From assembly GCA_043803945.1 (NCBI GenBank), contig JAZDJN010000087.1:288001-352000 (forward strand): a DNA stretch of 64,000 nucleotides. Direction: 5' to 3'. The position numbers and the translations under genes are program-made. This document shows positions 1 through 64,000 of this stretch, one piece after another (positions within the stretch are counted from its first letter, which is position 1; the number at the start of each line of letters is the position of its first letter). The notes below the pieces were generated by a model. That model ran no database searches. It saw only the letters and a program-made list of their open reading frames with translations, and was not told the origin of the DNA. The DNA is from a bacterium. GTDB taxonomy: Bacteria > Bacteroidota > Ignavibacteria > UBA10030.

Positions 1-838
1 CGCGATTGATATCCATCGGATTGCTGAGGGAGAGTTGTTCGCTCTCATCGACCCCTTCGATCTTCACAGGAACGAGAGGAACATGATGCGTATAGAACCT
101 CCCGTTAAAACAGACTTTGTTTGCGCGTTTCCGGAATGATTCGGCAAAAAGAGCCCAGTGCTTCGCCCGTTTTCTGTTGCCAAGATGAGCGTAGAAGTGT
201 GCCATTTGTCTGAAGGCAAGATAGTACCCCGAGTTATCGCCATGCATGATTCCCCAGAAGGTATGCTCATTGATCTGAAAATTCAGCCAGTGATGACGCC
301 CAGCCGTATAATCGAAATCCCAGGTATCGATCGTATAACCGCGTTTAACGAGCTTGTGTTTCTTATCCCATCGCCATTCGTCAGTCAGGATGTAATTAAG
401 TGCACGCTCCATATTCGGCAGGATTCGTTTCAGCCACTGATCATCACCGGTTGCCTGCCATGCGAGGTAGGCAGCGTTGACAAAGCGGTATTCGACATCC
501 GCTTCTACTGGCACCCGCACATACTTTGCCCAGTTCTCTTTCTCACATGGCACTTTTTCAGGCGTCATTGAGACATAATCAAAAATCCATCCGCGGGCAG
601 TTTGTGTCTCGGCAAAATGATTGATGAGGCTTTTCATATCGGGTTCCCAGTATTTGAAGACCCGCATCATATCGGCGTTGTCGCGCAGCCAGAGGCTTGG
701 CGAGTCGGGCGTGCGATACCCGCGCAATGGCACACCGAGTGGATTCCAGTCGGTGATATCGGCTGTCATGAATCCTTTTATTCTCGGGAAGAGTGCATCA
801 AGCTGTTGATGGCCACACCGCACAAATGATTCCTTCAT
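1..838 (-). CDS. Six-hairpin glycosidase-like (alpha/alpha)6 protein, runs off the left edge of the window (not in the ORF track)
   Basis: Manual translation from ATG at 838 (preceded by AAAGGGG): MKESFVRCGHQQLDALFPRIKGFMTAD...SLWLRDNADMMR...VEADVEYRFVNAAYLAWQATGDDQWL...TIDTWDF...HGDNSGYYLA..., open to position 2. WxRD and W-x-ATGD-x-WL patterns are typical of (alpha/alpha)6 glycosidase folds. Confidence 0.6.
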   Translation of the reverse strand, partial: MKESFVRCGHQQLDALFPRIKGFMTADITDWNPLGVPLRGYRTPDSPSLWLRDNADMMRVFKYWEPDMKSLINHFAETQTARGWIFDYVSMTPEKVPCEKENWAKYVRVPVEADVEYRFVNAAYLAWQATGDDQWLKRILPNMERALNYILTDEWRWDKKHKLVKRGYTIDTWDFDYTAGRHHWLNFQINEHTFWGIMHGDNSGYYLAFRQMAHFYAHLGNRKRAKHWALFAESFRKRANKVCFNGRFYTHHVPLVPVKIEGVDESEQLSLSNPMDINR

Positions 839-866
839 CTCAACATACCCCTTTGAATGTTATGGA

Positions 867-1901
867 TTACTTCGTTGGCTTCCACGATGGTAAGATCTCA
901 CCATACGTACTCGCTGTCACTCTTCGTTGATCGGAGCCGTTCGACCGCATTACCCAAATCTCGCTTACATATTGTTTTACTTCTCGTAAATAGATAATCC
1001 ATTTTCCATCAGGAGACCAGGCCGGATAGAACCCGTTAACAGACAGCCGCGTCTCCCCTGTCAAATCCCGCCTTATCGATTTTATTCCAAGGCTGTCATG
1101 CGTCAGAAAAGATGTTCCATCGACCGACCAGGACATGTTGTCCGGGTAACATTTGCTTAAAAAATACCGTTGCTGGCTGTCGATGCTTTTTGCTTCCAAT
1201 CCTGCGTTGGTGACCTTGTAGTATACGATACGACTATCCGGTGACCAACGAGGATACAGCGCATCGTTTAGTGTGTCGGATAGTATTCGTTGATTCAATC
1301 CATCGGGGGTTACAACCACTGTTCTCCAGGTGCCTGCCTTCCTGGAAAATGCAATCTGTGTACCATCGGGCGACCATACGGGGAACCGCGAATCATGTTC
1401 CGGCCCGGTAATCTGTGTACACCCCGCTCCATCATTCGTCATAGTACAGAGAACATATCTGTTATTTACCAGTCGTCTGAAGACCAGCGATGCTCCGTCG
1501 GGCGACCAATCAAATTCCAGATCAAAACCTTCGTACCTGGTCAGATTAATTTTATTCGATCCGTCGTTGTTCATCCGGTAAATTTCCTCTGCACCATCGC
1601 GAGTAGTTCGGAAAGCAATATATTTTCCATCGGGAGAGTACTTTGGGAAATTATCAAATCCACGATGCGCGACGGCAACTTCGTGCTTCGATAAGTCTCT
1701 GAGGTTCGATCCATCAGCATTGATCTGATAGATGCTTCTACCAAATGATCCACCTGTAGCATCATAGCTTGTATCGTTTCGACAGAACAATATTTCATAG
1801 GATTTTAATTCGGTTGTATCCAAGTCGTTGATATTCGTATCATGACAACCAGAAACAATTAGACATACAATTGTTATTATAGAAGAGCTGATTTGTTTCA
1901 T
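867..1901 (-). CDS. TolB-like beta-propeller (PD40 repeat) lipoprotein
   Basis: Lipobox-like IVSGC after a hydrophobic N-terminus; repeated P.WSPDG..IAF and EIY.MN.DGS motifs. Confidence 0.85.
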   Translation of the reverse strand: MKQISSSIITIVCLIVSGCHDTNINDLDTTELKSYEILFCRNDTSYDATGGSFGRSIYQINADGSNLRDLSKHEVAVAHRGFDNFPKYSPDGKYIAFRTTRDGAEEIYRMNNDGSNKINLTRYEGFDLEFDWSPDGASLVFRRLVNNRYVLCTMTNDGAGCTQITGPEHDSRFPVWSPDGTQIAFSRKAGTWRTVVVTPDGLNQRILSDTLNDALYPRWSPDSRIVYYKVTNAGLEAKSIDSQQRYFLSKCYPDNMSWSVDGTSFLTHDSLGIKSIRRDLTGETRLSVNGFYPAWSPDGKWIIYLREVKQYVSEIWVMRSNGSDQRRVTASTYGEILPSWKPTK

Positions 1902-1945
1902 ATGGATATCCTCCCAAAAATTACTTTACCAGAAACGACAGATGC

Positions 1946-2620
1946 CTAAGGACAGGTTATATCGGAAACAGATACGCTCGATCCATTGCTTGCTGTTATT
2001 TGTCTAATTTCAGTGCAATCACCATTATGATCGCGGAAAAAAACATAGAATGTAGTCGTTCCGATGTTTGACCGAAATATGAAAAGCTGATTATTGTAAT
2101 CAAAATAGAAATCATTTTCGGTATTATCTGGGATGTATGTCCTGTAATTAGTGCTTGTGGTATCTGATGCATTCTGAGTTGACACCGCTAGGTGGGCCCA
2201 ATCCTCTTTTGAAATATATGATGTGCTTTCTATCCAATGAATTCTCCCGGATATTTGAAATGAAATTCCAGGCACCAGCAATTCACTATTTACGCTTCCG
2301 TTCCCATTCCAATCAAAGGGATCCCCCGAACCTTGATAATTATCAGGATCAAAATAATATCCTTCTTCATATGATTTTACACTTGCATTATCCTCATGCT
2401 CTGCCCATACTTTGTAGGTGCCGATACCATTTGTTGGTAAATACCAAGGTGTTCCGCTAAAATCTCCAGATCCTAATTCTCCATCGCCAGGTTTATCGGG
2501 AACTGTATACCCAAGAAATACAGGGTTTGCGTTGGGCGCCTGTCCAAATATCTTTAATCGAACACCATAGCCTGATTCTTTCAGCCATGCTTTTCCATTT
2601 ATTATTCTAATGTCAGCCAT
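1946..2620 (-). CDS. Hypothetical protein (224 aa, beta-rich, AT-rich gene)
   Basis: Long ORF with AGGAG SD upstream, co-oriented with the TolB-like gene; no recognisable family motif. Confidence 0.6.
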   Translation of the reverse strand: MADIRIINGKAWLKESGYGVRLKIFGQAPNANPVFLGYTVPDKPGDGELGSGDFSGTPWYLPTNGIGTYKVWAEHEDNASVKSYEEGYYFDPDNYQGSGDPFDWNGNGSVNSELLVPGISFQISGRIHWIESTSYISKEDWAHLAVSTQNASDTTSTNYRTYIPDNTENDFYFDYNNQLFIFRSNIGTTTFYVFFRDHNGDCTEIRQITASNGSSVSVSDITCP

Positions 2621-2832
2621 GATATGTCTCCTATCGATTAGTGTAAGTTTATACTACCGGTTTAGTATTTGAACCATAAATATAAATCAGTTCATTATTA
2701 TCAGTCAATCCAAAATCTTTTGCCGCTCGAGTCGTGTCCATTCGGTTAATTTGCAACCACTCCTAAAAACAGTCATGCTCATATTGTACACACACAGATC
2801 AACGACAAATTCTTCTATTGGGCTTCAAACGC

Positions 2833-3978
2833 TTATTTACTCTGCTTCATGCCATATTCGATACTGACCCGTTGTATCGCTTCAAATTTCGAGACATCTG
2901 TTCCGGGCACAACGTTAAATCCATCGCCGAGAATAATGCCGCCGGAGGAAGCAAGCGTTGCGAGAATACGTCGCGCCTCCGTCTCAACTTCTGCAACTGA
3001 GCCCCGCTCCAGGATCATCGGATCGATATTGCCGTGCAGGATAACTTTACCCGCAAGCATGCTCATTTCTTCCGGCAGGTTTCCCGAACCGTAGCCGGTC
3101 AGCATGGTAATCTTCAAGTCGTTTAGCAGCGCTCCATGAAGATGGACGTTCCGGCCGCAGAGATGCATCGTGCGTCCGTCGGCACGGTAACAACCGAACA
3201 GGTCATAGAGCTTCTTTGCATACGGGACACAGAATTCCCGATATTGCTCAGGTGAAACCACCTGTGCCGAATCGTCGGAATAATTCAGTCCGTCGTCGAC
3301 GGGACGATCGAGCACTTTTCGGAATTCCGACTCGACCTCGATGTACCGCTTCGTCAGCATTGTCAAAAATGCATGACACTCATCCGGCGCTTCCATCATC
3401 CACTCATAAAAATTGGCGCCGGCAAGATCCACCGCCGTCATAAACGGACTGTCGGCATTAATACCCACGGTTACTTTAAGAGGAATTCTCTCACCGTTCA
3501 ACCGCACATCGACATCCTGCACCAATTCCTTCATCGTATAATACCACTCTAGTTTCTTTCCCCAGAGTGTTCGTCTCCAATCGGGTAACTTATGGTTTGT
3601 CAGGTCGTCAATTGTGCTCATGCTTTCGATCGCCTGTGGCGTCTCATTCTCCTGCCAGTAGATTTCGCACCCGCAGCCGCTGGCGTTGGTGACATTCTGA
3701 AAATCGGGGTAGACGATCAGCTTCGGATCACTAAACCAATCATCAGGGATATTCTCAATGCGCCATTTGAGGTTTTCAAGTTGATGAATGAGTTGCGTTT
3801 TGGGATCGGAGAAATATTCCGCAAAGGTGATTCCGCGGGCGTGGAGCAGATACCGTGCTTCGATGCCAAGCCAGATCGGTGTACGATCGAAGTACGCAAA
3901 CCGAAACGCATGCTCCAACCGTTTGCGGCTTTTGTCGATTTCGCTGAGAGGATAGTGAATATTCAATGAGTAGATCAT
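2833..3978 (-). CDS. Uroporphyrinogen decarboxylase (URO-D/MtaA-like) family protein
   Basis: SPF..A..L.G..F, DD....SPEQYREF..PY.K, MHLCG, GNIDP, GG.IL.DG..V.PGT motifs of the URO-D/CIMS-like fold. Confidence 0.85.
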   Translation of the reverse strand: MIYSLNIHYPLSEIDKSRKRLEHAFRFAYFDRTPIWLGIEARYLLHARGITFAEYFSDPKTQLIHQLENLKWRIENIPDDWFSDPKLIVYPDFQNVTNASGCGCEIYWQENETPQAIESMSTIDDLTNHKLPDWRRTLWGKKLEWYYTMKELVQDVDVRLNGERIPLKVTVGINADSPFMTAVDLAGANFYEWMMEAPDECHAFLTMLTKRYIEVESEFRKVLDRPVDDGLNYSDDSAQVVSPEQYREFCVPYAKKLYDLFGCYRADGRTMHLCGRNVHLHGALLNDLKITMLTGYGSGNLPEEMSMLAGKVILHGNIDPMILERGSVAEVETEARRILATLASSGGIILGDGFNVVPGTDVSKFEAIQRVSIEYGMKQSK

Positions 3979-4095
3979 GGGTGTTGTAAGGGTATCGTCA
4001 CAATGGTTTTTATATCACTCCTACGGAGCTCAAGTACAGATAAACCATTCGTTCTACAACTATCTCGGATCAATTAAAAAAGAATTCAAACCTGG

Positions 4096-4170
4096 GCGTC
4101 ATGAACCATTTCGTGACGCTAACTATGGAAAATATTCAACTATAAAGTGTCACGGTATGGACCGTGACAC
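4096..4170. repeat. Pair of 24-bp REP-like palindromes
   Basis: GCGTCATGAACCATTTCGTGACGC (4096-4119) and GTGTCACGGTATGGACCGTGACAC (4147-4170), related hairpins in an intergenic region. Confidence 0.55.
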
Positions 4171-4246
4171 CCTTGGTGTACTTTTTGGATAGCCTCAGAC
4201 ATTTTCAATTGTTTTTGTTCGAGCCCCGGATGGGCGATATTCATAT

Positions 4247-6121
4247 TCATATTTCCCGCCACCCTGCTTTCCCACCAAAGTCTTTCATTCTCCACATATA
4301 TTCCTGATCAATAAATGGCACATCGTCTTTATGACACTCCATTAATTCTATCTTTCGCTTGAGCTGCTCTCCAAATGACGCACCATAGATATGAAGCGTT
4401 TCTATTGTGCGTGCAACCGGCATCCAGGGAATGGTTGTCTCTTCCCATAATGCAAGAAGCTCCCGTGCGTTTTCCAATTCGTTGGCTACCATCGATCGGG
4501 TCTTTAACAGGAATTCTTCCCATCGAAGATAAGATGTTGCTTCAAGATATCCATGCACCGCTTCGGTCCATGCAACAGAATTTCTCATCGTCCTGTAATA
4601 GGCCTTTGCAGCACGCAATCGTACTGACAGATCTTCAAAGACATCCTTTGCCTGCTTGGTACACTGCTCATTTGCCAGAGTTTTCTTGAGATGGGAGAGT
4701 GCAAGCTCAAGCGGTGGTAACACCTGTTCATCGACGATATCTTTATATTCTTCTGCTTCTTTCACCGAAAGGAAATTCCACATCATATCGTTATTCAGAT
4801 CGACCCGTGCGGGATTGTTGAAGGTGGCGAGAAGGTACCGTTCGTAATACTCGCGATCCTGTTCAGGAATCGCTTCAATATTCGGCACAAAGGGACGAAT
4901 CCAGAGACGGAACCATGGGAAGGCAAATGTGCTGTACGGAATGCCCGCGGGATAATTTCTGAACGCCCGATCAGAGAGATCCCAGCACGTCATCAATTCC
5001 TCTGCATGCAGGGTGCCAACCATTCGTTCCGCCGCTTCCATCAAGATCGCATCAATGGTTTCCTCTCGCCCCTGCTGTAGAGAACGAAGCACTTCGCCAT
5101 TGATGTCAAACGGCGCAAGCGATTTGGGTGTGACGCTCACGAGCAGGTAATTTACTCCTGCCTTGCGAGCTGCCGTCAACCGTTCAAACACAATGCGGGG
5201 ATACGGGACGCCAAGAACAGAATTCAATCCGAGATCGATCTTATTGTGGACGAAGGCACCAACAGCGGTTAAACGGGTTCGTTCCTCCTCGCTCTCGCTT
5301 CCCTCAAACGAACCAAAAGCTCCTGCATCGATCCCGTCTCCCAAATGCGGAACAAGATATTTTCTCTCCGCGTAAAACGGCCCTAGGTCACAAATCACCC
5401 GAAAAGCGGGATTACTCATTTTACCCTCATCTCGCAGCAGCCGGTAATAGGTCAGAACATTTTCAGCGGCTTTCCGGGCAATCTCGTTGTCGCTCTTCCA
5501 CTCCCGGATGAGATAGGGCCCGCCGTTTCGTCCGGCATAAAGCGATGTTGTAAACTCAAATCCGGCTCCGCTGTCGTTTGTCCAGACATGCACAAACCCA
5601 AGCCCGGGAATTTCTCTCATGATATTCTGCATCAACTCCCGGTAGTGTTGTTGTACAACAGGGTGTGCCATTGCCAGTGTGTATCGCGGACGAAAACTTT
5701 CACGCGGATGATCGACACGTGCACCGCGGAGGAACGGAAATTTTTCCCAGAACTGTTCCGGTATGGAGCGGGGGGAATTGATGTGCAATCCCGGCACCAG
5801 GCCATGGTTCATGGAAAGCGATGCGATGGCCTTGAGGTTTTCCAGGTTCGCGGCAAGATAGTCTTTCGGATAGAGACCATCAAGGAGCTTGCTCGAAACG
5901 AATTGATCGAGGTCCGGGCTGTAATCGTAGAACCATGAGTAGACATCGCCTGGCGGCCCTGACTCATACGGCTTAGCAGTGCCGAGTCCGTTGATTGTTA
6001 CGTGCGTAAATCCCTGTTCGGCAAGTTGGCGGATGTACGCTTCCCGATCAAAACCCCGTGCGGTGCGTAAACTGCCGACCAGAAAATCGCTGATGTTCCG
6101 CAGCCAGAGAAATGGTGAAAT
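4247..6121 (-). CDS. Hypothetical protein (~624 aa), possibly glycoside-hydrolase-like; probable non-AUG (ATT) start
   Basis: The ORF-track start at 5812 is preceded by 103 open, protein-like codons (FDREAYIRQLAEQGFTHVTINGL...YPKDYLAANLENLK) with no ATG/GTG/TTG. AGGAG (6133-6129) lies 7 nt before ATT at 6121. Confidence 0.7.
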   Translation of the reverse strand: MSPFLWLRNISDFLVGSLRTARGFDREAYIRQLAEQGFTHVTINGLGTAKPYESGPPGDVYSWFYDYSPDLDQFVSSKLLDGLYPKDYLAANLENLKAIASLSMNHGLVPGLHINSPRSIPEQFWEKFPFLRGARVDHPRESFRPRYTLAMAHPVVQQHYRELMQNIMREIPGLGFVHVWTNDSGAGFEFTTSLYAGRNGGPYLIREWKSDNEIARKAAENVLTYYRLLRDEGKMSNPAFRVICDLGPFYAERKYLVPHLGDGIDAGAFGSFEGSESEEERTRLTAVGAFVHNKIDLGLNSVLGVPYPRIVFERLTAARKAGVNYLLVSVTPKSLAPFDINGEVLRSLQQGREETIDAILMEAAERMVGTLHAEELMTCWDLSDRAFRNYPAGIPYSTFAFPWFRLWIRPFVPNIEAIPEQDREYYERYLLATFNNPARVDLNNDMMWNFLSVKEAEEYKDIVDEQVLPPLELALSHLKKTLANEQCTKQAKDVFEDLSVRLRAAKAYYRTMRNSVAWTEAVHGYLEATSYLRWEEFLLKTRSMVANELENARELLALWEETTIPWMPVARTIETLHIYGASFGEQLKRKIELMECHKDDVPFIDQEYMWRMKDFGGKAGWREI

Positions 6122-6218
6122 GGGTTGACTCCTGTGCTACTTTGCATTCAATAACTATTGGGAATGTGGTAATGCTCTCGATGGTCTTATCAGATTTTAT
6201 AATTACTCGGTTAGTTCT

Positions 6219-6327
6219 CCTCGGATGACACACCGATATTTACAGATAATGATTTTGTGTGTTAGTTCTTCGAACAAGGTTTTACACTACTTCCTTTTCT
6301 CAGTGATAATCAGTGTGCCATCAGTGG
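6219..6327. repeat. Imperfect inverted repeat related to the GxxExxY-associated repeat family
   Basis: Left arm TCGGATGACACACCGATATTTACAGAT and right arm CTCAGTGATAATCAGTGTGCCATCAGTGG, with the same AC.GAT / ATC.GT sub-periodicity as the 25-kb array. Confidence 0.45.
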
Positions 6328-6490
6328 TTAATAATGACATATTTAGCTGAGTAGTTACGATGAAACAACAATGGGGTAACCTCACTTGGGTGAATCCCTT
6401 TGCTCCGGGGAGACCCACAAGGAGATTACCCCATGGTATTGTCTCTACATCAGCCGCACTTCTTTCAACAAGAATATGCAGCTTTAATGT

Positions 6491-7519
6491 TTACTTCATG
6501 CCTACGGTCAGGGTAATGCGATGTACCGCATCAAGAATATCCATTGAAGTCATCGCATAATCCACCCGAAGGTTGTACTGATCCAAATCAAAGCGAATTC
6601 CTCCGCCAACGGACAATCCTTCGATTGACTGCTTGATGGAGCTTCGGGTGCTCGTTCCATTATCCTCGGCGCCGGAGTAATTCAATTTATACCCGCCGCG
6701 AATTGACAGGAAGCCGCGGTAAGTATACTCGCCCCCCACATAGAAAAGCTGGGGGCTATCTTGCGGTTTCACAGCATCGACGGCAAGCAAGAGTTCTCCA
6801 ATGCCCTCGCTCTTAATCGGCTTGAAGGAAGTACCTACGCTGAAGGTGATCGGAATCGGTGACTCGACATCGTAGTACTTGATTCCGGAACCCAGGTTAC
6901 TCAGGCGGGCAGAAATTTTCCAATCGTAGAGGTAATTCCCGATGGAGCCTATTGTATAGATCGATCCAAGGTCAACGGCTACGGCACTTTTCGTCTGATC
7001 GTCCAGTGCCTCGCTGATGTACTTGATTGTCGCGCCAAGCGAGAGTTGATCTGAGAATTGCCGGGCAAACGTTGCTTGGAGAGCAATATCTTGATAATCA
7101 TACGTGCCACTCGTTGCTTGATCAATTTGCTGCGATGCCAGGGCGACCGGTGCGATATCGCGGTAGGCCGGAATGCCTGTAACACCAAACATGATGGCAC
7201 CGATACCAATTGTTCCTATATCTCCGAGTTTGTACGATACTCCAAATGCATTATGCTTCAAATCAGCTATCCATTTATTGTATGAGACCGTTCCCTGTAA
7301 TTGTTCGGTCCGCAGGGCAATTCCTGCCGGGTTCCAGAACATTTGGCCGACGTCTTCAGCGACCGATGTGCTCGCTGATCCAAGCCCTACACTACGAGCC
7401 CCAACACCCACCTTTAGGAAGGCTGCAGAGTTAAGGCCGGCTTTTCGGACTTGGGCCGGGGCGCTCAGAACGATCGCAAGTATGGATAGAACGATCAAGG
7501 CAGATCTTAGTAGTTTCAT
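6491..7519 (-). CDS. PorV/PorQ-like (UPF0164) outer-membrane beta-barrel protein
   Basis: Signal peptide; AAFLKVGVGARSVGLG.A, FWNPAG.A, SYNKWIADL, D.G..Y, GGEY.Y...L.IRGGY, DYA motifs. Confidence 0.85.
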   Translation of the reverse strand: MKLLRSALIVLSILAIVLSAPAQVRKAGLNSAAFLKVGVGARSVGLGSASTSVAEDVGQMFWNPAGIALRTEQLQGTVSYNKWIADLKHNAFGVSYKLGDIGTIGIGAIMFGVTGIPAYRDIAPVALASQQIDQATSGTYDYQDIALQATFARQFSDQLSLGATIKYISEALDDQTKSAVAVDLGSIYTIGSIGNYLYDWKISARLSNLGSGIKYYDVESPIPITFSVGTSFKPIKSEGIGELLLAVDAVKPQDSPQLFYVGGEYTYRGFLSIRGGYKLNYSGAEDNGTSTRSSIKQSIEGLSVGGGIRFDLDQYNLRVDYAMTSMDILDAVHRITLTVGMK

Positions 7520-7532
7520 GGTTGTTTTCCTC

Positions 7533-10088
7533 CTATCTCATGATCGCCAGATAGTTGCGTTCCACGCCACCGGGATATTCCACAATATAGATGTAGAGCC
7601 CGTTGGCAACTTCCATTCCATCCTTCGAAAAGAGATCCCAGAAGAAAGTTCCATTCGTTGGATTCATAATGGTCTGTTGAAAAATAATTTGTCCTGCAAC
7701 ATCCAGGATGGTAATTTTTGAGTCAGCCGGAATGTTGTTGAACGCCACCTTGTGTTCAATGCCAACATCAAAGAGGGCTGTTCGTTTATACGGATTGGGT
7801 TTGACAAAAATCTTAGCTTTTCCACTTGCAACATCGGATGCTGCCGGCACATCGGGTGCAAGGACAAATGCAGATCCGAGGAGTTTCTGGGATGGGAGAT
7901 CCTTCGGGTAGAATGCATTGAACGAACTATTAGCAAATGGATATGTTCCCATCCATAAGCCACTTCGGCCGTTGATATTCACCTTGTGTGATTCAAGTCT
8001 TGTGGTCGTTGCACCGCCCGGTCCTGTGAATGTTCCCTCCTTGTAAGCAGAGATATAATACCAATATGTGAATCCCTGAAGCACATCGGCATCCGTATCT
8101 TCATAGGCATACTTGAAGTTGCCGCTGGTGTTTGAATATTGAGCCAGCTGTTCTTTCGGTATAACCTTGATAAGCCGATAGGGACCCCAAGAATCTGCCT
8201 GCGTGAGAGTTTGGACTTCCGAGAATGCGTCGAACTTCGGGTTGATCGGCTTTAACAAATCCGATGACGTTTCTCCCGGAGTCATTTGTTCCTGGTATCG
8301 GTCCATTCCGCGCATGCCGCCATCGATCAATTTAAATTTCGGAAACGGCTGCGCTCGCCAGATTTTATATCCCTTAAATAATGGATCGCTTTCAGCCCGC
8401 GCATCCCATCGAAGCATCGATTTTCCTGAAGGAGCACCGGCCACGGAAATAACCGGCGCTGGTGGAGGTGTTGGGAGAACCGACTCTTTGTAACCACCGG
8501 GAGCCGCACCCCAGGCATTTTCATAGGCATAACGGGCAGCCAGCATTGAGCGTTGAACACCTTCGAGTCTATAGCCACCGCCTTCAACCCAGATAATAGT
8601 AATGGACTCATTAACACCCAGTGAGAAAGGACCGACAGAGTTCATGATATCTCCGCCGAATGTATGCTCAAAAATGAATCCCTTCGTCCAGGTGCCAAAT
8701 CCTGTCGGATAGTTTGTGTTTGCATCAGCCTTTCCAGTTTCCCAGGGACCCTGGCTGAACGCTGCAACACCAACTTCCTCTGAGTACAACTTCTTGTCTC
8801 CATTTGGTCGTAAGGGACTCGCCTTCGGCACAAATGTCAAAGGATTCCCGGCTGTTCCGCTTGCGAAGAAGTTAGGATTAGGATTGAAGTCCTGTGCCGC
8901 GGCATTGTTATCTTTACCGCCGTTTTTATACCAGTTCCCCATAAAGATCTTGTGCAGGCCTTCGGGGGTACTGGACGTTGGAGGAGAATCGCCACCATTT
9001 CCTCCGATGCCGTTTCCCTGCATGACGGCATGGTACCATCCTCTTTGCGTTCCTGCGCCAATCGGGTGCGTACCAAAGATTGTCGTCTTGTCTGCGTTAG
9101 CAGGATTGCCATCCCCCTTTTTCACTGCAAGGAACGAATTGAATGTCCAGACATCGGTGTACGCTTTCAACGCCTGGGCACCATTGACACCAAGATTATA
9201 CTTTCCTGCGGCAACTGTGCGGTCAGGATTCAAACGGGTCGGATCGACGCCGGGAAACGATACCACCATATCCCAGGGATTACCGCTCGGGTCAGGATCG
9301 CCAACGTAGCCCGTGTTCCTCCCAACATTGAAGTCGTTGCCACGACCACCCGTGTTGGTCAGGTAGTACGAAATCATCGGCGTTCCATTCCATCCGAGGC
9401 AGAGTGCGTTGATTTTGTTATCGGTTTTTTCAACGACACCGTCTTTGTTTAAGTCTAATTTGCCGGTGTTCGTGAGGGTCATCTCAACAACAACGAAATC
9501 GTTAAGATTTGCCCAGTTCACAGTAAATTGCCGGCAGACCATTTTAACATCGACACCAAGAGCCGTTGGAAATCCAACTTCATAGATTGCTTGTGTTCGA
9601 CTATTAGCATCAACCCATTTTGTCAGGCGCACATAGTCCCTGATTGGATCGCCCGCTCCCGGAATTTTTGTGCCGTATGTTCCAAAAGCATAGTTCGCTT
9701 TGTTAGTGCTGACATGGGGTGTTGATGGGAAGAATGCTGGATCCGGATTGTACTCTGCGATCCTCATGTTGTGTGACCAATACTGCCCATAATTCCAGCC
9801 GCCCGGCCACATCGTTGTTGGTACGTTCCAGAGACGATTCTGGTTTCCCATGTGGACAAAGGTGTGGTTATTTACTGCGTCAGCTCCAACTTCTCGCCAC
9901 CACCTGTTGTCTGTGTATGGCGTCAGATTATCCGGCGTGAAGGCATCCCACCAATCGCCGGCCACGAACACACCTGTGCTCGCGGGTCCTGAGCCCTGTC
10001 GAGTATCAGTCTGACTGTACATCATCGATGTGAGCAACAGTATCAGACCAAGAACGACAAGTGCTTTTATTAAGTTTCTCGAAAGCAT
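7533..10088 (-). CDS. Large secreted protein with FnIII-like region and T9SS C-terminal-sorting-like domain
   Basis: Start reassigned to ATG 10088 (MLSRNLIKALVVLGLILLL, signal peptide, GGAG SD). C-terminus IFVKPNPY...ITILDVAGQII...FFWDL.SKDG.EVANGLYIYIVE. Confidence 0.8.
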   Translation of the reverse strand: MLSRNLIKALVVLGLILLLTSMMYSQTDTRQGSGPASTGVFVAGDWWDAFTPDNLTPYTDNRWWREVGADAVNNHTFVHMGNQNRLWNVPTTMWPGGWNYGQYWSHNMRIAEYNPDPAFFPSTPHVSTNKANYAFGTYGTKIPGAGDPIRDYVRLTKWVDANSRTQAIYEVGFPTALGVDVKMVCRQFTVNWANLNDFVVVEMTLTNTGKLDLNKDGVVEKTDNKINALCLGWNGTPMISYYLTNTGGRGNDFNVGRNTGYVGDPDPSGNPWDMVVSFPGVDPTRLNPDRTVAAGKYNLGVNGAQALKAYTDVWTFNSFLAVKKGDGNPANADKTTIFGTHPIGAGTQRGWYHAVMQGNGIGGNGGDSPPTSSTPEGLHKIFMGNWYKNGGKDNNAAAQDFNPNPNFFASGTAGNPLTFVPKASPLRPNGDKKLYSEEVGVAAFSQGPWETGKADANTNYPTGFGTWTKGFIFEHTFGGDIMNSVGPFSLGVNESITIIWVEGGGYRLEGVQRSMLAARYAYENAWGAAPGGYKESVLPTPPPAPVISVAGAPSGKSMLRWDARAESDPLFKGYKIWRAQPFPKFKLIDGGMRGMDRYQEQMTPGETSSDLLKPINPKFDAFSEVQTLTQADSWGPYRLIKVIPKEQLAQYSNTSGNFKYAYEDTDADVLQGFTYWYYISAYKEGTFTGPGGATTTRLESHKVNINGRSGLWMGTYPFANSSFNAFYPKDLPSQKLLGSAFVLAPDVPAASDVASGKAKIFVKPNPYKRTALFDVGIEHKVAFNNIPADSKITILDVAGQIIFQQTIMNPTNGTFFWDLFSKDGMEVANGLYIYIVEYPGGVERNYLAIMR

Positions 10089-10125
10089 AATGTAATCTCC
10101 TTTGATTTGGTTGACACGTTGCATG

Positions 10126-13116
10126 TTAGAACTCAAAGTACGCTCCGACGTAAACTTGTCGAGGCAGGTCGTAAACGCTCGTGCCCTCCTCAAGAATAAT
10201 CCGGTTATATTCCCCTGTTGGATCACCCGTTTGATAAAACTTTAACGTGCTGGCTCCCGTTGCAGTTGCATACCCAAGGATGTTCATCTTATTGAAGAGA
10301 TTCTTCACATCCATGAAGATACCCAGACGCTTGCCGGCAAAGGTAAAGCCTTTTTCGAGCCGCACGTCGACCATACTATTCGAAGGAGCGGTCTCAAGCT
10401 GGCGGGCTGTCCGGTTGTCCACTGTGGGATTTGTATACAGGAAGCCGCTTGTGTAAGTTCCAACAACATTAAAGATGACTTCGTACGGGAACTGGAACGA
10501 GAGGACATATCCCAACCGATGTGTGCGATCAAACCCTTGACCGAGCACGGAGCTTCCACCGCCTACGTTGATCTCGTACTGCTTGAAGTACTTTGCATCA
10601 CCAAAGGGAAGCTGTGTGAAGATACTGTCGGCGGTGTTTCGTGCAAATGCCGTCTTGTTCGCAGCACCACCTGCCCCTGCTTTGATGACACTCCATGCAT
10701 AATTAACACGACCAGTCAGTCGTACGATATCCATGAGCGAGTACTGACCGATGTTCAGCGTCAACTCAACTCCTCGTGCATCAGCATATCCGGAGTTAAA
10801 GTATACATTATACGTCGTCACGGTCTGACCCTGGAGACTTTGCAGGGTATAGGCGTACCGTTGGAAATTTTCCACTTCTCTGAAATATGCGTTCGCGTTC
10901 AGGGAAATGCGCGGCAAGAACTCCCAGCTTGTTCCGAATTCATAGTTTGTCGATTTATATGGATCTTGATCGACGCGGAATTGGTTCGGCAGAGAGGGAT
11001 TGTTCACATTGGCATATCCCGTATAGATTTGAGAGAATGGAAGGGGCTGGCTTGAGTGAGAGAAGGAAAAGTACATTGTCGCTGTTTCCGTTATCGGATG
11101 ACTTACTCCAATCCTCGGTGAGAAGAACCACTTCATCTTCACGTTGCTCCCCCGATATGGCACGAAGGACGATCGTGGTCCGACATTATAGCTACCGGTA
11201 GCAGGATTCATATATGGCGTGTAGAAGTTTGCCATTTCCGCTGCGTCAGGATCGAATCCATCAACCCTGGCACCAATATTCATGATCAGGCCAGCAAACT
11301 CAATCCTGTCTTGAGCGTAGAATCCCATCTCCATCGGTTTCTTGTCGTATTGCTCAAGCAACACACCGATCGCAGGATTGATGTCCGTCGGAGAAATAAC
11401 TGTTGAGCGCCTGTCCTGCTTTACGCTGTGCAGCCGAAATTGAGCACCGGCTCGCAATTGATGGTTTGCCGTAACCTGGCTTGTGAAATCTGCTTTCAGT
11501 GTTGTTGTACTCGTCTGTAGATTCTCATAATAGTAGGTGGGACTCGCAAGAACATTGCCGCCACCAAAGATGGTGGTAATTGTCGGGTCAAGGCCTTGGG
11601 TATCATCATTGTTATTATTGAAGAACTTGCCGGTACCGATTCCACCTATGTAGAGCCTGACTTTCGTTGTGTCAAAGCCAAGAGCAAGGAAATCCGCCGA
11701 GCCATTCGTTTGGTCATACTTGTCGGGAATCCCATCTCCATTGGTATCGGTGAAAGCATCGAGGAAGCCAACACGGCTCGACTTGGAAACGTTGCTTACC
11801 TGAACCTCGTAGAAGGTTTCAGGTGCAAGGAAATGGGTAAACTTTGCACTTCCAACCAAAGAGTATCCGTCGTAGACCGGCACTCCTTCAAGGAAAAATC
11901 GAGAAGCATCATTGTACTGTCTGTTCTTCCAGCCAAAGATTTGTCCTCGATCCTGCAGCACTCCGGTAACACTAAGTTTCATGCTCTTCGTGAAATCATA
12001 ATTCGCTTTCAACGTAATATTCGCTTCCCGCGAAAATTCGTTAGGCATGAATCCATGCGTATCGAATAGTCTACCTGTAAAAAAGAGGCCAAAGTTTTCC
12101 ATAATCGATCCACCGATTGCAGCTTCAGCTTCATACGTTGGTGACTCTCCCGTGGCATACGTGTGGTCGGGCGACCAGATATATCGAGCGCCCTTCGCAT
12201 TGTTCGCGGCTAAGAGAGTCCGTTTGTTTGTGAGGTACTTTGCGGTGTCGTTCGCCGGATAGAACTGGGGCCCGAAATAACTGGCACCCTTCATGAACCG
12301 ATCAAAGCCTCCACCACCCGATCGGAAAAACACACGACCTGTCCAGTCCCCGCGTCCTTCACGGAGATTTGCACTGTATACACCCGCCGATGCTGCAGAA
12401 TACTCGGCGTTTGCAGCTCCGGCAATGACGTTGAGTTCTGACAGGCTTGATGCGTTCAAGTTAACAGACGATCCGTTGGCTTCGTAGGGCTTAGTGACCC
12501 GATTATATCGTGTAGCAGGAGTGTTATCGAGGTTGCCCGCCAGGTTGTCGGTGACGACCTGCCGAAACTGATCGGTGACATCGACTCCATCCAGCAGGGT
12601 CTTTGTCTCTTCTCGTTGACTACCTCGAATTCGACCCTTAAAGACGCTCGCCGTAGTGTTCAATAGTTCCTGAACAGAAAGAGAAGGAAGACCGGTAAGC
12701 TCGTTCGTCGAGATGACGGTTCTCGTAGAGGTAAGTGTCTTATCCACAAGCTTACGTTCAGCATCGATAACAACTTCTTTTAGTCCTACCGCTTCTGCAC
12801 GAAGAGAAAAGTCTATTGTCACTGTTTGGTCGGAGTTCACACGGACATTTCGAAAGGTTTGTGGAACGTACCCAACAGCCGACGCCTTTACTGTATACGT
12901 ACCCGGGGGTACGTTCAGGATATAATAGGCACCATTCACATCTGCAGCCGCGCCTAACAATGTCCCTTCAAGCATCACATTTGCGCCGACTACTGCTTCA
13001 CCCGTCGCGGCGTCTTTCACAACCCCGGTGATCTTACCGTTTCCTCCAGATATCAGAATCAACGGCACCATCACGAGACATATCAGTAGGAGAACTTTGC
13101 ACCAAGTGTATCGCAT
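10126..13116 (-). CDS. TonB-dependent receptor with N-terminal carboxypeptidase-regulatory-like domain
   Basis: GKITGVVKDAATGE..VGANV..EGT.LGAA.D..G.Y.ILNVPPG.Y; plug region; barrel motifs YAQDRIEF, FSPRIGVSHPI; ends PRQVYVGAYFEF. Confidence 0.9.
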   Translation of the reverse strand: MRYTWCKVLLLICLVMVPLILISGGNGKITGVVKDAATGEAVVGANVMLEGTLLGAAADVNGAYYILNVPPGTYTVKASAVGYVPQTFRNVRVNSDQTVTIDFSLRAEAVGLKEVVIDAERKLVDKTLTSTRTVISTNELTGLPSLSVQELLNTTASVFKGRIRGSQREETKTLLDGVDVTDQFRQVVTDNLAGNLDNTPATRYNRVTKPYEANGSSVNLNASSLSELNVIAGAANAEYSAASAGVYSANLREGRGDWTGRVFFRSGGGGFDRFMKGASYFGPQFYPANDTAKYLTNKRTLLAANNAKGARYIWSPDHTYATGESPTYEAEAAIGGSIMENFGLFFTGRLFDTHGFMPNEFSREANITLKANYDFTKSMKLSVTGVLQDRGQIFGWKNRQYNDASRFFLEGVPVYDGYSLVGSAKFTHFLAPETFYEVQVSNVSKSSRVGFLDAFTDTNGDGIPDKYDQTNGSADFLALGFDTTKVRLYIGGIGTGKFFNNNNDDTQGLDPTITTIFGGGNVLASPTYYYENLQTSTTTLKADFTSQVTANHQLRAGAQFRLHSVKQDRRSTVISPTDINPAIGVLLEQYDKKPMEMGFYAQDRIEFAGLIMNIGARVDGFDPDAAEMANFYTPYMNPATGSYNVGPRSSFVPYRGSNVKMKWFFSPRIGVSHPITETATMYFSFSHSSQPLPFSQIYTGYANVNNPSLPNQFRVDQDPYKSTNYEFGTSWEFLPRISLNANAYFREVENFQRYAYTLQSLQGQTVTTYNVYFNSGYADARGVELTLNIGQYSLMDIVRLTGRVNYAWSVIKAGAGGAANKTAFARNTADSIFTQLPFGDAKYFKQYEINVGGGSSVLGQGFDRTHRLGYVLSFQFPYEVIFNVVGTYTSGFLYTNPTVDNRTARQLETAPSNSMVDVRLEKGFTFAGKRLGIFMDVKNLFNKMNILGYATATGASTLKFYQTGDPTGEYNRIILEEGTSVYDLPRQVYVGAYFEF

Positions 13117-13602
13117 GATGTTGCTCCTTGTATGAGAAATGAGTAAAGTGGATTAATAAAAACGTGTTGTCGCAGGAAAGAATCAGTATCAATGGTTGTG
13201 TTCGACACCGTAAGGCACGTCTCTCTGATACGTTGCTCATCACGTTGTCTGTTGTATCTACCCTCCTTACTCTCATGTAGAGTTTGTTCGTGGCTGTTGA
13301 TTACTGATCGTACTTTGTGCAGCACAGCGTTCCTATCGGCAAAACGCCGTTCTGCTTTATCGACATCAACTGAAATGTTGCGTGGGGCTGAATAAAGATT
13401 CACAATGGTCCGGATGCAGAGAACGAGAACTCAATTCTGTTATTCCGTGCCATGTGATTCGATGGATCATAGTACCAACGACTTCTTGTTGATTACGATT
13501 TTGTTTCTTTAGTCACCGCCACAGGGTAAGGAAGCGCACTCATATTGGAAGTCATGAATAACGAGCGGCTTTCATTAGTGAAACAGGGTTTAATACTGGC
13601 TC

Positions 13603-13631
13603 AGTATAGATTTTTTTCAGACTATTGTCAA
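13603..13631 (-). promoter_or_regulatory. Sigma70-type promoter for the TBDR operon
   Basis: TTGACA (13631-13626), 17 nt spacer, TATACT (13608-13603) on the minus strand. Confidence 0.7.
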
Positions 13632-13733
13632 GCAGAAACTCTGAATGGGCGGGATCTTATCATCAAAAATAGGATTGTCTTATCTTTTATCCCTCATCCT
13701 TTTCCTTCAACGGGAAAATCTTGTACATTGCGA

Positions 13734-13877
13734 TAGAGGACCGGTTGAAAAGTCCGCCACAGAGAAACAGAGTTCACTGAGATCGATAAATGTGTGTTAT
13801 CTCCATAATATTTCAAAACGATGACCTCTGTGTCCTCTGTGACTCGGTGGCAAAGTCACTTTTCGACCAGATTCTTA
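13734..13877. repeat. MITE-like composite palindrome
   Basis: Outer IR GGTTGAAAAGT...ACTTTTCGACC enclosing GCCACAGAGAAACAGAG...CTCTGTGTCCTCTGTGACTCGGTGGC; same layout as 39911-40076. Confidence 0.55.
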
Positions 13878-13902
13878 GAAAGAATTACTACGGCACACTT
13901 TT

Positions 13903-16353
13903 ATGAATGTTCTTCAACGTCTCTTAATCCAATTGCTCAGGTTGAGCCTCTTGCTGCCGACTCTGGCCTTCTCCCAGGAAGCTCAAACAACCGAACTTAT
14001 CATGCTCCTTACCGGCAATACCTTCGGCTATTTTGATGTAACCCCCATAGGGAACGACATCGCAGGCGGTGTTATCCGCCGGAAGACTGTCATCGATCAA
14101 CTCCGGCAGCAGATTGGTTCAAACCATATGCTTCTTCTCGATGCAGGCAATATGATGGGATATTATTATCTCCTGCGAGGCGATCGGGGGTTGTCCATGA
14201 TTCAAGCCATGCGAACGATCGGGTACGATGCAATTACTGTCGGGAATCACGAGTTCGATTATGGGAAGGAGCCGCTCCTCTCCTATACTCAACCGCCCTA
14301 TAACCTTGACATTGTCTGTGGCAATATCCTGAAGCAATCTTCTAATGAAACATTCTTGCCCTCATTTCACATCGTTCAAAAAGCCAATGGCGTCAAAGTC
14401 GCAATTCTCGGATTGACCGATCCGGAGATTGAAGCTGCAACACTGCGCCAAAACTTCGCCGGACTTTCAATGACCGACCCGGTCAGCATTGCACGAACAT
14501 TACTGCCGAAACTTAGAAATGAAGCCGATATCGTCATTGCGCTGACCTATCTCAAACCCGACGATGCCTACCGCCTTGCATCACAGGTCCCCGGATTCGA
14601 TGTCATCGTTACTCGTGCCGACAGTGCAAGCGCCTCAACTGCTGTCCGCCGTGAAGCAATAGGAGAAGGAGAGCAAACGCTGATTGTCACACCGGTCTCT
14701 CTTGGCAAGGCGCTCAGCAGGGTACATCTGAATTTCGATCATGCCCGACGCCGTTGTACGGCATCGCTGCAGACAGCCATCCCGATTACAGCAGAGTTAC
14801 CGGGCGACCCTGATTTTGCCACACAACTGACTGTAGGAGGAGAACAGGAATACTACGAATACTGCCGCAGAACGTATGGTATGAATCCCGACGATCCCGT
14901 GTTGATTGTGGATGAAGACTTCACCAATGATGATTTAATTCAGGTGATTCTGAATGTGTTTCTCCGGCAAACAGGGGCGGAAATTGCATTGCTTAACAAC
15001 TCCCTCTTCCGCTTCGACGGTATTGAATTCTCTCCCGCCGGGGATGATCTCCGGTATCGAAAAATCTCTCTTCGCCACCTGGAACAAATCCTTTGGACAG
15101 AAAATGAATTGGTAACAATGAGGTTGACCGGGCAGCAGCTTGCGGCACTCCAGGCAAGAAGTAAAAGCAATCAGAGCGCCGGCAGAAACAATTACCTTCA
15201 GCATGTTCAGGTGACCATTGCCGGCAACGATGAGTGGTTCATCCATAACGCTCCCTTGCAGCAAAAGAGTCCACCGGAATATTACCGTGTTGTCACAACA
15301 AATTTTCTTGCCGGCGGCGGCGATGGGTATCTGCCGTTCCGTGAAGGACAGGATGTCGGCCTAAAGTTTTCCGGCATGGAGATTCCTGTTCCATCGGAGA
15401 ACGGATATCCTATCAACATAAGAAAGTTTATCGTCCGTCTTCTTCGAACAACCTTTGATCTGCGGCGCCCTGTCTCGAGAAATGCCACTTCCCTTGTTGA
15501 CAATGGATACCGCTCGAGACAATTATGGCGTTTCACGCTTTCCCGTCTTCAATTGAGTTATTCTGCAGGTCAATACCGTGCCGCCGGCGGTTATAGCAAC
15601 GTTGGACTCACGGAGCTCCGCGGCAAAGACTTTTCGCGGATTGTGTATGAGGCAGATGTGCGCCTCAAGCAGGAGTCCGATCTGCTCATCTGGGATAACC
15701 GGCTCTTTGCCGCCTTCGGGCAATCGCATGTTGTGGAGCAACCAATTCAGGAAATTACCGACGACCTTTTCTTCGAATCGGTGGTAAATTTTCGTTCATC
15801 GAAAGCGACACGGGATATCACGATCTATCCTTCGGCAAGCTTACGGTATGATACCGAGATCACCAGGCAGGAAATCCGGCAAACCATCGAGGGTGAAACC
15901 CTATCGACATTCCTGCAGCGACAACAGGATATCACGCTCGGCGCCGGTGTCGCGTTTTCTGATTTCTCCGGGTTCAGCAGAACGCGGGTGACGCTGACAC
16001 AGACATTCGATCGCTCAAAGAACCCAAGGCCGGACCAGAACGGTATCAATATCCAGACGGCGTACAGCACTCAGCTCTCGACGGCATTTTTCAGAACAGA
16101 GTTTGACGGAACGTACTACATCAGGCAATCGCGGTCATCGGGCGATACACGCCGGCTGTTGATCCGCTGGAGGAGCGATCTTTCAATCCCGCTTGGACGT
16201 TTCTACCTTGCTCCATCGCTTAACATGTTTATTTTTCAAGGACAACAAAGCACAATTCCAAACCAGTCGCCGCAGGTTGCTACCGCCATTGTGCTTGGTG
16301 TAACACTCGGCTATTCATTCGACTGGAAAATGCAATATGAATCCCTGTTCTGA
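13903..16353 (+). CDS. 5'-nucleotidase/metallophosphoesterase-like protein (degenerate metal site) fused to a C-terminal beta-barrel-like domain
   Basis: Signal peptide; LLLDAG, GYDAITVGNHEFDYG, GVKVAILGLT; 5'-NT C-domain YRVVTTNFLAGGGDGY; last ~270 aa are alternating amphipathic strands, ending in F. Confidence 0.75.
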   Translation: MNVLQRLLIQLLRLSLLLPTLAFSQEAQTTELIMLLTGNTFGYFDVTPIGNDIAGGVIRRKTVIDQLRQQIGSNHMLLLDAGNMMGYYYLLRGDRGLSMIQAMRTIGYDAITVGNHEFDYGKEPLLSYTQPPYNLDIVCGNILKQSSNETFLPSFHIVQKANGVKVAILGLTDPEIEAATLRQNFAGLSMTDPVSIARTLLPKLRNEADIVIALTYLKPDDAYRLASQVPGFDVIVTRADSASASTAVRREAIGEGEQTLIVTPVSLGKALSRVHLNFDHARRRCTASLQTAIPITAELPGDPDFATQLTVGGEQEYYEYCRRTYGMNPDDPVLIVDEDFTNDDLIQVILNVFLRQTGAEIALLNNSLFRFDGIEFSPAGDDLRYRKISLRHLEQILWTENELVTMRLTGQQLAALQARSKSNQSAGRNNYLQHVQVTIAGNDEWFIHNAPLQQKSPPEYYRVVTTNFLAGGGDGYLPFREGQDVGLKFSGMEIPVPSENGYPINIRKFIVRLLRTTFDLRRPVSRNATSLVDNGYRSRQLWRFTLSRLQLSYSAGQYRAAGGYSNVGLTELRGKDFSRIVYEADVRLKQESDLLIWDNRLFAAFGQSHVVEQPIQEITDDLFFESVVNFRSSKATRDITIYPSASLRYDTEITRQEIRQTIEGETLSTFLQRQQDITLGAGVAFSDFSGFSRTRVTLTQTFDRSKNPRPDQNGINIQTAYSTQLSTAFFRTEFDGTYYIRQSRSSGDTRRLLIRWRSDLSIPLGRFYLAPSLNMFIFQGQQSTIPNQSPQVATAIVLGVTLGYSFDWKMQYESLF

Positions 16354-16421
16354 TCCCTCCAGAACGAAACCCATCATCCGGAGGAACCGTAAGGGATACA
16401 AGCCACAGATTAATCACTGAG

Positions 16422-17150
16422 ATGAGTAATGCCATGAAAAACTGTCTTACTATGACGCTCCTTGCGCTGATGGTTCTACCGCTTTGCCAGGCTGACGCAC
16501 AAAAATTCCAGGGCGGATTGTCTTTTCTTCTTGGCGTCCCCAAAGGAGAGTTCCGCAAGAATATGAATAATACCGGCTACGGGATTTCAGGAGAGATCGG
16601 ATTTGCTCCTCAAAAAAATCCTTATATGATCGGGATCGACGTGAGTTTTATGAACTACGGCATGGAAGAACGGCAGGAGCCATTCAGCACTACAATCCCC
16701 GATGTCACCGTCAATGTCGAATCACAAAACAATATCGTTCTGAGCCATCTGTTTCTACGGCTCCAGCCAAACACCGGCTCCGTCCGGCCTTACCTTGAAG
16801 GTGCTGTCGGGCTGAAATATCTCTTTACACAAACCACCATCAAGAATCAGGGGCATGCGAATGAAGAAATTGCCAGTTCGACAAACCTCGACGATATCGC
16901 TTTCAGTTACGGAGGAGGTGCCGGCATTATGGTGAGACTCTTCCGCAGCAACGACGATGAAGATCGCAAGCTCCCCTTCCGGTTCTCGGATGCCCTTCTC
17001 GACATTCGTGTTCGCTATCTTGCCGGAGCAGAGGCGGAGTATTTGAAAGAAGGATCGATCCGCCGTGAAGCCGGCCGTGTGGTGTACGACGTGCAGACAT
17101 CGAAGACCGAGCTTATGGGGATTCACATCGGTCTGGCGGTCACTTTCTAA
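16422..17150 (+). CDS. Outer-membrane beta-barrel protein
   Basis: Signal peptide; RPYLEGAVG, FSYGGGAG, C-terminal IHIGLAVTF. Start may be ATG 16434. Confidence 0.75.
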   Translation: MSNAMKNCLTMTLLALMVLPLCQADAQKFQGGLSFLLGVPKGEFRKNMNNTGYGISGEIGFAPQKNPYMIGIDVSFMNYGMEERQEPFSTTIPDVTVNVESQNNIVLSHLFLRLQPNTGSVRPYLEGAVGLKYLFTQTTIKNQGHANEEIASSTNLDDIAFSYGGGAGIMVRLFRSNDDEDRKLPFRFSDALLDIRVRYLAGAEAEYLKEGSIRREAGRVVYDVQTSKTELMGIHIGLAVTF

Positions 17151-17183
17151 TTCCCTGTTTCAGCGTGAACCTTCACCGGCAGA

Positions 17184-19646
17184 ATGGAAATGTTAAACTC
17201 CATGAAGCGGATTGTCGTGCATGGCCATAACGGTATATTCTCTCTTTTCCTGTTGTGTCTTGCTCTTGCCTGTTCTCTTCAGATAGCAGCCAGCCAAGCC
17301 CGGAGATGTTCCGGTGTGATCATCGATGCTTCCTCCGGGGAGGTGCTTATCCAGGCGAATATTGCGATCCGCGGTACCGGGCTGGGCACAATAAGCGATC
17401 TTTCCGGAAATTTTTCTCTCACCATTCCATTGGAAGCACATTTCCTTCTTGTTTCCCATGTCGGTTATAAATCGGAAACCGTCCACCTTGGCAAGAGCGA
17501 TACCCTCCTTGTTGTGCGGCTCATTTCCACCGATGTTTTGCTGCAGGAGGTGACCATCTATTCGGGTGCCGCAGAACAATCGAAGCAGCCCGAGATCAGC
17601 TCGCTCTCTCTTCAGAGCAAACGTATTGCAGAGATTACCTGTGTTATGCCCGATGTCCTTCGGTCGATTCAGATGCTTCCCGGTATCTCGGCAAACAATG
17701 AGTTCAGCGCAAAGTTCAATGTGCGCGGCGGAACCTACGATGAGAATCTTGTGCTTGTGAACGGAACACAGGTCTACGAGCCCTTTCACCTCAAAGAAGC
17801 TCCCAATGCAAGCATGGGAATCTTTAACACCGAGATGATGCGCCGTGTTACGCTGGTCACAGGCGGATTCAGTGCGAAGTACGGAGACAGATTAAGCTCT
17901 GTGCTGGACATCGAGTACCGTGAAGGCAGCAAGGAACGCCTTAAGGGTGCTGTCGCTCTTAGCGTAACCAACGTGGACGGCTATATCGAAGGCCCACTTG
18001 CTGGTTCAGGATCATTTATCGTCGGCGCGAGAAAAAGTTATTTCGAATATATGATGTCGGCAATCGGCGTGGCTGAAAATATTCACCCATCGTTTTATGA
18101 TGTTCAGGGTGTCGTTTCATTCCCCTTGTCCCCATCAAACAAACTCCTGTTTCAATTCATTCATGCTGGCGATAAGTACTGGCTCGATCCGACAGCGGAA
18201 CAACGGGGGCCGTCACAATACGGCGGCACTTACAAAGGAAAGAGTGCAACGTTTCAAGAAGTGTGGAACTCGTTTGACGATGAGCACGCAAAATATTACA
18301 GCAACCTGCTCGATCTTCAAAACAACCAACTGTTCTCCAGCGCGGCTCTTCTTAAAACAGAGATATCGGTCTACGAGCAGACCGAGGAAGAGTACGGGTA
18401 CCATACCGACGACTTTCGCAGAGATATCCGGCAGCAGCAAAATTATTTCTACGGCTCACATCAGGAACAGCGGTCAAGCAACAGTCTCCGGATTTATACG
18501 CTTGAGGGGAAGGCCTCCCTCGATTTCCAGTTGTCGCCTTACTACGAAATCAACGGGGGCATGAACTACCAAACAATTTTCTATCGCCAGGATCTTCTGG
18601 ACGAGCGGATCTTTGATGAAATAATGAATACCGAATCCTTCCCCGACACTGCTTCGACCCATAAGGTTGAGAACCGGATCGGCGAAGGAAACGAAAAAAT
18701 CAACGCCTCTTCTTATAAGTTCACCGGCTACATCGAGAATATTCTATTTGCCTTAGAGGATATAGTACTTAATCTCGGCGGGCGTTTTGATTATTTCGAT
18801 TTCAACCGCGAGTTCACTGCAAGCCCGCGTATCAGTGCTTCGTACCAGATCTCCAGCGAAACCACTCTGCGTGCCGCCTGGGGAATCTACACTCAATCCC
18901 CAATATACCGGCAACTTGCTTATTCTGTTGCTTCCGATACAAACACCAGGGCCCAGCGGGCGATTCATTACATCCTTGGCATCGAACACACAATTCCATT
19001 TCAAGCGGAATCGCCATCATCATTGAAGGTGAAGGTAGAGGCGTACTATAAAGACTATACCAATCTCATCTCTTCCTCTCAATCGAGTTCCGGACGAATC
19101 AGTTACTCTCATCGCAATGATGCTATTGGCGTTACAAGGGGGATTGATTGTTATGCTGTGCTGAGTCTTCCCGGCTTTTATGGCTGGATCAGCTATAGTT
19201 TGCTTGCGGCCCGTGAAAACCTTTTTACAGATAAACGGGCAGATTATCCCCGCTATACCGACCAGCGCCATACGCTCGCTCTCGTTGCCGATATCACCCT
19301 CGGCGGCGGGTGGAATTTCAACACCAGGTTTATCTACGGGAGCGGTTATGCGTATACGCCGAGTGTTCAGCAATACAACCAGAAAACAAAACGCTTCGAG
19401 TGGGTTCAAGGAGAGAAAAATTCGGACCATCTGCCTGCCTATGAAAGAGTCGATGTTCGCCTGAATAAAGCCTTTCAACTCTGGGAGTCTCAAGTCCAGG
19501 CATTTCTCGATATCAGCAATGTGTTCAATGCTGCCAATATTCAATCTTACCGCTATCGGTACAACAGCAATGGTTCTGCGTATCGTGAAGAAATAAAATT
19601 GTGGCCGTTAGTACCCACGCTGGGTATCGCCATCCGGTTTGAGTAA
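17184..19646 (+). CDS. TonB-dependent receptor
   Basis: N-terminal carboxypeptidase-like domain; DVLRSIQMLPGI, FNVRGG.YDENLVLVNG, GGFSAKYGDRLSSVLDI; LPAYERVDVR; C-terminal GIAIRFE. Confidence 0.9.
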   Translation: MEMLNSMKRIVVHGHNGIFSLFLLCLALACSLQIAASQARRCSGVIIDASSGEVLIQANIAIRGTGLGTISDLSGNFSLTIPLEAHFLLVSHVGYKSETVHLGKSDTLLVVRLISTDVLLQEVTIYSGAAEQSKQPEISSLSLQSKRIAEITCVMPDVLRSIQMLPGISANNEFSAKFNVRGGTYDENLVLVNGTQVYEPFHLKEAPNASMGIFNTEMMRRVTLVTGGFSAKYGDRLSSVLDIEYREGSKERLKGAVALSVTNVDGYIEGPLAGSGSFIVGARKSYFEYMMSAIGVAENIHPSFYDVQGVVSFPLSPSNKLLFQFIHAGDKYWLDPTAEQRGPSQYGGTYKGKSATFQEVWNSFDDEHAKYYSNLLDLQNNQLFSSAALLKTEISVYEQTEEEYGYHTDDFRRDIRQQQNYFYGSHQEQRSSNSLRIYTLEGKASLDFQLSPYYEINGGMNYQTIFYRQDLLDERIFDEIMNTESFPDTASTHKVENRIGEGNEKINASSYKFTGYIENILFALEDIVLNLGGRFDYFDFNREFTASPRISASYQISSETTLRAAWGIYTQSPIYRQLAYSVASDTNTRAQRAIHYILGIEHTIPFQAESPSSLKVKVEAYYKDYTNLISSSQSSSGRISYSHRNDAIGVTRGIDCYAVLSLPGFYGWISYSLLAARENLFTDKRADYPRYTDQRHTLALVADITLGGGWNFNTRFIYGSGYAYTPSVQQYNQKTKRFEWVQGEKNSDHLPAYERVDVRLNKAFQLWESQVQAFLDISNVFNAANIQSYRYRYNSNGSAYREEIKLWPLVPTLGIAIRFE

Positions 19647-19912
19647 CTCCCATCTGATCCGATTTATTACGTTCCTGCTCTAGAATCCTGCCCGCCACCA
19701 GTTTACCTGGACCATTACCACGGTGGAGGAGACAATCTTGGCTTATCATAGGATCAGCTGACTATTCTTTTCCGTAGATTATCTCCGCGACAAACACATT
19801 CGAGGAACAGTGGTGTAGCTTGGGATGAAATAGAAAAGAAAGAATGGTGATCCCAAGGTGTCTCTGTTTGGGATCTACTATGCGGAGCTATTCTTTTCCG
19901 TTTAGTAGATCC

Positions 19913-19975
19913 CCCCGATAAAAAAACATCGGGGCAGGCCGACAGAAGCCCCGATACAAAGGCATCGGGGCAGGC
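19913..19975. repeat. Two 27-bp CCCCGAT...ATCGGGG-CAGGC hairpin elements
   Basis: CCCCGATAAAAAAACATCGGGGCAGGC (19913-19939) and CCCCGATACAAAGGCATCGGGGCAGGC (19949-19975). Confidence 0.6.
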
Positions 19976-20265
19976 ATTCGGGGAACACTGGAAGGGCTGG
20001 AGAGAAACGGGAATTTTAATTGTCGTTGAAGGGAAATAATAGTTGACGTTAATCACGCCACAGCGGACCTGTCTCTTGAGAATGCTTTGGGCGGGCTGGC
20101 AAGGCATTAAGGAGAAAGCGAAATATTTTAAGTTTTTATATACCTTGGTGCCTCCGTATCCTTGTGGCGACTCTTTTCGACTAGATCTCTAGCAACAAAA
20201 CGAGCAGAAAACCGTAGTAACAAGAGGCAATCCGTATCACTTATCACCATTGCAAAGGAATTATC

Positions 20266-21981
20266 ATGAACCGAAGATTGATACCCCTTCTCTTTCTTCT
20301 TGTTGCATCCTTTAGTATTGCTGCTGCTCAACAAGATCTTCTGGCCGACATCCGAAATCTTTCTTCTGACGAAATAAAATTCGATGCCTTCAGGCTCGAT
20401 ACCGACCAGGAGGTGACTATCACCGGAACCGTTACCGGAGATCGTAACAGAAACGTCTATAACGATGTCTGGATTCTAAATACTCAAACCCGGGAAATTG
20501 TCTGGAAGTTGAAATATTCCAAGCGATCTTCGCGTTCCAGGGGATTAGTCGACTTTGACGATAAGCTCTCTCTGTCTAAGGGTGAATATGAAATCTATCT
20601 CTCAGCTTTTCCTTCCTATATTCAGGATGTTAACAACTTCGGTGATTTGATGGAACTGTTGACGGATAAGATTTTCCGCTCGAGTGATCGCGAGAGAAAC
20701 TACCGCCGCCTTGTCGTGACGGTGAAAGGAAGGGGTGTTCATTACGGTAACGAGGGGGTTGAGAAACTTCATGCCAGGCTTTGTGATGACGCCGTCGTCG
20801 CCATGACCAGGCAATCTCATGACGAGTACAGCAAACAGGGTTTCACGCTTGACAAACAGATGGAGTTGAATATCTACGCCATTGGAGAACTGCGCGACGA
20901 CGGGCAGTTCGATTTCGGCTGGATCATCAACACCAAAACGGGCGAACGTGTCTGGTCTATGGAGTACCGATCATCCAGCCATGCCGGCGGTGATAAGAAG
21001 AACAGGATGGTGAAGGAAACGATTACACTCCCGGCTGGATCCTACGCTGCACACTATGTCAGTGATGATTCCCATTCCTATGGCGATTGGAATGCGGCGC
21101 CACCGTTCGATCCGATGTTCTGGGGGTTGACCATTCACACAAAAGATCCGGCAATGAAAAAGTATACCCGCCTATTTGAATTCAATGCCTTTGAAGAAAA
21201 AAATGTCATTGCCAGCTTAACCCGTGTTCGCAGCGAGAAATTGGAATCGAAGGGGTTTACCCTGACCAAGCCCATGGATGTTCGCATCTATGCAATCGGG
21301 GAAGGATCCAACGACCGGATGGTTGATTACGGATGGATCGTCAACATGAAAACGCGTTCAAAGGTCTGGTCGATGGAGTATAACGAAACCACACATGCCG
21401 GCGGGGGCCAGAAAAACAGAATAGTCAATACCATTATCCATCTTGAGAAGGGAAGTTACATGGTGTACTATACCACGGACGACTCTCATGCCTACCGCGA
21501 TTGGAACACCGCCGCTCCGTACGATCCCGAACATTGGGGGATAACACTTTCTTCTGCCGACCCGGAATTTAATGCGACGAGTATCCGCCCGTATTCGGAG
21601 ACCGACGACCCGTCAATCCTTGCACGGCTTGTTGGTATTCGCGATGACGAGCGCCGCAAGCAATCCTTTAGCTTATCGAAGAAGAGCGATCTTCATCTCT
21701 ACGCTCTGGGTGAAGGGCGCGATGGCGACATGGTGGATTATGCATGGATTGAAGATGCCTCGACACGGAAAATTGTGTGGGAGATGACGTATCGTTCGAC
21801 TGAGCATGCTGGCGGGTCAAAAAAGAACCGTGTCTTCGATGGCACCATCACACTCCCCGCGGGCAAGTACATCCTCTTCTACGAATCGGATGGCTCGCAT
21901 TCATTCAACAACTGGAATGAAGACCCGCCTGACGATCCTTATCATTGGGGAGTAACGATTACACTCAAGAGGTCGGATTGA
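20266..21981 (+). CDS. Secreted hypothetical protein with four ~140-aa internal repeats
   Basis: Signal peptide; recurring F.L.K..D..IYAIGE, DYGWI, VW.M.Y, HAGG..KNR, SDDSH...WN..PP.DP..WG.TI blocks (first copy degenerate). Confidence 0.85.
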   Translation: MNRRLIPLLFLLVASFSIAAAQQDLLADIRNLSSDEIKFDAFRLDTDQEVTITGTVTGDRNRNVYNDVWILNTQTREIVWKLKYSKRSSRSRGLVDFDDKLSLSKGEYEIYLSAFPSYIQDVNNFGDLMELLTDKIFRSSDRERNYRRLVVTVKGRGVHYGNEGVEKLHARLCDDAVVAMTRQSHDEYSKQGFTLDKQMELNIYAIGELRDDGQFDFGWIINTKTGERVWSMEYRSSSHAGGDKKNRMVKETITLPAGSYAAHYVSDDSHSYGDWNAAPPFDPMFWGLTIHTKDPAMKKYTRLFEFNAFEEKNVIASLTRVRSEKLESKGFTLTKPMDVRIYAIGEGSNDRMVDYGWIVNMKTRSKVWSMEYNETTHAGGGQKNRIVNTIIHLEKGSYMVYYTTDDSHAYRDWNTAAPYDPEHWGITLSSADPEFNATSIRPYSETDDPSILARLVGIRDDERRKQSFSLSKKSDLHLYALGEGRDGDMVDYAWIEDASTRKIVWEMTYRSTEHAGGSKKNRVFDGTITLPAGKYILFYESDGSHSFNNWNEDPPDDPYHWGVTITLKRSD

Positions 21982-22007
21982 GAAAAAAGCGTTGACCTAG
22001 TCTAACG

Positions 22008-22034
22008 GCTGCTCGCTGATCACGGGCAGTTTTT
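22008..22034 (+). terminator. Rho-independent terminator
   Basis: GCTGCTCG-ctgatca-CGGGCAGT followed by a T-run, just after the 21981 stop. Confidence 0.6.
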
Positions 22035-22075
22035 GTTATCTATAACACAAAGGGTTTTCTCTCTTTCTACATTAA

Positions 22076-24934
22076 TCATCCCACCACACACACTCCTAAC
22101 AATCGTATACGAGCTCCAACGGGATTCTCGAGGGATGTTTTTATCTGTGATAGGATAGCACCGATGGCACCTTCGTAGGATTGACGAATCTTGTCCCACG
22201 GAAAGGTGTTCTTGGAAAATTCATATGTTACATCTGATGACTTCTTCTCTAATCGATTGACTAACCACTCGTCCGGCAATACATGAGCATCACCGCTAGG
22301 ACTGACCCGTATCATTTTCAGTTCTCTATGTTGCTTGCCACCCTCTAGGTCAACAGTAACTAGTGTCGTGATAACAGTGTAAGGTTCTTGATCAACGTCT
22401 GTCCGATGGAAGAACGTTGTGTCTCCTGGAGTGATGAGTTCCTGGCCTTGAGCGAGAAGGGCATCAATTAAGGGATGACCCAATCCAAGAAGTTCTGCAG
22501 AGCGCTTTCTCATCGCAGTATTGCGGTCAAATGTAGCAAGTTGATATTTTGGCAAGACACTTGGATGTTTCTGTAATATTTTTGGCGTAATGATTTCGGA
22601 AAACTCTCCCCGGGGCAAGATGGAACCGCCCATGCGAAGTATTGCAGCTTCGGCAAACTGCCTTAGGTCGTCAAGCGAAAAACTCCCCTCAATTTTCAAA
22701 TAGTCTTGGAGATTAAATGTTGTTAAATCCATTGTCAGATTTTTTAATGCATCAATTGCTTGATATGCATTCCTCAACGCTTCTTCGATTTCTTTCGCTG
22801 TACGTTGGTAATCTGTATTAACAAGAGCATTCCGATACCATTCCAGATAGTGCGGAGCGGATCCCATATAGCCTAAGATCTCTGATCTAAAATCTTCTCT
22901 CGGTTCACCGGTGAGTTCATCAAGTTTACCAATCTGGGTGGCGATCTCTTTTAATTTATCATCCAGCATCAGGTAAATGTTTTCTTCTACCGTCCCCTCA
23001 GCAATGAGATTGTAAACCTGCACAGTATCTTTCTGTCCATAGCGGTGAATTCGACCAATGCGCTGCTCAACAGCCATTGGATTCCAGGGTAAGTCATAGT
23101 TGAAAAGAATATGGCCGATTTGGAGATTAATTCCCTCACCTCCGGCCGAGGTGCAAATGAGAAATTGTGCACCATTCTCCTCCCAAAACCGTTCTTTGGC
23201 TTCAATCTTATCGTCTAATGGACCGCCCTTGATGTGGGTTACTTTATCTGTTCCATAGATAGCCTGGAGTTTTTCTTCGAGGAAGAGCAGGGTTTCAACA
23301 TACTGCGTAAAGATGACAAACTTCTCATCTGGATTTTCTATGCGAATAGTATCAACTGCTCTTGTGAGAGTGTCAAATTTTCGATCTGTCCCGGAAGGAA
23401 CCAGATTAAGAAGGTTGGCTACTTTCGCGACTTCGTTTGGTATTGTCGCATCTGCATAAATTCCTTCATCGCCGTCTTCATCACCATCGAGCGACCACGA
23501 AGTTGTTTCATCTGGAGGAAGATAAGCTCGGCTAACTTTCTGACGGATCTGTGCAATAAACGTGTCGATATCGGCTTGTCTTGATGGAGTATTTGGTATC
23601 GCCTCAATTTCTGATGCAAGTTGACGCATTTCATCCTGCAACCGAAGGATCTCATCGGAGAGTTTAGCCGTAGAATGTCCTTTCCGACGCTTGTTTTCCA
23701 GTTCAAGCTGTTGTCGTATGAGAAGAACAAGAAGTCGTCGCCGGAGAGCTTGCCTGATAGCTCGCGTACTTGATGACATGATCTTTTGGAATGTTGTCAT
23801 CACAAAGCCAATGGCACGCTGTGCTGTTGTGGTTTTACCGCCATTTTCCCCGAGGCCTGCTCGTGTATAGCCCTCTTTTAAATACTCTGTAAGCTTGTCG
23901 TAAAAGACTTGCTCTCGCATAGCCAATTGGAAAGATTGTGTATGAACCTGGCGACGCATGAAGATAGGGTTACCATCTTTATCTGTTACATCACGCTTTG
24001 TCCGGCGTATCATCACCTTGTTTAAAAAGCCTCTATGGAGAGAAAGCGATTCCTCTGAATCGAAGAGGGTATCGTCGAGAAGCTGAATTAACGACCAAAA
24101 TTGAAAGCCATTGCCTTGATGAGGTGTTGCCGAGAGGAAGAAGAGATCTTTCGTATGATTCTTTATAGCCTCGGCAAATTTATAGTTCAACGTTGATTGA
24201 ATTTTCTTCCCATATCGAAGCCTCGTGAGATGATGAGCTTCATCGAACACAACAATATCCCACCGTGGTCCCCCTAAGAGACGTTCCATTCGCTGTATGC
24301 GCTTGAGGGCATCAATCGAAGCAATAACTCGATGGTGAGATTCCCACGAAGCAGGGGAGTGATCGGTAAAATCGATTCCGAGGATTTCAAAATCTAGCCT
24401 GAAAGCATCGCGAAGCTCACTCTGCCAGTTTTTGATGAGCCCCGCAGGAGTAATGATAAGAATTCGATTGGACTCCCTCCGTGTAATGAGTTCACGAAGG
24501 ATCATTCCCATTTCGATTGTTTTTCCCAATCCAACTTCGTCTCCGACCAGCAGGCGACGATGGGGCATCGAAACGACATCTCTTGTTATCAGTATTTGAT
24601 GGGGAAGCAGGTCGGTTCTACTGTTCGAAAGTTGCCCTCCGGCATTTTGCAGTGGAAGCTGAAATGATAGTTGTTTCAATAAAAAATCGATCGGTTTATC
24701 ATAATCCCCGATTTTCACCCGTTCCCATAAATCGGGAGCCGGCTCAAGACGTTCTATGGGGAAACTGTGAAGATGACGCCCCGTTCCATCTTCATACATA
24801 ACGTCAGCCTGGTAGCTTCCATAAATATCACTCACACGATAGACTTCCACGATGCCAAGATCTTCCCGGCCTCGAATACGTACTCTTTCGCCAACCTTTG
24901 GACGATAGAGAGTTTGATTATCTGTCAACTGCAT
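22076..24934 (-). CDS. SNF2/RapA-like SF2 helicase (defence-associated)
   Basis: LLPHQ, LLVGDEVGLGKTIE (I), IVVFDEAHHL (II), FLSATPHQG (III), GGEGINLQ (V), YDLPWNPMAVEQRIGRIHRYGQ (VI). Start is ATG 24934 or TTG 24928 after AGGAG; the ORF-track extension to 25048 is repeat DNA. Confidence 0.9.
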   Translation of the reverse strand: MQLTDNQTLYRPKVGERVRIRGREDLGIVEVYRVSDIYGSYQADVMYEDGTGRHLHSFPIERLEPAPDLWERVKIGDYDKPIDFLLKQLSFQLPLQNAGGQLSNSRTDLLPHQILITRDVVSMPHRRLLVGDEVGLGKTIEMGMILRELITRRESNRILIITPAGLIKNWQSELRDAFRLDFEILGIDFTDHSPASWESHHRVIASIDALKRIQRMERLLGGPRWDIVVFDEAHHLTRLRYGKKIQSTLNYKFAEAIKNHTKDLFFLSATPHQGNGFQFWSLIQLLDDTLFDSEESLSLHRGFLNKVMIRRTKRDVTDKDGNPIFMRRQVHTQSFQLAMREQVFYDKLTEYLKEGYTRAGLGENGGKTTTAQRAIGFVMTTFQKIMSSSTRAIRQALRRRLLVLLIRQQLELENKRRKGHSTAKLSDEILRLQDEMRQLASEIEAIPNTPSRQADIDTFIAQIRQKVSRAYLPPDETTSWSLDGDEDGDEGIYADATIPNEVAKVANLLNLVPSGTDRKFDTLTRAVDTIRIENPDEKFVIFTQYVETLLFLEEKLQAIYGTDKVTHIKGGPLDDKIEAKERFWEENGAQFLICTSAGGEGINLQIGHILFNYDLPWNPMAVEQRIGRIHRYGQKDTVQVYNLIAEGTVEENIYLMLDDKLKEIATQIGKLDELTGEPREDFRSEILGYMGSAPHYLEWYRNALVNTDYQRTAKEIEEALRNAYQAIDALKNLTMDLTTFNLQDYLKIEGSFSLDDLRQFAEAAILRMGGSILPRGEFSEIITPKILQKHPSVLPKYQLATFDRNTAMRKRSAELLGLGHPLIDALLAQGQELITPGDTTFFHRTDVDQEPYTVITTLVTVDLEGGKQHRELKMIRVSPSGDAHVLPDEWLVNRLEKKSSDVTYEFSKNTFPWDKIRQSYEGAIGAILSQIKTSLENPVGARIRLLGVCVVG

Positions 24935-24947
24935 CTCCTGGATGATG

Positions 24948-25261
24948 GAACACTGATTACACTGATGCGACCGATTTTCACTGATGTGTGTTGATCGTGT
25001 TCTTTTCTGTGTTATCGGTGTTCTATAAAATTGGAACACTGATGACACCGATTCAACTGATTTTTACCGATCTGCCTGCCCGCCATGCCTTCGCGTTTTG
25101 TGCGTCCGCCATCTTTTTGGCGGAACCTTTTGGCGGGTGATCATCGTGTGTTTTTCTGTGTCATCTGTGTTCCATTCTTAAATCGGAACACCGATCACAC
25201 CGATGCAACTGATTTTCACAGATCTGTTTACATCGTGTGCTTTTCTGTGCTATCGGTGTTC
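24948..25261. repeat. Three tandem 76-bp palindromic units downstream of GxxExxY
   Basis: GAACAC...GTGTTC units at 24948-25023, 25034-25172 (76 bp after removing a 63-bp insertion) and 25186-25261; spacers 10 and 13 bp. Confidence 0.9.
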
Positions 25262-25645
25262 TATTTCCTTGCGATCGTTTGTAAATATCTTCCGCCGTAT
25301 TTCAGGTTTCTTGCCAAAATTTAGCAGCAATCCGATTTCGATATTGGTTGCCTTGAGGTAGTTAATGAGTTGTGTTTCGTGTTCTTCAACCATTCCTTCG
25401 GCAGCCTTCAACTCCAATATCACCACATTATTAACAACAATATCGGCAAAGTAATCACCAACCAACTCTCCTCGATAATGGACTTTAATTGGTTGTTGAT
25501 TTTTCGCTACCAAACCTTCACGAGCGAGTTCTATGATCATTGACCGTTCATACACTTTTTCTAGAAATCCATATCCCAGTCTATTATAAACTTCATAGAA
25601 GCAGGCAATAATTTTCTCCGTCAATTCGTGGTGTAAATATTCCAT
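25250..25645 (-). CDS. GxxExxY protein (PD-(D/E)xK nuclease superfamily)
   Basis: LGYGFLEKVYE, YFADIVV...VILELKA, QLINYLKAT...GLLLNFG; GGAGG SD. Confidence 0.92.
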   Translation of the reverse strand: MEYLHHELTEKIIACFYEVYNRLGYGFLEKVYERSMIIELAREGLVAKNQQPIKVHYRGELVGDYFADIVVNNVVILELKAAEGMVEEHETQLINYLKATNIEIGLLLNFGKKPEIRRKIFTNDRKEIEHR

Positions 25646-25668
25646 ACTTTCCTCCCTTAAAAGAAAGC

Positions 25669-26031
25669 GAACACTGATGACTTCAATCTAACTTATCTTT
25701 ATAGATCGGTGAACATCATGTGTTTTTCCGTGTCATCTGTGTTCTATTCTTAAATCGGAATACTGATAGCCCAGATGCAACCGATTTTCACCGATCTGTG
25801 TTGATCGTGTTCTTTTCTGTGCTATCTGTGTTCCATTTCTTTAAGATATAGAACACTGATGACACCGATGATACTGATTTTCACAGATCTGTGTACACCG
25901 TGTGCTTTTCTGTGTTATCGGTGTTCTATTTTTAGAGAACATTGATGACACTGAAAAATCTGATTTATACCGATCTGTGAAACTCATGTTCAATCTGTGT
26001 TATCAGCCTGCCTGCCGGCAGGCAGGTGTTC
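25669..26031. repeat. Four tandem 75-76-bp palindromic units upstream of GxxExxY
   Basis: Units at 25669-25744, 25758-25833, 25851-25926 (76 bp each) and 25937-26031 (75 bp plus a 20-bp CCTGCCTGCCGGCAGGCAGG insert); spacers 13, 17 and 10 bp. Confidence 0.9.
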
Positions 26032-26667
26032 TATCTTTCTGATAAGTTTATTGAGTTCTTTCTGAATCTCTTCTTTTATCGTCTTCCAGGTTACTTTCCA
26101 TACCATACGCGGCATGCGCACATTATCTGCATCATCAAAATAGCTGAGGCCGCGAAAAACAGGAAACAGGTCGGCTTCGGGAAACTTCTTGTTGTACATA
26201 CTCATCATGTGCTGCAATGAGCAATGTTTTTTTTCGAGAGCATACACGTCGATGAAGTCCTTTTTCGAGCCTCGGGATGCAATCGCAGAGAGTTTCATGC
26301 AGGCAAGATCGTCGAGGGATGCGAGTGAGCAGCCAACAGATTTCCACTCCACTAATGGACTTATTATGGTATATGGATACTCAATTATGGATATCCTGAC
26401 TCCACCGATCGTAGCATAGAACGTACCCTCATCGATATTCACGGCCAGGGGAATCATCCCTGCGCTTTTGATTTTGTTGGTCCATGAAGCCGGATCGCGA
26501 ATGCTGACCGGAGAGAACCAATCCAGATCAACAGACTTCCTATGACCAAGCATAAGCGCGATGGCTGTTCCGCCAGCGAGATAGAAACCGTGTCCTGAGA
26601 GGAATGGCCCGAGTCGTTTGAGAAGCTTGAACTGAGGTGAAGAAAGAGTCTCCTGGAAATATTTCAT
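25990..26667 (-). CDS. AbiEii/AbiGii-family nucleotidyltransferase toxin (type IV TA)
   Basis: FYLAGGTAIALMLGHRKSVDLDWF, DLACMKLSAIASRGSKKDFIDVY, LSYFDDA. ATG 26667 overlaps the upstream stop (ATGA); alternative start 26688. Confidence 0.88.
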   Translation of the reverse strand: MKYFQETLSSPQFKLLKRLGPFLSGHGFYLAGGTAIALMLGHRKSVDLDWFSPVSIRDPASWTNKIKSAGMIPLAVNIDEGTFYATIGGVRISIIEYPYTIISPLVEWKSVGCSLASLDDLACMKLSAIASRGSKKDFIDVYALEKKHCSLQHMMSMYNKKFPEADLFPVFRGLSYFDDADNVRMPRMVWKVTWKTIKEEIQKELNKLIRKIEHLPAGRQADNTD

Positions 26668-26999
26668 CGCTGTCCTCGTGCTTGCCATGGGTTAGAACTC
26701 TCCCCCGCTATCCAAACATCTACCTTATCCTTGGGCAGGTTCAATGCAAGTTGCCAGAACCGCAATCTCTTCGGATCCAGACCGGCACCCTGACGCTGGA
26801 GCATCCAACTTTTGAGCCAGGCGTTGCCTGTGGTTGCAATGAGCCACTTCACGGAATCCCATCCGCCCGCCTCAAGAACCTTCCGAATAATCAACTCAGA
26901 ATCTTGCTGCCAGGAGAGCGATTTCTTTGGATATTCCCAAAAGAGATCAAGAACATGTTTGGGGATTTTTACACGTTTTCGGATTAGAGTATTGTTCAT
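26664..26999 (-). CDS. DUF6922-like antitoxin partner of AbiEii
   Basis: LFWEY....L......ELIIRKVLE.G.W..VKWL...G motif, LDPKRLRFW; translationally coupled to the AbiEii gene; GGAG SD before ATG 26999. Confidence 0.7.
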   Translation of the reverse strand: MNNTLIRKRVKIPKHVLDLFWEYPKKSLSWQQDSELIIRKVLEAGGWDSVKWLIATTGNAWLKSWMLQRQGAGLDPKRLRFWQLALNLPKDKVDVWIAGESSNPWQARGQR

Positions 27000-27019
27000 A
27001 AATCTCCGATCATTGAATA

Positions 27020-27176
27020 GCACACCCGCCTGCGTGCCTTCGGAGGGCGGGCAGATGACACCGAAAAAATTGATTTACACCCGCCATAAAGAACGGCGGG
27101 CAAGCTGATCTGCCTGCTCGCCATGCCTTACCTTTTGGCGAGTGAGTATCGTGTCCAATCAGTGTCATCAGTGTTC
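27020..27176. repeat. Eighth palindromic unit (75 bp) carrying three small hairpin insertions
   Basis: Removing 27026-27052, 27081-27105 and 27112-27141 leaves GCACACAGATGACACCGAAAAAATTGATTTACACTGATCTGTGAGTATCGTGTCCAATCAGTGTCATCAGTGTTC. Confidence 0.8.
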
Positions 27177-27674
27177 TAAAATATCGTTCGGTGAGTATAA
27201 AATGATGCCGCGCACGTTAGACAATTGTCGATCAGCACTGGCTATAGCCTGGATACGTAAGCGATCTGCAATCGCAATGAACAGAGCATCGTTGGTCAGC
27301 AGTCCATACTCTCGTTGAAGTCTCAGTGCAGCAGGAAAATCTTCAGCCACAAGAGACTCAAACTTGAACCCACTCGCAAGTAATCCCTTAACTATATCAG
27401 AATACCGATTCATAAGACGAACTCGATCGGGGCGCTCTGAAAGAGATCTGTCAGGATTCCCTCCAGTCGTCCATGCATTGTCCCGTGCTTCGACCATCAT
27501 CAACCTATGCATTACCTCCGCAAGTTGTTGGAGCCCAACTATTCCGATCACATCCCTTTCAGCGCAGCGCCGAAGAAGTTTTGTACATTGTTCGGACCTA
27601 TGAAGAACTCCATAGACAAGAACATTTGCATCCAGGAGGACAATATCAGACTTTTTGATTTCGTTGAGATTCAT
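27168..27674 (-). CDS. PIN-domain (VapC-like) toxin
   Basis: VLLDANVL, LAEVMH, YGLLTNDALFIA, IASADRQL acidic PIN residues. Confidence 0.88.
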   Translation of the reverse strand: MNLNEIKKSDIVLLDANVLVYGVLHRSEQCTKLLRRCAERDVIGIVGLQQLAEVMHRLMMVEARDNAWTTGGNPDRSLSERPDRVRLMNRYSDIVKGLLASGFKFESLVAEDFPAALRLQREYGLLTNDALFIAIADRLRIQAIASADRQLSNVRGIILYSPNDILEH

Positions 27675-27943
27675 TGTTCGTAGTAATCCTCCTCCATTAT
27701 TTCCCTTAAGTCATCAGTTGAGATGTTGAACTTAATAGCAAGGAGGGATTCAAGCGCTTTCAATCGTAACTCCCTACCGAGTGATTCTTCCTGATCATAC
27801 TTGAGCACTGCTTCTTCAATAATTGTGCTGATCGGCTTACCGTCCCTGATTGAACGTTGTTTCAACTTATCAACAATACCTTTATCAAGGATCGTGCCAA
27901 TTTTAACTTTGGATCGTTCGGCAGTATCTCTCTTTGTTTGCAT
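27671..27943 (-). CDS. Putative antitoxin (ribbon-helix-helix-like)
   Basis: 90 aa, KVKIGTILDKGIVDKLKQRS..DGKPISTIIEEAV, acidic tail; ATGA overlap with the PIN gene. Confidence 0.7.
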   Translation of the reverse strand: MQTKRDTAERSKVKIGTILDKGIVDKLKQRSIRDGKPISTIIEEAVLKYDQEESLGRELRLKALESLLAIKFNISTDDLREIMEEDYYEQ

Positions 27944-27953
27944 GACTTACTCC

Positions 27954-28928
27954 TTAATTTGAATATTGTAGTTCTATGTCTGGTGTCAACATCTCCATTA
28001 ACGACATTCCGCCATGACGAAATATTTTGCTTGCGCTAGATCCTTGTGGTCTGTTTTTAATACGCCCCCTCAGCATAGCGAGTCGTTTGTGAGTAAGAAT
28101 TTGGAGTTCTGGGTAAGTCAAATTTAAGTCTTCATTCTCCTCGAAGATCCGAAACCGATTGTTATTAATGACATCAAGAGCTTTATCTGATTTCAACTCG
28201 GATTCATATCCGGCATGGAGATATACATATCCATGATCGCTCGTTATAATGATTCGATAATCACGGGGAATACTTAATACGATGTTTTTCCAGGCAACAT
28301 CAAATTGTTTCATAATGGCATCGAAGTGGCCAGAGGACTTTGCTTCGAAGTTCATATAGGTGCCATCTGGAAAACTCGACCAAAGGAGCAGGGGTGAGTC
28401 TGTATTTGGAAATTCATAATGACGAATTAGAGTGTCGTAATGACGGGCGATAATTTGTCTATCCTTGAATTCCTTTCGAGTTCTAAGTTGCGATGGTCCA
28501 ATTCTCTTTCCCAAAAGACGTTGATCGATATATGAGACGGTATCACTTGGCAGGGCAGCGTAACCATATCGGATTGAAGCTATTGAGAAATTAGTTTTTA
28601 ATGCAAGTATTTCAAGAAGCGGAAGTTCCCTTATAGAAACACCATCAAATACCACGATGGCAGTTTTAGGAGACTGAAGTTCATCTAAAAGTGATGGTGA
28701 TGATTCAGATGCAGCTACAATTTCATCGTAGATTCCAGTGGCGGCATTCAAAATGAGATCTTCGACAGCTTTTATTTTCTTTTCTCCCGATTCCAGGTAC
28801 TCTTGTGAATCGAAGTACTCAAAGCGTTCTTTCGACCATACCTCCTGAACGAGCCATTTCTCTAAAGATGGCAATCGCTGTCCACTGGAATAGAGAATAT
28901 CATAGATATTTCGAATACTTGAATTCAT
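27954..28928 (-). CDS. Stand-alone PglZ-like alkaline-phosphatase-superfamily protein
   Basis: IVVFDGVSIRELP, ALPSDT, IIITSDHGY, FRHGGMSLMEMLTP match the PglZ D, LPS.T, SDHG and HGG.S..E...P motifs. Confidence 0.8.
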   Translation of the reverse strand: MNSSIRNIYDILYSSGQRLPSLEKWLVQEVWSKERFEYFDSQEYLESGEKKIKAVEDLILNAATGIYDEIVAASESSPSLLDELQSPKTAIVVFDGVSIRELPLLEILALKTNFSIASIRYGYAALPSDTVSYIDQRLLGKRIGPSQLRTRKEFKDRQIIARHYDTLIRHYEFPNTDSPLLLWSSFPDGTYMNFEAKSSGHFDAIMKQFDVAWKNIVLSIPRDYRIIITSDHGYVYLHAGYESELKSDKALDVINNNRFRIFEENEDLNLTYPELQILTHKRLAMLRGRIKNRPQGSSASKIFRHGGMSLMEMLTPDIELQYSN

Positions 28929-28929
28929 C

Positions 28930-31560
28930 TTAATGAACGGCCTCTTCTTTTTGTGATATTCCTTTTAGTTCTGCTTTGTAAAGTGCTTGTGTAAAAGAAG
29001 GTAGTTGTTCAACGAACTCTTCTACTTGTGCCTTGTTGTATTGGCCGGTTTTCTCAATTAGTATTTCAGCGTTCAAATTAGCGATTCCAGTAAGCGAGCC
29101 TCTAATCGCTGAGGGGTACGTGCTTAATTCTGTGCTTGATTGTTGAATAAACACAGTAAATCGGATCCACCGAGCGGCAGGATCAATCAATTCACCTAAC
29201 TTCTCTGCAACTTTTTGTCGCAGGTTATTGATGGATCCTTCATTTGTTGTCTGAATGCCAAACTCGCTTGCTGTTTCTTCCACTATTGCTGGAGGCATGG
29301 TGGTTTCAGGAATCGTTGAATCTATTACTCCTGGTTGCGGAACAACTGGTGGTTGTCCAATGGGAAGTTGAGGAGATCCACCCTCCTCCACAAATGGCTC
29401 TACCACGAGAACATCATTCCATTCAGTTCCTGCAAAAGCCGGTGTACTGCCACAGTATCTTGTTCGAGCATTCTTCAAACCAACGCGCTTGTCCTTACAC
29501 AATTGTGAGAATGCTTGAGTTAGAATAGTTTCAGCCGTGAAGACGGGGAATCCAAGAGTTTTTTTATAGGTCGCCTTGATTTCACCAACCGTCCTATCAA
29601 AAATGAGTTTACCTGGTTCCTCTTGCAGACAATCAATAATATGATCCTCAAATCTTTGACGTGGATAAATATTTTGTTGCAGTTGTGTTAGTACCTCTGT
29701 CCGATTTGTGGCGGAGCCAAGTGGTTCAAGTTCAAATTCAAGCGTTTGTTCTCCGTTTGCTTTTGTGTGGATTGACACATAATACAGACCGGCCTTCTTA
29801 AAGACCTCATCGATATATCGAACGTTCTCAATGCTGATTTTCTCGTATTGTCGTTTTCTCTCAGCATCGTTAGTGTGGCCGGCAAGATTTGAAGCTGACA
29901 TTGCGAGCTGCGCCCATTTTACTAAATCAGGATTATCCAGGGCGTTAAATGATTCGGATTTTGGCTCAAGAAGAATTATTTGATTGCGTATTTCAGCGCC
30001 ATGATAAACAAAGGCTTTCTCTGTCTTGTCTAATCGGTGGGGTGCGAGAACCCAGCGGAGGCTATTTTTATCCAGTTGGGAAAGAGAATTTCGTGCTTGT
30101 GAAGAATCTCTAAAAATAACTGCATTTGAATCACCAAATACATTTACCCGCCAACGAGTTAACGAAAACTCTCGTGCATCGTTAGGATCGATCTTCAGGG
30201 CACCATACTCCACCTTAGCATACGGTTTTTCTTGAGTGTCGAAGAAATAAGATTCTTCTGAGCGCTGGAAGTAAGCTCCAAGTTTATCAAGCGCTTGCAA
30301 TGTCGCTTGGAAGACATTAAAATCGTCTCCTGGTTTTATGACCTGACGTTGAAGCTCTGCTTCCTTTATTCCTCTAATCGAACCACTACCAGTAAGAGTC
30401 GCACTAAGCGTAGCTGAGACAACTTCAGTAGAAAATGGCAAGGAATGCAGATCTCTTAAATCTGCTTGTGCGCAATTTAAGATGTGTTGCCCGGGATCGA
30501 GATCTGTGAGTCGATTACGAATACCGTTATCGTTGATATCGATGTGAGCTGCGGTAATGATATCTGTCTTTTTATAAGTGTTACGAACGACATTTGCCAG
30601 AAGCCCAAGTGGTCCTCTGTTACCTTGAAAATTTTGTCTAAGGACTCTATGAAGAAACATATTGAGTAGCTCTGGAGAAAATGGGAAACTACTTCTCAAT
30701 TGATCGGAATATTTTTCATCTACAACAATGCCAACCTTCTTCCATTGATTGACATAACTGGAGATGACATTATCGACTTTCGCCCGATCGACGGAATTGG
30801 CATTTGAAAAAAGGCGATGGAGGATCACATTTTGTCGATCACGGGGTTCAGTGAACTTCACATTTATAGGACCAACTCGTTTTAAGGTATCTCCCGGTTC
30901 TTTGGTTGCTTCGTATACCGATGCGAACATAGTAACGGAAGTTGTATCAGTACGATTTGCTTCCTCGCTCAATTGCTGAAGAAAAAGGATATTCTGCTTT
31001 TGGTTAAAATCATGTGGCATACTTTGAATACCCATCTCGAGCTCATCGAGAATGAGGATTAATTTTTTACCCGATAAGGCAATTCTGAGCTCATCGAGAT
31101 TTGGTACTTTCTTTGGATCAATCTTTGAGGCCAATCCAAGTTTATCGAACACCATCCACCAAATCGAATCGAGAGGAAAATCTGTAAACTTATGAATTAT
31201 AACCGTGACGTCTTCCGGGAGATTGCAGGTTAGATTATGTTTAGCAAGCCAAGTTCTGGCAATTGATGGACTGGTGAAGAGGTGATAGATTAACAATTCG
31301 AGATGTGACTTACCGCTTCCTTTGAATCCTTCCAGAAGAAATAATCCTGGTGTTCGTTCACTCGAATTGAACCGCTGGTGTAAATTTTCCAATACTATCT
31401 TGACGTCAGCGGTTGGATAGGTGATATCGAAGAAGTCTTGGGGTCGGGACTCAATAGATTTCTTCTTTTGATCCCTTAGATTCTCAAGATCGATAACTCC
31501 TTCGATTCCATCTTTTTTGAGGACTTCTGGGCGGGGGGTAATGATGTCGGAAAGGCTCAT
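28930..31560 (-). CDS. DUF499-family AAA+ ATPase (BrxC-related)
   Basis: FFDITYPT, Walker A GFKGSGKSH, Walker B LILILDEL, FPFSPEL, FQGNRGPLGLLA; AAGGAG SD. Confidence 0.85.
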   Translation of the reverse strand: MSLSDIITPRPEVLKKDGIEGVIDLENLRDQKKKSIESRPQDFFDITYPTADVKIVLENLHQRFNSSERTPGLFLLEGFKGSGKSHLELLIYHLFTSPSIARTWLAKHNLTCNLPEDVTVIIHKFTDFPLDSIWWMVFDKLGLASKIDPKKVPNLDELRIALSGKKLILILDELEMGIQSMPHDFNQKQNILFLQQLSEEANRTDTTSVTMFASVYEATKEPGDTLKRVGPINVKFTEPRDRQNVILHRLFSNANSVDRAKVDNVISSYVNQWKKVGIVVDEKYSDQLRSSFPFSPELLNMFLHRVLRQNFQGNRGPLGLLANVVRNTYKKTDIITAAHIDINDNGIRNRLTDLDPGQHILNCAQADLRDLHSLPFSTEVVSATLSATLTGSGSIRGIKEAELQRQVIKPGDDFNVFQATLQALDKLGAYFQRSEESYFFDTQEKPYAKVEYGALKIDPNDAREFSLTRWRVNVFGDSNAVIFRDSSQARNSLSQLDKNSLRWVLAPHRLDKTEKAFVYHGAEIRNQIILLEPKSESFNALDNPDLVKWAQLAMSASNLAGHTNDAERKRQYEKISIENVRYIDEVFKKAGLYYVSIHTKANGEQTLEFELEPLGSATNRTEVLTQLQQNIYPRQRFEDHIIDCLQEEPGKLIFDRTVGEIKATYKKTLGFPVFTAETILTQAFSQLCKDKRVGLKNARTRYCGSTPAFAGTEWNDVLVVEPFVEEGGSPQLPIGQPPVVPQPGVIDSTIPETTMPPAIVEETASEFGIQTTNEGSINNLRQKVAEKLGELIDPAARWIRFTVFIQQSSTELSTYPSAIRGSLTGIANLNAEILIEKTGQYNKAQVEEFVEQLPSFTQALYKAELKGISQKEEAVH

Positions 31561-31585
31561 TGTTTTCTCCTTATTTCCTAATTCA

Positions 31586-31646
31586 AATATAAAAGAAATA
31601 AGGAATTATATCAAGACGCTTTCAAGAATTCTTGAAATGTCTTGAT
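31586..31646 (-). promoter_or_regulatory. Promoter of the DUF499 operon overlapped by a 37-bp palindrome
   Basis: TTGATA (31614-31609), N17, TATATT (31591-31586); inverted repeat ATCAAGAC-GC-TTTCAAGAATTCTTGAAA-T-GTCTTGAT at 31610-31646. Confidence 0.55.
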
Positions 31647-31700
31647 TTATCCGTGTAAACCGCAACCCTTTTATAGATTAGGGACCGTTATAAATAACAC

Positions 31701-31735
31701 AAAGGGTTGTCTCTCTTGTTCGAGGGACAACCCTT
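31701..31735 (-). terminator. Terminator of the S41 protease gene
   Basis: AAGGGTTGTCCCTC-gaacaa-GAGAGACAACCCTT followed by T-rich sequence on the minus strand. Confidence 0.7.
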
Positions 31736-31760
31736 CTTGCTCTACTCTTAATGAATGGGG

Positions 31761-33395
31761 CTATTTCAAGTTGGCAAACTTCGCCGCTTCCGGCAACAGG
31801 CTTAGCGCTTTCTGGAACTGCGTATCAACCTGCAGCATGACAGGATACCAGCCGTCGTTTGCCCAGAAACTATGGGCGATATGCCCTTTGATTCTTGTCT
31901 TGATATAGGCAATATCCTTTTCAAATTCACTCTCGTTGATTGTGATCTCTTTCTTCTTGATAAAGGCTCTGAACTCTGCAAGGATCTTCTCGTCAACGGT
32001 AAAGGATGTGAGATATTTTTTCAGATCGCTGCTCCAGTTTTGCCGAATCCCCTGTCCGGCTCCATCGAGGTAAGCTGTTACAAATTGATAGAAGAGGTCC
32101 CGGCGGAAGAGGTCCTCCGTAGTTTTGGTCAGGTTCATCGGTTTAATAACAAAGTCGGGTGTAACACCGCCGCCGCCATAGACGATGCGCCCCTTATTGG
32201 TTTTAAACATCGGGCGGGTTGTATCGGCAGTCTCTTTAAGGTCTTTCTTGTGTTCGAGATTATCGCCTTCCTGCTCGTTGCGCTCAAAGGCCTCACGCTG
32301 GTATGCAGATTTATCTTTCCCTTCGTACATGCGCTGAATTAATCTTCCGCTTGGAGTATAGTAACGTGCAATGGTCAGCCGGATGCCGGAGCCATCGGGA
32401 AAATCGAGCTGCCGCTGGACAAGCCCCTTGCCAAAGCTTGTCTCGCCAACGATGAGGCCGCGGTCCCAATCCTGGATTGCGCCAGCAACGATTTCGCTTG
32501 CACTGGCAGATGCGTTATTCAGCAGAATAACCAGAGGGATTTTTTCGTACTCCTGACCTGTTGTTGCCACATACCGTTCTTCTATTTCCGGCCTTCGTGC
32601 TTTGGTGTATACGATGTTCTTCGGTTTATCCTTCGTTCCGCCATCGAGAAAGAGGTCGGCCATGCGTACCGCCTGTTCCATCACACCGCCGGGATTGTTC
32701 CGCAGGTCAAGAATCAGTTTTTTCATCCCTCGATCCTTCAAGCCGGCAAGAGTACGCTTCATTTCATCATCGGTGGTCAGAGCAAACTTGTTGACACTGA
32801 TATACCCAACCTCGTCGTTAATCATGGTTGCTACATCGACACTCTTGATATCGATAATATCGCGGACGATATCGTACGTGAGGAGTTCCTTCACACCGGG
32901 GCGAATGATGCCGACCTTCACGCGCGTTCCCTTGGGGCCCCGCAGCCGTTTTGACGCTTCTTCAACACGAATACTAACGGATGCACTGTCGTTGATTTTT
33001 ACAATCCGATCGTTTGCCATAATGCCGAGCCTTGCAGCAGGACCGCCGCCCATTGGTTCCAGCACAATGATCGAGTCGTTCAGTTCGCGTATTGACAGCC
33101 CAACCCCCTGATAGTTACCGCGCATCTCCTCCGTCACCCGTGCAAATTGCGTGGGCCTGAAATACATGGAGTGCGGGTCCAGGCTGTCGATCATCCCGTA
33201 GATCGCCCCATCAACAAGATTTTTTACGCTCACCTCCTCAACATAGTACTTCTCTGTGAAGCTGAGAACATCCTGGAACTTCTTGATCTGTTCATACATA
33301 TTGTCGGCAGAGCTTAACTCTCGGGATTGAAAACCGAGAAACAGTGCAACGAGGACAAGGACGACAAGCGTGCCGGCCGAAAACTTCTTTTTCAT
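31761..33395 (-). CDS. S41 family carboxy-terminal processing protease (CtpA/Prc type)
   Basis: LDPHS.Y, PDZ region, LILDLRNNPGG, SASASEIVAGAIQD, GETSFGKGLVQ, LTIARYYTPSGR.IQ. Confidence 0.95.
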   Translation of the reverse strand: MKKKFSAGTLVVLVLVALFLGFQSRELSSADNMYEQIKKFQDVLSFTEKYYVEEVSVKNLVDGAIYGMIDSLDPHSMYFRPTQFARVTEEMRGNYQGVGLSIRELNDSIIVLEPMGGGPAARLGIMANDRIVKINDSASVSIRVEEASKRLRGPKGTRVKVGIIRPGVKELLTYDIVRDIIDIKSVDVATMINDEVGYISVNKFALTTDDEMKRTLAGLKDRGMKKLILDLRNNPGGVMEQAVRMADLFLDGGTKDKPKNIVYTKARRPEIEERYVATTGQEYEKIPLVILLNNASASASEIVAGAIQDWDRGLIVGETSFGKGLVQRQLDFPDGSGIRLTIARYYTPSGRLIQRMYEGKDKSAYQREAFERNEQEGDNLEHKKDLKETADTTRPMFKTNKGRIVYGGGGVTPDFVIKPMNLTKTTEDLFRRDLFYQFVTAYLDGAGQGIRQNWSSDLKKYLTSFTVDEKILAEFRAFIKKKEITINESEFEKDIAYIKTRIKGHIAHSFWANDGWYPVMLQVDTQFQKALSLLPEAAKFANLK

Positions 33396-33612
33396 AAAAT
33401 CACCTTTTTCACAACCTCTATCAATATCATGATCGCGTAGTTACCTTATGTAACGAACAAGATGCAATAACAATTCCTTCATTAAAATACGAAATAACCC
33501 GCTCAGACAAAACTGTTATTTCTCCAATTCCTGTTTCTTATTCCTGATGGTATAAAAATCTTGTCGGTTCTTTCATATCACAACATCTTAACTGATCTCA
33601 CACCACCGTGCA

Positions 33613-33636
33613 TAAAAAACCCCAGCAGAGCCGGGG
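33613..33636 (-). terminator. Rho-independent terminator after the TPR gene
   Basis: Minus strand CCCCGG-CTCTG-CTGGGG-TTTTTTT. Confidence 0.55.
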
Positions 33637-33666
33637 CGCGTGCAACACAGCTCGTTTTTCTCATCA

Positions 33667-34638
33667 TTAATTCATAAGCTCGCTGACCCGTTTTTGTGCA
33701 TTCACCTTATCGGGCCCATCGGCAATCAAGACAAGGTAGATTTGATAGTATTGGACAGCCTCAGTGAATGAGCCGCGGAATTCGTACATTTGCGCTTTCC
33801 TAAACAGGTGCGATGCTGTCGAAGGATCTGCTTTCAGTGCCCGTCCATAGTGTGCCACGGCGACATCGACTTTCCCTTTTGCAACATAGGCATCGCCTAG
33901 AAGCCGGTACCCTTCTGAATCATCGGGAGTGAGCATCAAACATTTTTCAAGGACAGCAATTGCATCGTCGATCCGTTTTTTTGAAAAGAGAAACTCTCCA
34001 AGGCGCCTATAGGCTTCGCCCGCTCCGGGCTTCACCTTGATTGCCTTTCTGAAGCAATCTTCTGAGAGCTTGAAGTTTCCTTTTTCTGCCATTACTTTTC
34101 CAATGGCGAGTAACCCCATATAGGAATCAAGCCGATATATTTGTTGTGCCTGGACATGGGCCTTATCGAATCCGCCTCCTAACAACGAAGGAGCAAGAAG
34201 GTAATACTCCAGCAATGCCTCCCGATAGGGAACTGAGTTTGCATCATACTGGACCGCTTCTTCCAGATGCTCTTTTACTTCAAGCGCAATGAAGGGTTTG
34301 CGAAGCATCCCGGCAGAAGGGAATTCAAGTTTATAAGCTTCAGCAAGCTTGTAGTGATACTCGGCGTTTTGCCGCTCCAGTGAAACGGCAAGCTCAAATT
34401 CCTTGATTGCCTCCATCGTCTTGCCCGGTTCCGCAAGCAATGCAATGCCGCTCAGATAATGTGCTTTTGCCCTGTCGTCCCCATCAGACCTCATCTCACC
34501 GGAAAGGGTCTCAGCATGAAGTTCCTGTTGGAGGGTGTACACAGGTGGTTGATTTGCTTCAACCTCTTCGTTCAACACAACCAGGGAGAGTAGGAGTATT
34601 AAAATCCCCCATGCGATTGAATACGCCTGTTTTTTCAT
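33667..34638 (-). CDS. Tetratricopeptide-repeat protein (exported)
   Basis: Start MKKQAYSIAWGILILLLSLVV at 34638; several TPR-like repeats (AY..LG......A...F.KA...P). Confidence 0.85.
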   Translation of the reverse strand: MKKQAYSIAWGILILLLSLVVLNEEVEANQPPVYTLQQELHAETLSGEMRSDGDDRAKAHYLSGIALLAEPGKTMEAIKEFELAVSLERQNAEYHYKLAEAYKLEFPSAGMLRKPFIALEVKEHLEEAVQYDANSVPYREALLEYYLLAPSLLGGGFDKAHVQAQQIYRLDSYMGLLAIGKVMAEKGNFKLSEDCFRKAIKVKPGAGEAYRRLGEFLFSKKRIDDAIAVLEKCLMLTPDDSEGYRLLGDAYVAKGKVDVAVAHYGRALKADPSTASHLFRKAQMYEFRGSFTEAVQYYQIYLVLIADGPDKVNAQKRVSELMN

Positions 34639-34704
34639 GGCATTGTTCCTTGTCTGCTGTCTTAGCAATACGACAAACTTGTACCGATGTTGCACGAAGA
34701 ACGC

Positions 34705-35853
34705 TTATCCCTTTATAGCGGCAGCACCTGCTGCGGCTTCCTTTTGGTTTTCCTCTCCAATACGATACGGTACTTTTATACACACTTCCAGCCCCTTCGC
34801 TGGGATACTGGTAAATTGGAGGGCTTCAAGGTCGCCATAGAGCTGAATCAAACGGGCCCTTGTATTGCTCAATCCGATTCCTTCTGTAATCCCGGTGCCA
34901 TTTTCACTCGGCAGCCCGGGCCCATTATCAATAACAGTAAGATGTACTTTTTCGTTCATTTTACGGGCAGCAATAGTTACCATTCCCCCGCTCCGCCGGG
35001 TATTGACGGCGTACTTAATCGCATTTTCGACAATCGGCTGAAGGATGAGATTAGGAACCTTCAAGGGGAGCAGTTCTTTTGGAATATCGATGACGACTTT
35101 AAGGCGGCGCCCGAACCGCACTTTCTCTATCTCTAGATATTGTTGAAGAAAATCAATTTCTTCCTTCAACGTCACCTCCTGCACGCCAACGGTCTTCAGG
35201 GAATAGCGCAGAAGGTCACCCAGTCTCGTCAGAACCCGATCGGCATCGTCAACATTTTTATGCATGAGCGAAGAAATTGCATTCAGGGTGTTAAAGAGAA
35301 AGTGCGGGTGAAGTTGCATTTTCAATGCCTGAAGTTCTGCCTGGGTGAGTTGTTGTTTCAGTTTCATCGTATGCAGTTCGTGCTCACGATAGCGATGATA
35401 GTATTCAACAAGATACCCAACGGCGAGCACAATCCAGTACGTGAGCACATTCATGTGGAAATTCACAGCAAAGAGAAACTCCACCGACCGAAATTCTTCA
35501 AAGAGTTGAAGAGCATATGGCCTGAAGGACATATCCACAATCTGCGCGGCGATCAACTGGGTTACTGCGAGGATGAAGCTTACCGGTATATGAACGAGGA
35601 GTGCCCGAATGATCGATTGCCGTTCAAAGCGGAATCGTTTCGCGAGCCAGAAGATTATCGGCGTGAAGAGCGCCCAGAGGTAGTAAAATGGAAGATTGAT
35701 CTGAATTGCGCGCGACCAGGAGATCGACGATTTCAAAATATCGGCATACCAGACATACGCCTGCGACGCGAAGAACAATCCCACGAGCGTCCAGATTAAC
35801 CACACGAGAAGCCACCGAACCAGCCGATATTCAAAAAGCTTGTGCTTGAACAT
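34705..35853 (-). CDS. LytS/YehU-family sensor histidine kinase
   Basis: Four N-terminal TM segments; LKMQLHPHFLFNTLNAI, LQPIVENAIKY, DNGPG, GIGLSN..RL. Confidence 0.92.
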   Translation of the reverse strand: MFKHKLFEYRLVRWLLVWLIWTLVGLFFASQAYVWYADILKSSISWSRAIQINLPFYYLWALFTPIIFWLAKRFRFERQSIIRALLVHIPVSFILAVTQLIAAQIVDMSFRPYALQLFEEFRSVEFLFAVNFHMNVLTYWIVLAVGYLVEYYHRYREHELHTMKLKQQLTQAELQALKMQLHPHFLFNTLNAISSLMHKNVDDADRVLTRLGDLLRYSLKTVGVQEVTLKEEIDFLQQYLEIEKVRFGRRLKVVIDIPKELLPLKVPNLILQPIVENAIKYAVNTRRSGGMVTIAARKMNEKVHLTVIDNGPGLPSENGTGITEGIGLSNTRARLIQLYGDLEALQFTSIPAKGLEVCIKVPYRIGEENQKEAAAGAAAIKG

Positions 35854-35869
35854 ATCTTAAATAATCCAC

Positions 35870-37357
35870 CTACTTTGTACGCAATGATTGTTTCTGTTTC
35901 TCTGCTTCTTCCTTAATGATGTGCCAGACAGAGCGAACATCCTCTTCGCGAACCCGCAGATGACTGACGACAAGCCGGATAACATAGTCCCCTTTCAACT
36001 TCGTATGGGAAAGATAGGCTTTGCCGGTTTTGTTAACGGTATGCATTAGGCGTTCATTGAACGCATTCAATTCCGTTTCACTCTGAATGTCTTTTGGGTG
36101 CGCGCGAAAACAAATCGTGCTGAGCGGGACCGGTGCCATCAGTTCAAACTCCGGATCGTTTTTAATCCACGAAGCAGCTTCACGGGCAAGACGAATATGT
36201 TCTCTGAATCGCGCTGCCAATCCTTCCCACCCAAAATACCGGATGACAAACCAGAGTTTGAGTGCGCGAAACCTGCGCCCAAGCTGGAGTCCGTAATCCA
36301 TCAAGTTCTCAACCTCGCTGTCTGCCTGTGTACGAAGATATTCGGGAATGAGGCTGAATGCCTGTTTCAAGACGGCCGGTTTGCGTGTATAGAACGCACT
36401 GAGGTCTACAGGCACCGCCATCCACTTGTGCGGATTAATCACAAGCGAGTCGGCCCGGTTGCATCCATTGAGAATGTACTGCATCTCGGGTATAATGGCG
36501 GCAGTACCACCATGGGCCGCATCAACATGAAGCCAGAGATTCTCGCTCTCGCAAATGTCGGCAATGCGCGGAACAGGATCGATGCTCGTGCATGACGTTG
36601 TACCAACTGTTGCGGTGACACAGAACGGCCTGATGCCGCGGCGCCGGTCTTCCTGAATTGCCTCTTCCAGCGCCTCCGGGATCATCTGGAAGGAATCGTC
36701 AACCGGAATTTTTCGCACACCATCCAATCCAAAACCGAGCGTGATCGCCGCTTTATCGATAGATGAGTGCGCAAATTCAGAAGCATACATACGCAATTTT
36801 GGCAGATCTGTTCTGCCGGACATTCCCTGCTCACGGATGTGGAGGTCACCCGCCTGCTCCCGCGCAGCCACAAATGCGTGCATCGTGCTGATCGACGCCG
36901 TATCGTAGATGATGCCCCAGTACTCCTCCGGTAATCCAATCATTTGCCTGAGCCAGCTTAGTGTGACCTGCTCCAGTTCCGTCACAACGGGTCCGGTTTG
37001 CCAGATCATGCCGTTCACACTGAATGCCGCACTATAGATATCGGCAAGAATTCCCGGGCTGCTCGCGGATGAGGTAAAGTAGGCAAAGAACCGCGGATGA
37101 TTCCAGTGCGTCATACCGGGCATGATGAGTGGATCAATGTCTGCAAGAATTTCTTCCATCCGTTGACCCTGAAGGGGCGGCGACTGCGGTAATGAATTCT
37201 TGATTTGCCCCGGCTTGACGGTGGGAAGGACTGGAAGCTCTTCGAGCCGGTCAAAATAATCCGAGACCCAGTCGATAACGTCATGGCCGCTGCTTCTAAA
37301 CTCTTCCGTTGGCATATCGCCGGCAGAGGGTGGTTGTTTATGTTCGTCGTTGTTCAT
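35870..37357 (-). CDS. PLP-dependent aromatic-L-amino-acid decarboxylase (group II, DDC-like)
   Basis: PGMTHWNHPRFFAYF, AHSSIDKAA, ATVGTTS...DP, WLHVDAAHGG, NPHKW, LGRRFRALKLW. Confidence 0.92.
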   Translation of the reverse strand: MNNDEHKQPPSAGDMPTEEFRSSGHDVIDWVSDYFDRLEELPVLPTVKPGQIKNSLPQSPPLQGQRMEEILADIDPLIMPGMTHWNHPRFFAYFTSSASSPGILADIYSAAFSVNGMIWQTGPVVTELEQVTLSWLRQMIGLPEEYWGIIYDTASISTMHAFVAAREQAGDLHIREQGMSGRTDLPKLRMYASEFAHSSIDKAAITLGFGLDGVRKIPVDDSFQMIPEALEEAIQEDRRRGIRPFCVTATVGTTSCTSIDPVPRIADICESENLWLHVDAAHGGTAAIIPEMQYILNGCNRADSLVINPHKWMAVPVDLSAFYTRKPAVLKQAFSLIPEYLRTQADSEVENLMDYGLQLGRRFRALKLWFVIRYFGWEGLAARFREHIRLAREAASWIKNDPEFELMAPVPLSTICFRAHPKDIQSETELNAFNERLMHTVNKTGKAYLSHTKLKGDYVIRLVVSHLRVREEDVRSVWHIIKEEAEKQKQSLRTK

Positions 37358-37394
37358 CGTCGTTCACTGGTGCGCTGGCGCAGCACACTCACCC

Positions 37395-38312
37395 TTACCG
37401 GGAGGAAGGCTGCACCGGTGATGTTACGTCAAAAACAATTCTCCACTTGTTATCCAACTCCCTCCTCCACACCCTTGCGAAGTATCCTTGCTCGATAATT
37501 GTAGAATCGGAAAGCAGTTCGCTTTGTGTGTAACTGCCGTAGGTGTACCCCAGGTCGGCAGAACTTGCTGTTTCTGCTTTTTGTATTTCCCAGGTGATCA
37601 TAAGTTTTTTCGGAGAGAAATAGCGCTCGATGGTATCCCTGCCGACGAATGGTTCCAGATTTTGACGATAGAGCCGCGACTCGTCCGCAAGGTGGAGGGA
37701 GAGCGCGGTACGATATCCTTCCGTTTTCACATCTCTTAGGAACTCGCTCTCACCGGCGCCCAACGATGATTCTATGCTGCTCTGCTTATAAGAACCTGCA
37801 AGCTGCGGCGGCCGTTTTGCGCTTGCTCTCCGAACCTGCCTGTCACCGGTGAATGGCGTTCCTGTTTGAATGCCAAGATCCAGGGCAACATTCCATTGGC
37901 CATCGGATTGCTTTTTCCAAACAGTAAAATAATATCCATGCCTTGCTGGTTTTTTCTCCGCTGTGTTATCGGTAAGCGTAAATGGGCCCGTTGTATAGCC
38001 GAGAGCGCCATCCTGGGAGACATCGGCAACAATTGGCTGCCAGTCCAGTGTTACTGCAAGAGGATTTTCGGGCGGAGGCACCTTTTTCATGGCCTCTTTG
38101 TACTTTAGAGGATTCGGGCGAAACACAATTCCTTCATCGGAGAAGAACTTCATAAACGCATCGCGCACTCCGTGGGCAACACTGTATCGGGCGAAGGATC
38201 GCTCTGCTTCGACAAGCGATTGAAAGGAAGCGTCTTCCTGCTGTGTCCAAACTAGACCTCCACAGAGGAACAGAAAAAAGAGTCCTGGCCAGATTTTTTG
38301 AGAATCCATCAT
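37395..38312 (-). CDS. Exported protein with tandem NTF2-like (DUF4440) domains
   Basis: Signal peptide; two copies of L.W....A..S...LGYT.G.......G.Y..VW.K..DG.W....D. Confidence 0.8.
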   Translation of the reverse strand: MMDSQKIWPGLFFLFLCGGLVWTQQEDASFQSLVEAERSFARYSVAHGVRDAFMKFFSDEGIVFRPNPLKYKEAMKKVPPPENPLAVTLDWQPIVADVSQDGALGYTTGPFTLTDNTAEKKPARHGYYFTVWKKQSDGQWNVALDLGIQTGTPFTGDRQVRRASAKRPPQLAGSYKQSSIESSLGAGESEFLRDVKTEGYRTALSLHLADESRLYRQNLEPFVGRDTIERYFSPKKLMITWEIQKAETASSADLGYTYGSYTQSELLSDSTIIEQGYFARVWRRELDNKWRIVFDVTSPVQPSSR

Positions 38313-38439
38313 CCTTGTTTCCCTTGATCCAGAGTTGTCCTCACGGGTTTGATTGATTCTGCCTGTTCTTGAACGTCCACGGGAGTATTGTACTCAATAG
38401 TTCCAATAAAAAACATCATGTCTGTTCCGGTAAATAAAG

Positions 38440-38571
38440 AAGCCCGCGACTGACGATCTGAAGGAAGCAATACCACACGCAAGGGATATAAGGAGGGGAT
38501 GTCCTTCCGAAGGAATGATATCGGGGGACGTGTACGGTATGAAGGCCTCCCGCTTAGTCAACAGCGGGCTT
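38440..38571. ncRNA. Candidate structured RNA (long rod-like hairpin)
   Basis: Nested complementary arms AAGCCCGC/GCGGGCTT, GACTGA/TTAGTC, ATACC/GGTAT, ACACG/CGTGT, GATAT/ATATC, TCCTT/AAGGA. No family recognised; strand unresolved. Confidence 0.35.
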
Positions 38572-38609
38572 TCAACGCTACCAGTATAGAAAAGAACATA
38601 ATAGCTTCA

Positions 38610-38640
38610 CCCTCAGGATACAACCCTGAGGGCGTTTTTT
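38610..38640 (+). terminator. Terminator-like hairpin oriented on the plus strand
   Basis: CCCTCAGG-atacaac-CCTGAGGG-cg-TTTTTT; both flanking genes are on the minus strand. Confidence 0.5.
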
Positions 38641-38716
38641 CAACCGCTTAGGGATAATGTCCAATCAAACGGTGTCAGAGTGGTTATATTTGCACACCAA
38701 TATTCTTCCCCTGGTG

Positions 38717-39496
38717 TTACTCGGCTTTGCCAAGCAATTCCGGCAGATTGCTGCGATATCCCCGGCTCATTGTTAATTGTGTGCCGTCTTTCAGAATAAC
38801 AACGTAGTCGCCATGAAACCAGGGCTGCAATTCCTTAATCCTATCGATGTTAACGAATGTGGATCGATGAATGCGAAGGAATTTCGATTGATCGAGTTTT
38901 TTCTGAATCCCGTTCATTGTTTCACGAACCAGGTGCGACATGCTGCCCATATGCAACCGCACATAATTTCCCGATGCCTCGATCCAATCAATATCGTCCG
39001 TTTTGATGAAAAATATTTTCCCCTCCGATTTGACTGCGAGACGGTCTATCATTTTCCCTTTCGCCTTTATCTCACCGAGAAGCGAGAGCAATTTTTCCGA
39101 GAGTGCTTGTGCCTGGCCCTTTGATAGCTGCTGGCGGGCTTGCTCCACGGCATTGTGAAACCGGTCGCGATCAAACGGTTTGAGCAAATAGTCGACCGCA
39201 TGCACCTCGAACGCACGAATTGCATACTGGTCGTACGCCGTCACAAAGATGACCGCTGGAAGGTGTTCCTTCTGCAGGGCATTGAGCACACCGAATCCGT
39301 CAAGCTCGGGCATCTGAATGTCGAGAAAGAGGAGGTCGGGTTTTTTCGATCGAATCATCTCAACGGCTTCCTGTCCGTTTGTACATTCTCCGATGAGTTC
39401 TATTCCCGTTTCTTTCTTCAGCAAATTGACAATTTTCTGTCGAGCAGGCGGTTCGTCATCAACGACAAGAGCGCGTATTATCTTTTGTGGTTTCAC
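38717..39496 (-). CDS. LytTR-family response regulator
   Basis: ALVVDDEPPAR, LFLDIQMPELDG, IFVTAYDQYA, DYLLKPF; LytTR domain IDWIEASGNYV, FLRIHRSTFVN, LTMSRGY. Start probably GTG 39496 (ORF track 39550). Confidence 0.93.
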   Translation of the reverse strand: MKPQKIIRALVVDDEPPARQKIVNLLKKETGIELIGECTNGQEAVEMIRSKKPDLLFLDIQMPELDGFGVLNALQKEHLPAVIFVTAYDQYAIRAFEVHAVDYLLKPFDRDRFHNAVEQARQQLSKGQAQALSEKLLSLLGEIKAKGKMIDRLAVKSEGKIFFIKTDDIDWIEASGNYVRLHMGSMSHLVRETMNGIQKKLDQSKFLRIHRSTFVNIDRIKELQPWFHGDYVVILKDGTQLTMSRGYRSNLPELLGKAE

Positions 39497-39734
39497 GCAG
39501 AAGTTCTTTCGTCTGTGGTGGATGGTTGCTGCATTGTTTTGACGTCTCATACATCGTAAAGTTTCATGCCTCCAAGGAACAACTCTCCGGGATTGTGCAC
39601 TCCAGGGAACCAGTTGAAAAGAATAGAAAATAATGTAACCACGAAGAAGACACGAAGGAAAAAACGAAATACCTTTAAATCAATTTACGTATTTACTCAG
39701 CACATTCAAAAGTCCATCGTGTTTTTTTTCTATA

Positions 39735-39892
39735 TCCCCCTTTGCCAAAGGGGGGTTGGCCCGCTCCGCCGAAGCGGGAGCGAGGCTGGAGGGGGATTTC
39801 TCGGAAATCTGCAAAATATTTCTCGATCATATCTTCCGACATGCGGACAGAATGAATATCAAATCCCCCTTACCCCCTTTACGAAAGGGGGA
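39735..39892. repeat. REP-like inverted doublet
   Basis: TCCCCCTTTGCCAAAGGGGG...GGGGGATT and AATCCCCCTTACCCCCTTTACGAAAGGGGGA, with a GC hairpin inserted in the left copy. Confidence 0.65.
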
Positions 39893-39910
39893 ATTTACTT
39901 AGCACACGTA

Positions 39911-40076
39911 CTAGAAACCTGAACGAAAAGTCCAACCACGAAGGACACTAAGGACTCGAAGATTAAGAAAGAGAAAAGAGCTCTTAAAAATTTAATCAAT
40001 TCAACAGCTTTTCCTTTGTGTCCTTGGTGAACTTTGTGGTTTGATTATGTTCTTAACTTTTCGTCCATGTTTCTAG
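39911..40076. repeat. MITE-like element with CTAG-ended terminal inverted repeats
   Basis: CTAGAAACCTGAACGAAAAGT / ACTTTTCGTCCATGTTTCTAG (19 of 21 complementary), enclosing ACCACGAAGGACACTAAGG...CCTTGGTGAACTTTGTGGT. Confidence 0.65.
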
Positions 40077-40196
40077 AACGTTTACAAGGGAAGTAAAATT
40101 ACCTATATTCATCCGAAACGAGCGAGTCCAAGGTTCAAGAACAATTCATTGGCCTCCAGATCGACGCATAAAACAAGAGAGGATTAACGAAGAGTT

Positions 40197-41207
40197 GTGA
40201 TAGAGACGAAGAAGATGCAAATCTCTCCCGATCATCCCGAGCTGGAAATTATCGAGTATGCCGCAGGGGTATTGCGAAATGGAGGAGTCGTTGCTTTTCC
40301 CACCGAGACAGTGTACGGACTTGGTGCGGATGTTTTGAACCTCGATGCCGTTCGAAAAGTCTTTCAGGCGAAAGGCCGCCCCTCAGACAATCCTTTGATT
40401 GTCCATGTTGCGCCGAAAATTGACCTTGAAGAGATCATTGATGAATACCCTGAGAAGGGTGTGCTGCTGGCACAGAAATTCTGGCCCGGACCGTTGACGC
40501 TTGTTGTGAAGCGAACAATTCTCATCTCCGATCTTGTCACTGCATCGCTGGATACCGTTGCCGTTCGAATGCCCGCTCATCCGGTGGCCCTTGCGCTGAT
40601 CGATGCACTCGGTGAGGGATTGGTTGGGCCTAGCGCCAATATCTCCGGGCGCCCGAGTCCAACAACCGCTCAACATGTCTTGGATGATCTGAGGGGAAGA
40701 ATCGACCTCATTCTCGATGCCGGTCCGACAATAATTGGACTCGAATCGACTGTGGTCGATGTGACCATTGATCCGCCGGCAATACTGCGGTTTGGAGGAT
40801 TACCTCAGGAACTGATCGAAGAGTGTATCGGACCTGTACAGATCGGGTTGACAAGCGATTTGCAAAAGCGTTCACCCGGCTTGCGGCACCGCCATTATGC
40901 ACCCCGTGCAAAAGTTGTTCTCATCCGGTATGAAGATGAAGCAGGATTCGTGGAACAATTGCAGCATTATCGACTTCAGGGAAAGCAGGTGGGGAGTATC
41001 ATCAATTCTGCATTGCTGGCGAGAGTTGAGTCAGGATTGTACAAAAGAGCGTTACCATCCTCTATCGAAGTATTCGCACGATATCTTTTTAGAACGCTCC
41101 GTGAGTTGGATGCCCTCGGTGTTGATGTAATTCTCATTGAAGGAGTGAAAGAAGAAGGTTTGGGAGTCGCTGTAATGGATCGGTTGCGAAGAGCCGCGCA
41201 GGATTAA
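40197..41207 (+). CDS. sua5: L-threonylcarbamoyladenylate synthase (Sua5 type)
   Basis: VAFPTETVYGLGA, AKGRPSDNPLIVHV, FWPGPLT, PSANISGRPSPT, GLESTVVD, SPG...RHYAP, AVMDRL.RA. Confidence 0.95.
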   Translation: MIETKKMQISPDHPELEIIEYAAGVLRNGGVVAFPTETVYGLGADVLNLDAVRKVFQAKGRPSDNPLIVHVAPKIDLEEIIDEYPEKGVLLAQKFWPGPLTLVVKRTILISDLVTASLDTVAVRMPAHPVALALIDALGEGLVGPSANISGRPSPTTAQHVLDDLRGRIDLILDAGPTIIGLESTVVDVTIDPPAILRFGGLPQELIEECIGPVQIGLTSDLQKRSPGLRHRHYAPRAKVVLIRYEDEAGFVEQLQHYRLQGKQVGSIINSALLARVESGLYKRALPSSIEVFARYLFRTLRELDALGVDVILIEGVKEEGLGVAVMDRLRRAAQD

Positions 41208-41257
41208 GACAAGCTCTAGTCTTTACCAAATTTTGTTTGGTAGCCCCCACCATAGTA

Positions 41258-41629
41258 TTAGATCTGCCAGAGCCTCTCAATGGCTGCATCGAGTGTTGGC
41301 AGAAAGAAAATCTGATTTCTCCTATTACTCTCCAGGATGAATGCCTGAAGGCTCACACTTGAGTATTTTGAGAAGTTGCCCACCATGGCGATTTGGACCA
41401 TATAGTTTGTGAACTTCTGTAAAATTTCACCTGCAAGACCTGTGCTGAGATTGAAAAAATCCGATGTAACATTTTCTTCGTGAAAAATTATTTTCCTTGC
41501 ACCATGATCGTCCGCGGTCATCATAATATCCAAAGCCTCCTGAACATTAGAGAGAATAACTCCCACTGCTTGAATTTCTGCTATCGTTAAATGATTTCTC
41601 TCATGGAGTATGATGGTCATGGAAATCAC
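41258..41629 (-). CDS. DUF4180 domain protein
   Basis: DFFNLSTGLAGEILQKF.NY, VGNFS.Y.S.SL.AFI.ESNR. Confidence 0.85.
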   Translation of the reverse strand: MISMTIILHERNHLTIAEIQAVGVILSNVQEALDIMMTADDHGARKIIFHEENVTSDFFNLSTGLAGEILQKFTNYMVQIAMVGNFSKYSSVSLQAFILESNRRNQIFFLPTLDAAIERLWQI

Positions 41630-41879
41630 TTCCTTCTGGACTATTCCATTTTCGTAGAATACGCAGTAGATCCGAGTGCGATTTGCGCCCTTTCATTCCG
41701 AATCCACCTCTCTTGTGTTTAAGGTGCAGATTTTATTGAAGGTAATTAAGAATTTGTGAAAAAAAAGGGAACAGATGGGCAACTCTCGACACAATGGAAC
41801 ATAGTTTACTCGGGAGTGTTCTTTTGGAATTTTTGGTTATATTAATACCCCATTTTGACAAAGACACATAAGGCTGCAA

Positions 41880-42596
41880 ATGACCCATTTGAATGTTGAA
41901 ATCATAGAACAATTTGCCCGTTTAGATCCGCATCGTGAAAAACGAACCGGTATCCCTGAAGCGGTGTTTGCCGAAGGGAAAAGCTGCAGGCAGGTTATTG
42001 CAGCAGTGCGGAGACTCGCTGAAAAATCTGGCTCAGGGCTCGCAACACGTGTTGAAAAGAAATGTGCCAAGGAAATTTTAAAAACACTCAAAGTCAAATT
42101 CCAAGTTCATTACAATGCCATTGCCCGTACTGTAGTGGTTGCGTCGAAAAAGAGGCAGCGAATCCTCGGGGGCACAATCGCCGTCCTGGCAGCAGGTACA
42201 TCGGATCTGCCTGTAGCCGAGGAGGCAAAGGTGACCGCTGAGATGATGGGATGTACTGTTCTCGCCTATTACGATGTGGGTATTGCAGGAATTCACCGTC
42301 TCTTAGATCCATTAAGGGAGATTCATCTTCAAGATGTTGCCGCTCTGGTTGTTGTGGCGGGAATGGAAGGAGCTCTCCCATCGGTTGTTCGAGGGCTCGT
42401 CGCTGTTCCTGTGATCGGTGTACCGACAAGTACGGGGTATGGATTTGGCGGGCAGGGGAAAGGCGCTTTAATGACTATGCTGCAATCGTGTGCACCGGGA
42501 TTGACCGTGGTGAATATCGATAATGGATTCGGCGCCGGCGCGACGGCGGCATTGATTGCGAATCGGCTGGCAGCAGCATCAAGGGAAAAGAAATAA
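41880..42596 (+). CDS. larB: Nickel-pincer cofactor biosynthesis protein LarB
   Basis: ARLD..RE.RTG.PE.VF.EGK, AGTSDLPVAEEA, DVGIAGIHRL, AGMEGALPSVV, VPTSTGYG, VNIDNGFGA. Confidence 0.92.
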   Translation: MTHLNVEIIEQFARLDPHREKRTGIPEAVFAEGKSCRQVIAAVRRLAEKSGSGLATRVEKKCAKEILKTLKVKFQVHYNAIARTVVVASKKRQRILGGTIAVLAAGTSDLPVAEEAKVTAEMMGCTVLAYYDVGIAGIHRLLDPLREIHLQDVAALVVVAGMEGALPSVVRGLVAVPVIGVPTSTGYGFGGQGKGALMTMLQSCAPGLTVVNIDNGFGAGATAALIANRLAAASREKK

Positions 42597-42620
42597 TTCC
42601 ACAGACAATACGGAGAGAGT

Positions 42621-43103
42621 ATGAAACAGTCTATGGCATTGGTTGGTATCATGGTTGGAAGCAGTTCCGATACAGAAGCGATGGAGCCGGCCCGGGTAAT
42701 ACTGAAAGAATTCGGCATTGCATTTGAGTTCAATGTCCTCTCGGCGCATCGCACACCGGATCACGCATTGCGCTACGCTGCAGAAGCTGAAGGGCGGGGG
42801 ATTGAGGTGATTATTGCTGCGGCAGGCGGTGCAGCTCATTTACCCGGTGTAGTGGCAGCGAAGACTCTCCTTCCGGTCATTGGTGTACCGATTAAATCGA
42901 AAGCCCTCAATGGCCTCGACTCGCTTCTCTCCATCGTTCAGATGCCACAGGGAATCCCCGTGGCAACAGTCGCGATTGATGGAGCTGGTAATGCTGCTCT
43001 TCTTGCCATTGCGATCCTCTCTGGTAAGTATCCGGAGCTGAGAAAAAAAATTCTTGACTACAGGAAGAAACTTGAAGAAAAGGTTCTCAGCGCAAACGGC
43101 TAG
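42621..43103 (+). CDS. purE: N5-CAIR mutase
   Basis: [50 protein letters not shown]. Confidence 0.95.
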
Positions 43104-43365
43104 CGATTGAGCGATTTTATGGTATGATGTTCTTTCTCATTTATTCCAATGGATTAAGAACCTTTTGAGTGACGCAGGGTTATTCTCGAATTAGAGAATT
43201 ATCGTGGTGCCGCGAATGACAGGGAGCAACAAATCTCATATCCATCCTTAATGAGAGCAAATAACACAAAATGAGATTGGTAAAACATTTTGAATCGATG
43301 ATATCTTTTAAGTACATTTATCTGTCATCAATTTCTCCCGAAAAGAATAAAGGGGTAAGCCGCCG

Positions 43366-44013
43366 ATGAGACTCGACCATTTTATTCAAAAACTCCTACC
43401 GCATGATGAGATGTTTTATACCTATTTTGAGCAGGCAACACAAAACTTGGTACGTGCAGCAGACCTGTTAAAGCAGCTTATTTTGGAGACTGATCCCGCC
43501 ATACAAAAAAGCCTGGTGGATAGAATAAAAGATGTGGAACACGATGGCGATGATGTTGCCCATAAAATCTTCTCGGAGTTAAATGCAACATTTGTTACAC
43601 CCTTCGATCGAGAGGACATTCATCACTTGACATCCTCGCTCGATGATATTCTGGATCAAATGAATGGATGTGCAGGGAGAATTACTTTATATAAGATCAA
43701 CGAGATTCCAGAGTCCATGCATCGGCTTATCGATATTCTTCGATATTCTATCAAAGAATTAGATCGGGGTGTCACACTCCTTCGAAAATTGCACGAGTCC
43801 GATGAACTCCAGCAGGTGTTCAAGAAAGTCAATGAATATGAGAATGACGCAGATGATGTTTTTGAAGTCGCAATTGCCGATCTTTTCGAAAAGGAGAAAG
43901 ATCCGATACGCATCATCAAATTAAAAGAAGTATTCGTCGGCCTTGAGACTGCTACCGATAAGTGCGAGGATGCTGCAAACGTTCTTGAAGGAATTTACAT
44001 AAAACATGCTTAG
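43366..44013 (+). CDS. DUF47 / PhoU-like phosphate transport regulator
   Basis: IK..EHDGD, LNATFVTPFDREDI..L...LDDI.D, EN.AD, LETATDKCEDAANV; directly upstream of pit. Confidence 0.9.
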   Translation: MRLDHFIQKLLPHDEMFYTYFEQATQNLVRAADLLKQLILETDPAIQKSLVDRIKDVEHDGDDVAHKIFSELNATFVTPFDREDIHHLTSSLDDILDQMNGCAGRITLYKINEIPESMHRLIDILRYSIKELDRGVTLLRKLHESDELQQVFKKVNEYENDADDVFEVAIADLFEKEKDPIRIIKLKEVFVGLETATDKCEDAANVLEGIYIKHA

Positions 44014-44145
44014 CGCTGCAAACAGTGATTCGCACTGTACAGTTCGATCGAGTAGCCATCGAACACGTTCTGCCTGCTCAGGTCGATCAAGCCTTATCTT
44101 CACCAACTGATAACGACGCCAATAATTTTCTCTGGATTCGTCAAT

Positions 44146-45129
44146 ATGACTCTCATCATCACTGGAATATTCATAGCGCTTGTCTTTGATTTCCTGAATG
44201 GGTTTCATGATTCAGCAAACTCGATTGCGACGATTGTCTCTACACATGTTTTGACACCCAGGAAAGCGGTTCTCTTTGCTGCTTTCTTTAACCTGGTCGC
44301 AGCGTTTATGTTCGATGTCCATGTAGCTAAAACTATTGGAAAAGGCCTGGTTGATTTGAAGCAGGTCAATGAGTTTGTCCTCCTTTCTGGTCTGATTGGT
44401 GCCATCGTCTGGAACATTATTACTTGGTATTTAGGGCTTCCGACAAGTTCATCCCACGCACTCATGGGAGGTATGGCGGGGGCGGCCATCGCAAAAGCAG
44501 GATTCGGTGCTATCCTATATAGTGGATGGACTATGACAATCATTTTTATTGCTGTTGCACCGCTTATGGGGATGTTGATGAGCTTTATCTTGATGGCAAG
44601 CCTCATGTGGATATTCCATAATCGTCCATCTGCAAAAATTAATAAGACATTTCGAAGACTCCAGCTACTTTCTGCTGCACTTTACAGCCTGGGTCATGGC
44701 ACGAACGATGCGCAGAAAACCATGGGGATTATTACCGGCATGCTTGTCACCGCAGGATTTCTCTCGACATTTGAAGTCCCTTTTTGGGTTATCTTATTAT
44801 CGCATACTGCAATAGCACTAGGAACACTCTTTGGTGGATGGCGCATAGTCAAAACAATGGGTCAGAAGATCACGAAGCTCAAGCCGTCAGGAGGATTCTG
44901 CGCTGAAACGGCTGGTGGCATAACACTGCTTGTTACGGCATTCGCAGGTATTTCTGTGAGTACAACACATACCATCACCGGAGCAATTATGGGGGTTGGG
45001 GCAACGAAACGGCTTTCTGCAGTACGCTGGGGTCTGGCAGGAAATATTATTACAGCGTGGATTCTTACAATTCCACTTTCCGGATTGGTCGGAGCAGTAT
45101 CCTATCTCGTTATCTCGTTGTTTCTTTAG
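44146..45129 (+). CDS. pit: Inorganic phosphate transporter, PiT family
   Basis: FDFLNGFHDSANSIAT, GLPTSSSHAL.GG, HGTNDAQKTMG, GGWRIVKTMG, VSTTHTITGAIMGVG. Confidence 0.93.
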   Translation: MTLIITGIFIALVFDFLNGFHDSANSIATIVSTHVLTPRKAVLFAAFFNLVAAFMFDVHVAKTIGKGLVDLKQVNEFVLLSGLIGAIVWNIITWYLGLPTSSSHALMGGMAGAAIAKAGFGAILYSGWTMTIIFIAVAPLMGMLMSFILMASLMWIFHNRPSAKINKTFRRLQLLSAALYSLGHGTNDAQKTMGIITGMLVTAGFLSTFEVPFWVILLSHTAIALGTLFGGWRIVKTMGQKITKLKPSGGFCAETAGGITLLVTAFAGISVSTTHTITGAIMGVGATKRLSAVRWGLAGNIITAWILTIPLSGLVGAVSYLVISLFL

Positions 45130-45171
45130 CACCAAAGGATTATATTTCGTCAGACAACGAAATGAGAAACG

Positions 45172-45525
45172 ATGGCAACCTATAAAGAACTGGCTGAATT
45201 CTATTACGCGATAGCAGACCCAAAGAGAACTAAAATATTGAATCTCTTACGCGTGCGATCACTCTGTGTTTGTGAAATTACTGAATTGGTGGGATTGGCG
45301 ACCTCAACAGTCTCTGAGCATCTCAAGATTTTAAAGAAAGCAGATCTCATTCTGCAGGAGAAGGATGGAAAGTGGGTTAATTATACTTTGAATCTCAAGT
45401 CACGGAAGAACCATGTAGCAGCACTCCTTGCCAACTTCGACACTGTGCTGAAATCCGATGAATTTGTGTCACACGATGCGCAACTCGTCCAACGCGTAGA
45501 CCGTTATAAACTCTGCTCCATCTGA
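45172..45525 (+). CDS. arsR: ArsR-family transcriptional repressor
   Basis: AIADPKRTKIL, LCVCEI (alpha3 As-binding motif), STVSEHLKIL, GKWVNY; heads the ars operon. Confidence 0.88.
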   Translation: MATYKELAEFYYAIADPKRTKILNLLRVRSLCVCEITELVGLATSTVSEHLKILKKADLILQEKDGKWVNYTLNLKSRKNHVAALLANFDTVLKSDEFVSHDAQLVQRVDRYKLCSI

Positions 45526-45582
45526 TTTTTTTTGCCTTATCATTTCGTCTGATGACGAAACAAGGAAGACTGAAGGCCTCCT

Positions 45583-46884
45583 ATGAATTGGAAAGAGGAA
45601 ATAAAATATTTGGTTTGGATTGTCGGCGGTTTCGTTCTTGCATTTTACCTTCCGACAAGCAACCTTGTTTTTCAAAATGCTGTCAATGAATCTCTTGCAT
45701 TACTCAAATGGTATGCGCGGGAACATGTACTGCTCTGTTTAGTGCCGGCGTTTTTTATAGCCGGTGTGATTTCTGTATTTGTCAGTCAAGCGGCAGTGAT
45801 TAGATATTTTGGAGCCCGGTCGAAGAAGTGGCTTGCCTACCTCGTGGCTTCAGTTTCAGGAACAATCCTTGCTGTTTGTTCATGCACAGTGCTGCCGCTA
45901 TTCTCTGGAATCCATAAGCGTGGGGCGGGGCTCGGTCCGGCGATTGCATTTCTTTATTCCGGTCCGGCGATCAACATTCTAGCGATTATCCTCACGGCGA
46001 GAATTCTCGGACTTGAGATGGGTGTCGCACGAATTGTTGGCGCTGTTTCTTTCAGTGTAATCATCGGTTTGATCATGGCGTTTATTTATCGAAAAGAAGA
46101 ACAGATGAAAGAAGAGCAGCAGCTTGCACTTCCGGAAGTGGAAGAAAAGCGCCCGCTCTGGCAAACAGCCACACATTTCTTCATTCTCGTTGCCATTCTC
46201 GTTTTCGCAAACTGGGGATCGCCAGGAACAACAGATGGTTTCTGGTATAGCATCTTTGCCAATAAGTGGTACATCACTGTTCTCTTCAGCGTTGGATTTG
46301 CTCTTTCACTCATATTCATCCTTAAGCTTGGGAAGGATCAGGTACTCCTCGCTTCAATTGCAGTCCTCCTCGCCTCAATCATTTGGGGATCGAATCCCAT
46401 GATACCGTTCATCGTCGCTGTCCTTGCGACATCAATTATTCTTACGAGGTCTAAGGGCGAAGGAGAGGAATGGATGCATGAGACATGGTCATTCGCAAAA
46501 CAGATATTACCGCTTCTCGCAGGTGGTGTGCTGCTTGCGGGGTTTTTACTTGGGGGGCCAATCACAAAACAAGGTATTATCCCAAATGATTGGATTGCAT
46601 CACTTGTCGGTGGGAACAGTCTCTTTGCGAATTTTTTCGCCGCGATCGTCGGTGCATTTATGTATTTCGCAACACTGACGGAAGTACCGATTGTCCAAGG
46701 CCTGATGAATGGCGGAATGGGAAAAGGCCCGGCATTGGCACTGCTGCTTGCCGGCCCGGCATTATCCTTACCGAGTATGCTTGTCATTCGTGGTGTAATC
46801 GGCACTCAGAAAACAGTTGTCTACGTTTCCCTTGTGGTAGTCATGGCGACAATAAGTGGTATGATCTTCGGAGCGTTATATTAA
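45583..46884 (+). CDS. Permease, ArsP/DUF318 family
   Basis: HVLLCLVPAFFIAG, AVCSCTVLPLF, GPAIAFLYSGPAIN, YFATLTEVPI, GPALALLLAGPALSLPS. Confidence 0.85.
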   Translation: MNWKEEIKYLVWIVGGFVLAFYLPTSNLVFQNAVNESLALLKWYAREHVLLCLVPAFFIAGVISVFVSQAAVIRYFGARSKKWLAYLVASVSGTILAVCSCTVLPLFSGIHKRGAGLGPAIAFLYSGPAINILAIILTARILGLEMGVARIVGAVSFSVIIGLIMAFIYRKEEQMKEEQQLALPEVEEKRPLWQTATHFFILVAILVFANWGSPGTTDGFWYSIFANKWYITVLFSVGFALSLIFILKLGKDQVLLASIAVLLASIIWGSNPMIPFIVAVLATSIILTRSKGEGEEWMHETWSFAKQILPLLAGGVLLAGFLLGGPITKQGIIPNDWIASLVGGNSLFANFFAAIVGAFMYFATLTEVPIVQGLMNGGMGKGPALALLLAGPALSLPSMLVIRGVIGTQKTVVYVSLVVVMATISGMIFGALY

Positions 46885-46941
46885 GAGAAGTGGTTCTGAG
46901 TTACACGGACTATTCGCCTAATTCAAGAAAGGAGCAGATGT

Positions 46942-47187
46942 ATGCTTGATATCAAAGTCCTTGGTCCTGGTTGTGCAAATTGCCATAAAGTTGAAACACT
47001 AGTTCGTGAAATTGTGTCTGAGCATAAGATTGAGGCGACTATTGAAAAGGTAACTGATAGAAACCGCTTTCTCGACTATGGTGTGATGCTGACTCCCGGC
47101 CTCTGGGTCAATGGAAAACTGTTGAGCAGCGGTAAGATCCCTACGAAAAGTACAATGGAACATTGGCTGCTCGATGCTGCGAAGTAA
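46942..47187 (+). CDS. Small redox-active disulfide protein 2 (MTH895-like thioredoxin)
   Basis: IKVLGPGCANC, YGVMLTPGL.VNG....GKIP. Confidence 0.88.
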   Translation: MLDIKVLGPGCANCHKVETLVREIVSEHKIEATIEKVTDRNRFLDYGVMLTPGLWVNGKLLSSGKIPTKSTMEHWLLDAAK

Positions 47188-47209
47188 TTCATCGAATATG
47201 GAGCGATTG

Positions 47210-47449
47210 ATGAAAGTACAAATTCTTGGTACTGGTTGTACAAAATGCAGAACGCTGGAGGAACGTGTACGGCAGTTGGCAGCGATACATCAATTGCCTG
47301 TCGAAGTTGAAAAGATATCCAATCTTCATGAAATCATGAACTATGGAATCATGATGACACCCGGCCTGGTAATCGATGGTGTTGTTAAAAGTGTCGGCTC
47401 AATCCCTAAGGATGATCAATTGCTTATTTGGTTGAAAGGAACACAATAA
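47210..47449 (+). CDS. Small redox-active disulfide protein 2 (second copy)
   Basis: MKVQILGTGCTKC, YGIMMTPGLVIDG.VK..G.IP; ATG 47210. Confidence 0.88.
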   Translation: MKVQILGTGCTKCRTLEERVRQLAAIHQLPVEVEKISNLHEIMNYGIMMTPGLVIDGVVKSVGSIPKDDQLLIWLKGTQ

Positions 47450-47880
47450 TGGCAAGACAACTTCTGTCAATTATGGTAATCCTCATCATCTGCAATCTGG
47501 TTCTCTCTGCCCAATCGAAGAAATTACAAACGAAGAATACACAGGCACCGATCGTGAAAGATTCAAACAGCACAACGGCCAGTCCTCTAGTCACTTTTGT
47601 CGAACTTGGCTCGGTGACCTGCATTCCCTGTCAACAAATGCAGCCGGTGATGAAGGCTATTGAAGAAAAATACGGTGATCAGATTAACATTGTGTTCTAT
47701 GATGTCAGAAAAACTGATCAACAGCGATATGCGAAACAATATAAAGTGCGCGTAATCCCAACCCAGGTCTTTCTGAATAAGGAAGGAAAGGAGTTTTTTC
47801 GTCATGAGGGATTCTATCCAGAGAAGGAGATCGATCTCCTTTTGAAAAAGCAAGGTTTGAAAAATCTCAGCGGTGAATAG
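47449..47880 (+). CDS. Exported thioredoxin-family protein
   Basis: Signal peptide; ELGS.TCIPC, IPTQVFL...GKE.FRHEGF. Confidence 0.85.
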   Translation: MARQLLSIMVILIICNLVLSAQSKKLQTKNTQAPIVKDSNSTTASPLVTFVELGSVTCIPCQQMQPVMKAIEEKYGDQINIVFYDVRKTDQQRYAKQYKVRVIPTQVFLNKEGKEFFRHEGFYPEKEIDLLLKKQGLKNLSGE

Positions 47881-47882
47881 AT

Positions 47883-48584
47883 ATGTTGGAAAGTATTTTC
47901 AATTGGTTGTCGAATGCAATGAATGGGCAGTTCGAACTTGCACTCGTTGCGGCATTTGGATGGGGCGTGATTAGTATAGTCCTGAGTCCGTGCCATTTAT
48001 CGAGCATTCCGCTTGTGGTGGGATACATCAGCAGCCAGAACAGCCATGAAATGAATCATCCTTTCCGAATATCGTTTGTCTTTGGGATGGGCATCCTCAT
48101 CACCATTGGTTTGATTGGTACAATTACTGCGGCGTTAGGGCGAATGATGGGCGATGTCGGTGTTTGGGGTAATCTTTTTGTTGCAGCAGTATTCTTTATT
48201 GTTGGATTATATTTGATGGACATCATCAGTATCAACTGGAATAGTTTTACACCGAGTGCATCGCTCGCTCGCGGATGGAAAGGAGCGCTGCTGCTAGGAC
48301 TTCTCTTCGGCATTGGACTCGGTCCTTGCACCTTTGGCTTTATGGCTCCGGTGCTCGGCGTTGTGTTCAATGTTTCCGCAACCAATATCATACAGGCAAT
48401 TTCATTGTTGGCAGCTTTCGGGATCGGGCACTGTTTCGTTCTCGTATTGGCAGGCGGCACAGCAGGGACTGTACAAAAGTATCTCAATTGGACAGAGAAG
48501 ACAAAAGGCGCAACATATCTAAAACGCATCGCAGGTGCATTAGTGATGGTTGCAGGTATGTATTACCTCTATACGGCGTTATGA
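47883..48584 (+). CDS. ccdA: CcdA/DsbD-type transmembrane disulfide reductase
   Basis: LSPCHL..IPL.VGY and LGPCTF motifs, about six TM segments. Confidence 0.85.
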   Translation: MLESIFNWLSNAMNGQFELALVAAFGWGVISIVLSPCHLSSIPLVVGYISSQNSHEMNHPFRISFVFGMGILITIGLIGTITAALGRMMGDVGVWGNLFVAAVFFIVGLYLMDIISINWNSFTPSASLARGWKGALLLGLLFGIGLGPCTFGFMAPVLGVVFNVSATNIIQAISLLAAFGIGHCFVLVLAGGTAGTVQKYLNWTEKTKGATYLKRIAGALVMVAGMYYLYTAL

Positions 48585-48701
48585 GAGGATTACAGGAGTA
48601 TCAATGCTTAGTTATGCAGAGATGATAATATTCGCGCTGCATTCGTTGGATTGGCTGCAGAGAACTGCTGTTGATCACATCGTAGAAAACCGAGGTATCT
48701 G

Positions 48702-48977
48702 ATGCCCGGTTCATGTTGTGCAAATCCAATTGCTACCATAATCAAAGTCGGAAATTTCGATGCTGGCATCGTGGGCTTGGAGGCAGCGTTACGAAATGTC
48801 TACATCTCCGCTGTTGAGGATGAGGAGCAGGTGAAGACTGATCTTTTACGATGGGTGAAGGAGTTCGGAAACTACATCGCACCCCCCTCGGAACACGACT
48901 ATAAAGAGGCCCTCTTCCGTGAATACCAGAAATTTGCGGTAAAAACAGAGCGAGAAGCGAAGCTACAACGATCATGA
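48702..48977 (+). CDS. Small hypothetical protein with N-terminal Cys-Cys
   Basis: GAGGT SD; MPGSCCANP...GIVGLE...NYI.P..E..YKEALFREY; located inside the ars operon. Confidence 0.65.
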   Translation: MPGSCCANPIATIIKVGNFDAGIVGLEAALRNVYISAVEDEEQVKTDLLRWVKEFGNYIAPPSEHDYKEALFREYQKFAVKTEREAKLQRS

Positions 48978-48986
48978 AAAGGGCGT

Positions 48987-49424
48987 GTGTCTATGAATTT
49001 CGATAGATCACAATCAGGCTTTGTCACGACCAATGGTATGCATAACCTCTCGCCGCGTGAAGCTGCAAAGTGGTGCTCCGAAGGAGCAATTACCCTCGAT
49101 GTTCGAGAGGAGTACGTTAACCAGTACAAGAAATTCTCCGTTCCCGTTTCAATTCAGATTCCCTTCAGTCAGTTACATCAAGCATTCCAACAACTACCAA
49201 AAGACAAATGGATCATCGTGGCTGATTCATCAGGTATGCAGAGCAAAGCAGCGTATGAGTTCCTGCAACAGAATGGATATACACAACTTTCAAATCTCGC
49301 CGGTGGGATGGTGGAGTGGGAACGTGATGGTATGCCTCTGCTCATCGAGAAGAGTGAAAAACTGACCGGCTCGTGCGCGTGCCAGTTACGTGCTCGTGAT
49401 TCAAAGAAACCAACAATGAAATAG
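48987..49424 (+). CDS. Rhodanese-like domain protein (active-site Cys absent, C-terminal CxC)
   Basis: LDVRE, IP...L......LPKDK.IIV, NLAGGM.EW..G.P; loop ADSSGMQS; C-terminal GSCACQL. Confidence 0.8.
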   Translation: MSMNFDRSQSGFVTTNGMHNLSPREAAKWCSEGAITLDVREEYVNQYKKFSVPVSIQIPFSQLHQAFQQLPKDKWIIVADSSGMQSKAAYEFLQQNGYTQLSNLAGGMVEWERDGMPLLIEKSEKLTGSCACQLRARDSKKPTMK

Positions 49425-49509
49425 ATTCAGACGTGTCGCTTGAGCTAATGGGGAAATATCCCGTTAATAGAAGAAAGTGTCAGATTAACAACAAGAGAAA
49501 CGAACCATT

Positions 49510-49938
49510 ATGAACGTCCTTATCCTCTGTACCGGCAACTCCTGTCGCAGCCAGATGGCGGAAGGTTTTCTAAAATCGATAAGCGATGAGCTCGAAGTAT
49601 TTTCAGCAGGGACACATCCTGCATCAACCGTACATCCCAATGCCGTACGTGTGATGAAAGAAATCGGTATTGACCTTTCTACCCATACGCCAAAGGGTGT
49701 CGAACAATTCCTGGATCAGGAATATGATTATGTCATCACCGTGTGCGGCGAGGCAAAAGAGTCCTGCCCGGCATTCATCAGCACTGTAAAAAACCGAATT
49801 CACATGGGATTTGAAGATCCAGCCAAAGTGACCGGTTCTGAAGAATTTGTTCTCGGAGAATTCAGAAGGATACGAGATCAAATTCGAGACCAGTTTTCTG
49901 ACTGGGCAAAGCTTGTGCTGAGCACTCAGCAATCATAA
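49510..49938 (+). CDS. arsC: Arsenate reductase, thioredoxin-coupled (LMW-PTP fold)
   Basis: ILCTGNSCRSQMAEG, TVC..A.ESCP.F, FEDP, FR.IRDQI. Confidence 0.92.
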   Translation: MNVLILCTGNSCRSQMAEGFLKSISDELEVFSAGTHPASTVHPNAVRVMKEIGIDLSTHTPKGVEQFLDQEYDYVITVCGEAKESCPAFISTVKNRIHMGFEDPAKVTGSEEFVLGEFRRIRDQIRDQFSDWAKLVLSTQQS

Positions 49939-49957
49939 CTCGATCAAGGAATTCATT

Positions 49958-51040
49958 ATGACGGAATCAACCGGGAAAAAGCGACTGAATGTTTTTGAAC
50001 GATATCTCACACTCTGGGTTGGGCTTTGTATGATTGCCGGTATCCTTATTGGGAAACTCTTTCCGGGTGTCACAAATGTCTTACGCGAAATGGAATTTGG
50101 CACAGGGAGCCATATCAATATTCCCATCGCAGTACTCATCTGGCTGATGATCTACCCTATGATGCTGAAAATCGATTTTACGAGCATTCTTGGTGTCCGG
50201 AAGAAACCCACCGGATTGCTCATCACGCTCGTGATTAATTGGCTCGTAAAACCGTTCTCGATGGCATTCATCGGCTGGCTCTTTTTTACTCAGATCTTTT
50301 CATCGTTCATCAATCCGGAACTGGCAAATCAATACATCGCCGGAGTAATTATTCTCGCTGCTGCACCCTGTACAGCGATGGTGTTCGTCTGGTCGTATTT
50401 GACAGATGGAGATCCAGCCTACACACTCGTTCAAGTGTCTGTCAATGACCTCATTATGCTCGTCCTCTTTGCCCCCATAGTCAGTTTGCTGGTAAGCGGG
50501 GCAAGTACGCTTACCGTTCCCTTTATGGTATTGCTCTACAGCGTTATCATTTTTATTGTGATACCCTTGAGTTTAGGCAGTATTAGCCGTTCACTTTTGA
50601 TGCGGTGGAAAGGGAGAGTGTGGTTTGAGAGCCGGTTTTTAAGATTTTTTCATCCGATTACCATTCTCGCTCTTTTGACTACCTTAGTCTGCATCTTCGC
50701 ATTTCAAGCGGATAATATTACCGACCGATACTTCCATGTGATCCTCATCGCAGTACCTATTCTCTTACAAGTGTATCTTAATTCCGGACTTACATATGGA
50801 TTGATGAAATTCTTTCACGTCCCTCATGCGATAGCAGCACCAGGAGCCTTAATCGGCGCCAGTAATTTCTTTGAGCTCGCCGTTGCTACTGCGATTGCCC
50901 TCTATGGTCCGGAATCTGGGGCAGCGTTGGCAACGGTTGTCGGTGTTCTCGTTGAGGTTCCTGTCATGCTAAGTGTCTGCAGTATTTGTAACCGGACTCG
51001 AGATTGGTTCGATGCTACACCGGTAACAATCGAACACTAG
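49958..51040 (+). CDS. acr3: ACR3-family arsenite efflux transporter
   Basis: FERYLTLWV, NIPIAVLIWLMIYPMM, NWLVKPFSM, APCTAMVFVWS, GASNFFELAVA, VGVLVEVPVML. Confidence 0.95.
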   Translation: MTESTGKKRLNVFERYLTLWVGLCMIAGILIGKLFPGVTNVLREMEFGTGSHINIPIAVLIWLMIYPMMLKIDFTSILGVRKKPTGLLITLVINWLVKPFSMAFIGWLFFTQIFSSFINPELANQYIAGVIILAAAPCTAMVFVWSYLTDGDPAYTLVQVSVNDLIMLVLFAPIVSLLVSGASTLTVPFMVLLYSVIIFIVIPLSLGSISRSLLMRWKGRVWFESRFLRFFHPITILALLTTLVCIFAFQADNITDRYFHVILIAVPILLQVYLNSGLTYGLMKFFHVPHAIAAPGALIGASNFFELAVATAIALYGPESGAALATVVGVLVEVPVMLSVCSICNRTRDWFDATPVTIEH

Positions 51041-51207
51041 ATTCAAGAACGTTATCGATAGAGACGTTTTCTTTTAAGGGCGAACCTTATTTTCTCTTTT
51101 TGTGATAATCGTTCTTTAGTCCAGTTGCTTTTTAATCAGCTTTTTTGAACTTTACCATTACCTACTGATCCATTACCACAAAATCACTTTTAGAAAGGGG
51201 ATGTGGT

Positions 51208-51537
51208 ATGGTTATCTGGCATAATTCTCCGGATGCTTCTCGAATCCCGGAACACGTCACCTCATCGCAGGAAGTAGAACTTTGGTTTGGTACTCACCCT
51301 ATTGAGTGGGGACAAGCAGTCTGGGTAGAGATCAAGCTGCACAAAGTCGATGGGAAAGAGATTGCTGTCTCGCTTCCTGCCCAGTGGCACTCCAATAACG
51401 AGCAGCGCAATAACTCTTACTGGATTGCTCGCATCGGCGAATTTGAATCAGGTGACAAACTCGAATATGAAGTACACGGTTCTTGCGGTGATCTTCGGGT
51501 TTGTTGCGAAGAAATCTTTTCGTTCGATGTGAGTTGA
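51208..51537 (+). CDS. Hypothetical protein (single Ig-like/beta-sandwich domain)
   Basis: AAAGGGG SD; GT.PIE.GQ.VWV, W..N..NNSYW..IG.F..GD..EY pattern like N-terminal Ig modules of alpha-glucan enzymes. Confidence 0.55.
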   Translation: MVIWHNSPDASRIPEHVTSSQEVELWFGTHPIEWGQAVWVEIKLHKVDGKEIAVSLPAQWHSNNEQRNNSYWIARIGEFESGDKLEYEVHGSCGDLRVCCEEIFSFDVS

Positions 51538-51574
51538 GTGTGCTGTTGCAATCGTTGCGTGTCGTCTGATTTTC

Positions 51575-52558
51575 TTAAAGCCACCCTTGGGCTTTGTACC
51601 AGCGATACGTTTTCTCCAGACCCGCCTGGAGCGGAATTTCTGAACTGAATCCCAGATCCTGCCGAATACGGTTTGGGGAACAGACCCAATGCTTTACCGC
51701 AAAATCCCGTACCTTTTCCACATTCAGGAGCGGTGGTTTATTAAGAAGCGTAGAAATTGTCTGCGCAATCCCGGCTATTCCATACATCAGAGGCACTGGT
51801 ATCGGGAGGTGAGTAATTTTCTTCTGTGCAATTCCGGCAAGGATAGTACCAAGTTCTTCAAATGAAGTGATCTCCTCGTTGGACGCAAAATAGACCTTGC
51901 CCACTGCTGCATCCGATGTTGTTGCCAACAGCGCTGCCCGTGCCAAATCTTGAGCATGGATAATATTCAATGTCTTTCCAGCCTCAGCGACGATGGGCAA
52001 ATATCCCCAACGAATCCATCGAAAGAATTCCAAAATATCTCTATCACGCGGCCCATAGACGGCAGGGGGACGCAGAACGACAATTGGCAATCGATCTCGA
52101 TAGGAGAGGCAAAGTTGTTCGGCTTCAAGTTTTGACACTCCGTACGAGGTAATAGGGCGGCATGGAGCAGACTCATCAAACGGGAAACCGTCAGGACTTG
52201 GTCCAACGGCGGTTAAGCTCCCCATGAAGAGGATTTTTTTTAATCGAGTACTTTGAAGAGCAAATTCCAGCAAATGACGGGTAGTTTCGACATTCCCCTC
52301 AAAAAAATCTTTCTTCCGAACAGCCTTTGTAATACCGGCGATATGAACGATGTAATCAAAAGAATTGACAAGAGCATGAAGAGTGTCTATTTTCATTAAA
52401 TCGGATTGAATCACTGTGACGGGCAGGTTTGTCAACCAACCAAGATCTCTCCGGCCGGGCCGGATGATACAATGGACATCAAATCCCTGCTGTAAAAAAT
52501 GTTCGACAGTGTGGCTGCCGATGAAACCAGTTCCCCCTGTAATAAGTACTGTTGCGAT
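51575..52558 (-). CDS. NAD-dependent epimerase/dehydratase family protein (CerR-like candidate); probable ATC start
   Basis: The Rossmann motif VLITGGTGFIGSH lies upstream of the ORF-track start, in frame from ATC 52558 after GGAGG; YGVSK (YxxxK), LRPPAVYGPRD. Confidence 0.85.
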   Translation of the reverse strand: MATVLITGGTGFIGSHTVEHFLQQGFDVHCIIRPGRRDLGWLTNLPVTVIQSDLMKIDTLHALVNSFDYIVHIAGITKAVRKKDFFEGNVETTRHLLEFALQSTRLKKILFMGSLTAVGPSPDGFPFDESAPCRPITSYGVSKLEAEQLCLSYRDRLPIVVLRPPAVYGPRDRDILEFFRWIRWGYLPIVAEAGKTLNIIHAQDLARAALLATTSDAAVGKVYFASNEEITSFEELGTILAGIAQKKITHLPIPVPLMYGIAGIAQTISTLLNKPPLLNVEKVRDFAVKHWVCSPNRIRQDLGFSSEIPLQAGLEKTYRWYKAQGWL

Positions 52559-52682
52559 AAACCCTCCAAATCCATTTGGTTTCGTTGACTTTCTTTGACT
52601 ATTGAAGTATATTCAAAAAAAGATGTACAAGCAATCAGGGACTTCCATTGCTGTAGCCACCCATATTAGACTGGAGACTGAA

Positions 52683-53897
52683 TTGGATCTATTTGAGAAA
52701 TGTCGCAGTTTTACCCGTGCCGATGAGGTGAAGGCGCTTGGTCTTTATCCCTACTTCCACGCTATCGAGGAAAGTGAAGGACCTGTTGTTAAAATCGAAG
52801 GTCGCAGAATCATCATGGCGGGATCAAATAATTATCTCGGTTTGACTGCTCACCCCAAAGTCAGAGAAGCTGCTATTGAAGCCGTACGGAAGTACGGCAC
52901 CGGATGTTCCGGCTCACGCTATCTAACGGGCACGCTTGACCTGCATGTGGAACTTGAGGCGCGGCTCGCCAAGTTCATGGGAAAAGAGGACTGCCTACTT
53001 TATAGCACAGGATATCAAACGCCTCAGGGTATTATTCCCACACTCGTTGGACGTGGAGAATATGTTGTCTCTGATAAGGATAACCATGCAAGCATCGTAG
53101 CCGGAACCCTGGTTGCTGCCGGGCAGGCTTCGTACATTTCCGACAGCGGCAATGGAGTGATTCGATATAAGCACAACGATATGAATCATCTCGAGGTAGT
53201 CATTTCCGCCCTGCTCCTGGAAGCGCCGAAGTTGATTGTGACCGATGGCGTCTTCAGTACTTCAGGCGAAATTGTCGACCTTCCGAATCTCGTGAAGGTT
53301 GCCAAAAAATACAATGCAAAAGTCCTGGTGGATGATGCGCATGCCATTGGTGTTATTGGTAAAGGAGGCCGCGGCACAGCAAGTCACTTTGGTCTGGAGC
53401 AGGAAACCGATATGACCTTTGGGACATTCAGCAAGACGTTTGCCTCATTAGGCGGATTTGTGGTTGGAGAACGCAATGTCATCAATTATCTCAAGCATCA
53501 TGCTCCTGCACTGATCTTTAGTGCAAGCCCGACTCCCGCTTCAGTCGCATCAGCGTTAGCTGCCCTCGATGTTCTGGAAAAAGAACCAGAACGGGTTGAT
53601 AAACTTCTCAAGAATGCAAGAAAGATGCGCGCAGGATTTAAAGCGATGGGATATCATGTCGGCGAACACGATTCCGCTGTAGTTCCCGTGATCATCGGCG
53701 ATACTGAAAAAGTACTCCTGATGTGGCGTGCACTCTTCGATGCGGGAGTTTTTGTGAATGCCTTTATTCGACCGGGTGTGCCGCCGGGATTGGAGATGTT
53801 GCGGACCAGTTATATGGCCACACACGAAAATGAACACCTTGATAAGATTCTGGAAGTCTTCTCGATCGTTGGGAAGAAGATGGGCGTTCTCAACTAA
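52683..53897 (+). CDS. spt: Serine palmitoyltransferase-like alpha-oxoamine synthase
   Basis: [55 protein letters not shown]; TTG 52683 after GGAG; adjacent to a bCerS-like gene. Confidence 0.75.
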
Positions 53898-53932
53898 GAT
53901 GGATCTCGTCTCACAATAATTTTTCACAAAGG

Positions 53933-53964
53933 GAAAGCCGCAGGTAAAATGTATCTGCGGCTTT
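53933..53964 (+). terminator. Hairpin/terminator after spt
   Basis: GAAAGCCGCAGG...TCTGCGGCTTTC followed by T-rich sequence. Confidence 0.55.
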
Positions 53965-54017
53965 CTGCTTTATTTTCAATACATCCATCCTCAAGTCATT
54001 AGATCAGAGGTCATTCG

Positions 54018-55136
54018 ATGAGTAGTATCACAGTACGAGAAGTGCAATCGAACAAGGATCGTGATGAGTTTATCAAATTTCTCTGGAAAATTTACGACGG
54101 TAATCCTTACTGGGTTCCACCGCTTCTGATTGATCGGAAGAAATTGATGGACAGGCAAAAGAAGCCATTCTACAAGCACGCGGACGTGCAATTCCTAATC
54201 GCTGAACAAGATGGTGAGATGGTGGGACGTATTGCTGCTATTGTGAACCATAACCACATCAAAGAACATCAGGAACAGGTTGGATTCTTCGGCTTCTTTG
54301 AATCGATTAACGATCAACAGGTCGCAAACACGCTCTTTGACGCGGCAAAGAAGTTTCTCAAAGAGAAGGGAATGACCGCCGTGCGTGGACCGGCCAATCC
54401 ATCCGTCAACGACGAATACGGCCTGCTCATAAAGGGATTCGACCAGAGTCCGACTATTTTGATGACGTACAATCCGGAGTATTATCCAACATTGATCGAG
54501 CGATATGGTTTTTCAAAGGCGAAAGATCTTTATGCGTATCTCCTGAAACAGGAGTTGTTCTATTCGGAAAAAATGGTACGGGCGAACAGGTTAATCCGGG
54601 AAAGGAACCATCTCACGTTTCGTTGCATTGACATGAAGGATTTTCACCGCGATGTCGAAATCATCAAGAAACTATACAATACCGCGTGGGCAAAAAATTG
54701 GGGTGCTGTTCCAATGACCGAAGATGAAATGGATACTCTTGCCAAGGATTTAAAACCGCTCGTTGTTCCGGAACTGGTGGTCTTCGCGGAGAGGAACGGA
54801 GAACCTGTCGGTTTTTCGCTCGCGATGCCGGATATCAATGTATCCTTGAAATATAATAAGAAGGGGAGATTGCTTCCCGGACTGTTCCATTTGTTTTTCC
54901 ATAAGAAAGAAATTAATTTAGTACGCATTCTCGTACTCGGCGTGTTGCCGGAATATCTCAACACCGGAGCGGGTGGAGCCTTGTTTTATGAAACGGCTGT
55001 TCATGCCAAAGAACTTGGGTATGATTTCGGCGAGGCGAGCTGGATTCTTGAGGATAACGAGCGCATGGTCCGCTCGGCTGAACTTATGCAAGGTGAAATT
55101 TCTAAAACATATCGAATTTATCAAATGACGATTTAG
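54018..55136 (+). CDS. GNAT-fold N-acyltransferase, bacterial ceramide synthase (bCerS)-like
   Basis: IY.GNPYWVPPL, VGRIAAI, GFFGFFE, GLLI.GF...P..M.YNPEYY, NWG.VP.T, PDIN, LGVLPEY, EASWILEDN, KTYRIY. Confidence 0.8.
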   Translation: MSSITVREVQSNKDRDEFIKFLWKIYDGNPYWVPPLLIDRKKLMDRQKKPFYKHADVQFLIAEQDGEMVGRIAAIVNHNHIKEHQEQVGFFGFFESINDQQVANTLFDAAKKFLKEKGMTAVRGPANPSVNDEYGLLIKGFDQSPTILMTYNPEYYPTLIERYGFSKAKDLYAYLLKQELFYSEKMVRANRLIRERNHLTFRCIDMKDFHRDVEIIKKLYNTAWAKNWGAVPMTEDEMDTLAKDLKPLVVPELVVFAERNGEPVGFSLAMPDINVSLKYNKKGRLLPGLFHLFFHKKEINLVRILVLGVLPEYLNTGAGGALFYETAVHAKELGYDFGEASWILEDNERMVRSAELMQGEISKTYRIYQMTI

Positions 55137-55189
55137 CGTTGTTGCGGATTCTAAAGTCGTACGAACCAGCTTTTCAGAAGGATGACTCG

Positions 55190-56107
55190 ATGCCTCTTCA
55201 AAAAGTCGAATTTATATGGATGAATGGAACACTTGTTAAATGGGAGGATGCGAACATTCACATTCTCTCCCATGTGATTCATTACGGATCAAGCTGGTTT
55301 GAAGGTATTCGATGTTATGAAACGGCAAAGGGATCGGCTATTTTCCGGTTCGAGGACCATCTGCGTCGATTGTACGATTCCGCTCGGATGTACCGGGCAA
55401 AAATCCCTTACACTCCTGCTCAACTCGAAGCGGCGACAAAGGAACTCATCAAAGCAAATAAGATGAAATCCTGCTACATTCGTCCACTTGCGTACCGGGG
55501 TTATGGCGATGTGGGAGTGAATCCATTCCCATGCCCTGTCGAAGTCAGCATTGCCGTTTGGGATTGGGGTGCCTATCTCGGTGGTGGAGCGCTGGAAAAG
55601 GGAATCGATGTGTGTGTCTCGTCCTGGCAGCGATTTGCACCCAATACTCTTCCAACGATGGCAAAATCGGGCGGCAATTATCTTAATTCACAACTGATTA
55701 AGATGGAGGCCCTTGCAGAGGGATATGCCGAAGGGATCGCACTTGATGTGAACGGGAATATCAGCGAGGGGAGCGGCGAAAATATTTTTCTGATCCGCGA
55801 TAAGGTTATTTATACACCTCCGGTTACCTCGGCCCTTCTCCCGGGTATTACACGGTTGTCGATCCTCACCCTGGCGAAGGATCTCGGATATGAACTCCGT
55901 GAAATGAATCTGCCGCGGGAAATGCTTTATGTTGTCGATGAGATATTTTTTACAGGGACAGCGGCAGAGATTACACCGGTTCGGTCCGTGGATAAAATGT
56001 CCATTGGATCTGGCGAGCCGGGACCTGTCACGCGATACATTCAGGAAGCGTTCTTCAAAGTTGTTCGTGAAGGAAACGACAAGTATGGATGGCTCAATTT
56101 TATCTAA
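55190..56107 (+). CDS. ilvE: Branched-chain amino acid aminotransferase
   Basis: IWMNG.LV.W, HYGSS.FEGIRCY, YIRPL, AKSGGNYLNSQL, EGSGENIF, LPGITR, GTAAEITP. Confidence 0.95.
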   Translation: MPLQKVEFIWMNGTLVKWEDANIHILSHVIHYGSSWFEGIRCYETAKGSAIFRFEDHLRRLYDSARMYRAKIPYTPAQLEAATKELIKANKMKSCYIRPLAYRGYGDVGVNPFPCPVEVSIAVWDWGAYLGGGALEKGIDVCVSSWQRFAPNTLPTMAKSGGNYLNSQLIKMEALAEGYAEGIALDVNGNISEGSGENIFLIRDKVIYTPPVTSALLPGITRLSILTLAKDLGYELREMNLPREMLYVVDEIFFTGTAAEITPVRSVDKMSIGSGEPGPVTRYIQEAFFKVVREGNDKYGWLNFI

Positions 56108-56119
56108 GGGTATACGCCG

Positions 56120-56737
56120 ATGAAAACTACAGGGGAAAATTCGCTTTGGAAAAATATCTTTTCACGCGGCGATACTCCCGATGGCAGTACTGAAGCTCTT
56201 CTTAGCCATGTACCGGCCTTTGGAGCACTCTCACCCCGTGAGTTAAAAGAAGTAGCGGCTATTGTTCATAAGCGCGAGTACCAGTCCGGCGAGCATGTAT
56301 TCTTTCAGAACGATCCGGGCCTCGGGATGTATATCATCCGTTCAGGAGAGGTTTCTATTACCATCTCTGAAAAGGAAGGTGAACAAAAAGAGCTGGCCCT
56401 TCTCAGGGAAGGTGATTTTTTCGGCGAGCTGGCTCTTCTTGATGAATCACCCCGTTCTGCCACCGCAATCTGTAAAACCAATTGCTCACTCATTGGTTTT
56501 TTCCGCCCCGATCTGTTTGAACTGATCGAAAAAGAAACAGACCTTGGCGTCAAGATCATTCTGAAACTGGCTGAGATTGTTGCGGAACGGCTTCGAAAAA
56601 CCGATATTGAACTTTCAAAAGTAAAAAGTCAGCTTGATCAAGTGGAACACAAACGCGATCGCTCCGAACGGTTAAAAAAGGAAGCAGGTCATGGCAAAGA
56701 CAAAACAACCCACCAAAAGAAAACTCCAGCGTCATAG
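56120..56737 (+). CDS. Cyclic-nucleotide-binding domain protein
   Basis: VFFQNDPG.GMYII.SG.V, GDFFGELALLD..PRSATA; no HTH seen. Confidence 0.88.
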   Translation: MKTTGENSLWKNIFSRGDTPDGSTEALLSHVPAFGALSPRELKEVAAIVHKREYQSGEHVFFQNDPGLGMYIIRSGEVSITISEKEGEQKELALLREGDFFGELALLDESPRSATAICKTNCSLIGFFRPDLFELIEKETDLGVKIILKLAEIVAERLRKTDIELSKVKSQLDQVEHKRDRSERLKKEAGHGKDKTTHQKKTPAS

Positions 56738-57227
56738 AGCATCTGCTGCCGAGAAGCCTAAGAGCAGCATCCAGCTCAAACGTATACTGGTTCCTATTGA
56801 TTTCTCTGAGCACTCAAAAAGTGCACTGAGGTATGCTGTTTCGTTCGCGCAACAATTTCATGCCTCTCTTGACCTGATCTATGTCGTTGAACCCACGGTC
56901 TACCCAGCCGATTTCAGTTTTGGCCAGATCGGGTTTCCCAATGTCGAGGAGGAATTGCGAAAGAAGGGTATGGAGGAGTTGGAGGAACTGGTAAAGGCTA
57001 AAATCGGCAATCGCGTTCCAGCATCGTCCATTGTCCGAACCGGGAAAGCGTTCTATGAAATTGATGAATATGCCCGGGAAACTGCGGTAGACTTGATCAT
57101 TATTGCCACCCACGGACACACCGGCGTTGAACATATTCTCTTCGGCAGCACGGCGGAAAAAGTTGTTCGCCATGCCCCTTGCCCGGTGCTTGTTCTCCGG
57201 AAAGGTGAAAAAGAGTTTGTGGTTTAG
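56691..57227 (+). CDS. Universal stress protein
   Basis: KRILVPIDFSE.S..AL.YA, DLIIIATHG.TG...ILFGSTAEKVVRHAPCPVLV. Confidence 0.93.
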   Translation: MAKTKQPTKRKLQRHRASAAEKPKSSIQLKRILVPIDFSEHSKSALRYAVSFAQQFHASLDLIYVVEPTVYPADFSFGQIGFPNVEEELRKKGMEELEELVKAKIGNRVPASSIVRTGKAFYEIDEYARETAVDLIIIATHGHTGVEHILFGSTAEKVVRHAPCPVLVLRKGEKEFVV

Positions 57228-57342
57228 GAGAAATGATTCAGGCGGCCTCTTGCTTCATGCTTTCTCGCATGGAGAGGAAGGGGATACCCTGTTCTGGCTG
57301 AGGTGGTCTTCCGATTTTCGATTGAAGCTGGAAAGAGGGAAA

Positions 57343-58338
57343 TCAACTTTCCCGTTCAATGACAAAATCTACAAATTGCAGAAGTGCATGCTTTGCCTCA
57401 GAATCGGGAACCGGAACAAGGCACTGCCTGGCTTGCTGGGCATAATATTCCGCCCGTCCTTTTGAGTATTCAATCCCGCCATGCGCTTGGATAAAATCAA
57501 GTACCCAGAAAAGTTCTTTCTTCCTCGCTCCGCTTTTCACAAGCTTCAATGCTTGCTTTGCTTCCTTCTGTGGTGCTTGCCGTAATGCATAGATGAAGGG
57601 GAGCGTGAGTTTTTTTTCCTTCAGATCGGTGCCGGTTGGCTTACCGATAATACTTCTGCGTCCGAGATAATCAAGTAAATCATCGCGAATCTGGAAGGCG
57701 ATGCCGACATTTTCACCGAAGTTACGGAAGAGCGCTCGTTTCTCCTTATCCTCGGTCGTGCTCGCAGCACCAATCTCGGTGCAGGTCGATAACAATGAAG
57801 CTGTCTTGTCGCTGATGATTTTCAAATAAGTCTCTTCATCGGTGTTGAGCTGGCGGCTCTTCTGGATCTGCAGTAACTCACCCTCGCTCATGCGCTTGAC
57901 TGCGCGGGAGGTACAGAGGAGGAAGTAGGTATCATCATGTTCCAGGGAGAGAAGCAAACCTCGGGAGAGCAGGTAATCGCCCATGAGAACGGCTACTTTA
58001 TTTTTCCATACGGCATTGATTGATGCGAATCCCCGGCGTGTATCAGCATCATCGACGACGTCATCGTGGATCAGGGTTGCGGTATGAAGAATCTCCACTA
58101 AGGTGGCCGCACGGAATGTACTCTCCTGAATCGAACCGCATGCTTTAGCGCTCAGGAAAACCAGGATGGGGCGTACCCGTTTTCCTTTCTGACGGATAAT
58201 ATACCGCGCGACAAGATCCACAAGTCCCACCTGTGAACGCATTGCCTCGCGAAAAAATGTGGTAAACTGCTTCAGTTCCGATTCGATCGGGTCTTTGATA
58301 GACTGGAGCGAATGAAAATTCTTATTGGAAAGACTCAA
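57343..58338 (-). CDS. Polyprenyl diphosphate synthase (IspB-like)
   Basis: GKRVRP, HTATLIHDDVVD...RRG, VLMGDYL, KTASL, AFQIRDDLLD, GKP.G.DL.E.KLTLP. Confidence 0.93.
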   Translation of the reverse strand: MSLSNKNFHSLQSIKDPIESELKQFTTFFREAMRSQVGLVDLVARYIIRQKGKRVRPILVFLSAKACGSIQESTFRAATLVEILHTATLIHDDVVDDADTRRGFASINAVWKNKVAVLMGDYLLSRGLLLSLEHDDTYFLLCTSRAVKRMSEGELLQIQKSRQLNTDEETYLKIISDKTASLLSTCTEIGAASTTEDKEKRALFRNFGENVGIAFQIRDDLLDYLGRRSIIGKPTGTDLKEKKLTLPFIYALRQAPQKEAKQALKLVKSGARKKELFWVLDFIQAHGGIEYSKGRAEYYAQQARQCLVPVPDSEAKHALLQFVDFVIERES

Positions 58339-59153
58339 GCACTTTTCCCTTCATCACCGGAATCTGCAGCAAAACGTTTATCTCGATTTTTATTCACAAC
58401 GGCGGAAATCAGAATACCCAACTCATACAGTATGACCATGGGGATACCGAGGAGCATCTGGGTCACGATATCGGGCGTAGGAGTGACAACTGCGGCAATG
58501 ATAAGGATAGCCACAATCGCATGACGCCGGTACTTTCGCATAAACGCAGGAGTAAGCAGCCCCATCTTCGATAAGAAATAGGAAATCATCGGCAGTTCAA
58601 AAACGAGTCCCGCTCCGAGAATCAGCGCCAGGAGAAAGCTCATATAACGGTCAATGGAAACATTCAATTCAATGTACTGTGTCCCGAATCTGGCAAAGAA
58701 TGTCAAGGCCGTAGGAACGAGTATGAAATAGCCAAATGCCACGCCCGAGAAAAAACAGAAGGATGTAAAAGCGACGATTGCCGAAATGTAACGGCGTTCT
58801 TTCGGAAGCAGACCCGGAGCAACGAACCTCCAGAGCCAGTAGAGCGTATTGGGCATGCTCAGGATAAAGCCGCAGATGAGCATCGCCTGCATATAGAGGA
58901 GTACGATACCGTACGGTGAAAGAACCTGTGCCTTCATTCCGACTGCAGTGAGCGGCCGGAGGAGAATCTGTATCACAATGAACTCTGCGTAGATACCGCA
59001 GACGGTCGTTGCGATAACGAGCCCGATCAGGATTTTTACAATATGCCAGCGAAGCTCTTCGAGATGCTCAAGGAACGACATTTCTTGTTCGGTCGCATTC
59101 TCACCGGCCGGATTCTTACTTCGAAAATATTTTAAGAGCAAGTTCTTCAGCAT
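58335..59153 (-). CDS. tatC: Twin-arginine translocase subunit TatC
   Basis: EMSFLEHLEELR, WRFVAPGL..KER, GLVFELP, AAVVTPTPD, P...LYE. Confidence 0.95.
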   Translation of the reverse strand: MLKNLLLKYFRSKNPAGENATEQEMSFLEHLEELRWHIVKILIGLVIATTVCGIYAEFIVIQILLRPLTAVGMKAQVLSPYGIVLLYMQAMLICGFILSMPNTLYWLWRFVAPGLLPKERRYISAIVAFTSFCFFSGVAFGYFILVPTALTFFARFGTQYIELNVSIDRYMSFLLALILGAGLVFELPMISYFLSKMGLLTPAFMRKYRRHAIVAILIIAAVVTPTPDIVTQMLLGIPMVILYELGILISAVVNKNRDKRFAADSGDEGKSA

Positions 59154-59163
59154 CGTCGCTTTG

Positions 59164-60468
59164 TCATGATTTGTTGAGAAGCTCTGAATACAGCGGGAAC
59201 GATGAGCAGAAGTCCTGAATTTCCTGTCGCACCTTCGACTGCTCTTCAGTACTGCTGATCTTCGAGATGATCCGGTTGATGAAGGATGCGACGACAGCCA
59301 TTTCCGATTCTTTCATTCCCCGTGTGGTTAATGCCGGTGTGCCGATCCGAATTCCGCTTGTAATGAACGGCGATTTGTCGTCAAATGGGACGGCATTTTT
59401 GTTGACCGTAATCCCTGAAAGATCGAGGGCTTCCTGTGCATCTTTTCCGGTTACGTTCTTGTTGCGAAGGTCAATGAGCATCAAATGGTTATCCGTACCG
59501 CCGGAGATGATTTGAAATCCATGACTGCTTAACGATTGAGCTAACACCTGGGCATTTTTGATAACCTGCTCTGCATACGACTTAAAATCGGGTTGGAGGT
59601 TTTCAAAAAAGCCGACTGCTTTAGCCGCAATCACGTGCATGAGGGGGCCGCCTTGAATTCCAGGGATGACCATTGAATCAAGAAGTTCGGACATCATTTT
59701 TTTTCTACCCGACTTCGGCGCAACCTGCCCGAAGGGATTCTCAAAATCCTTGCCCATGAGGATCAATCCGCCACGCGGACCACGAAGTGTTTTATGAGTA
59801 GTCGATGTAACGACATGACAATGGGGGAGTGGGTTATTCAACAGATTCATCGCTATCAGGCCTGCGGGATGTGCGATGTCTGCAAAGAGAAATGCTCCGA
59901 CCTGGTCCGCAATCTCGCGAAAGGCCTTGTAGTCGATGTTGCGTGAATAAGCGCTGGCGCCGACGGTTATCATTTTTGGTTTTTCTTGTTGTGCCATCGC
60001 TTCCACATGGCCGTAATCGATATAACCGGTTTCCCGAGAGACCCCATACGCTGAGAAGTTATATAACTGGCCTGAGAAATTAACAGGAGAACCATGGGTC
60101 AGGTGCCCTCCGTGCGACAGGTTCATCCCCAGTACTTTGTCCCCTGGCTTTAAAAAGGTCATGTAAACGGCCATATTGGCCTGTGATCCTGAATGGGGCT
60201 GCACATTGGCATATTCAGCGCCGAACAGTTTCTTCGACCGGTCCCGGGCAAGATTCTCCGCAATATCAACATACTCACATCCGCCATAGTAGCGTTTGCC
60301 GGGATATCCTTCTGCGTATTTATTTGTCAGAACGGAACCGAGTGCTTCGAGAACGGCAAGGCTCACGAAGTTTTCGGATGCGATGAGTTCGAGTTTGGAG
60401 TGTTGTCTGTTTATTTCCTGCTGGATCGCACTGTACAACTCGGGATCAATGGTTGATAGATGGTTCAT
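59164..60468 (-). CDS. glyA: Serine hydroxymethyltransferase
   Basis: [73 protein letters not shown]. Confidence 0.97.
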
Positions 60469-60534
60469 ACGATACACTCAGTAAGTGATGAGAAGTTGAG
60501 GAGGCGATTACAGTAATCCCGTACCGGTAAGTCC

Positions 60535-60972
60535 TCAAAGTTGTGTAAGAGCATGGATTTTTTGGATCCTTCGCTCGTGACGTCCGCCTTCAAATGGAGT
60601 TTGAAGAAAGATGGTGACAATTTCAACGACAGCTTCCCAACGAAGGAGGCGTTCTCCGAATGCAAGGACATTTGCATTATTATGCAGACGGGCGAGACGC
60701 GCTGCTTCAACAGATTCACAAGCGGCAGCACGAATCCCTAGATGCTTGTTGGCAATGATGGACATGCCGATGCCTGTGCCACAAATGAATATTCCCCTCT
60801 CACATGTTCCTGATGAGATCGCACCACAGGCAGGGTGAGCCCAGTCGGGATAGTCGGTCGAATCAGAAGTATGGGCGCCGTAATCGCGGTAATCTATTTT
60901 CAGTTGATCAAGGAGCGGCTTTAATCGTTCCTTATACGCAAATCCTGCGTGATCGCTTGCTAATGCAACCAT
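60535..60972 (-). CDS. rpiB: Ribose-5-phosphate isomerase B
   Basis: ASDHAG, DYPD, ICGTGIGMSI.ANK..GIRAA, HNNANVL, FEGGRH.RR. Confidence 0.96.
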   Translation of the reverse strand: MVALASDHAGFAYKERLKPLLDQLKIDYRDYGAHTSDSTDYPDWAHPACGAISSGTCERGIFICGTGIGMSIIANKHLGIRAAACESVEAARLARLHNNANVLAFGERLLRWEAVVEIVTIFLQTPFEGGRHERRIQKIHALTQL

Positions 60973-60978
60973 GGGGAA

Positions 60979-62202
60979 TTAATCCTGATCAAATTGTAAG
61001 AACCACATTTCGCTGGCACTGAGAGAAAGATTGAGGCGGAAGAATGTATCCCGTTGAAGTTTGTTTGAAGTTGTACCCCGTGTTCCTACCTGGAGACCGA
61101 GATTAAGGTTAGCGTCAATTCCGATGGGAAACCCAAATCCTGCCGTGGCAGAGAATTCCTCAATCGCCGTACCGCCAAAGGTGAGGTATGAGGAGTTGTA
61201 GGAAAATCCGGCACGATAGGTCATTTGAGAAATAAAAGTGTTTCTGTCGCGTTGTGGAATGACTTCGAAACCCGCTGAGAATCGTGTGCTATTCTTTAGC
61301 TCCGGTGGAACCGTGCCGAAAAATTTTGCCGTTCCCCAGTATTGTTGGGCAATATCCGCAGTGAGAACATATTTTGCATCAATGAGATAGGAGGCACCAA
61401 ATCCGATACTTGCCGGCAAATCGGCATTTGCCGCGCTTGTGAATGTGGTATCCAGATAGGTCCGCTCCCGGTCGATGCTAAATGTGGATGGAGTGGAGAG
61501 CACAAATCCGATTGTTAAATGTTCGAGCGATGGCATGTTGAGCGCTGTTCCGACTTGTTGGTAGATGGCGCCGAGACTCACATTGGCTGCACCGTAGTAG
61601 TCGGATCGGTCAATTTCGCTGTCATAAAATGTTGGATCTGAAAAATTGTATCGTGCGTTCTGATAAATTTGTCCGAAAATATAGTTGAACTTGAATCCCA
61701 AAAGGAGTGATCCGGCAGGAGAGACGGAACCACCCAGACTTACCTGTGTCAGTCCACCTTTTCCTAAGAAGGTTTGTTCCAATGTAGAATCCGAGCTTTT
61801 CAACGCATAGTTCACAGAGCTATAGGGAGAAATATCGAGCATGGCAGAAACGCCATGTTCCCTCGAGATAGGAAATGCAAACGCGAGCGCTTTGAATCCT
61901 CCGCGTTGACGAGAACCTGACGCGTTAGCATCTTTCGAGCTGAGCGATGTATATTCAAATCCCCCATCGATACGCGTGTAGGACAGCCTTCCAATGCCGG
62001 CAGGATTTAAAAGATTGATGAAGCCGTCTCCAGCCAGGCCGATGCCTGATCCTCCCATCGCTGCGAGGCGGCTGCCGCCATAACTGGCAAGGTCACCGAT
62101 ACCAAATCTCGAATAGAGTGATCCTTGAGCGGAAGCAGCGGATGCAATTAGGGCGAGAAGGAGGAACAAGAAAATGATGCTAAAATTGTTGCGCGTTTTC
62201 AA
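60979..62202 (-). CDS. Outer-membrane beta-barrel protein (FadL/PorV-like fold)
   Basis: Signal peptide; SLYSRFGIGDL, MGG.G, NPA, PYSSVNY, G.GGL, YRAG, E.WF near the C-terminus. Confidence 0.75.
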   Translation of the reverse strand: MKTRNNFSIIFLFLLLALIASAASAQGSLYSRFGIGDLASYGGSRLAAMGGSGIGLAGDGFINLLNPAGIGRLSYTRIDGGFEYTSLSSKDANASGSRQRGGFKALAFAFPISREHGVSAMLDISPYSSVNYALKSSDSTLEQTFLGKGGLTQVSLGGSVSPAGSLLLGFKFNYIFGQIYQNARYNFSDPTFYDSEIDRSDYYGAANVSLGAIYQQVGTALNMPSLEHLTIGFVLSTPSTFSIDRERTYLDTTFTSAANADLPASIGFGASYLIDAKYVLTADIAQQYWGTAKFFGTVPPELKNSTRFSAGFEVIPQRDRNTFISQMTYRAGFSYNSSYLTFGGTAIEEFSATAGFGFPIGIDANLNLGLQVGTRGTTSNKLQRDTFFRLNLSLSASEMWFLQFDQD

Positions 62203-62228
62203 TGAGAATTCCTTGTGATGATTGCAAT

Positions 62229-63422
62229 CTACTCAACGACATAAATGAGCGTTAGTTTTGGGCGTAACGCCAGATTTGTTGTCATGCCGTGAAACGTAAA
62301 GAGATCAATACTACTGGCTTCAGTGACTCCGGCCAGATAGACTTTATAATTCCCCGGTTCGCGAGTCCATCGATGTGCATAAGGGGTAATGACGTAACTA
62401 TAGACTGTTTCGCCATTGACAGTGTTGCGCTGGCTTGGCGCATAGTAACTCTCATTTACGGTGCCGCCGAGATCGGAGAAGTAGGCAAATGTTGAATCGA
62501 TGGTAAATGAATTTTTCCGTGATTTCGATTTATCCAGGGTCAGTTCAAGCAGAGCCCGATAGACGTACGCGCGTGGGGGAATCGATACGACGTTGAACGT
62601 GACGAATCCACGCGTTGCGGTTCCATTGTAGACGTACATCTTCGTGGTGTCCGTAAGAGTTCCAAAGGAGCGTGCAACGGCGAGCGACCGCTGAACACCC
62701 GTGTTCATGATGACGGTGTCGATTTTTGTGGCCCCATCACGCTGATAAAGGATCTCCAGCTTTGGCAGTGTTGCTGTATCTCCGTTGATCGTGCTGAAAA
62801 ATCCTTTGATCACGGAGAGGTTGGCAGATGGTTTAACAAGCACGCCATAGTTATACGTGATCGTATCGCCGGGAGAACCGATCCATTTCCGTAAGAGGAG
62901 AGTGTCAAGTGGAATCGAGAGAAGGGCAGTATCGGCGATGGAACCGAATGAAACGTTTCTGAGTGGGGCCGAGTTATAGAATCCTGTGTTTTGTATTGTA
63001 TCGAGCGTAAGGAGATTGGGATCCCAACTCTTAAGCAATTCATGTGTTGTGATGGAAAAGGGTGCGAGCGAATCGCCCACATGCATTGATCCAACGATGC
63101 GGATTGATGCCTTCACCAGGCGTGTGGCACGTAACGATTCAGGCAGCGCTGTAAATTGGAGTAATGACCATGCCTCGACGTCTGCTGACTTTCCAATAAA
63201 GAACCGCGCGGCCTCGTACCATTTTGGGATTACTTCGATCGAGCCGCTTTGGATTGGACTTATTCTTAGAGTATCAAATTTCAGTTGGTCGCTGAGTGGA
63301 ATAATTCCTGCACCGACAGGATTAGGATCCTCGCTGCACCCCCAGAATCCTAAACTCACGAAAAGTGTAAGGATGGGGAAAAGACTCCAGATGTTTTTTA
63401 CTCGTTGGTTGTTTCTGATCAC
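62229..63422 (-). CDS. Lipoprotein (DUF4270-like)
   Basis: Lipobox FWGC followed by SEDPNPVG; C-terminal RPKLTLIY; downstream of glgA. Start reassigned to GTG 63422. Confidence 0.65.
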   Translation of the reverse strand: MIRNNQRVKNIWSLFPILTLFVSLGFWGCSEDPNPVGAGIIPLSDQLKFDTLRISPIQSGSIEVIPKWYEAARFFIGKSADVEAWSLLQFTALPESLRATRLVKASIRIVGSMHVGDSLAPFSITTHELLKSWDPNLLTLDTIQNTGFYNSAPLRNVSFGSIADTALLSIPLDTLLLRKWIGSPGDTITYNYGVLVKPSANLSVIKGFFSTINGDTATLPKLEILYQRDGATKIDTVIMNTGVQRSLAVARSFGTLTDTTKMYVYNGTATRGFVTFNVVSIPPRAYVYRALLELTLDKSKSRKNSFTIDSTFAYFSDLGGTVNESYYAPSQRNTVNGETVYSYVITPYAHRWTREPGNYKVYLAGVTEASSIDLFTFHGMTTNLALRPKLTLIYVVE

Positions 63423-63724
63423 GAAAGAGCAATCCTGTTCTTGATTGATTGTGTGTAATTTACCGCGCCGCACGACACTCCGTTCTCTGTCGCTAATTGT
63501 TGTAGGAACATTCGGTCCTGCTCGGCTTCTTCGACCTGATGCAATCTGCCGGGAAATCGTTTTCTGAGAACATCCCCCGCTCATCTCCTGACCGCCAGGG
63601 ATATTCGCTATTCGAATCGCCCGGCAGAGAGGAATAGGAGTCGAAGTTCCACGGGGAGGGTGAGATCGTGAATGCTTCAGCCGTTAGTAAAGAGCTGAAA
63701 CAAATCTCTTGAGACGGCACACTA

Positions 63725-64000
63725 TTATTGCTTCAACAACTCCTTGTAGAGATTGACGTATTTTTTAGCAGAATGCTCCCACGAGAAGTCCTTAACCATC
63801 CCATTACGCATCAGTTTTTTCCATTCTTCCGGTTGATGGTAAACCTTCAAGGCACGTTGAATTGCTTTCAGCAGATCCTTTGAATCGTAATGGTTGAATT
63901 TAAATCCAGTCCCTTTCCCTGAGCCGGAATAATCCTCTACAGTATCATCCAAACCACCGGTGGCTCTGACGACGGGGACCGTGCCATACCGCATGCTGTA
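63725..64000 (-). CDS. glgA: Glycogen synthase, 3' part (runs off the right edge)
   Basis: YSMRYGTVPVVRATGGLDDTV, GTGFKF, DFSW..SA..Y..LY. Confidence 0.92.
   Translation of the reverse strand, partial: YSMRYGTVPVVRATGGLDDTVEDYSGSGKGTGFKFNHYDSKDLLKAIQRALKVYHQPEEWKKLMRNGMVKDFSWEHSAKKYVNLYKELLKQ

Follow-up and report, generated by a model that had tools for sequence, protein, structure and literature searches.

In the 64-kb window analyzed here, a stretch of an Ignavibacteriota genome, a group of genes on the minus strand makes up a defense operon. Read in the direction of transcription, they encode a DUF499/BrxC-like ATPase (28930..31560; PF04465, 29.1 bits against a cut-off of 23; PADLOC HmaC, 3.9e-16), a standalone PglZ-like protein of 324 aa (27954..28928), a 90-aa antitoxin-like protein in the VapB position (27671..27943), a PIN-domain (VapC-like) protein (27168..27674; PF01850, 1.7e-09), a DUF6922 protein (26664..26999; PF21956, 6.8e-09) in the AbiEi position next to an AbiEii-family nucleotidyltransferase toxin (25990..26688; PF08843, 1.7e-12), a 131-aa GxxExxY protein (25250..25645; PF13366, 1.3e-41) and a SNF2/BrxHII-like helicase (22076..24934; Pfam SNF2-rel_dom and Helicase_C). 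The PglZ-like protein was assigned from weak, partial matches (PADLOC PglZ, 2.3e-07; NF033445, 2.5e-04, far under the cut-off). The VapB-position protein was named for its position, as no family matched it in Pfam, PADLOC or NCBIfam.

The helicase matched the PADLOC models HmaA (1.3e-96) and BrxHI/BrxHII (1.6e-95), and its orthologues are 54-83% identical. The 990-aa open reading frame listed for it, with a start at 25048, is a read-through of the adjacent repeat (u1, below). Since homologues align from residues 3-14 of a 952-aa form, the start was placed at the ATG at 24934, behind an AGGAG.

The operon matches the Type-3 BR (BREX-related, DUF499-centred) defense system as described in PMC12839542. 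Common to both are the DUF499 ATPase and nuclease-less BrxHII-like Swi2/Snf2 helicase of the definition given there, embedded auxiliary effectors and, in loci orthologous to the window, a DUF1156 N6-methyltransferase; the PglZ-like protein, by its weak matches, is a candidate for the standalone active PglZ of that system. The window copy differs from that description in lacking the methyltransferase and a 148-aa gene, and in carrying eight repeats and an inserted GxxExxY gene. VapB-PIN does not appear to be mentioned in that description as a near-constant neighbor of PglZ.

Anatomy and folding of the repeat

A repeat search and a covariance model (CM) identified eight copies of a 76-nt near-palindromic repeat between positions 24948 and 27176, and these units, u1 to u8 (all given on the plus strand), are the sole copies that either found in the window. 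Unit u1 (24948..25023) is 76 nt long and folds as one hairpin (-21.1 kcal/mol, z -4.45). Unit u2 (25034..25172; CM score, 74.4 bits) was recovered as nhmmer model halves 1-41 and 41-76, split at 25075-25136 by a 62-nt GC-rich palindromic insert. The GxxExxY gene takes its final four codons (I-E-H-R) and its stop from the right end of u3 (25186..25261). On the other side of that gene, u4 (25669..25744) ends 24 nt upstream of the start codon, with the ribosome-binding site inside the gap; like u4, units u5 (25758..25833) and u6 (25851..25926) were placed by the covariance model. Unit u7 (25937..26032) has an 18-nt perfect GC palindrome (26008-26025) just within its right end and encodes the AbiEii tail EHLPAGRQADNTD and its stop. 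Unit u8 (about 27013..27176; CM match, 27047/27051-27176) is degenerate, contains three nested GC-rich hairpin inserts, and supplies E-H-stop to the PIN gene from its right end.

Units measure 76-131 nt, with inverted ends of ~17 nt that read (TA)GAACAC ... GTGTTC(TA). The family as a whole consists of 76-85-nt near-palindromes whose arms are made of CAC-N-GAT motifs that recur roughly once per helical turn. The terminal 19-mer GAACACYGATNACACYGAT occurs 13 times when up to 3 mismatches are allowed (0.19 expected), and none of 100 shuffles reached 13; with the same repeats present in other genomes, this rules out chance or an assembly artefact as their origin. A CRISPR array was also dropped as a candidate, given units that are long palindromes and spacers of 10-17 nt.

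Repeats of this kind could be host RNA elements (processing sites, stabilizers or terminators) selected at gene ends, with their spread secondary, and by analogy they might resemble the stems cut by RNase III around 23S rRNA intervening sequences. Every unit folds as a single long hairpin, with z-scores of -2.99 to -5.99 in six of the eight units and -1.73 and -2.39 in the remaining two, and the units sit at 3' ends and operon junctions. As described in PMC4990558, 23S rRNA intervening sequences carry an S23p (four-helix-bundle) ORF within terminal inverted repeats, with short tandem sub-repeats (GACAGAT heptamers) ahead of the ORF, and are considered selfish. Inverted repeats generally enclose GxxExxY genes in the same way. 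Our repeat, however, sits in protein-coding operons and its ORF belongs to another family. Compensatory change was found in only 1 of the 14 consensus pairs of the hairpin, a count that says nothing on structure, and our reading of the alignment is that pairing between the N of CAC-N-GAT and its partner is not maintained. Terminator-like sites did not exceed the chance level (4 against 2.4 expected from shuffles), with none on the coding strand, and a scan of 24000-28000 against Rfam returned only two chance microRNA matches far under the gathering scores. The patchy presence of the repeat in relatives and its genome-specific variants, described below, fit a replicating element better. Selection as a host RNA element, which would be compatible with mobility, is thus improbable.

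Repeat-derived gene ends and the ancestral operon

The first-pass annotation had described three consecutive modules, each ending within the first bases of a repeat, in the co-oriented order VapBC (here VapB-PIN), one repeat, DUF6922-AbiEii, four repeats, GxxExxY, three repeats, SNF2. This description was confirmed, with all genes on the minus strand. The PIN protein ends in ..NDILEH, AbiEii in ..KIEHLPAGRQADNTD and GxxExxY in ..KEIEHR; in all three, GAA CAC of the repeat end encodes E-H and the stop falls within the repeat, in AbiEii behind a nested hairpin insert. At repeat-free loci, PIN homologues end in ..SPDDLE(x) and AbiEii homologues stop before the IEH.. tail, while the GxxExxY subfamily is conserved as far as ..FTNDRK, with variable tails beyond. 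The alignment of homologues that the annotation had proposed therefore supports its suggestion that the EH tails come from the repeat: the tails are repeat derived.

Sixteen ORFs of at least 100 codons run into a repeat end. Nine of them, plus AbiEii, read GAA CAC in frame and stop 9-12 nt within the repeat; four others stop at TA-G and one at T-GA, and the case on contig C99 is a doubtful ORF. Outside the operon, repeat-derived tails are carried by a phosphoglycerate mutase (..NEH) and a histidine kinase (..IAHG). The repeat tip, TA-GAA-CAC-TGA, supplies a stop codon in two of the three frames, and insertion over a native stop would therefore be tolerated. Genes hit in this manner would end in ..EH, in ..EHR or at TA-G. 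For annotation, this is a warning that ..EH tails and long "ORFs" across repeats are artefacts of the element.

Orthologous operons were found at 13 loci from Ignavibacteriota, Melioribacteraceae, Chromatiales, Bacteroidota, Latescibacterota and Thermoguttaceae, and gene order is kept across them. By the covariance model, repeats occur in one of these (L035), and the other 12 are repeat-free. A PIN orthologue in the VapB-PIN arrangement follows the PglZ-like gene at 9 of 11 informative loci, the VapB-position gene is kept upstream of PIN in 7 loci, and DUF6922-AbiEii orthologues are present in 4 (L035, L039, L041 and L044). Because repeat-free loci of other phyla share this order, VapB-PIN and DUF6922-AbiEii are not captured cargo; and since 12 of the 13 loci are repeat-free, these genes were in the operon before the repeats. 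AbiEii is an ancestral operon member. The stretch from PIN to the methyltransferase varies in distant loci, L044 holding HamA plus a helicase there and L046 an OLD-like ATPase, and the borders of this variable content are repeat-free.

In the sister locus L035, a 1028-aa DUF1156 methyltransferase gene has 3 repeats on one side and 4 on the other, and single repeats bracket a 148-aa gene. The window locus has neither gene, both are absent from its genome, and tblastn with the methyltransferase found only a 23-35% identical paralogue. All seven orthologous loci that reach the helicase have the DUF1156 methyltransferase. The tandem arrays of the window occupy the positions of the methyltransferase and the 148-aa gene in L035. 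By this sequence comparison, the window copy has lost both genes relative to its closest relative; the source is a metagenome-type assembly of 118 contigs, in which a collapsed or polymorphic locus could also look like gene loss. Both losses, we infer, would have occurred by recombination between repeats. Deletion breakpoints cannot be placed because identity is only about 80%, and the 3-unit array is larger than the product of one crossover between two single repeats. A tandem unit in L035 duplicates the last ~24 nt of AbiEii, and arrays grow by tandem duplication that takes in gene 3' ends.

Such an arrangement invites comparison with integrons. The first-pass annotation had proposed that genes are captured or shuffled at the repeat boundary, with the tandem repeats being empty cassettes; the repeats would then be the recombination sites of an IntI-less system with VapBC, AbiE and GxxExxY as cassettes. 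As in integron cassettes, the genes are co-oriented and promoterless, after each one comes an imperfect palindrome abutting or overlapping its stop, and toxin-antitoxin genes are among them. A repeat stands at the end of every module, the repeat-GxxExxY-repeat unit recurs in other contexts, and distant orthologous loci (L044 and L046) vary in what lies from PIN to the methyltransferase, though with borders free of repeats. The core sites of attC are RYYYAAC ... GTTRRRY, a consensus that the GAACAC..GTGTTC unit ends do not fit. No integrase or recombinase domain was found in a Pfam scan of 15 ORFs (17184-38312), and attI is absent from the locus. Cargo breakpoints at repeats, which the annotation had suggested looking for, were not seen: VapB-PIN and DUF6922-AbiEii occupy the same positions at repeat-free loci, the genes flanked by the repeats are ancestral operon members, and the lost methyltransferase is not found elsewhere in the genome. 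Behavior as an insertable module is thus seen for GxxExxY with its flanks and not for the other two modules. Likewise, arrays do lie where L035 has two genes missing from the window, but they come from tandem duplication taking in a gene 3' end. The repeat is not specific to the locus but spread genome-wide, with solo copies beside phosphoglycerate mutase, aconitase, AcrB and the like, housekeeping genes that are not cassettes. The integron-like reading is therefore only partly right, and a true cassette system is very unlikely.

Dispersal of the repeat and its association with GxxExxY genes

In the source genome, nhmmer found 45 repeat matches at 28 loci on 20 contigs, mostly next to housekeeping genes. 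By the covariance model, 17 of the 40 same-order relatives carry the repeat. Among the 31 relatives that have no GxxExxY copy of at least 60% identity, 9 still show CM matches (13 in G023, 7 in G017 and 6 in G029); G012 has such a copy and zero CM matches. The best solo repeats of G029, G018, G038 and G025 lie more than 2 kb from any GxxExxY gene. Copy number ranges from gene-only in G040 up to dozens in G030 and G037. The solo repeats of each genome resemble the flanks of that genome's own GxxExxY gene, and the gene-flanking repeat of G030 was matched 19 times in its own genome, against zero in G000, G004 and G040. The phosphoglycerate mutase beside a solo repeat had no matches at 1e-50 in five genomes of the same family.

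TA or TAT often lies 3' of the repeat and TA sometimes lies 5', without a consistent direct duplication. No target-site duplication, transposase or longer element sharing the repeat's ends came to light. No transposase lies between inverted end pairs 250-5000 bp apart, where contig breaks could hide one; the inverted end pairs on contigs C21, C68, C118 and C82, considered as autonomous elements, proved not to be transposons.

The GxxExxY protein scored 134.5 bits against TIGR04256 (cut-off, 35) and 142 bits against PF13366 (cut-off, 22). Its conserved residues are G26, E29, Y32, D68, E78 and K80, of which D68, E78 and K80, a D..ExK nuclease motif, are invariant in 22 sequences. The AF2 model (pLDDT, 90.6; tail 121-131 disordered) gave Foldseek matches to Cas4 and Hjc, and a sequence search of PDB had a best E value of 0.87. 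The protein is thus predicted to be a small PD-(D/E)XK nuclease-fold protein. The family, whose members are about 125 aa long, is large, with at least 7967 PF13366 proteins at E values up to 1e-20 among 8000 candidates scored, and it is present in 37 of 61 sampled genomes of the phylum. None of the papers found in full text under the names GxxExxY or PDDEXK_3 gives the family a function.

The repeat and this gene are closely linked. Of 12 GxxExxY loci at 60% identity or more, 9 are flanked by the repeat at both ends and 2 at one end, and the remaining locus has no flanking repeat; the 8 more distant loci gave no convincing match. The repeat-GxxExxY-repeat module was found in at least 8 genomic contexts. 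Gene and flanks diverge together, as seen in comparisons of the window with G004 (81% aa, 78% nt), C65 with G040 (88% aa, 82% nt) and G013 with G008 (81% aa, 80% nt). Matching flanks bracket 9 of 11 GxxExxY paralogues of the window genome and 20 of 29 GxxExxY genes across the phylum, and unrelated paralogues are each bracketed by a repeat family of their own. By these comparisons, the GxxExxY gene is the only module of the locus that behaves like a mobile one.

The gene might instead be a passenger between two ordinary MITE copies moved in trans by some transposase. The repeat has the terminal inverted repeats, small size, hairpin potential and many dispersed intergenic copies of a MITE, solo copies are found in genomes where no close GxxExxY gene was detected, and gene-flanking MITE pairs are described in PMC3184786. 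In the accounts of bacterial MITEs and small dispersed repeats in PMC3184786 and PMC5896051 (QMITE1/2), such elements overlap gene 3' ends by 1-50 bp and supply C-terminal extensions, much as here. On the other hand, a target-site duplication and parent insertion sequence were not found for our repeat, no element with these ends carries a transposase, and the 12 genome matches to the Y1 transposase family (PF01797) all lie away from the 28 repeat loci, by ~7 kb in the closest case (C72). The repeat is tightly tied to one small non-transposase gene, and neither the co-divergence of that gene with its flanks across at least 8 contexts nor the separate repeat family of each unrelated paralogue is expected of a passenger. 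We consider a passenger gene unlikely.

A further parallel is REPIN-RAYT, which PMC3116915 and PMC3337134 describe as REP doublets with a single-copy Y1 transposase. In both cases a one- or two-copy gene is flanked by palindromes that populate the intergenic DNA of its genome, each genome and gene copy has its own repeat variants, and ordered tandem clusters include flanking sequence. As set against those descriptions, our system has a PD-(D/E)XK-fold GxxExxY protein in place of the Y1 transposase and a 76-85-nt palindrome of CAC-N-GAT motifs rather than a GC-rich REP doublet. GxxExxY and its repeats also occur in many contexts, whereas RAYTs are described there as mostly vertically inherited.

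A proposed history of the locus

The repeats are probably a MITE/REPIN-like dispersed population that is tied to a PD-(D/E)XK nuclease gene and has invaded a defense operon. Their home would be the ~570-bp repeat-GxxExxY-repeat module, which would insert co-directionally between genes. The ancestral operon would have comprised the DUF499 ATPase, the PglZ-like protein, VapB-PIN, DUF6922-AbiEii, the DUF1156 methyltransferase, the 148-aa protein and the SNF2 helicase. The module may have entered this Type-3 BREX-related operon just upstream of the helicase in a common ancestor with G004, and copies of the repeat would later have spread to the very short junctions of adjacent operon genes, where tandem duplication enlarged the arrays. 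In the window lineage, the methyltransferase and 148-aa genes would then have disappeared from between their flanking repeats, and the arrays of 4 and 3 units would be what remained.

From the linkage and co-divergence, we infer that the GxxExxY nuclease may act on the repeats or mobilize them. More broadly, and tentatively, since we hold it to be somewhat less probable than its opposite, GxxExxY proteins could be nucleases that recognize and mobilize, or maintain, the palindromes that bracket their own genes. Each GxxExxY lineage would then hold a cognate repeat family able to amplify into genome-wide solo copies. If so, this would be a parallel to REPIN-RAYT that uses a restriction-endonuclease-fold or resolvase-like enzyme, and the cassette-like look and methyltransferase loss of the defense operon would be by-products of GxxExxY activity.

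The repeats remodel defense operons by giving proteins new C-termini and by piling up in gene junctions, and their presence coincides, in a BREX-related system, with loss of the methyltransferase that gives self-protection. The co-diverging palindromic bracket makes the GxxExxY family a testable candidate for a new nuclease-repeat partnership.

The repeat units and the ends of their neighbouring genes

Sequence reading and a repeat search placed eight units of a 76-nt near-palindrome (u1 to u8) at 24948-27176, and a covariance model found no copies beyond these eight in the 64-kb window. The units run from GAACACYGATNACACYGAT to ATCNGTGTTC, often with TA or TAT just outside, and the end motif occurs 13 times in the window against 0.19 expected. 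Every unit folded into a single long imperfect hairpin. CAC-N-GAT motifs lie ~9-10 nt apart in each arm; pairing of the N is not maintained, and covariation was detected in only 1 of 14 consensus pairs. For these reasons protein recognition of the arms fits better than a selected RNA stem.

Nested GC-rich palindromic inserts are present in u2, u7 and u8. This second, tiny element (CYGCCYGCC..loop..GGCRGGCRG, 18-66 nt) has 41 strict matches in the window's genome (G000). In the window it lies at 25075-25136, at 26008-26025 and at three places within 27013-27140; sites on other contigs include C26:36697, C58:39902 and C99:29099. It nests recurrently at one position just within the GAACAC terminus of the 76-nt repeat, and also sits in arms belonging to other palindromic repeat families.

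All genes of the repeat-bearing operon are on the minus strand. The reading order is DUF499 ATPase (28930-31560), PglZ-like protein (324 aa), VapB-position protein, PIN, one repeat, DUF6922, AbiEii, four repeats, GxxExxY, three repeats and SNF2 helicase (true start, 24934). The PIN, AbiEii and GxxExxY proteins end, respectively, in ..LEH, ..IEHLPAGRQADNTD and ..IEHR. The first-pass annotation had attributed these E-H tails to the GAA CAC of the repeat end, and the window translations bore this out. Comparison with homologues agreed: in repeat-free loci, PIN ends in ..SPDDLE(x) and AbiEii stops before the IEH tail, so the window tails are repeat-derived. Across G000, 16 ORFs that are ≥100 codons long run into a repeat end. 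Nine of them, plus AbiEii, use the GAA CAC frame with a stop 9-12 nt inside the repeat, four stop at TA/G and one at T/GA; the sole deep read-through, on C99, is a doubtful ORF. The tip TA-GAA-CAC-TGA thus provides stops in two of three frames, which explains why one frame is common to all three window genes. PMC5896051 and PMC3184786 provide precedent for small repeats overlapping gene 3' ends.

Orthologous operons with and without repeats

With the PglZ-like protein as the query and one genome per species, 13 orthologous loci were recovered from several phyla. In 9 of the 11 loci of sufficient extent, the PglZ-like gene is followed immediately by VapB-PIN, and DUF6922-AbiEii comes next in four loci. 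In each of the seven loci that extend as far as the helicase, a DUF1156 methyltransferase of ~1010-1050 aa precedes it, and most of them also have a gene of ~146 aa. Repeats were found only in L035, the locus of the closest relative, G004 (73-83% protein identity); neither nhmmer nor the covariance model found any in the other 12. Since VapB-PIN and DUF6922-AbiEii occupy the same places in repeat-free loci, VapBC and AbiE were operon members before the repeats arrived. The earlier proposal that these modules were captured at repeat boundaries, in the manner of integron cassettes, was therefore not upheld. The stretch from PIN to the methyltransferase does differ among distant loci, with HamA and a helicase in one and an OLD-like ATPase in another; its borders are free of repeats. 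In its composition the host operon corresponds to the BREX-related system described as "Type-3 BR" in PMC12839542.

In four orthologous loci, different inserted defence modules separate PIN/AbiE from the methyltransferase or come after the methyltransferase (L044:12904-16026, L046:1689-3440, L047:14134-15980 and L037:4750-6578). Among them are a Hachiman-like pair of HamA and a helicase, an AAA_21/TOPRIM protein of OLD-like type and an AAA_15 ATPase; no repeats were found at the borders of these four.

L035 has repeats at the window's junctions and one more after the PglZ-like gene, which ends in ..KTAH inside that extra repeat. Its methyltransferase is flanked by three and four repeats, and its 148-aa gene by a single repeat on each side. 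At the two corresponding places the window carries arrays of four and three repeats, with neither gene present. Neither was found elsewhere in G000, where the only related gene is a 23-35% identical DUF1156 paralogue. The two genes were probably lost through recombination between repeats, at breakpoints that cannot be placed at ~80% identity. The tandem unit in L035 takes in the last ~24 nt of AbiEii, so arrays grow by tandem duplication.

The L035 PIN gene (L035:11354-11855) is frameshifted, with residues 1-140 and 140-167 in different frames. The genes flanking the window operon encode a 571-aa protein with no Pfam match (20266-21981) and a CtpA-like S41 peptidase (31761-33395). By tblastn neither has a counterpart in L035, whose sequence extends ~7.3 kb towards and past DUF499 on that side and only ~0.5 kb past SNF2; the two neighbourhoods differ, at least on the peptidase side.

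Dispersed repeats and the GxxExxY gene

The 76-nt repeat is not particular to the defence locus. An nhmmer profile gave 45 matches in the 5.5-Mb genome, spread over 28 loci and 20 contigs. Most are single copies amid ordinary genes, such as those for phosphoglycerate mutase, aconitase, malate/lactate dehydrogenase, AcrB, glycoside hydrolases and a two-component pair. Neither a transposase nor a parent element was detected for the repeat in G000, nor was a target duplication. The genome has 12 Y1 transposase family matches with open frames of 76-223 aa (C31:48012, C66:7543, C62:8471, C18:83277 and eight more), most of which are closer in length to RAYTs than to IS200 TnpA; none lies near the 76-nt repeats.

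A second array, on contig C65, surrounds another GxxExxY gene, which shares 80% identity with the window's and is located in a type III restriction system, with mod on one side and res on the other. This locus (C65:48197-53655; L016:6198-11656) has a like architecture: three repeats, mod, two repeats, GxxExxY, one repeat, res. There, mod is broken into two ORFs (234 aa and 301 aa), with the middle of the PADLOC profile missing, and immediately upstream are the candidate defence genes PDC-M04A/B.

Among 40 relatives, nine genomes have a copy of the gene at ≥60% identity. The 12 loci at this level, two of them in G000, have the repeat on both sides (nine), one side (two) or neither (one). Where both sides are occupied, one repeat ends ~20 nt upstream of the start codon and the other overlaps the stop. 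Repeat-GxxExxY modules are co-directional in at least eight different neighbourhoods; eight more distant GxxExxY loci gave no convincing repeat match. Protein and flanking repeat co-diverge (window with G004, C65 with G040, G013 with G008), pairings that make the window and C65 modules separate lineages with their own repeat subtypes of 76 or 83 nt. The flanking repeat of another relative, G030, has 19 matches there and none in G000, G004 or G040, and G040 has repeats only at its two GxxExxY genes. Covariance-model matches occurred in 8 of the 9 gene-bearing genomes versus 9 of the 31 lacking the gene, kin among them not being independent. The gene-repeat link is not absolute.

A candidate nuclease-repeat partnership

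Other GxxExxY paralogues of G000 have bracketing repeats of distinct kinds, and in flank matching 9 of 11 paralogues ranked above about the 98th percentile of the scores from 599 control ORFs. Paralogues lie at C19:233-628, C36:332-706, C12:31188-31577, C85:6390-6767, C106:7505-7699, C30:26031-26420 and C38:30356-30760. Each has a different repeat family (e.g., CCACGGAGACACGGAG, CGCCAAGGCGCCAAGG and AACCGCAAAGGA), with a few further copies elsewhere in G000. Phylum-wide, 20 of 29 GxxExxY loci were above the 99th percentile set by mismatched pairs of flanks, and the arms of their flanks consist of short purine-rich sub-repeats.

The 120 closest database homologues of the window protein are conserved to ..FTNDRK and then diverge: 34 end in [EA]H(x), 4 are of the frame-2 NTD..TD kind, 13 stop within five residues and 66 have other tails, the remaining 3 having no anchor. 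The window protein retains D68, E78 and K80. Its structure model (pLDDT, 90.6) has a disordered tail and a predicted fold resembling Cas4, the archaeal Hjc resolvase and lambda-exonuclease-like nucleases (TM, 0.43-0.59).

The repeats thus probably form a MITE/REPIN-like population whose home is the repeat-GxxExxY-repeat module, and the nuclease is the prime candidate for an enzyme acting on them. As in REPIN-RAYT systems, where REP doublets accompany a Y1 transposase, the repeats would have a candidate partner gene, here GxxExxY. Full-text literature on GxxExxY/PDDEXK_3 yielded neither a functional study nor any reference to flanking repeats, and that on Ignavibacteria repeats had nothing on such repeats among the matches listed. 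Colonisation by repeats is an instance of a known phenomenon; the nuclease-repeat partnership, if true, would be a new variation on the REPIN-RAYT theme.
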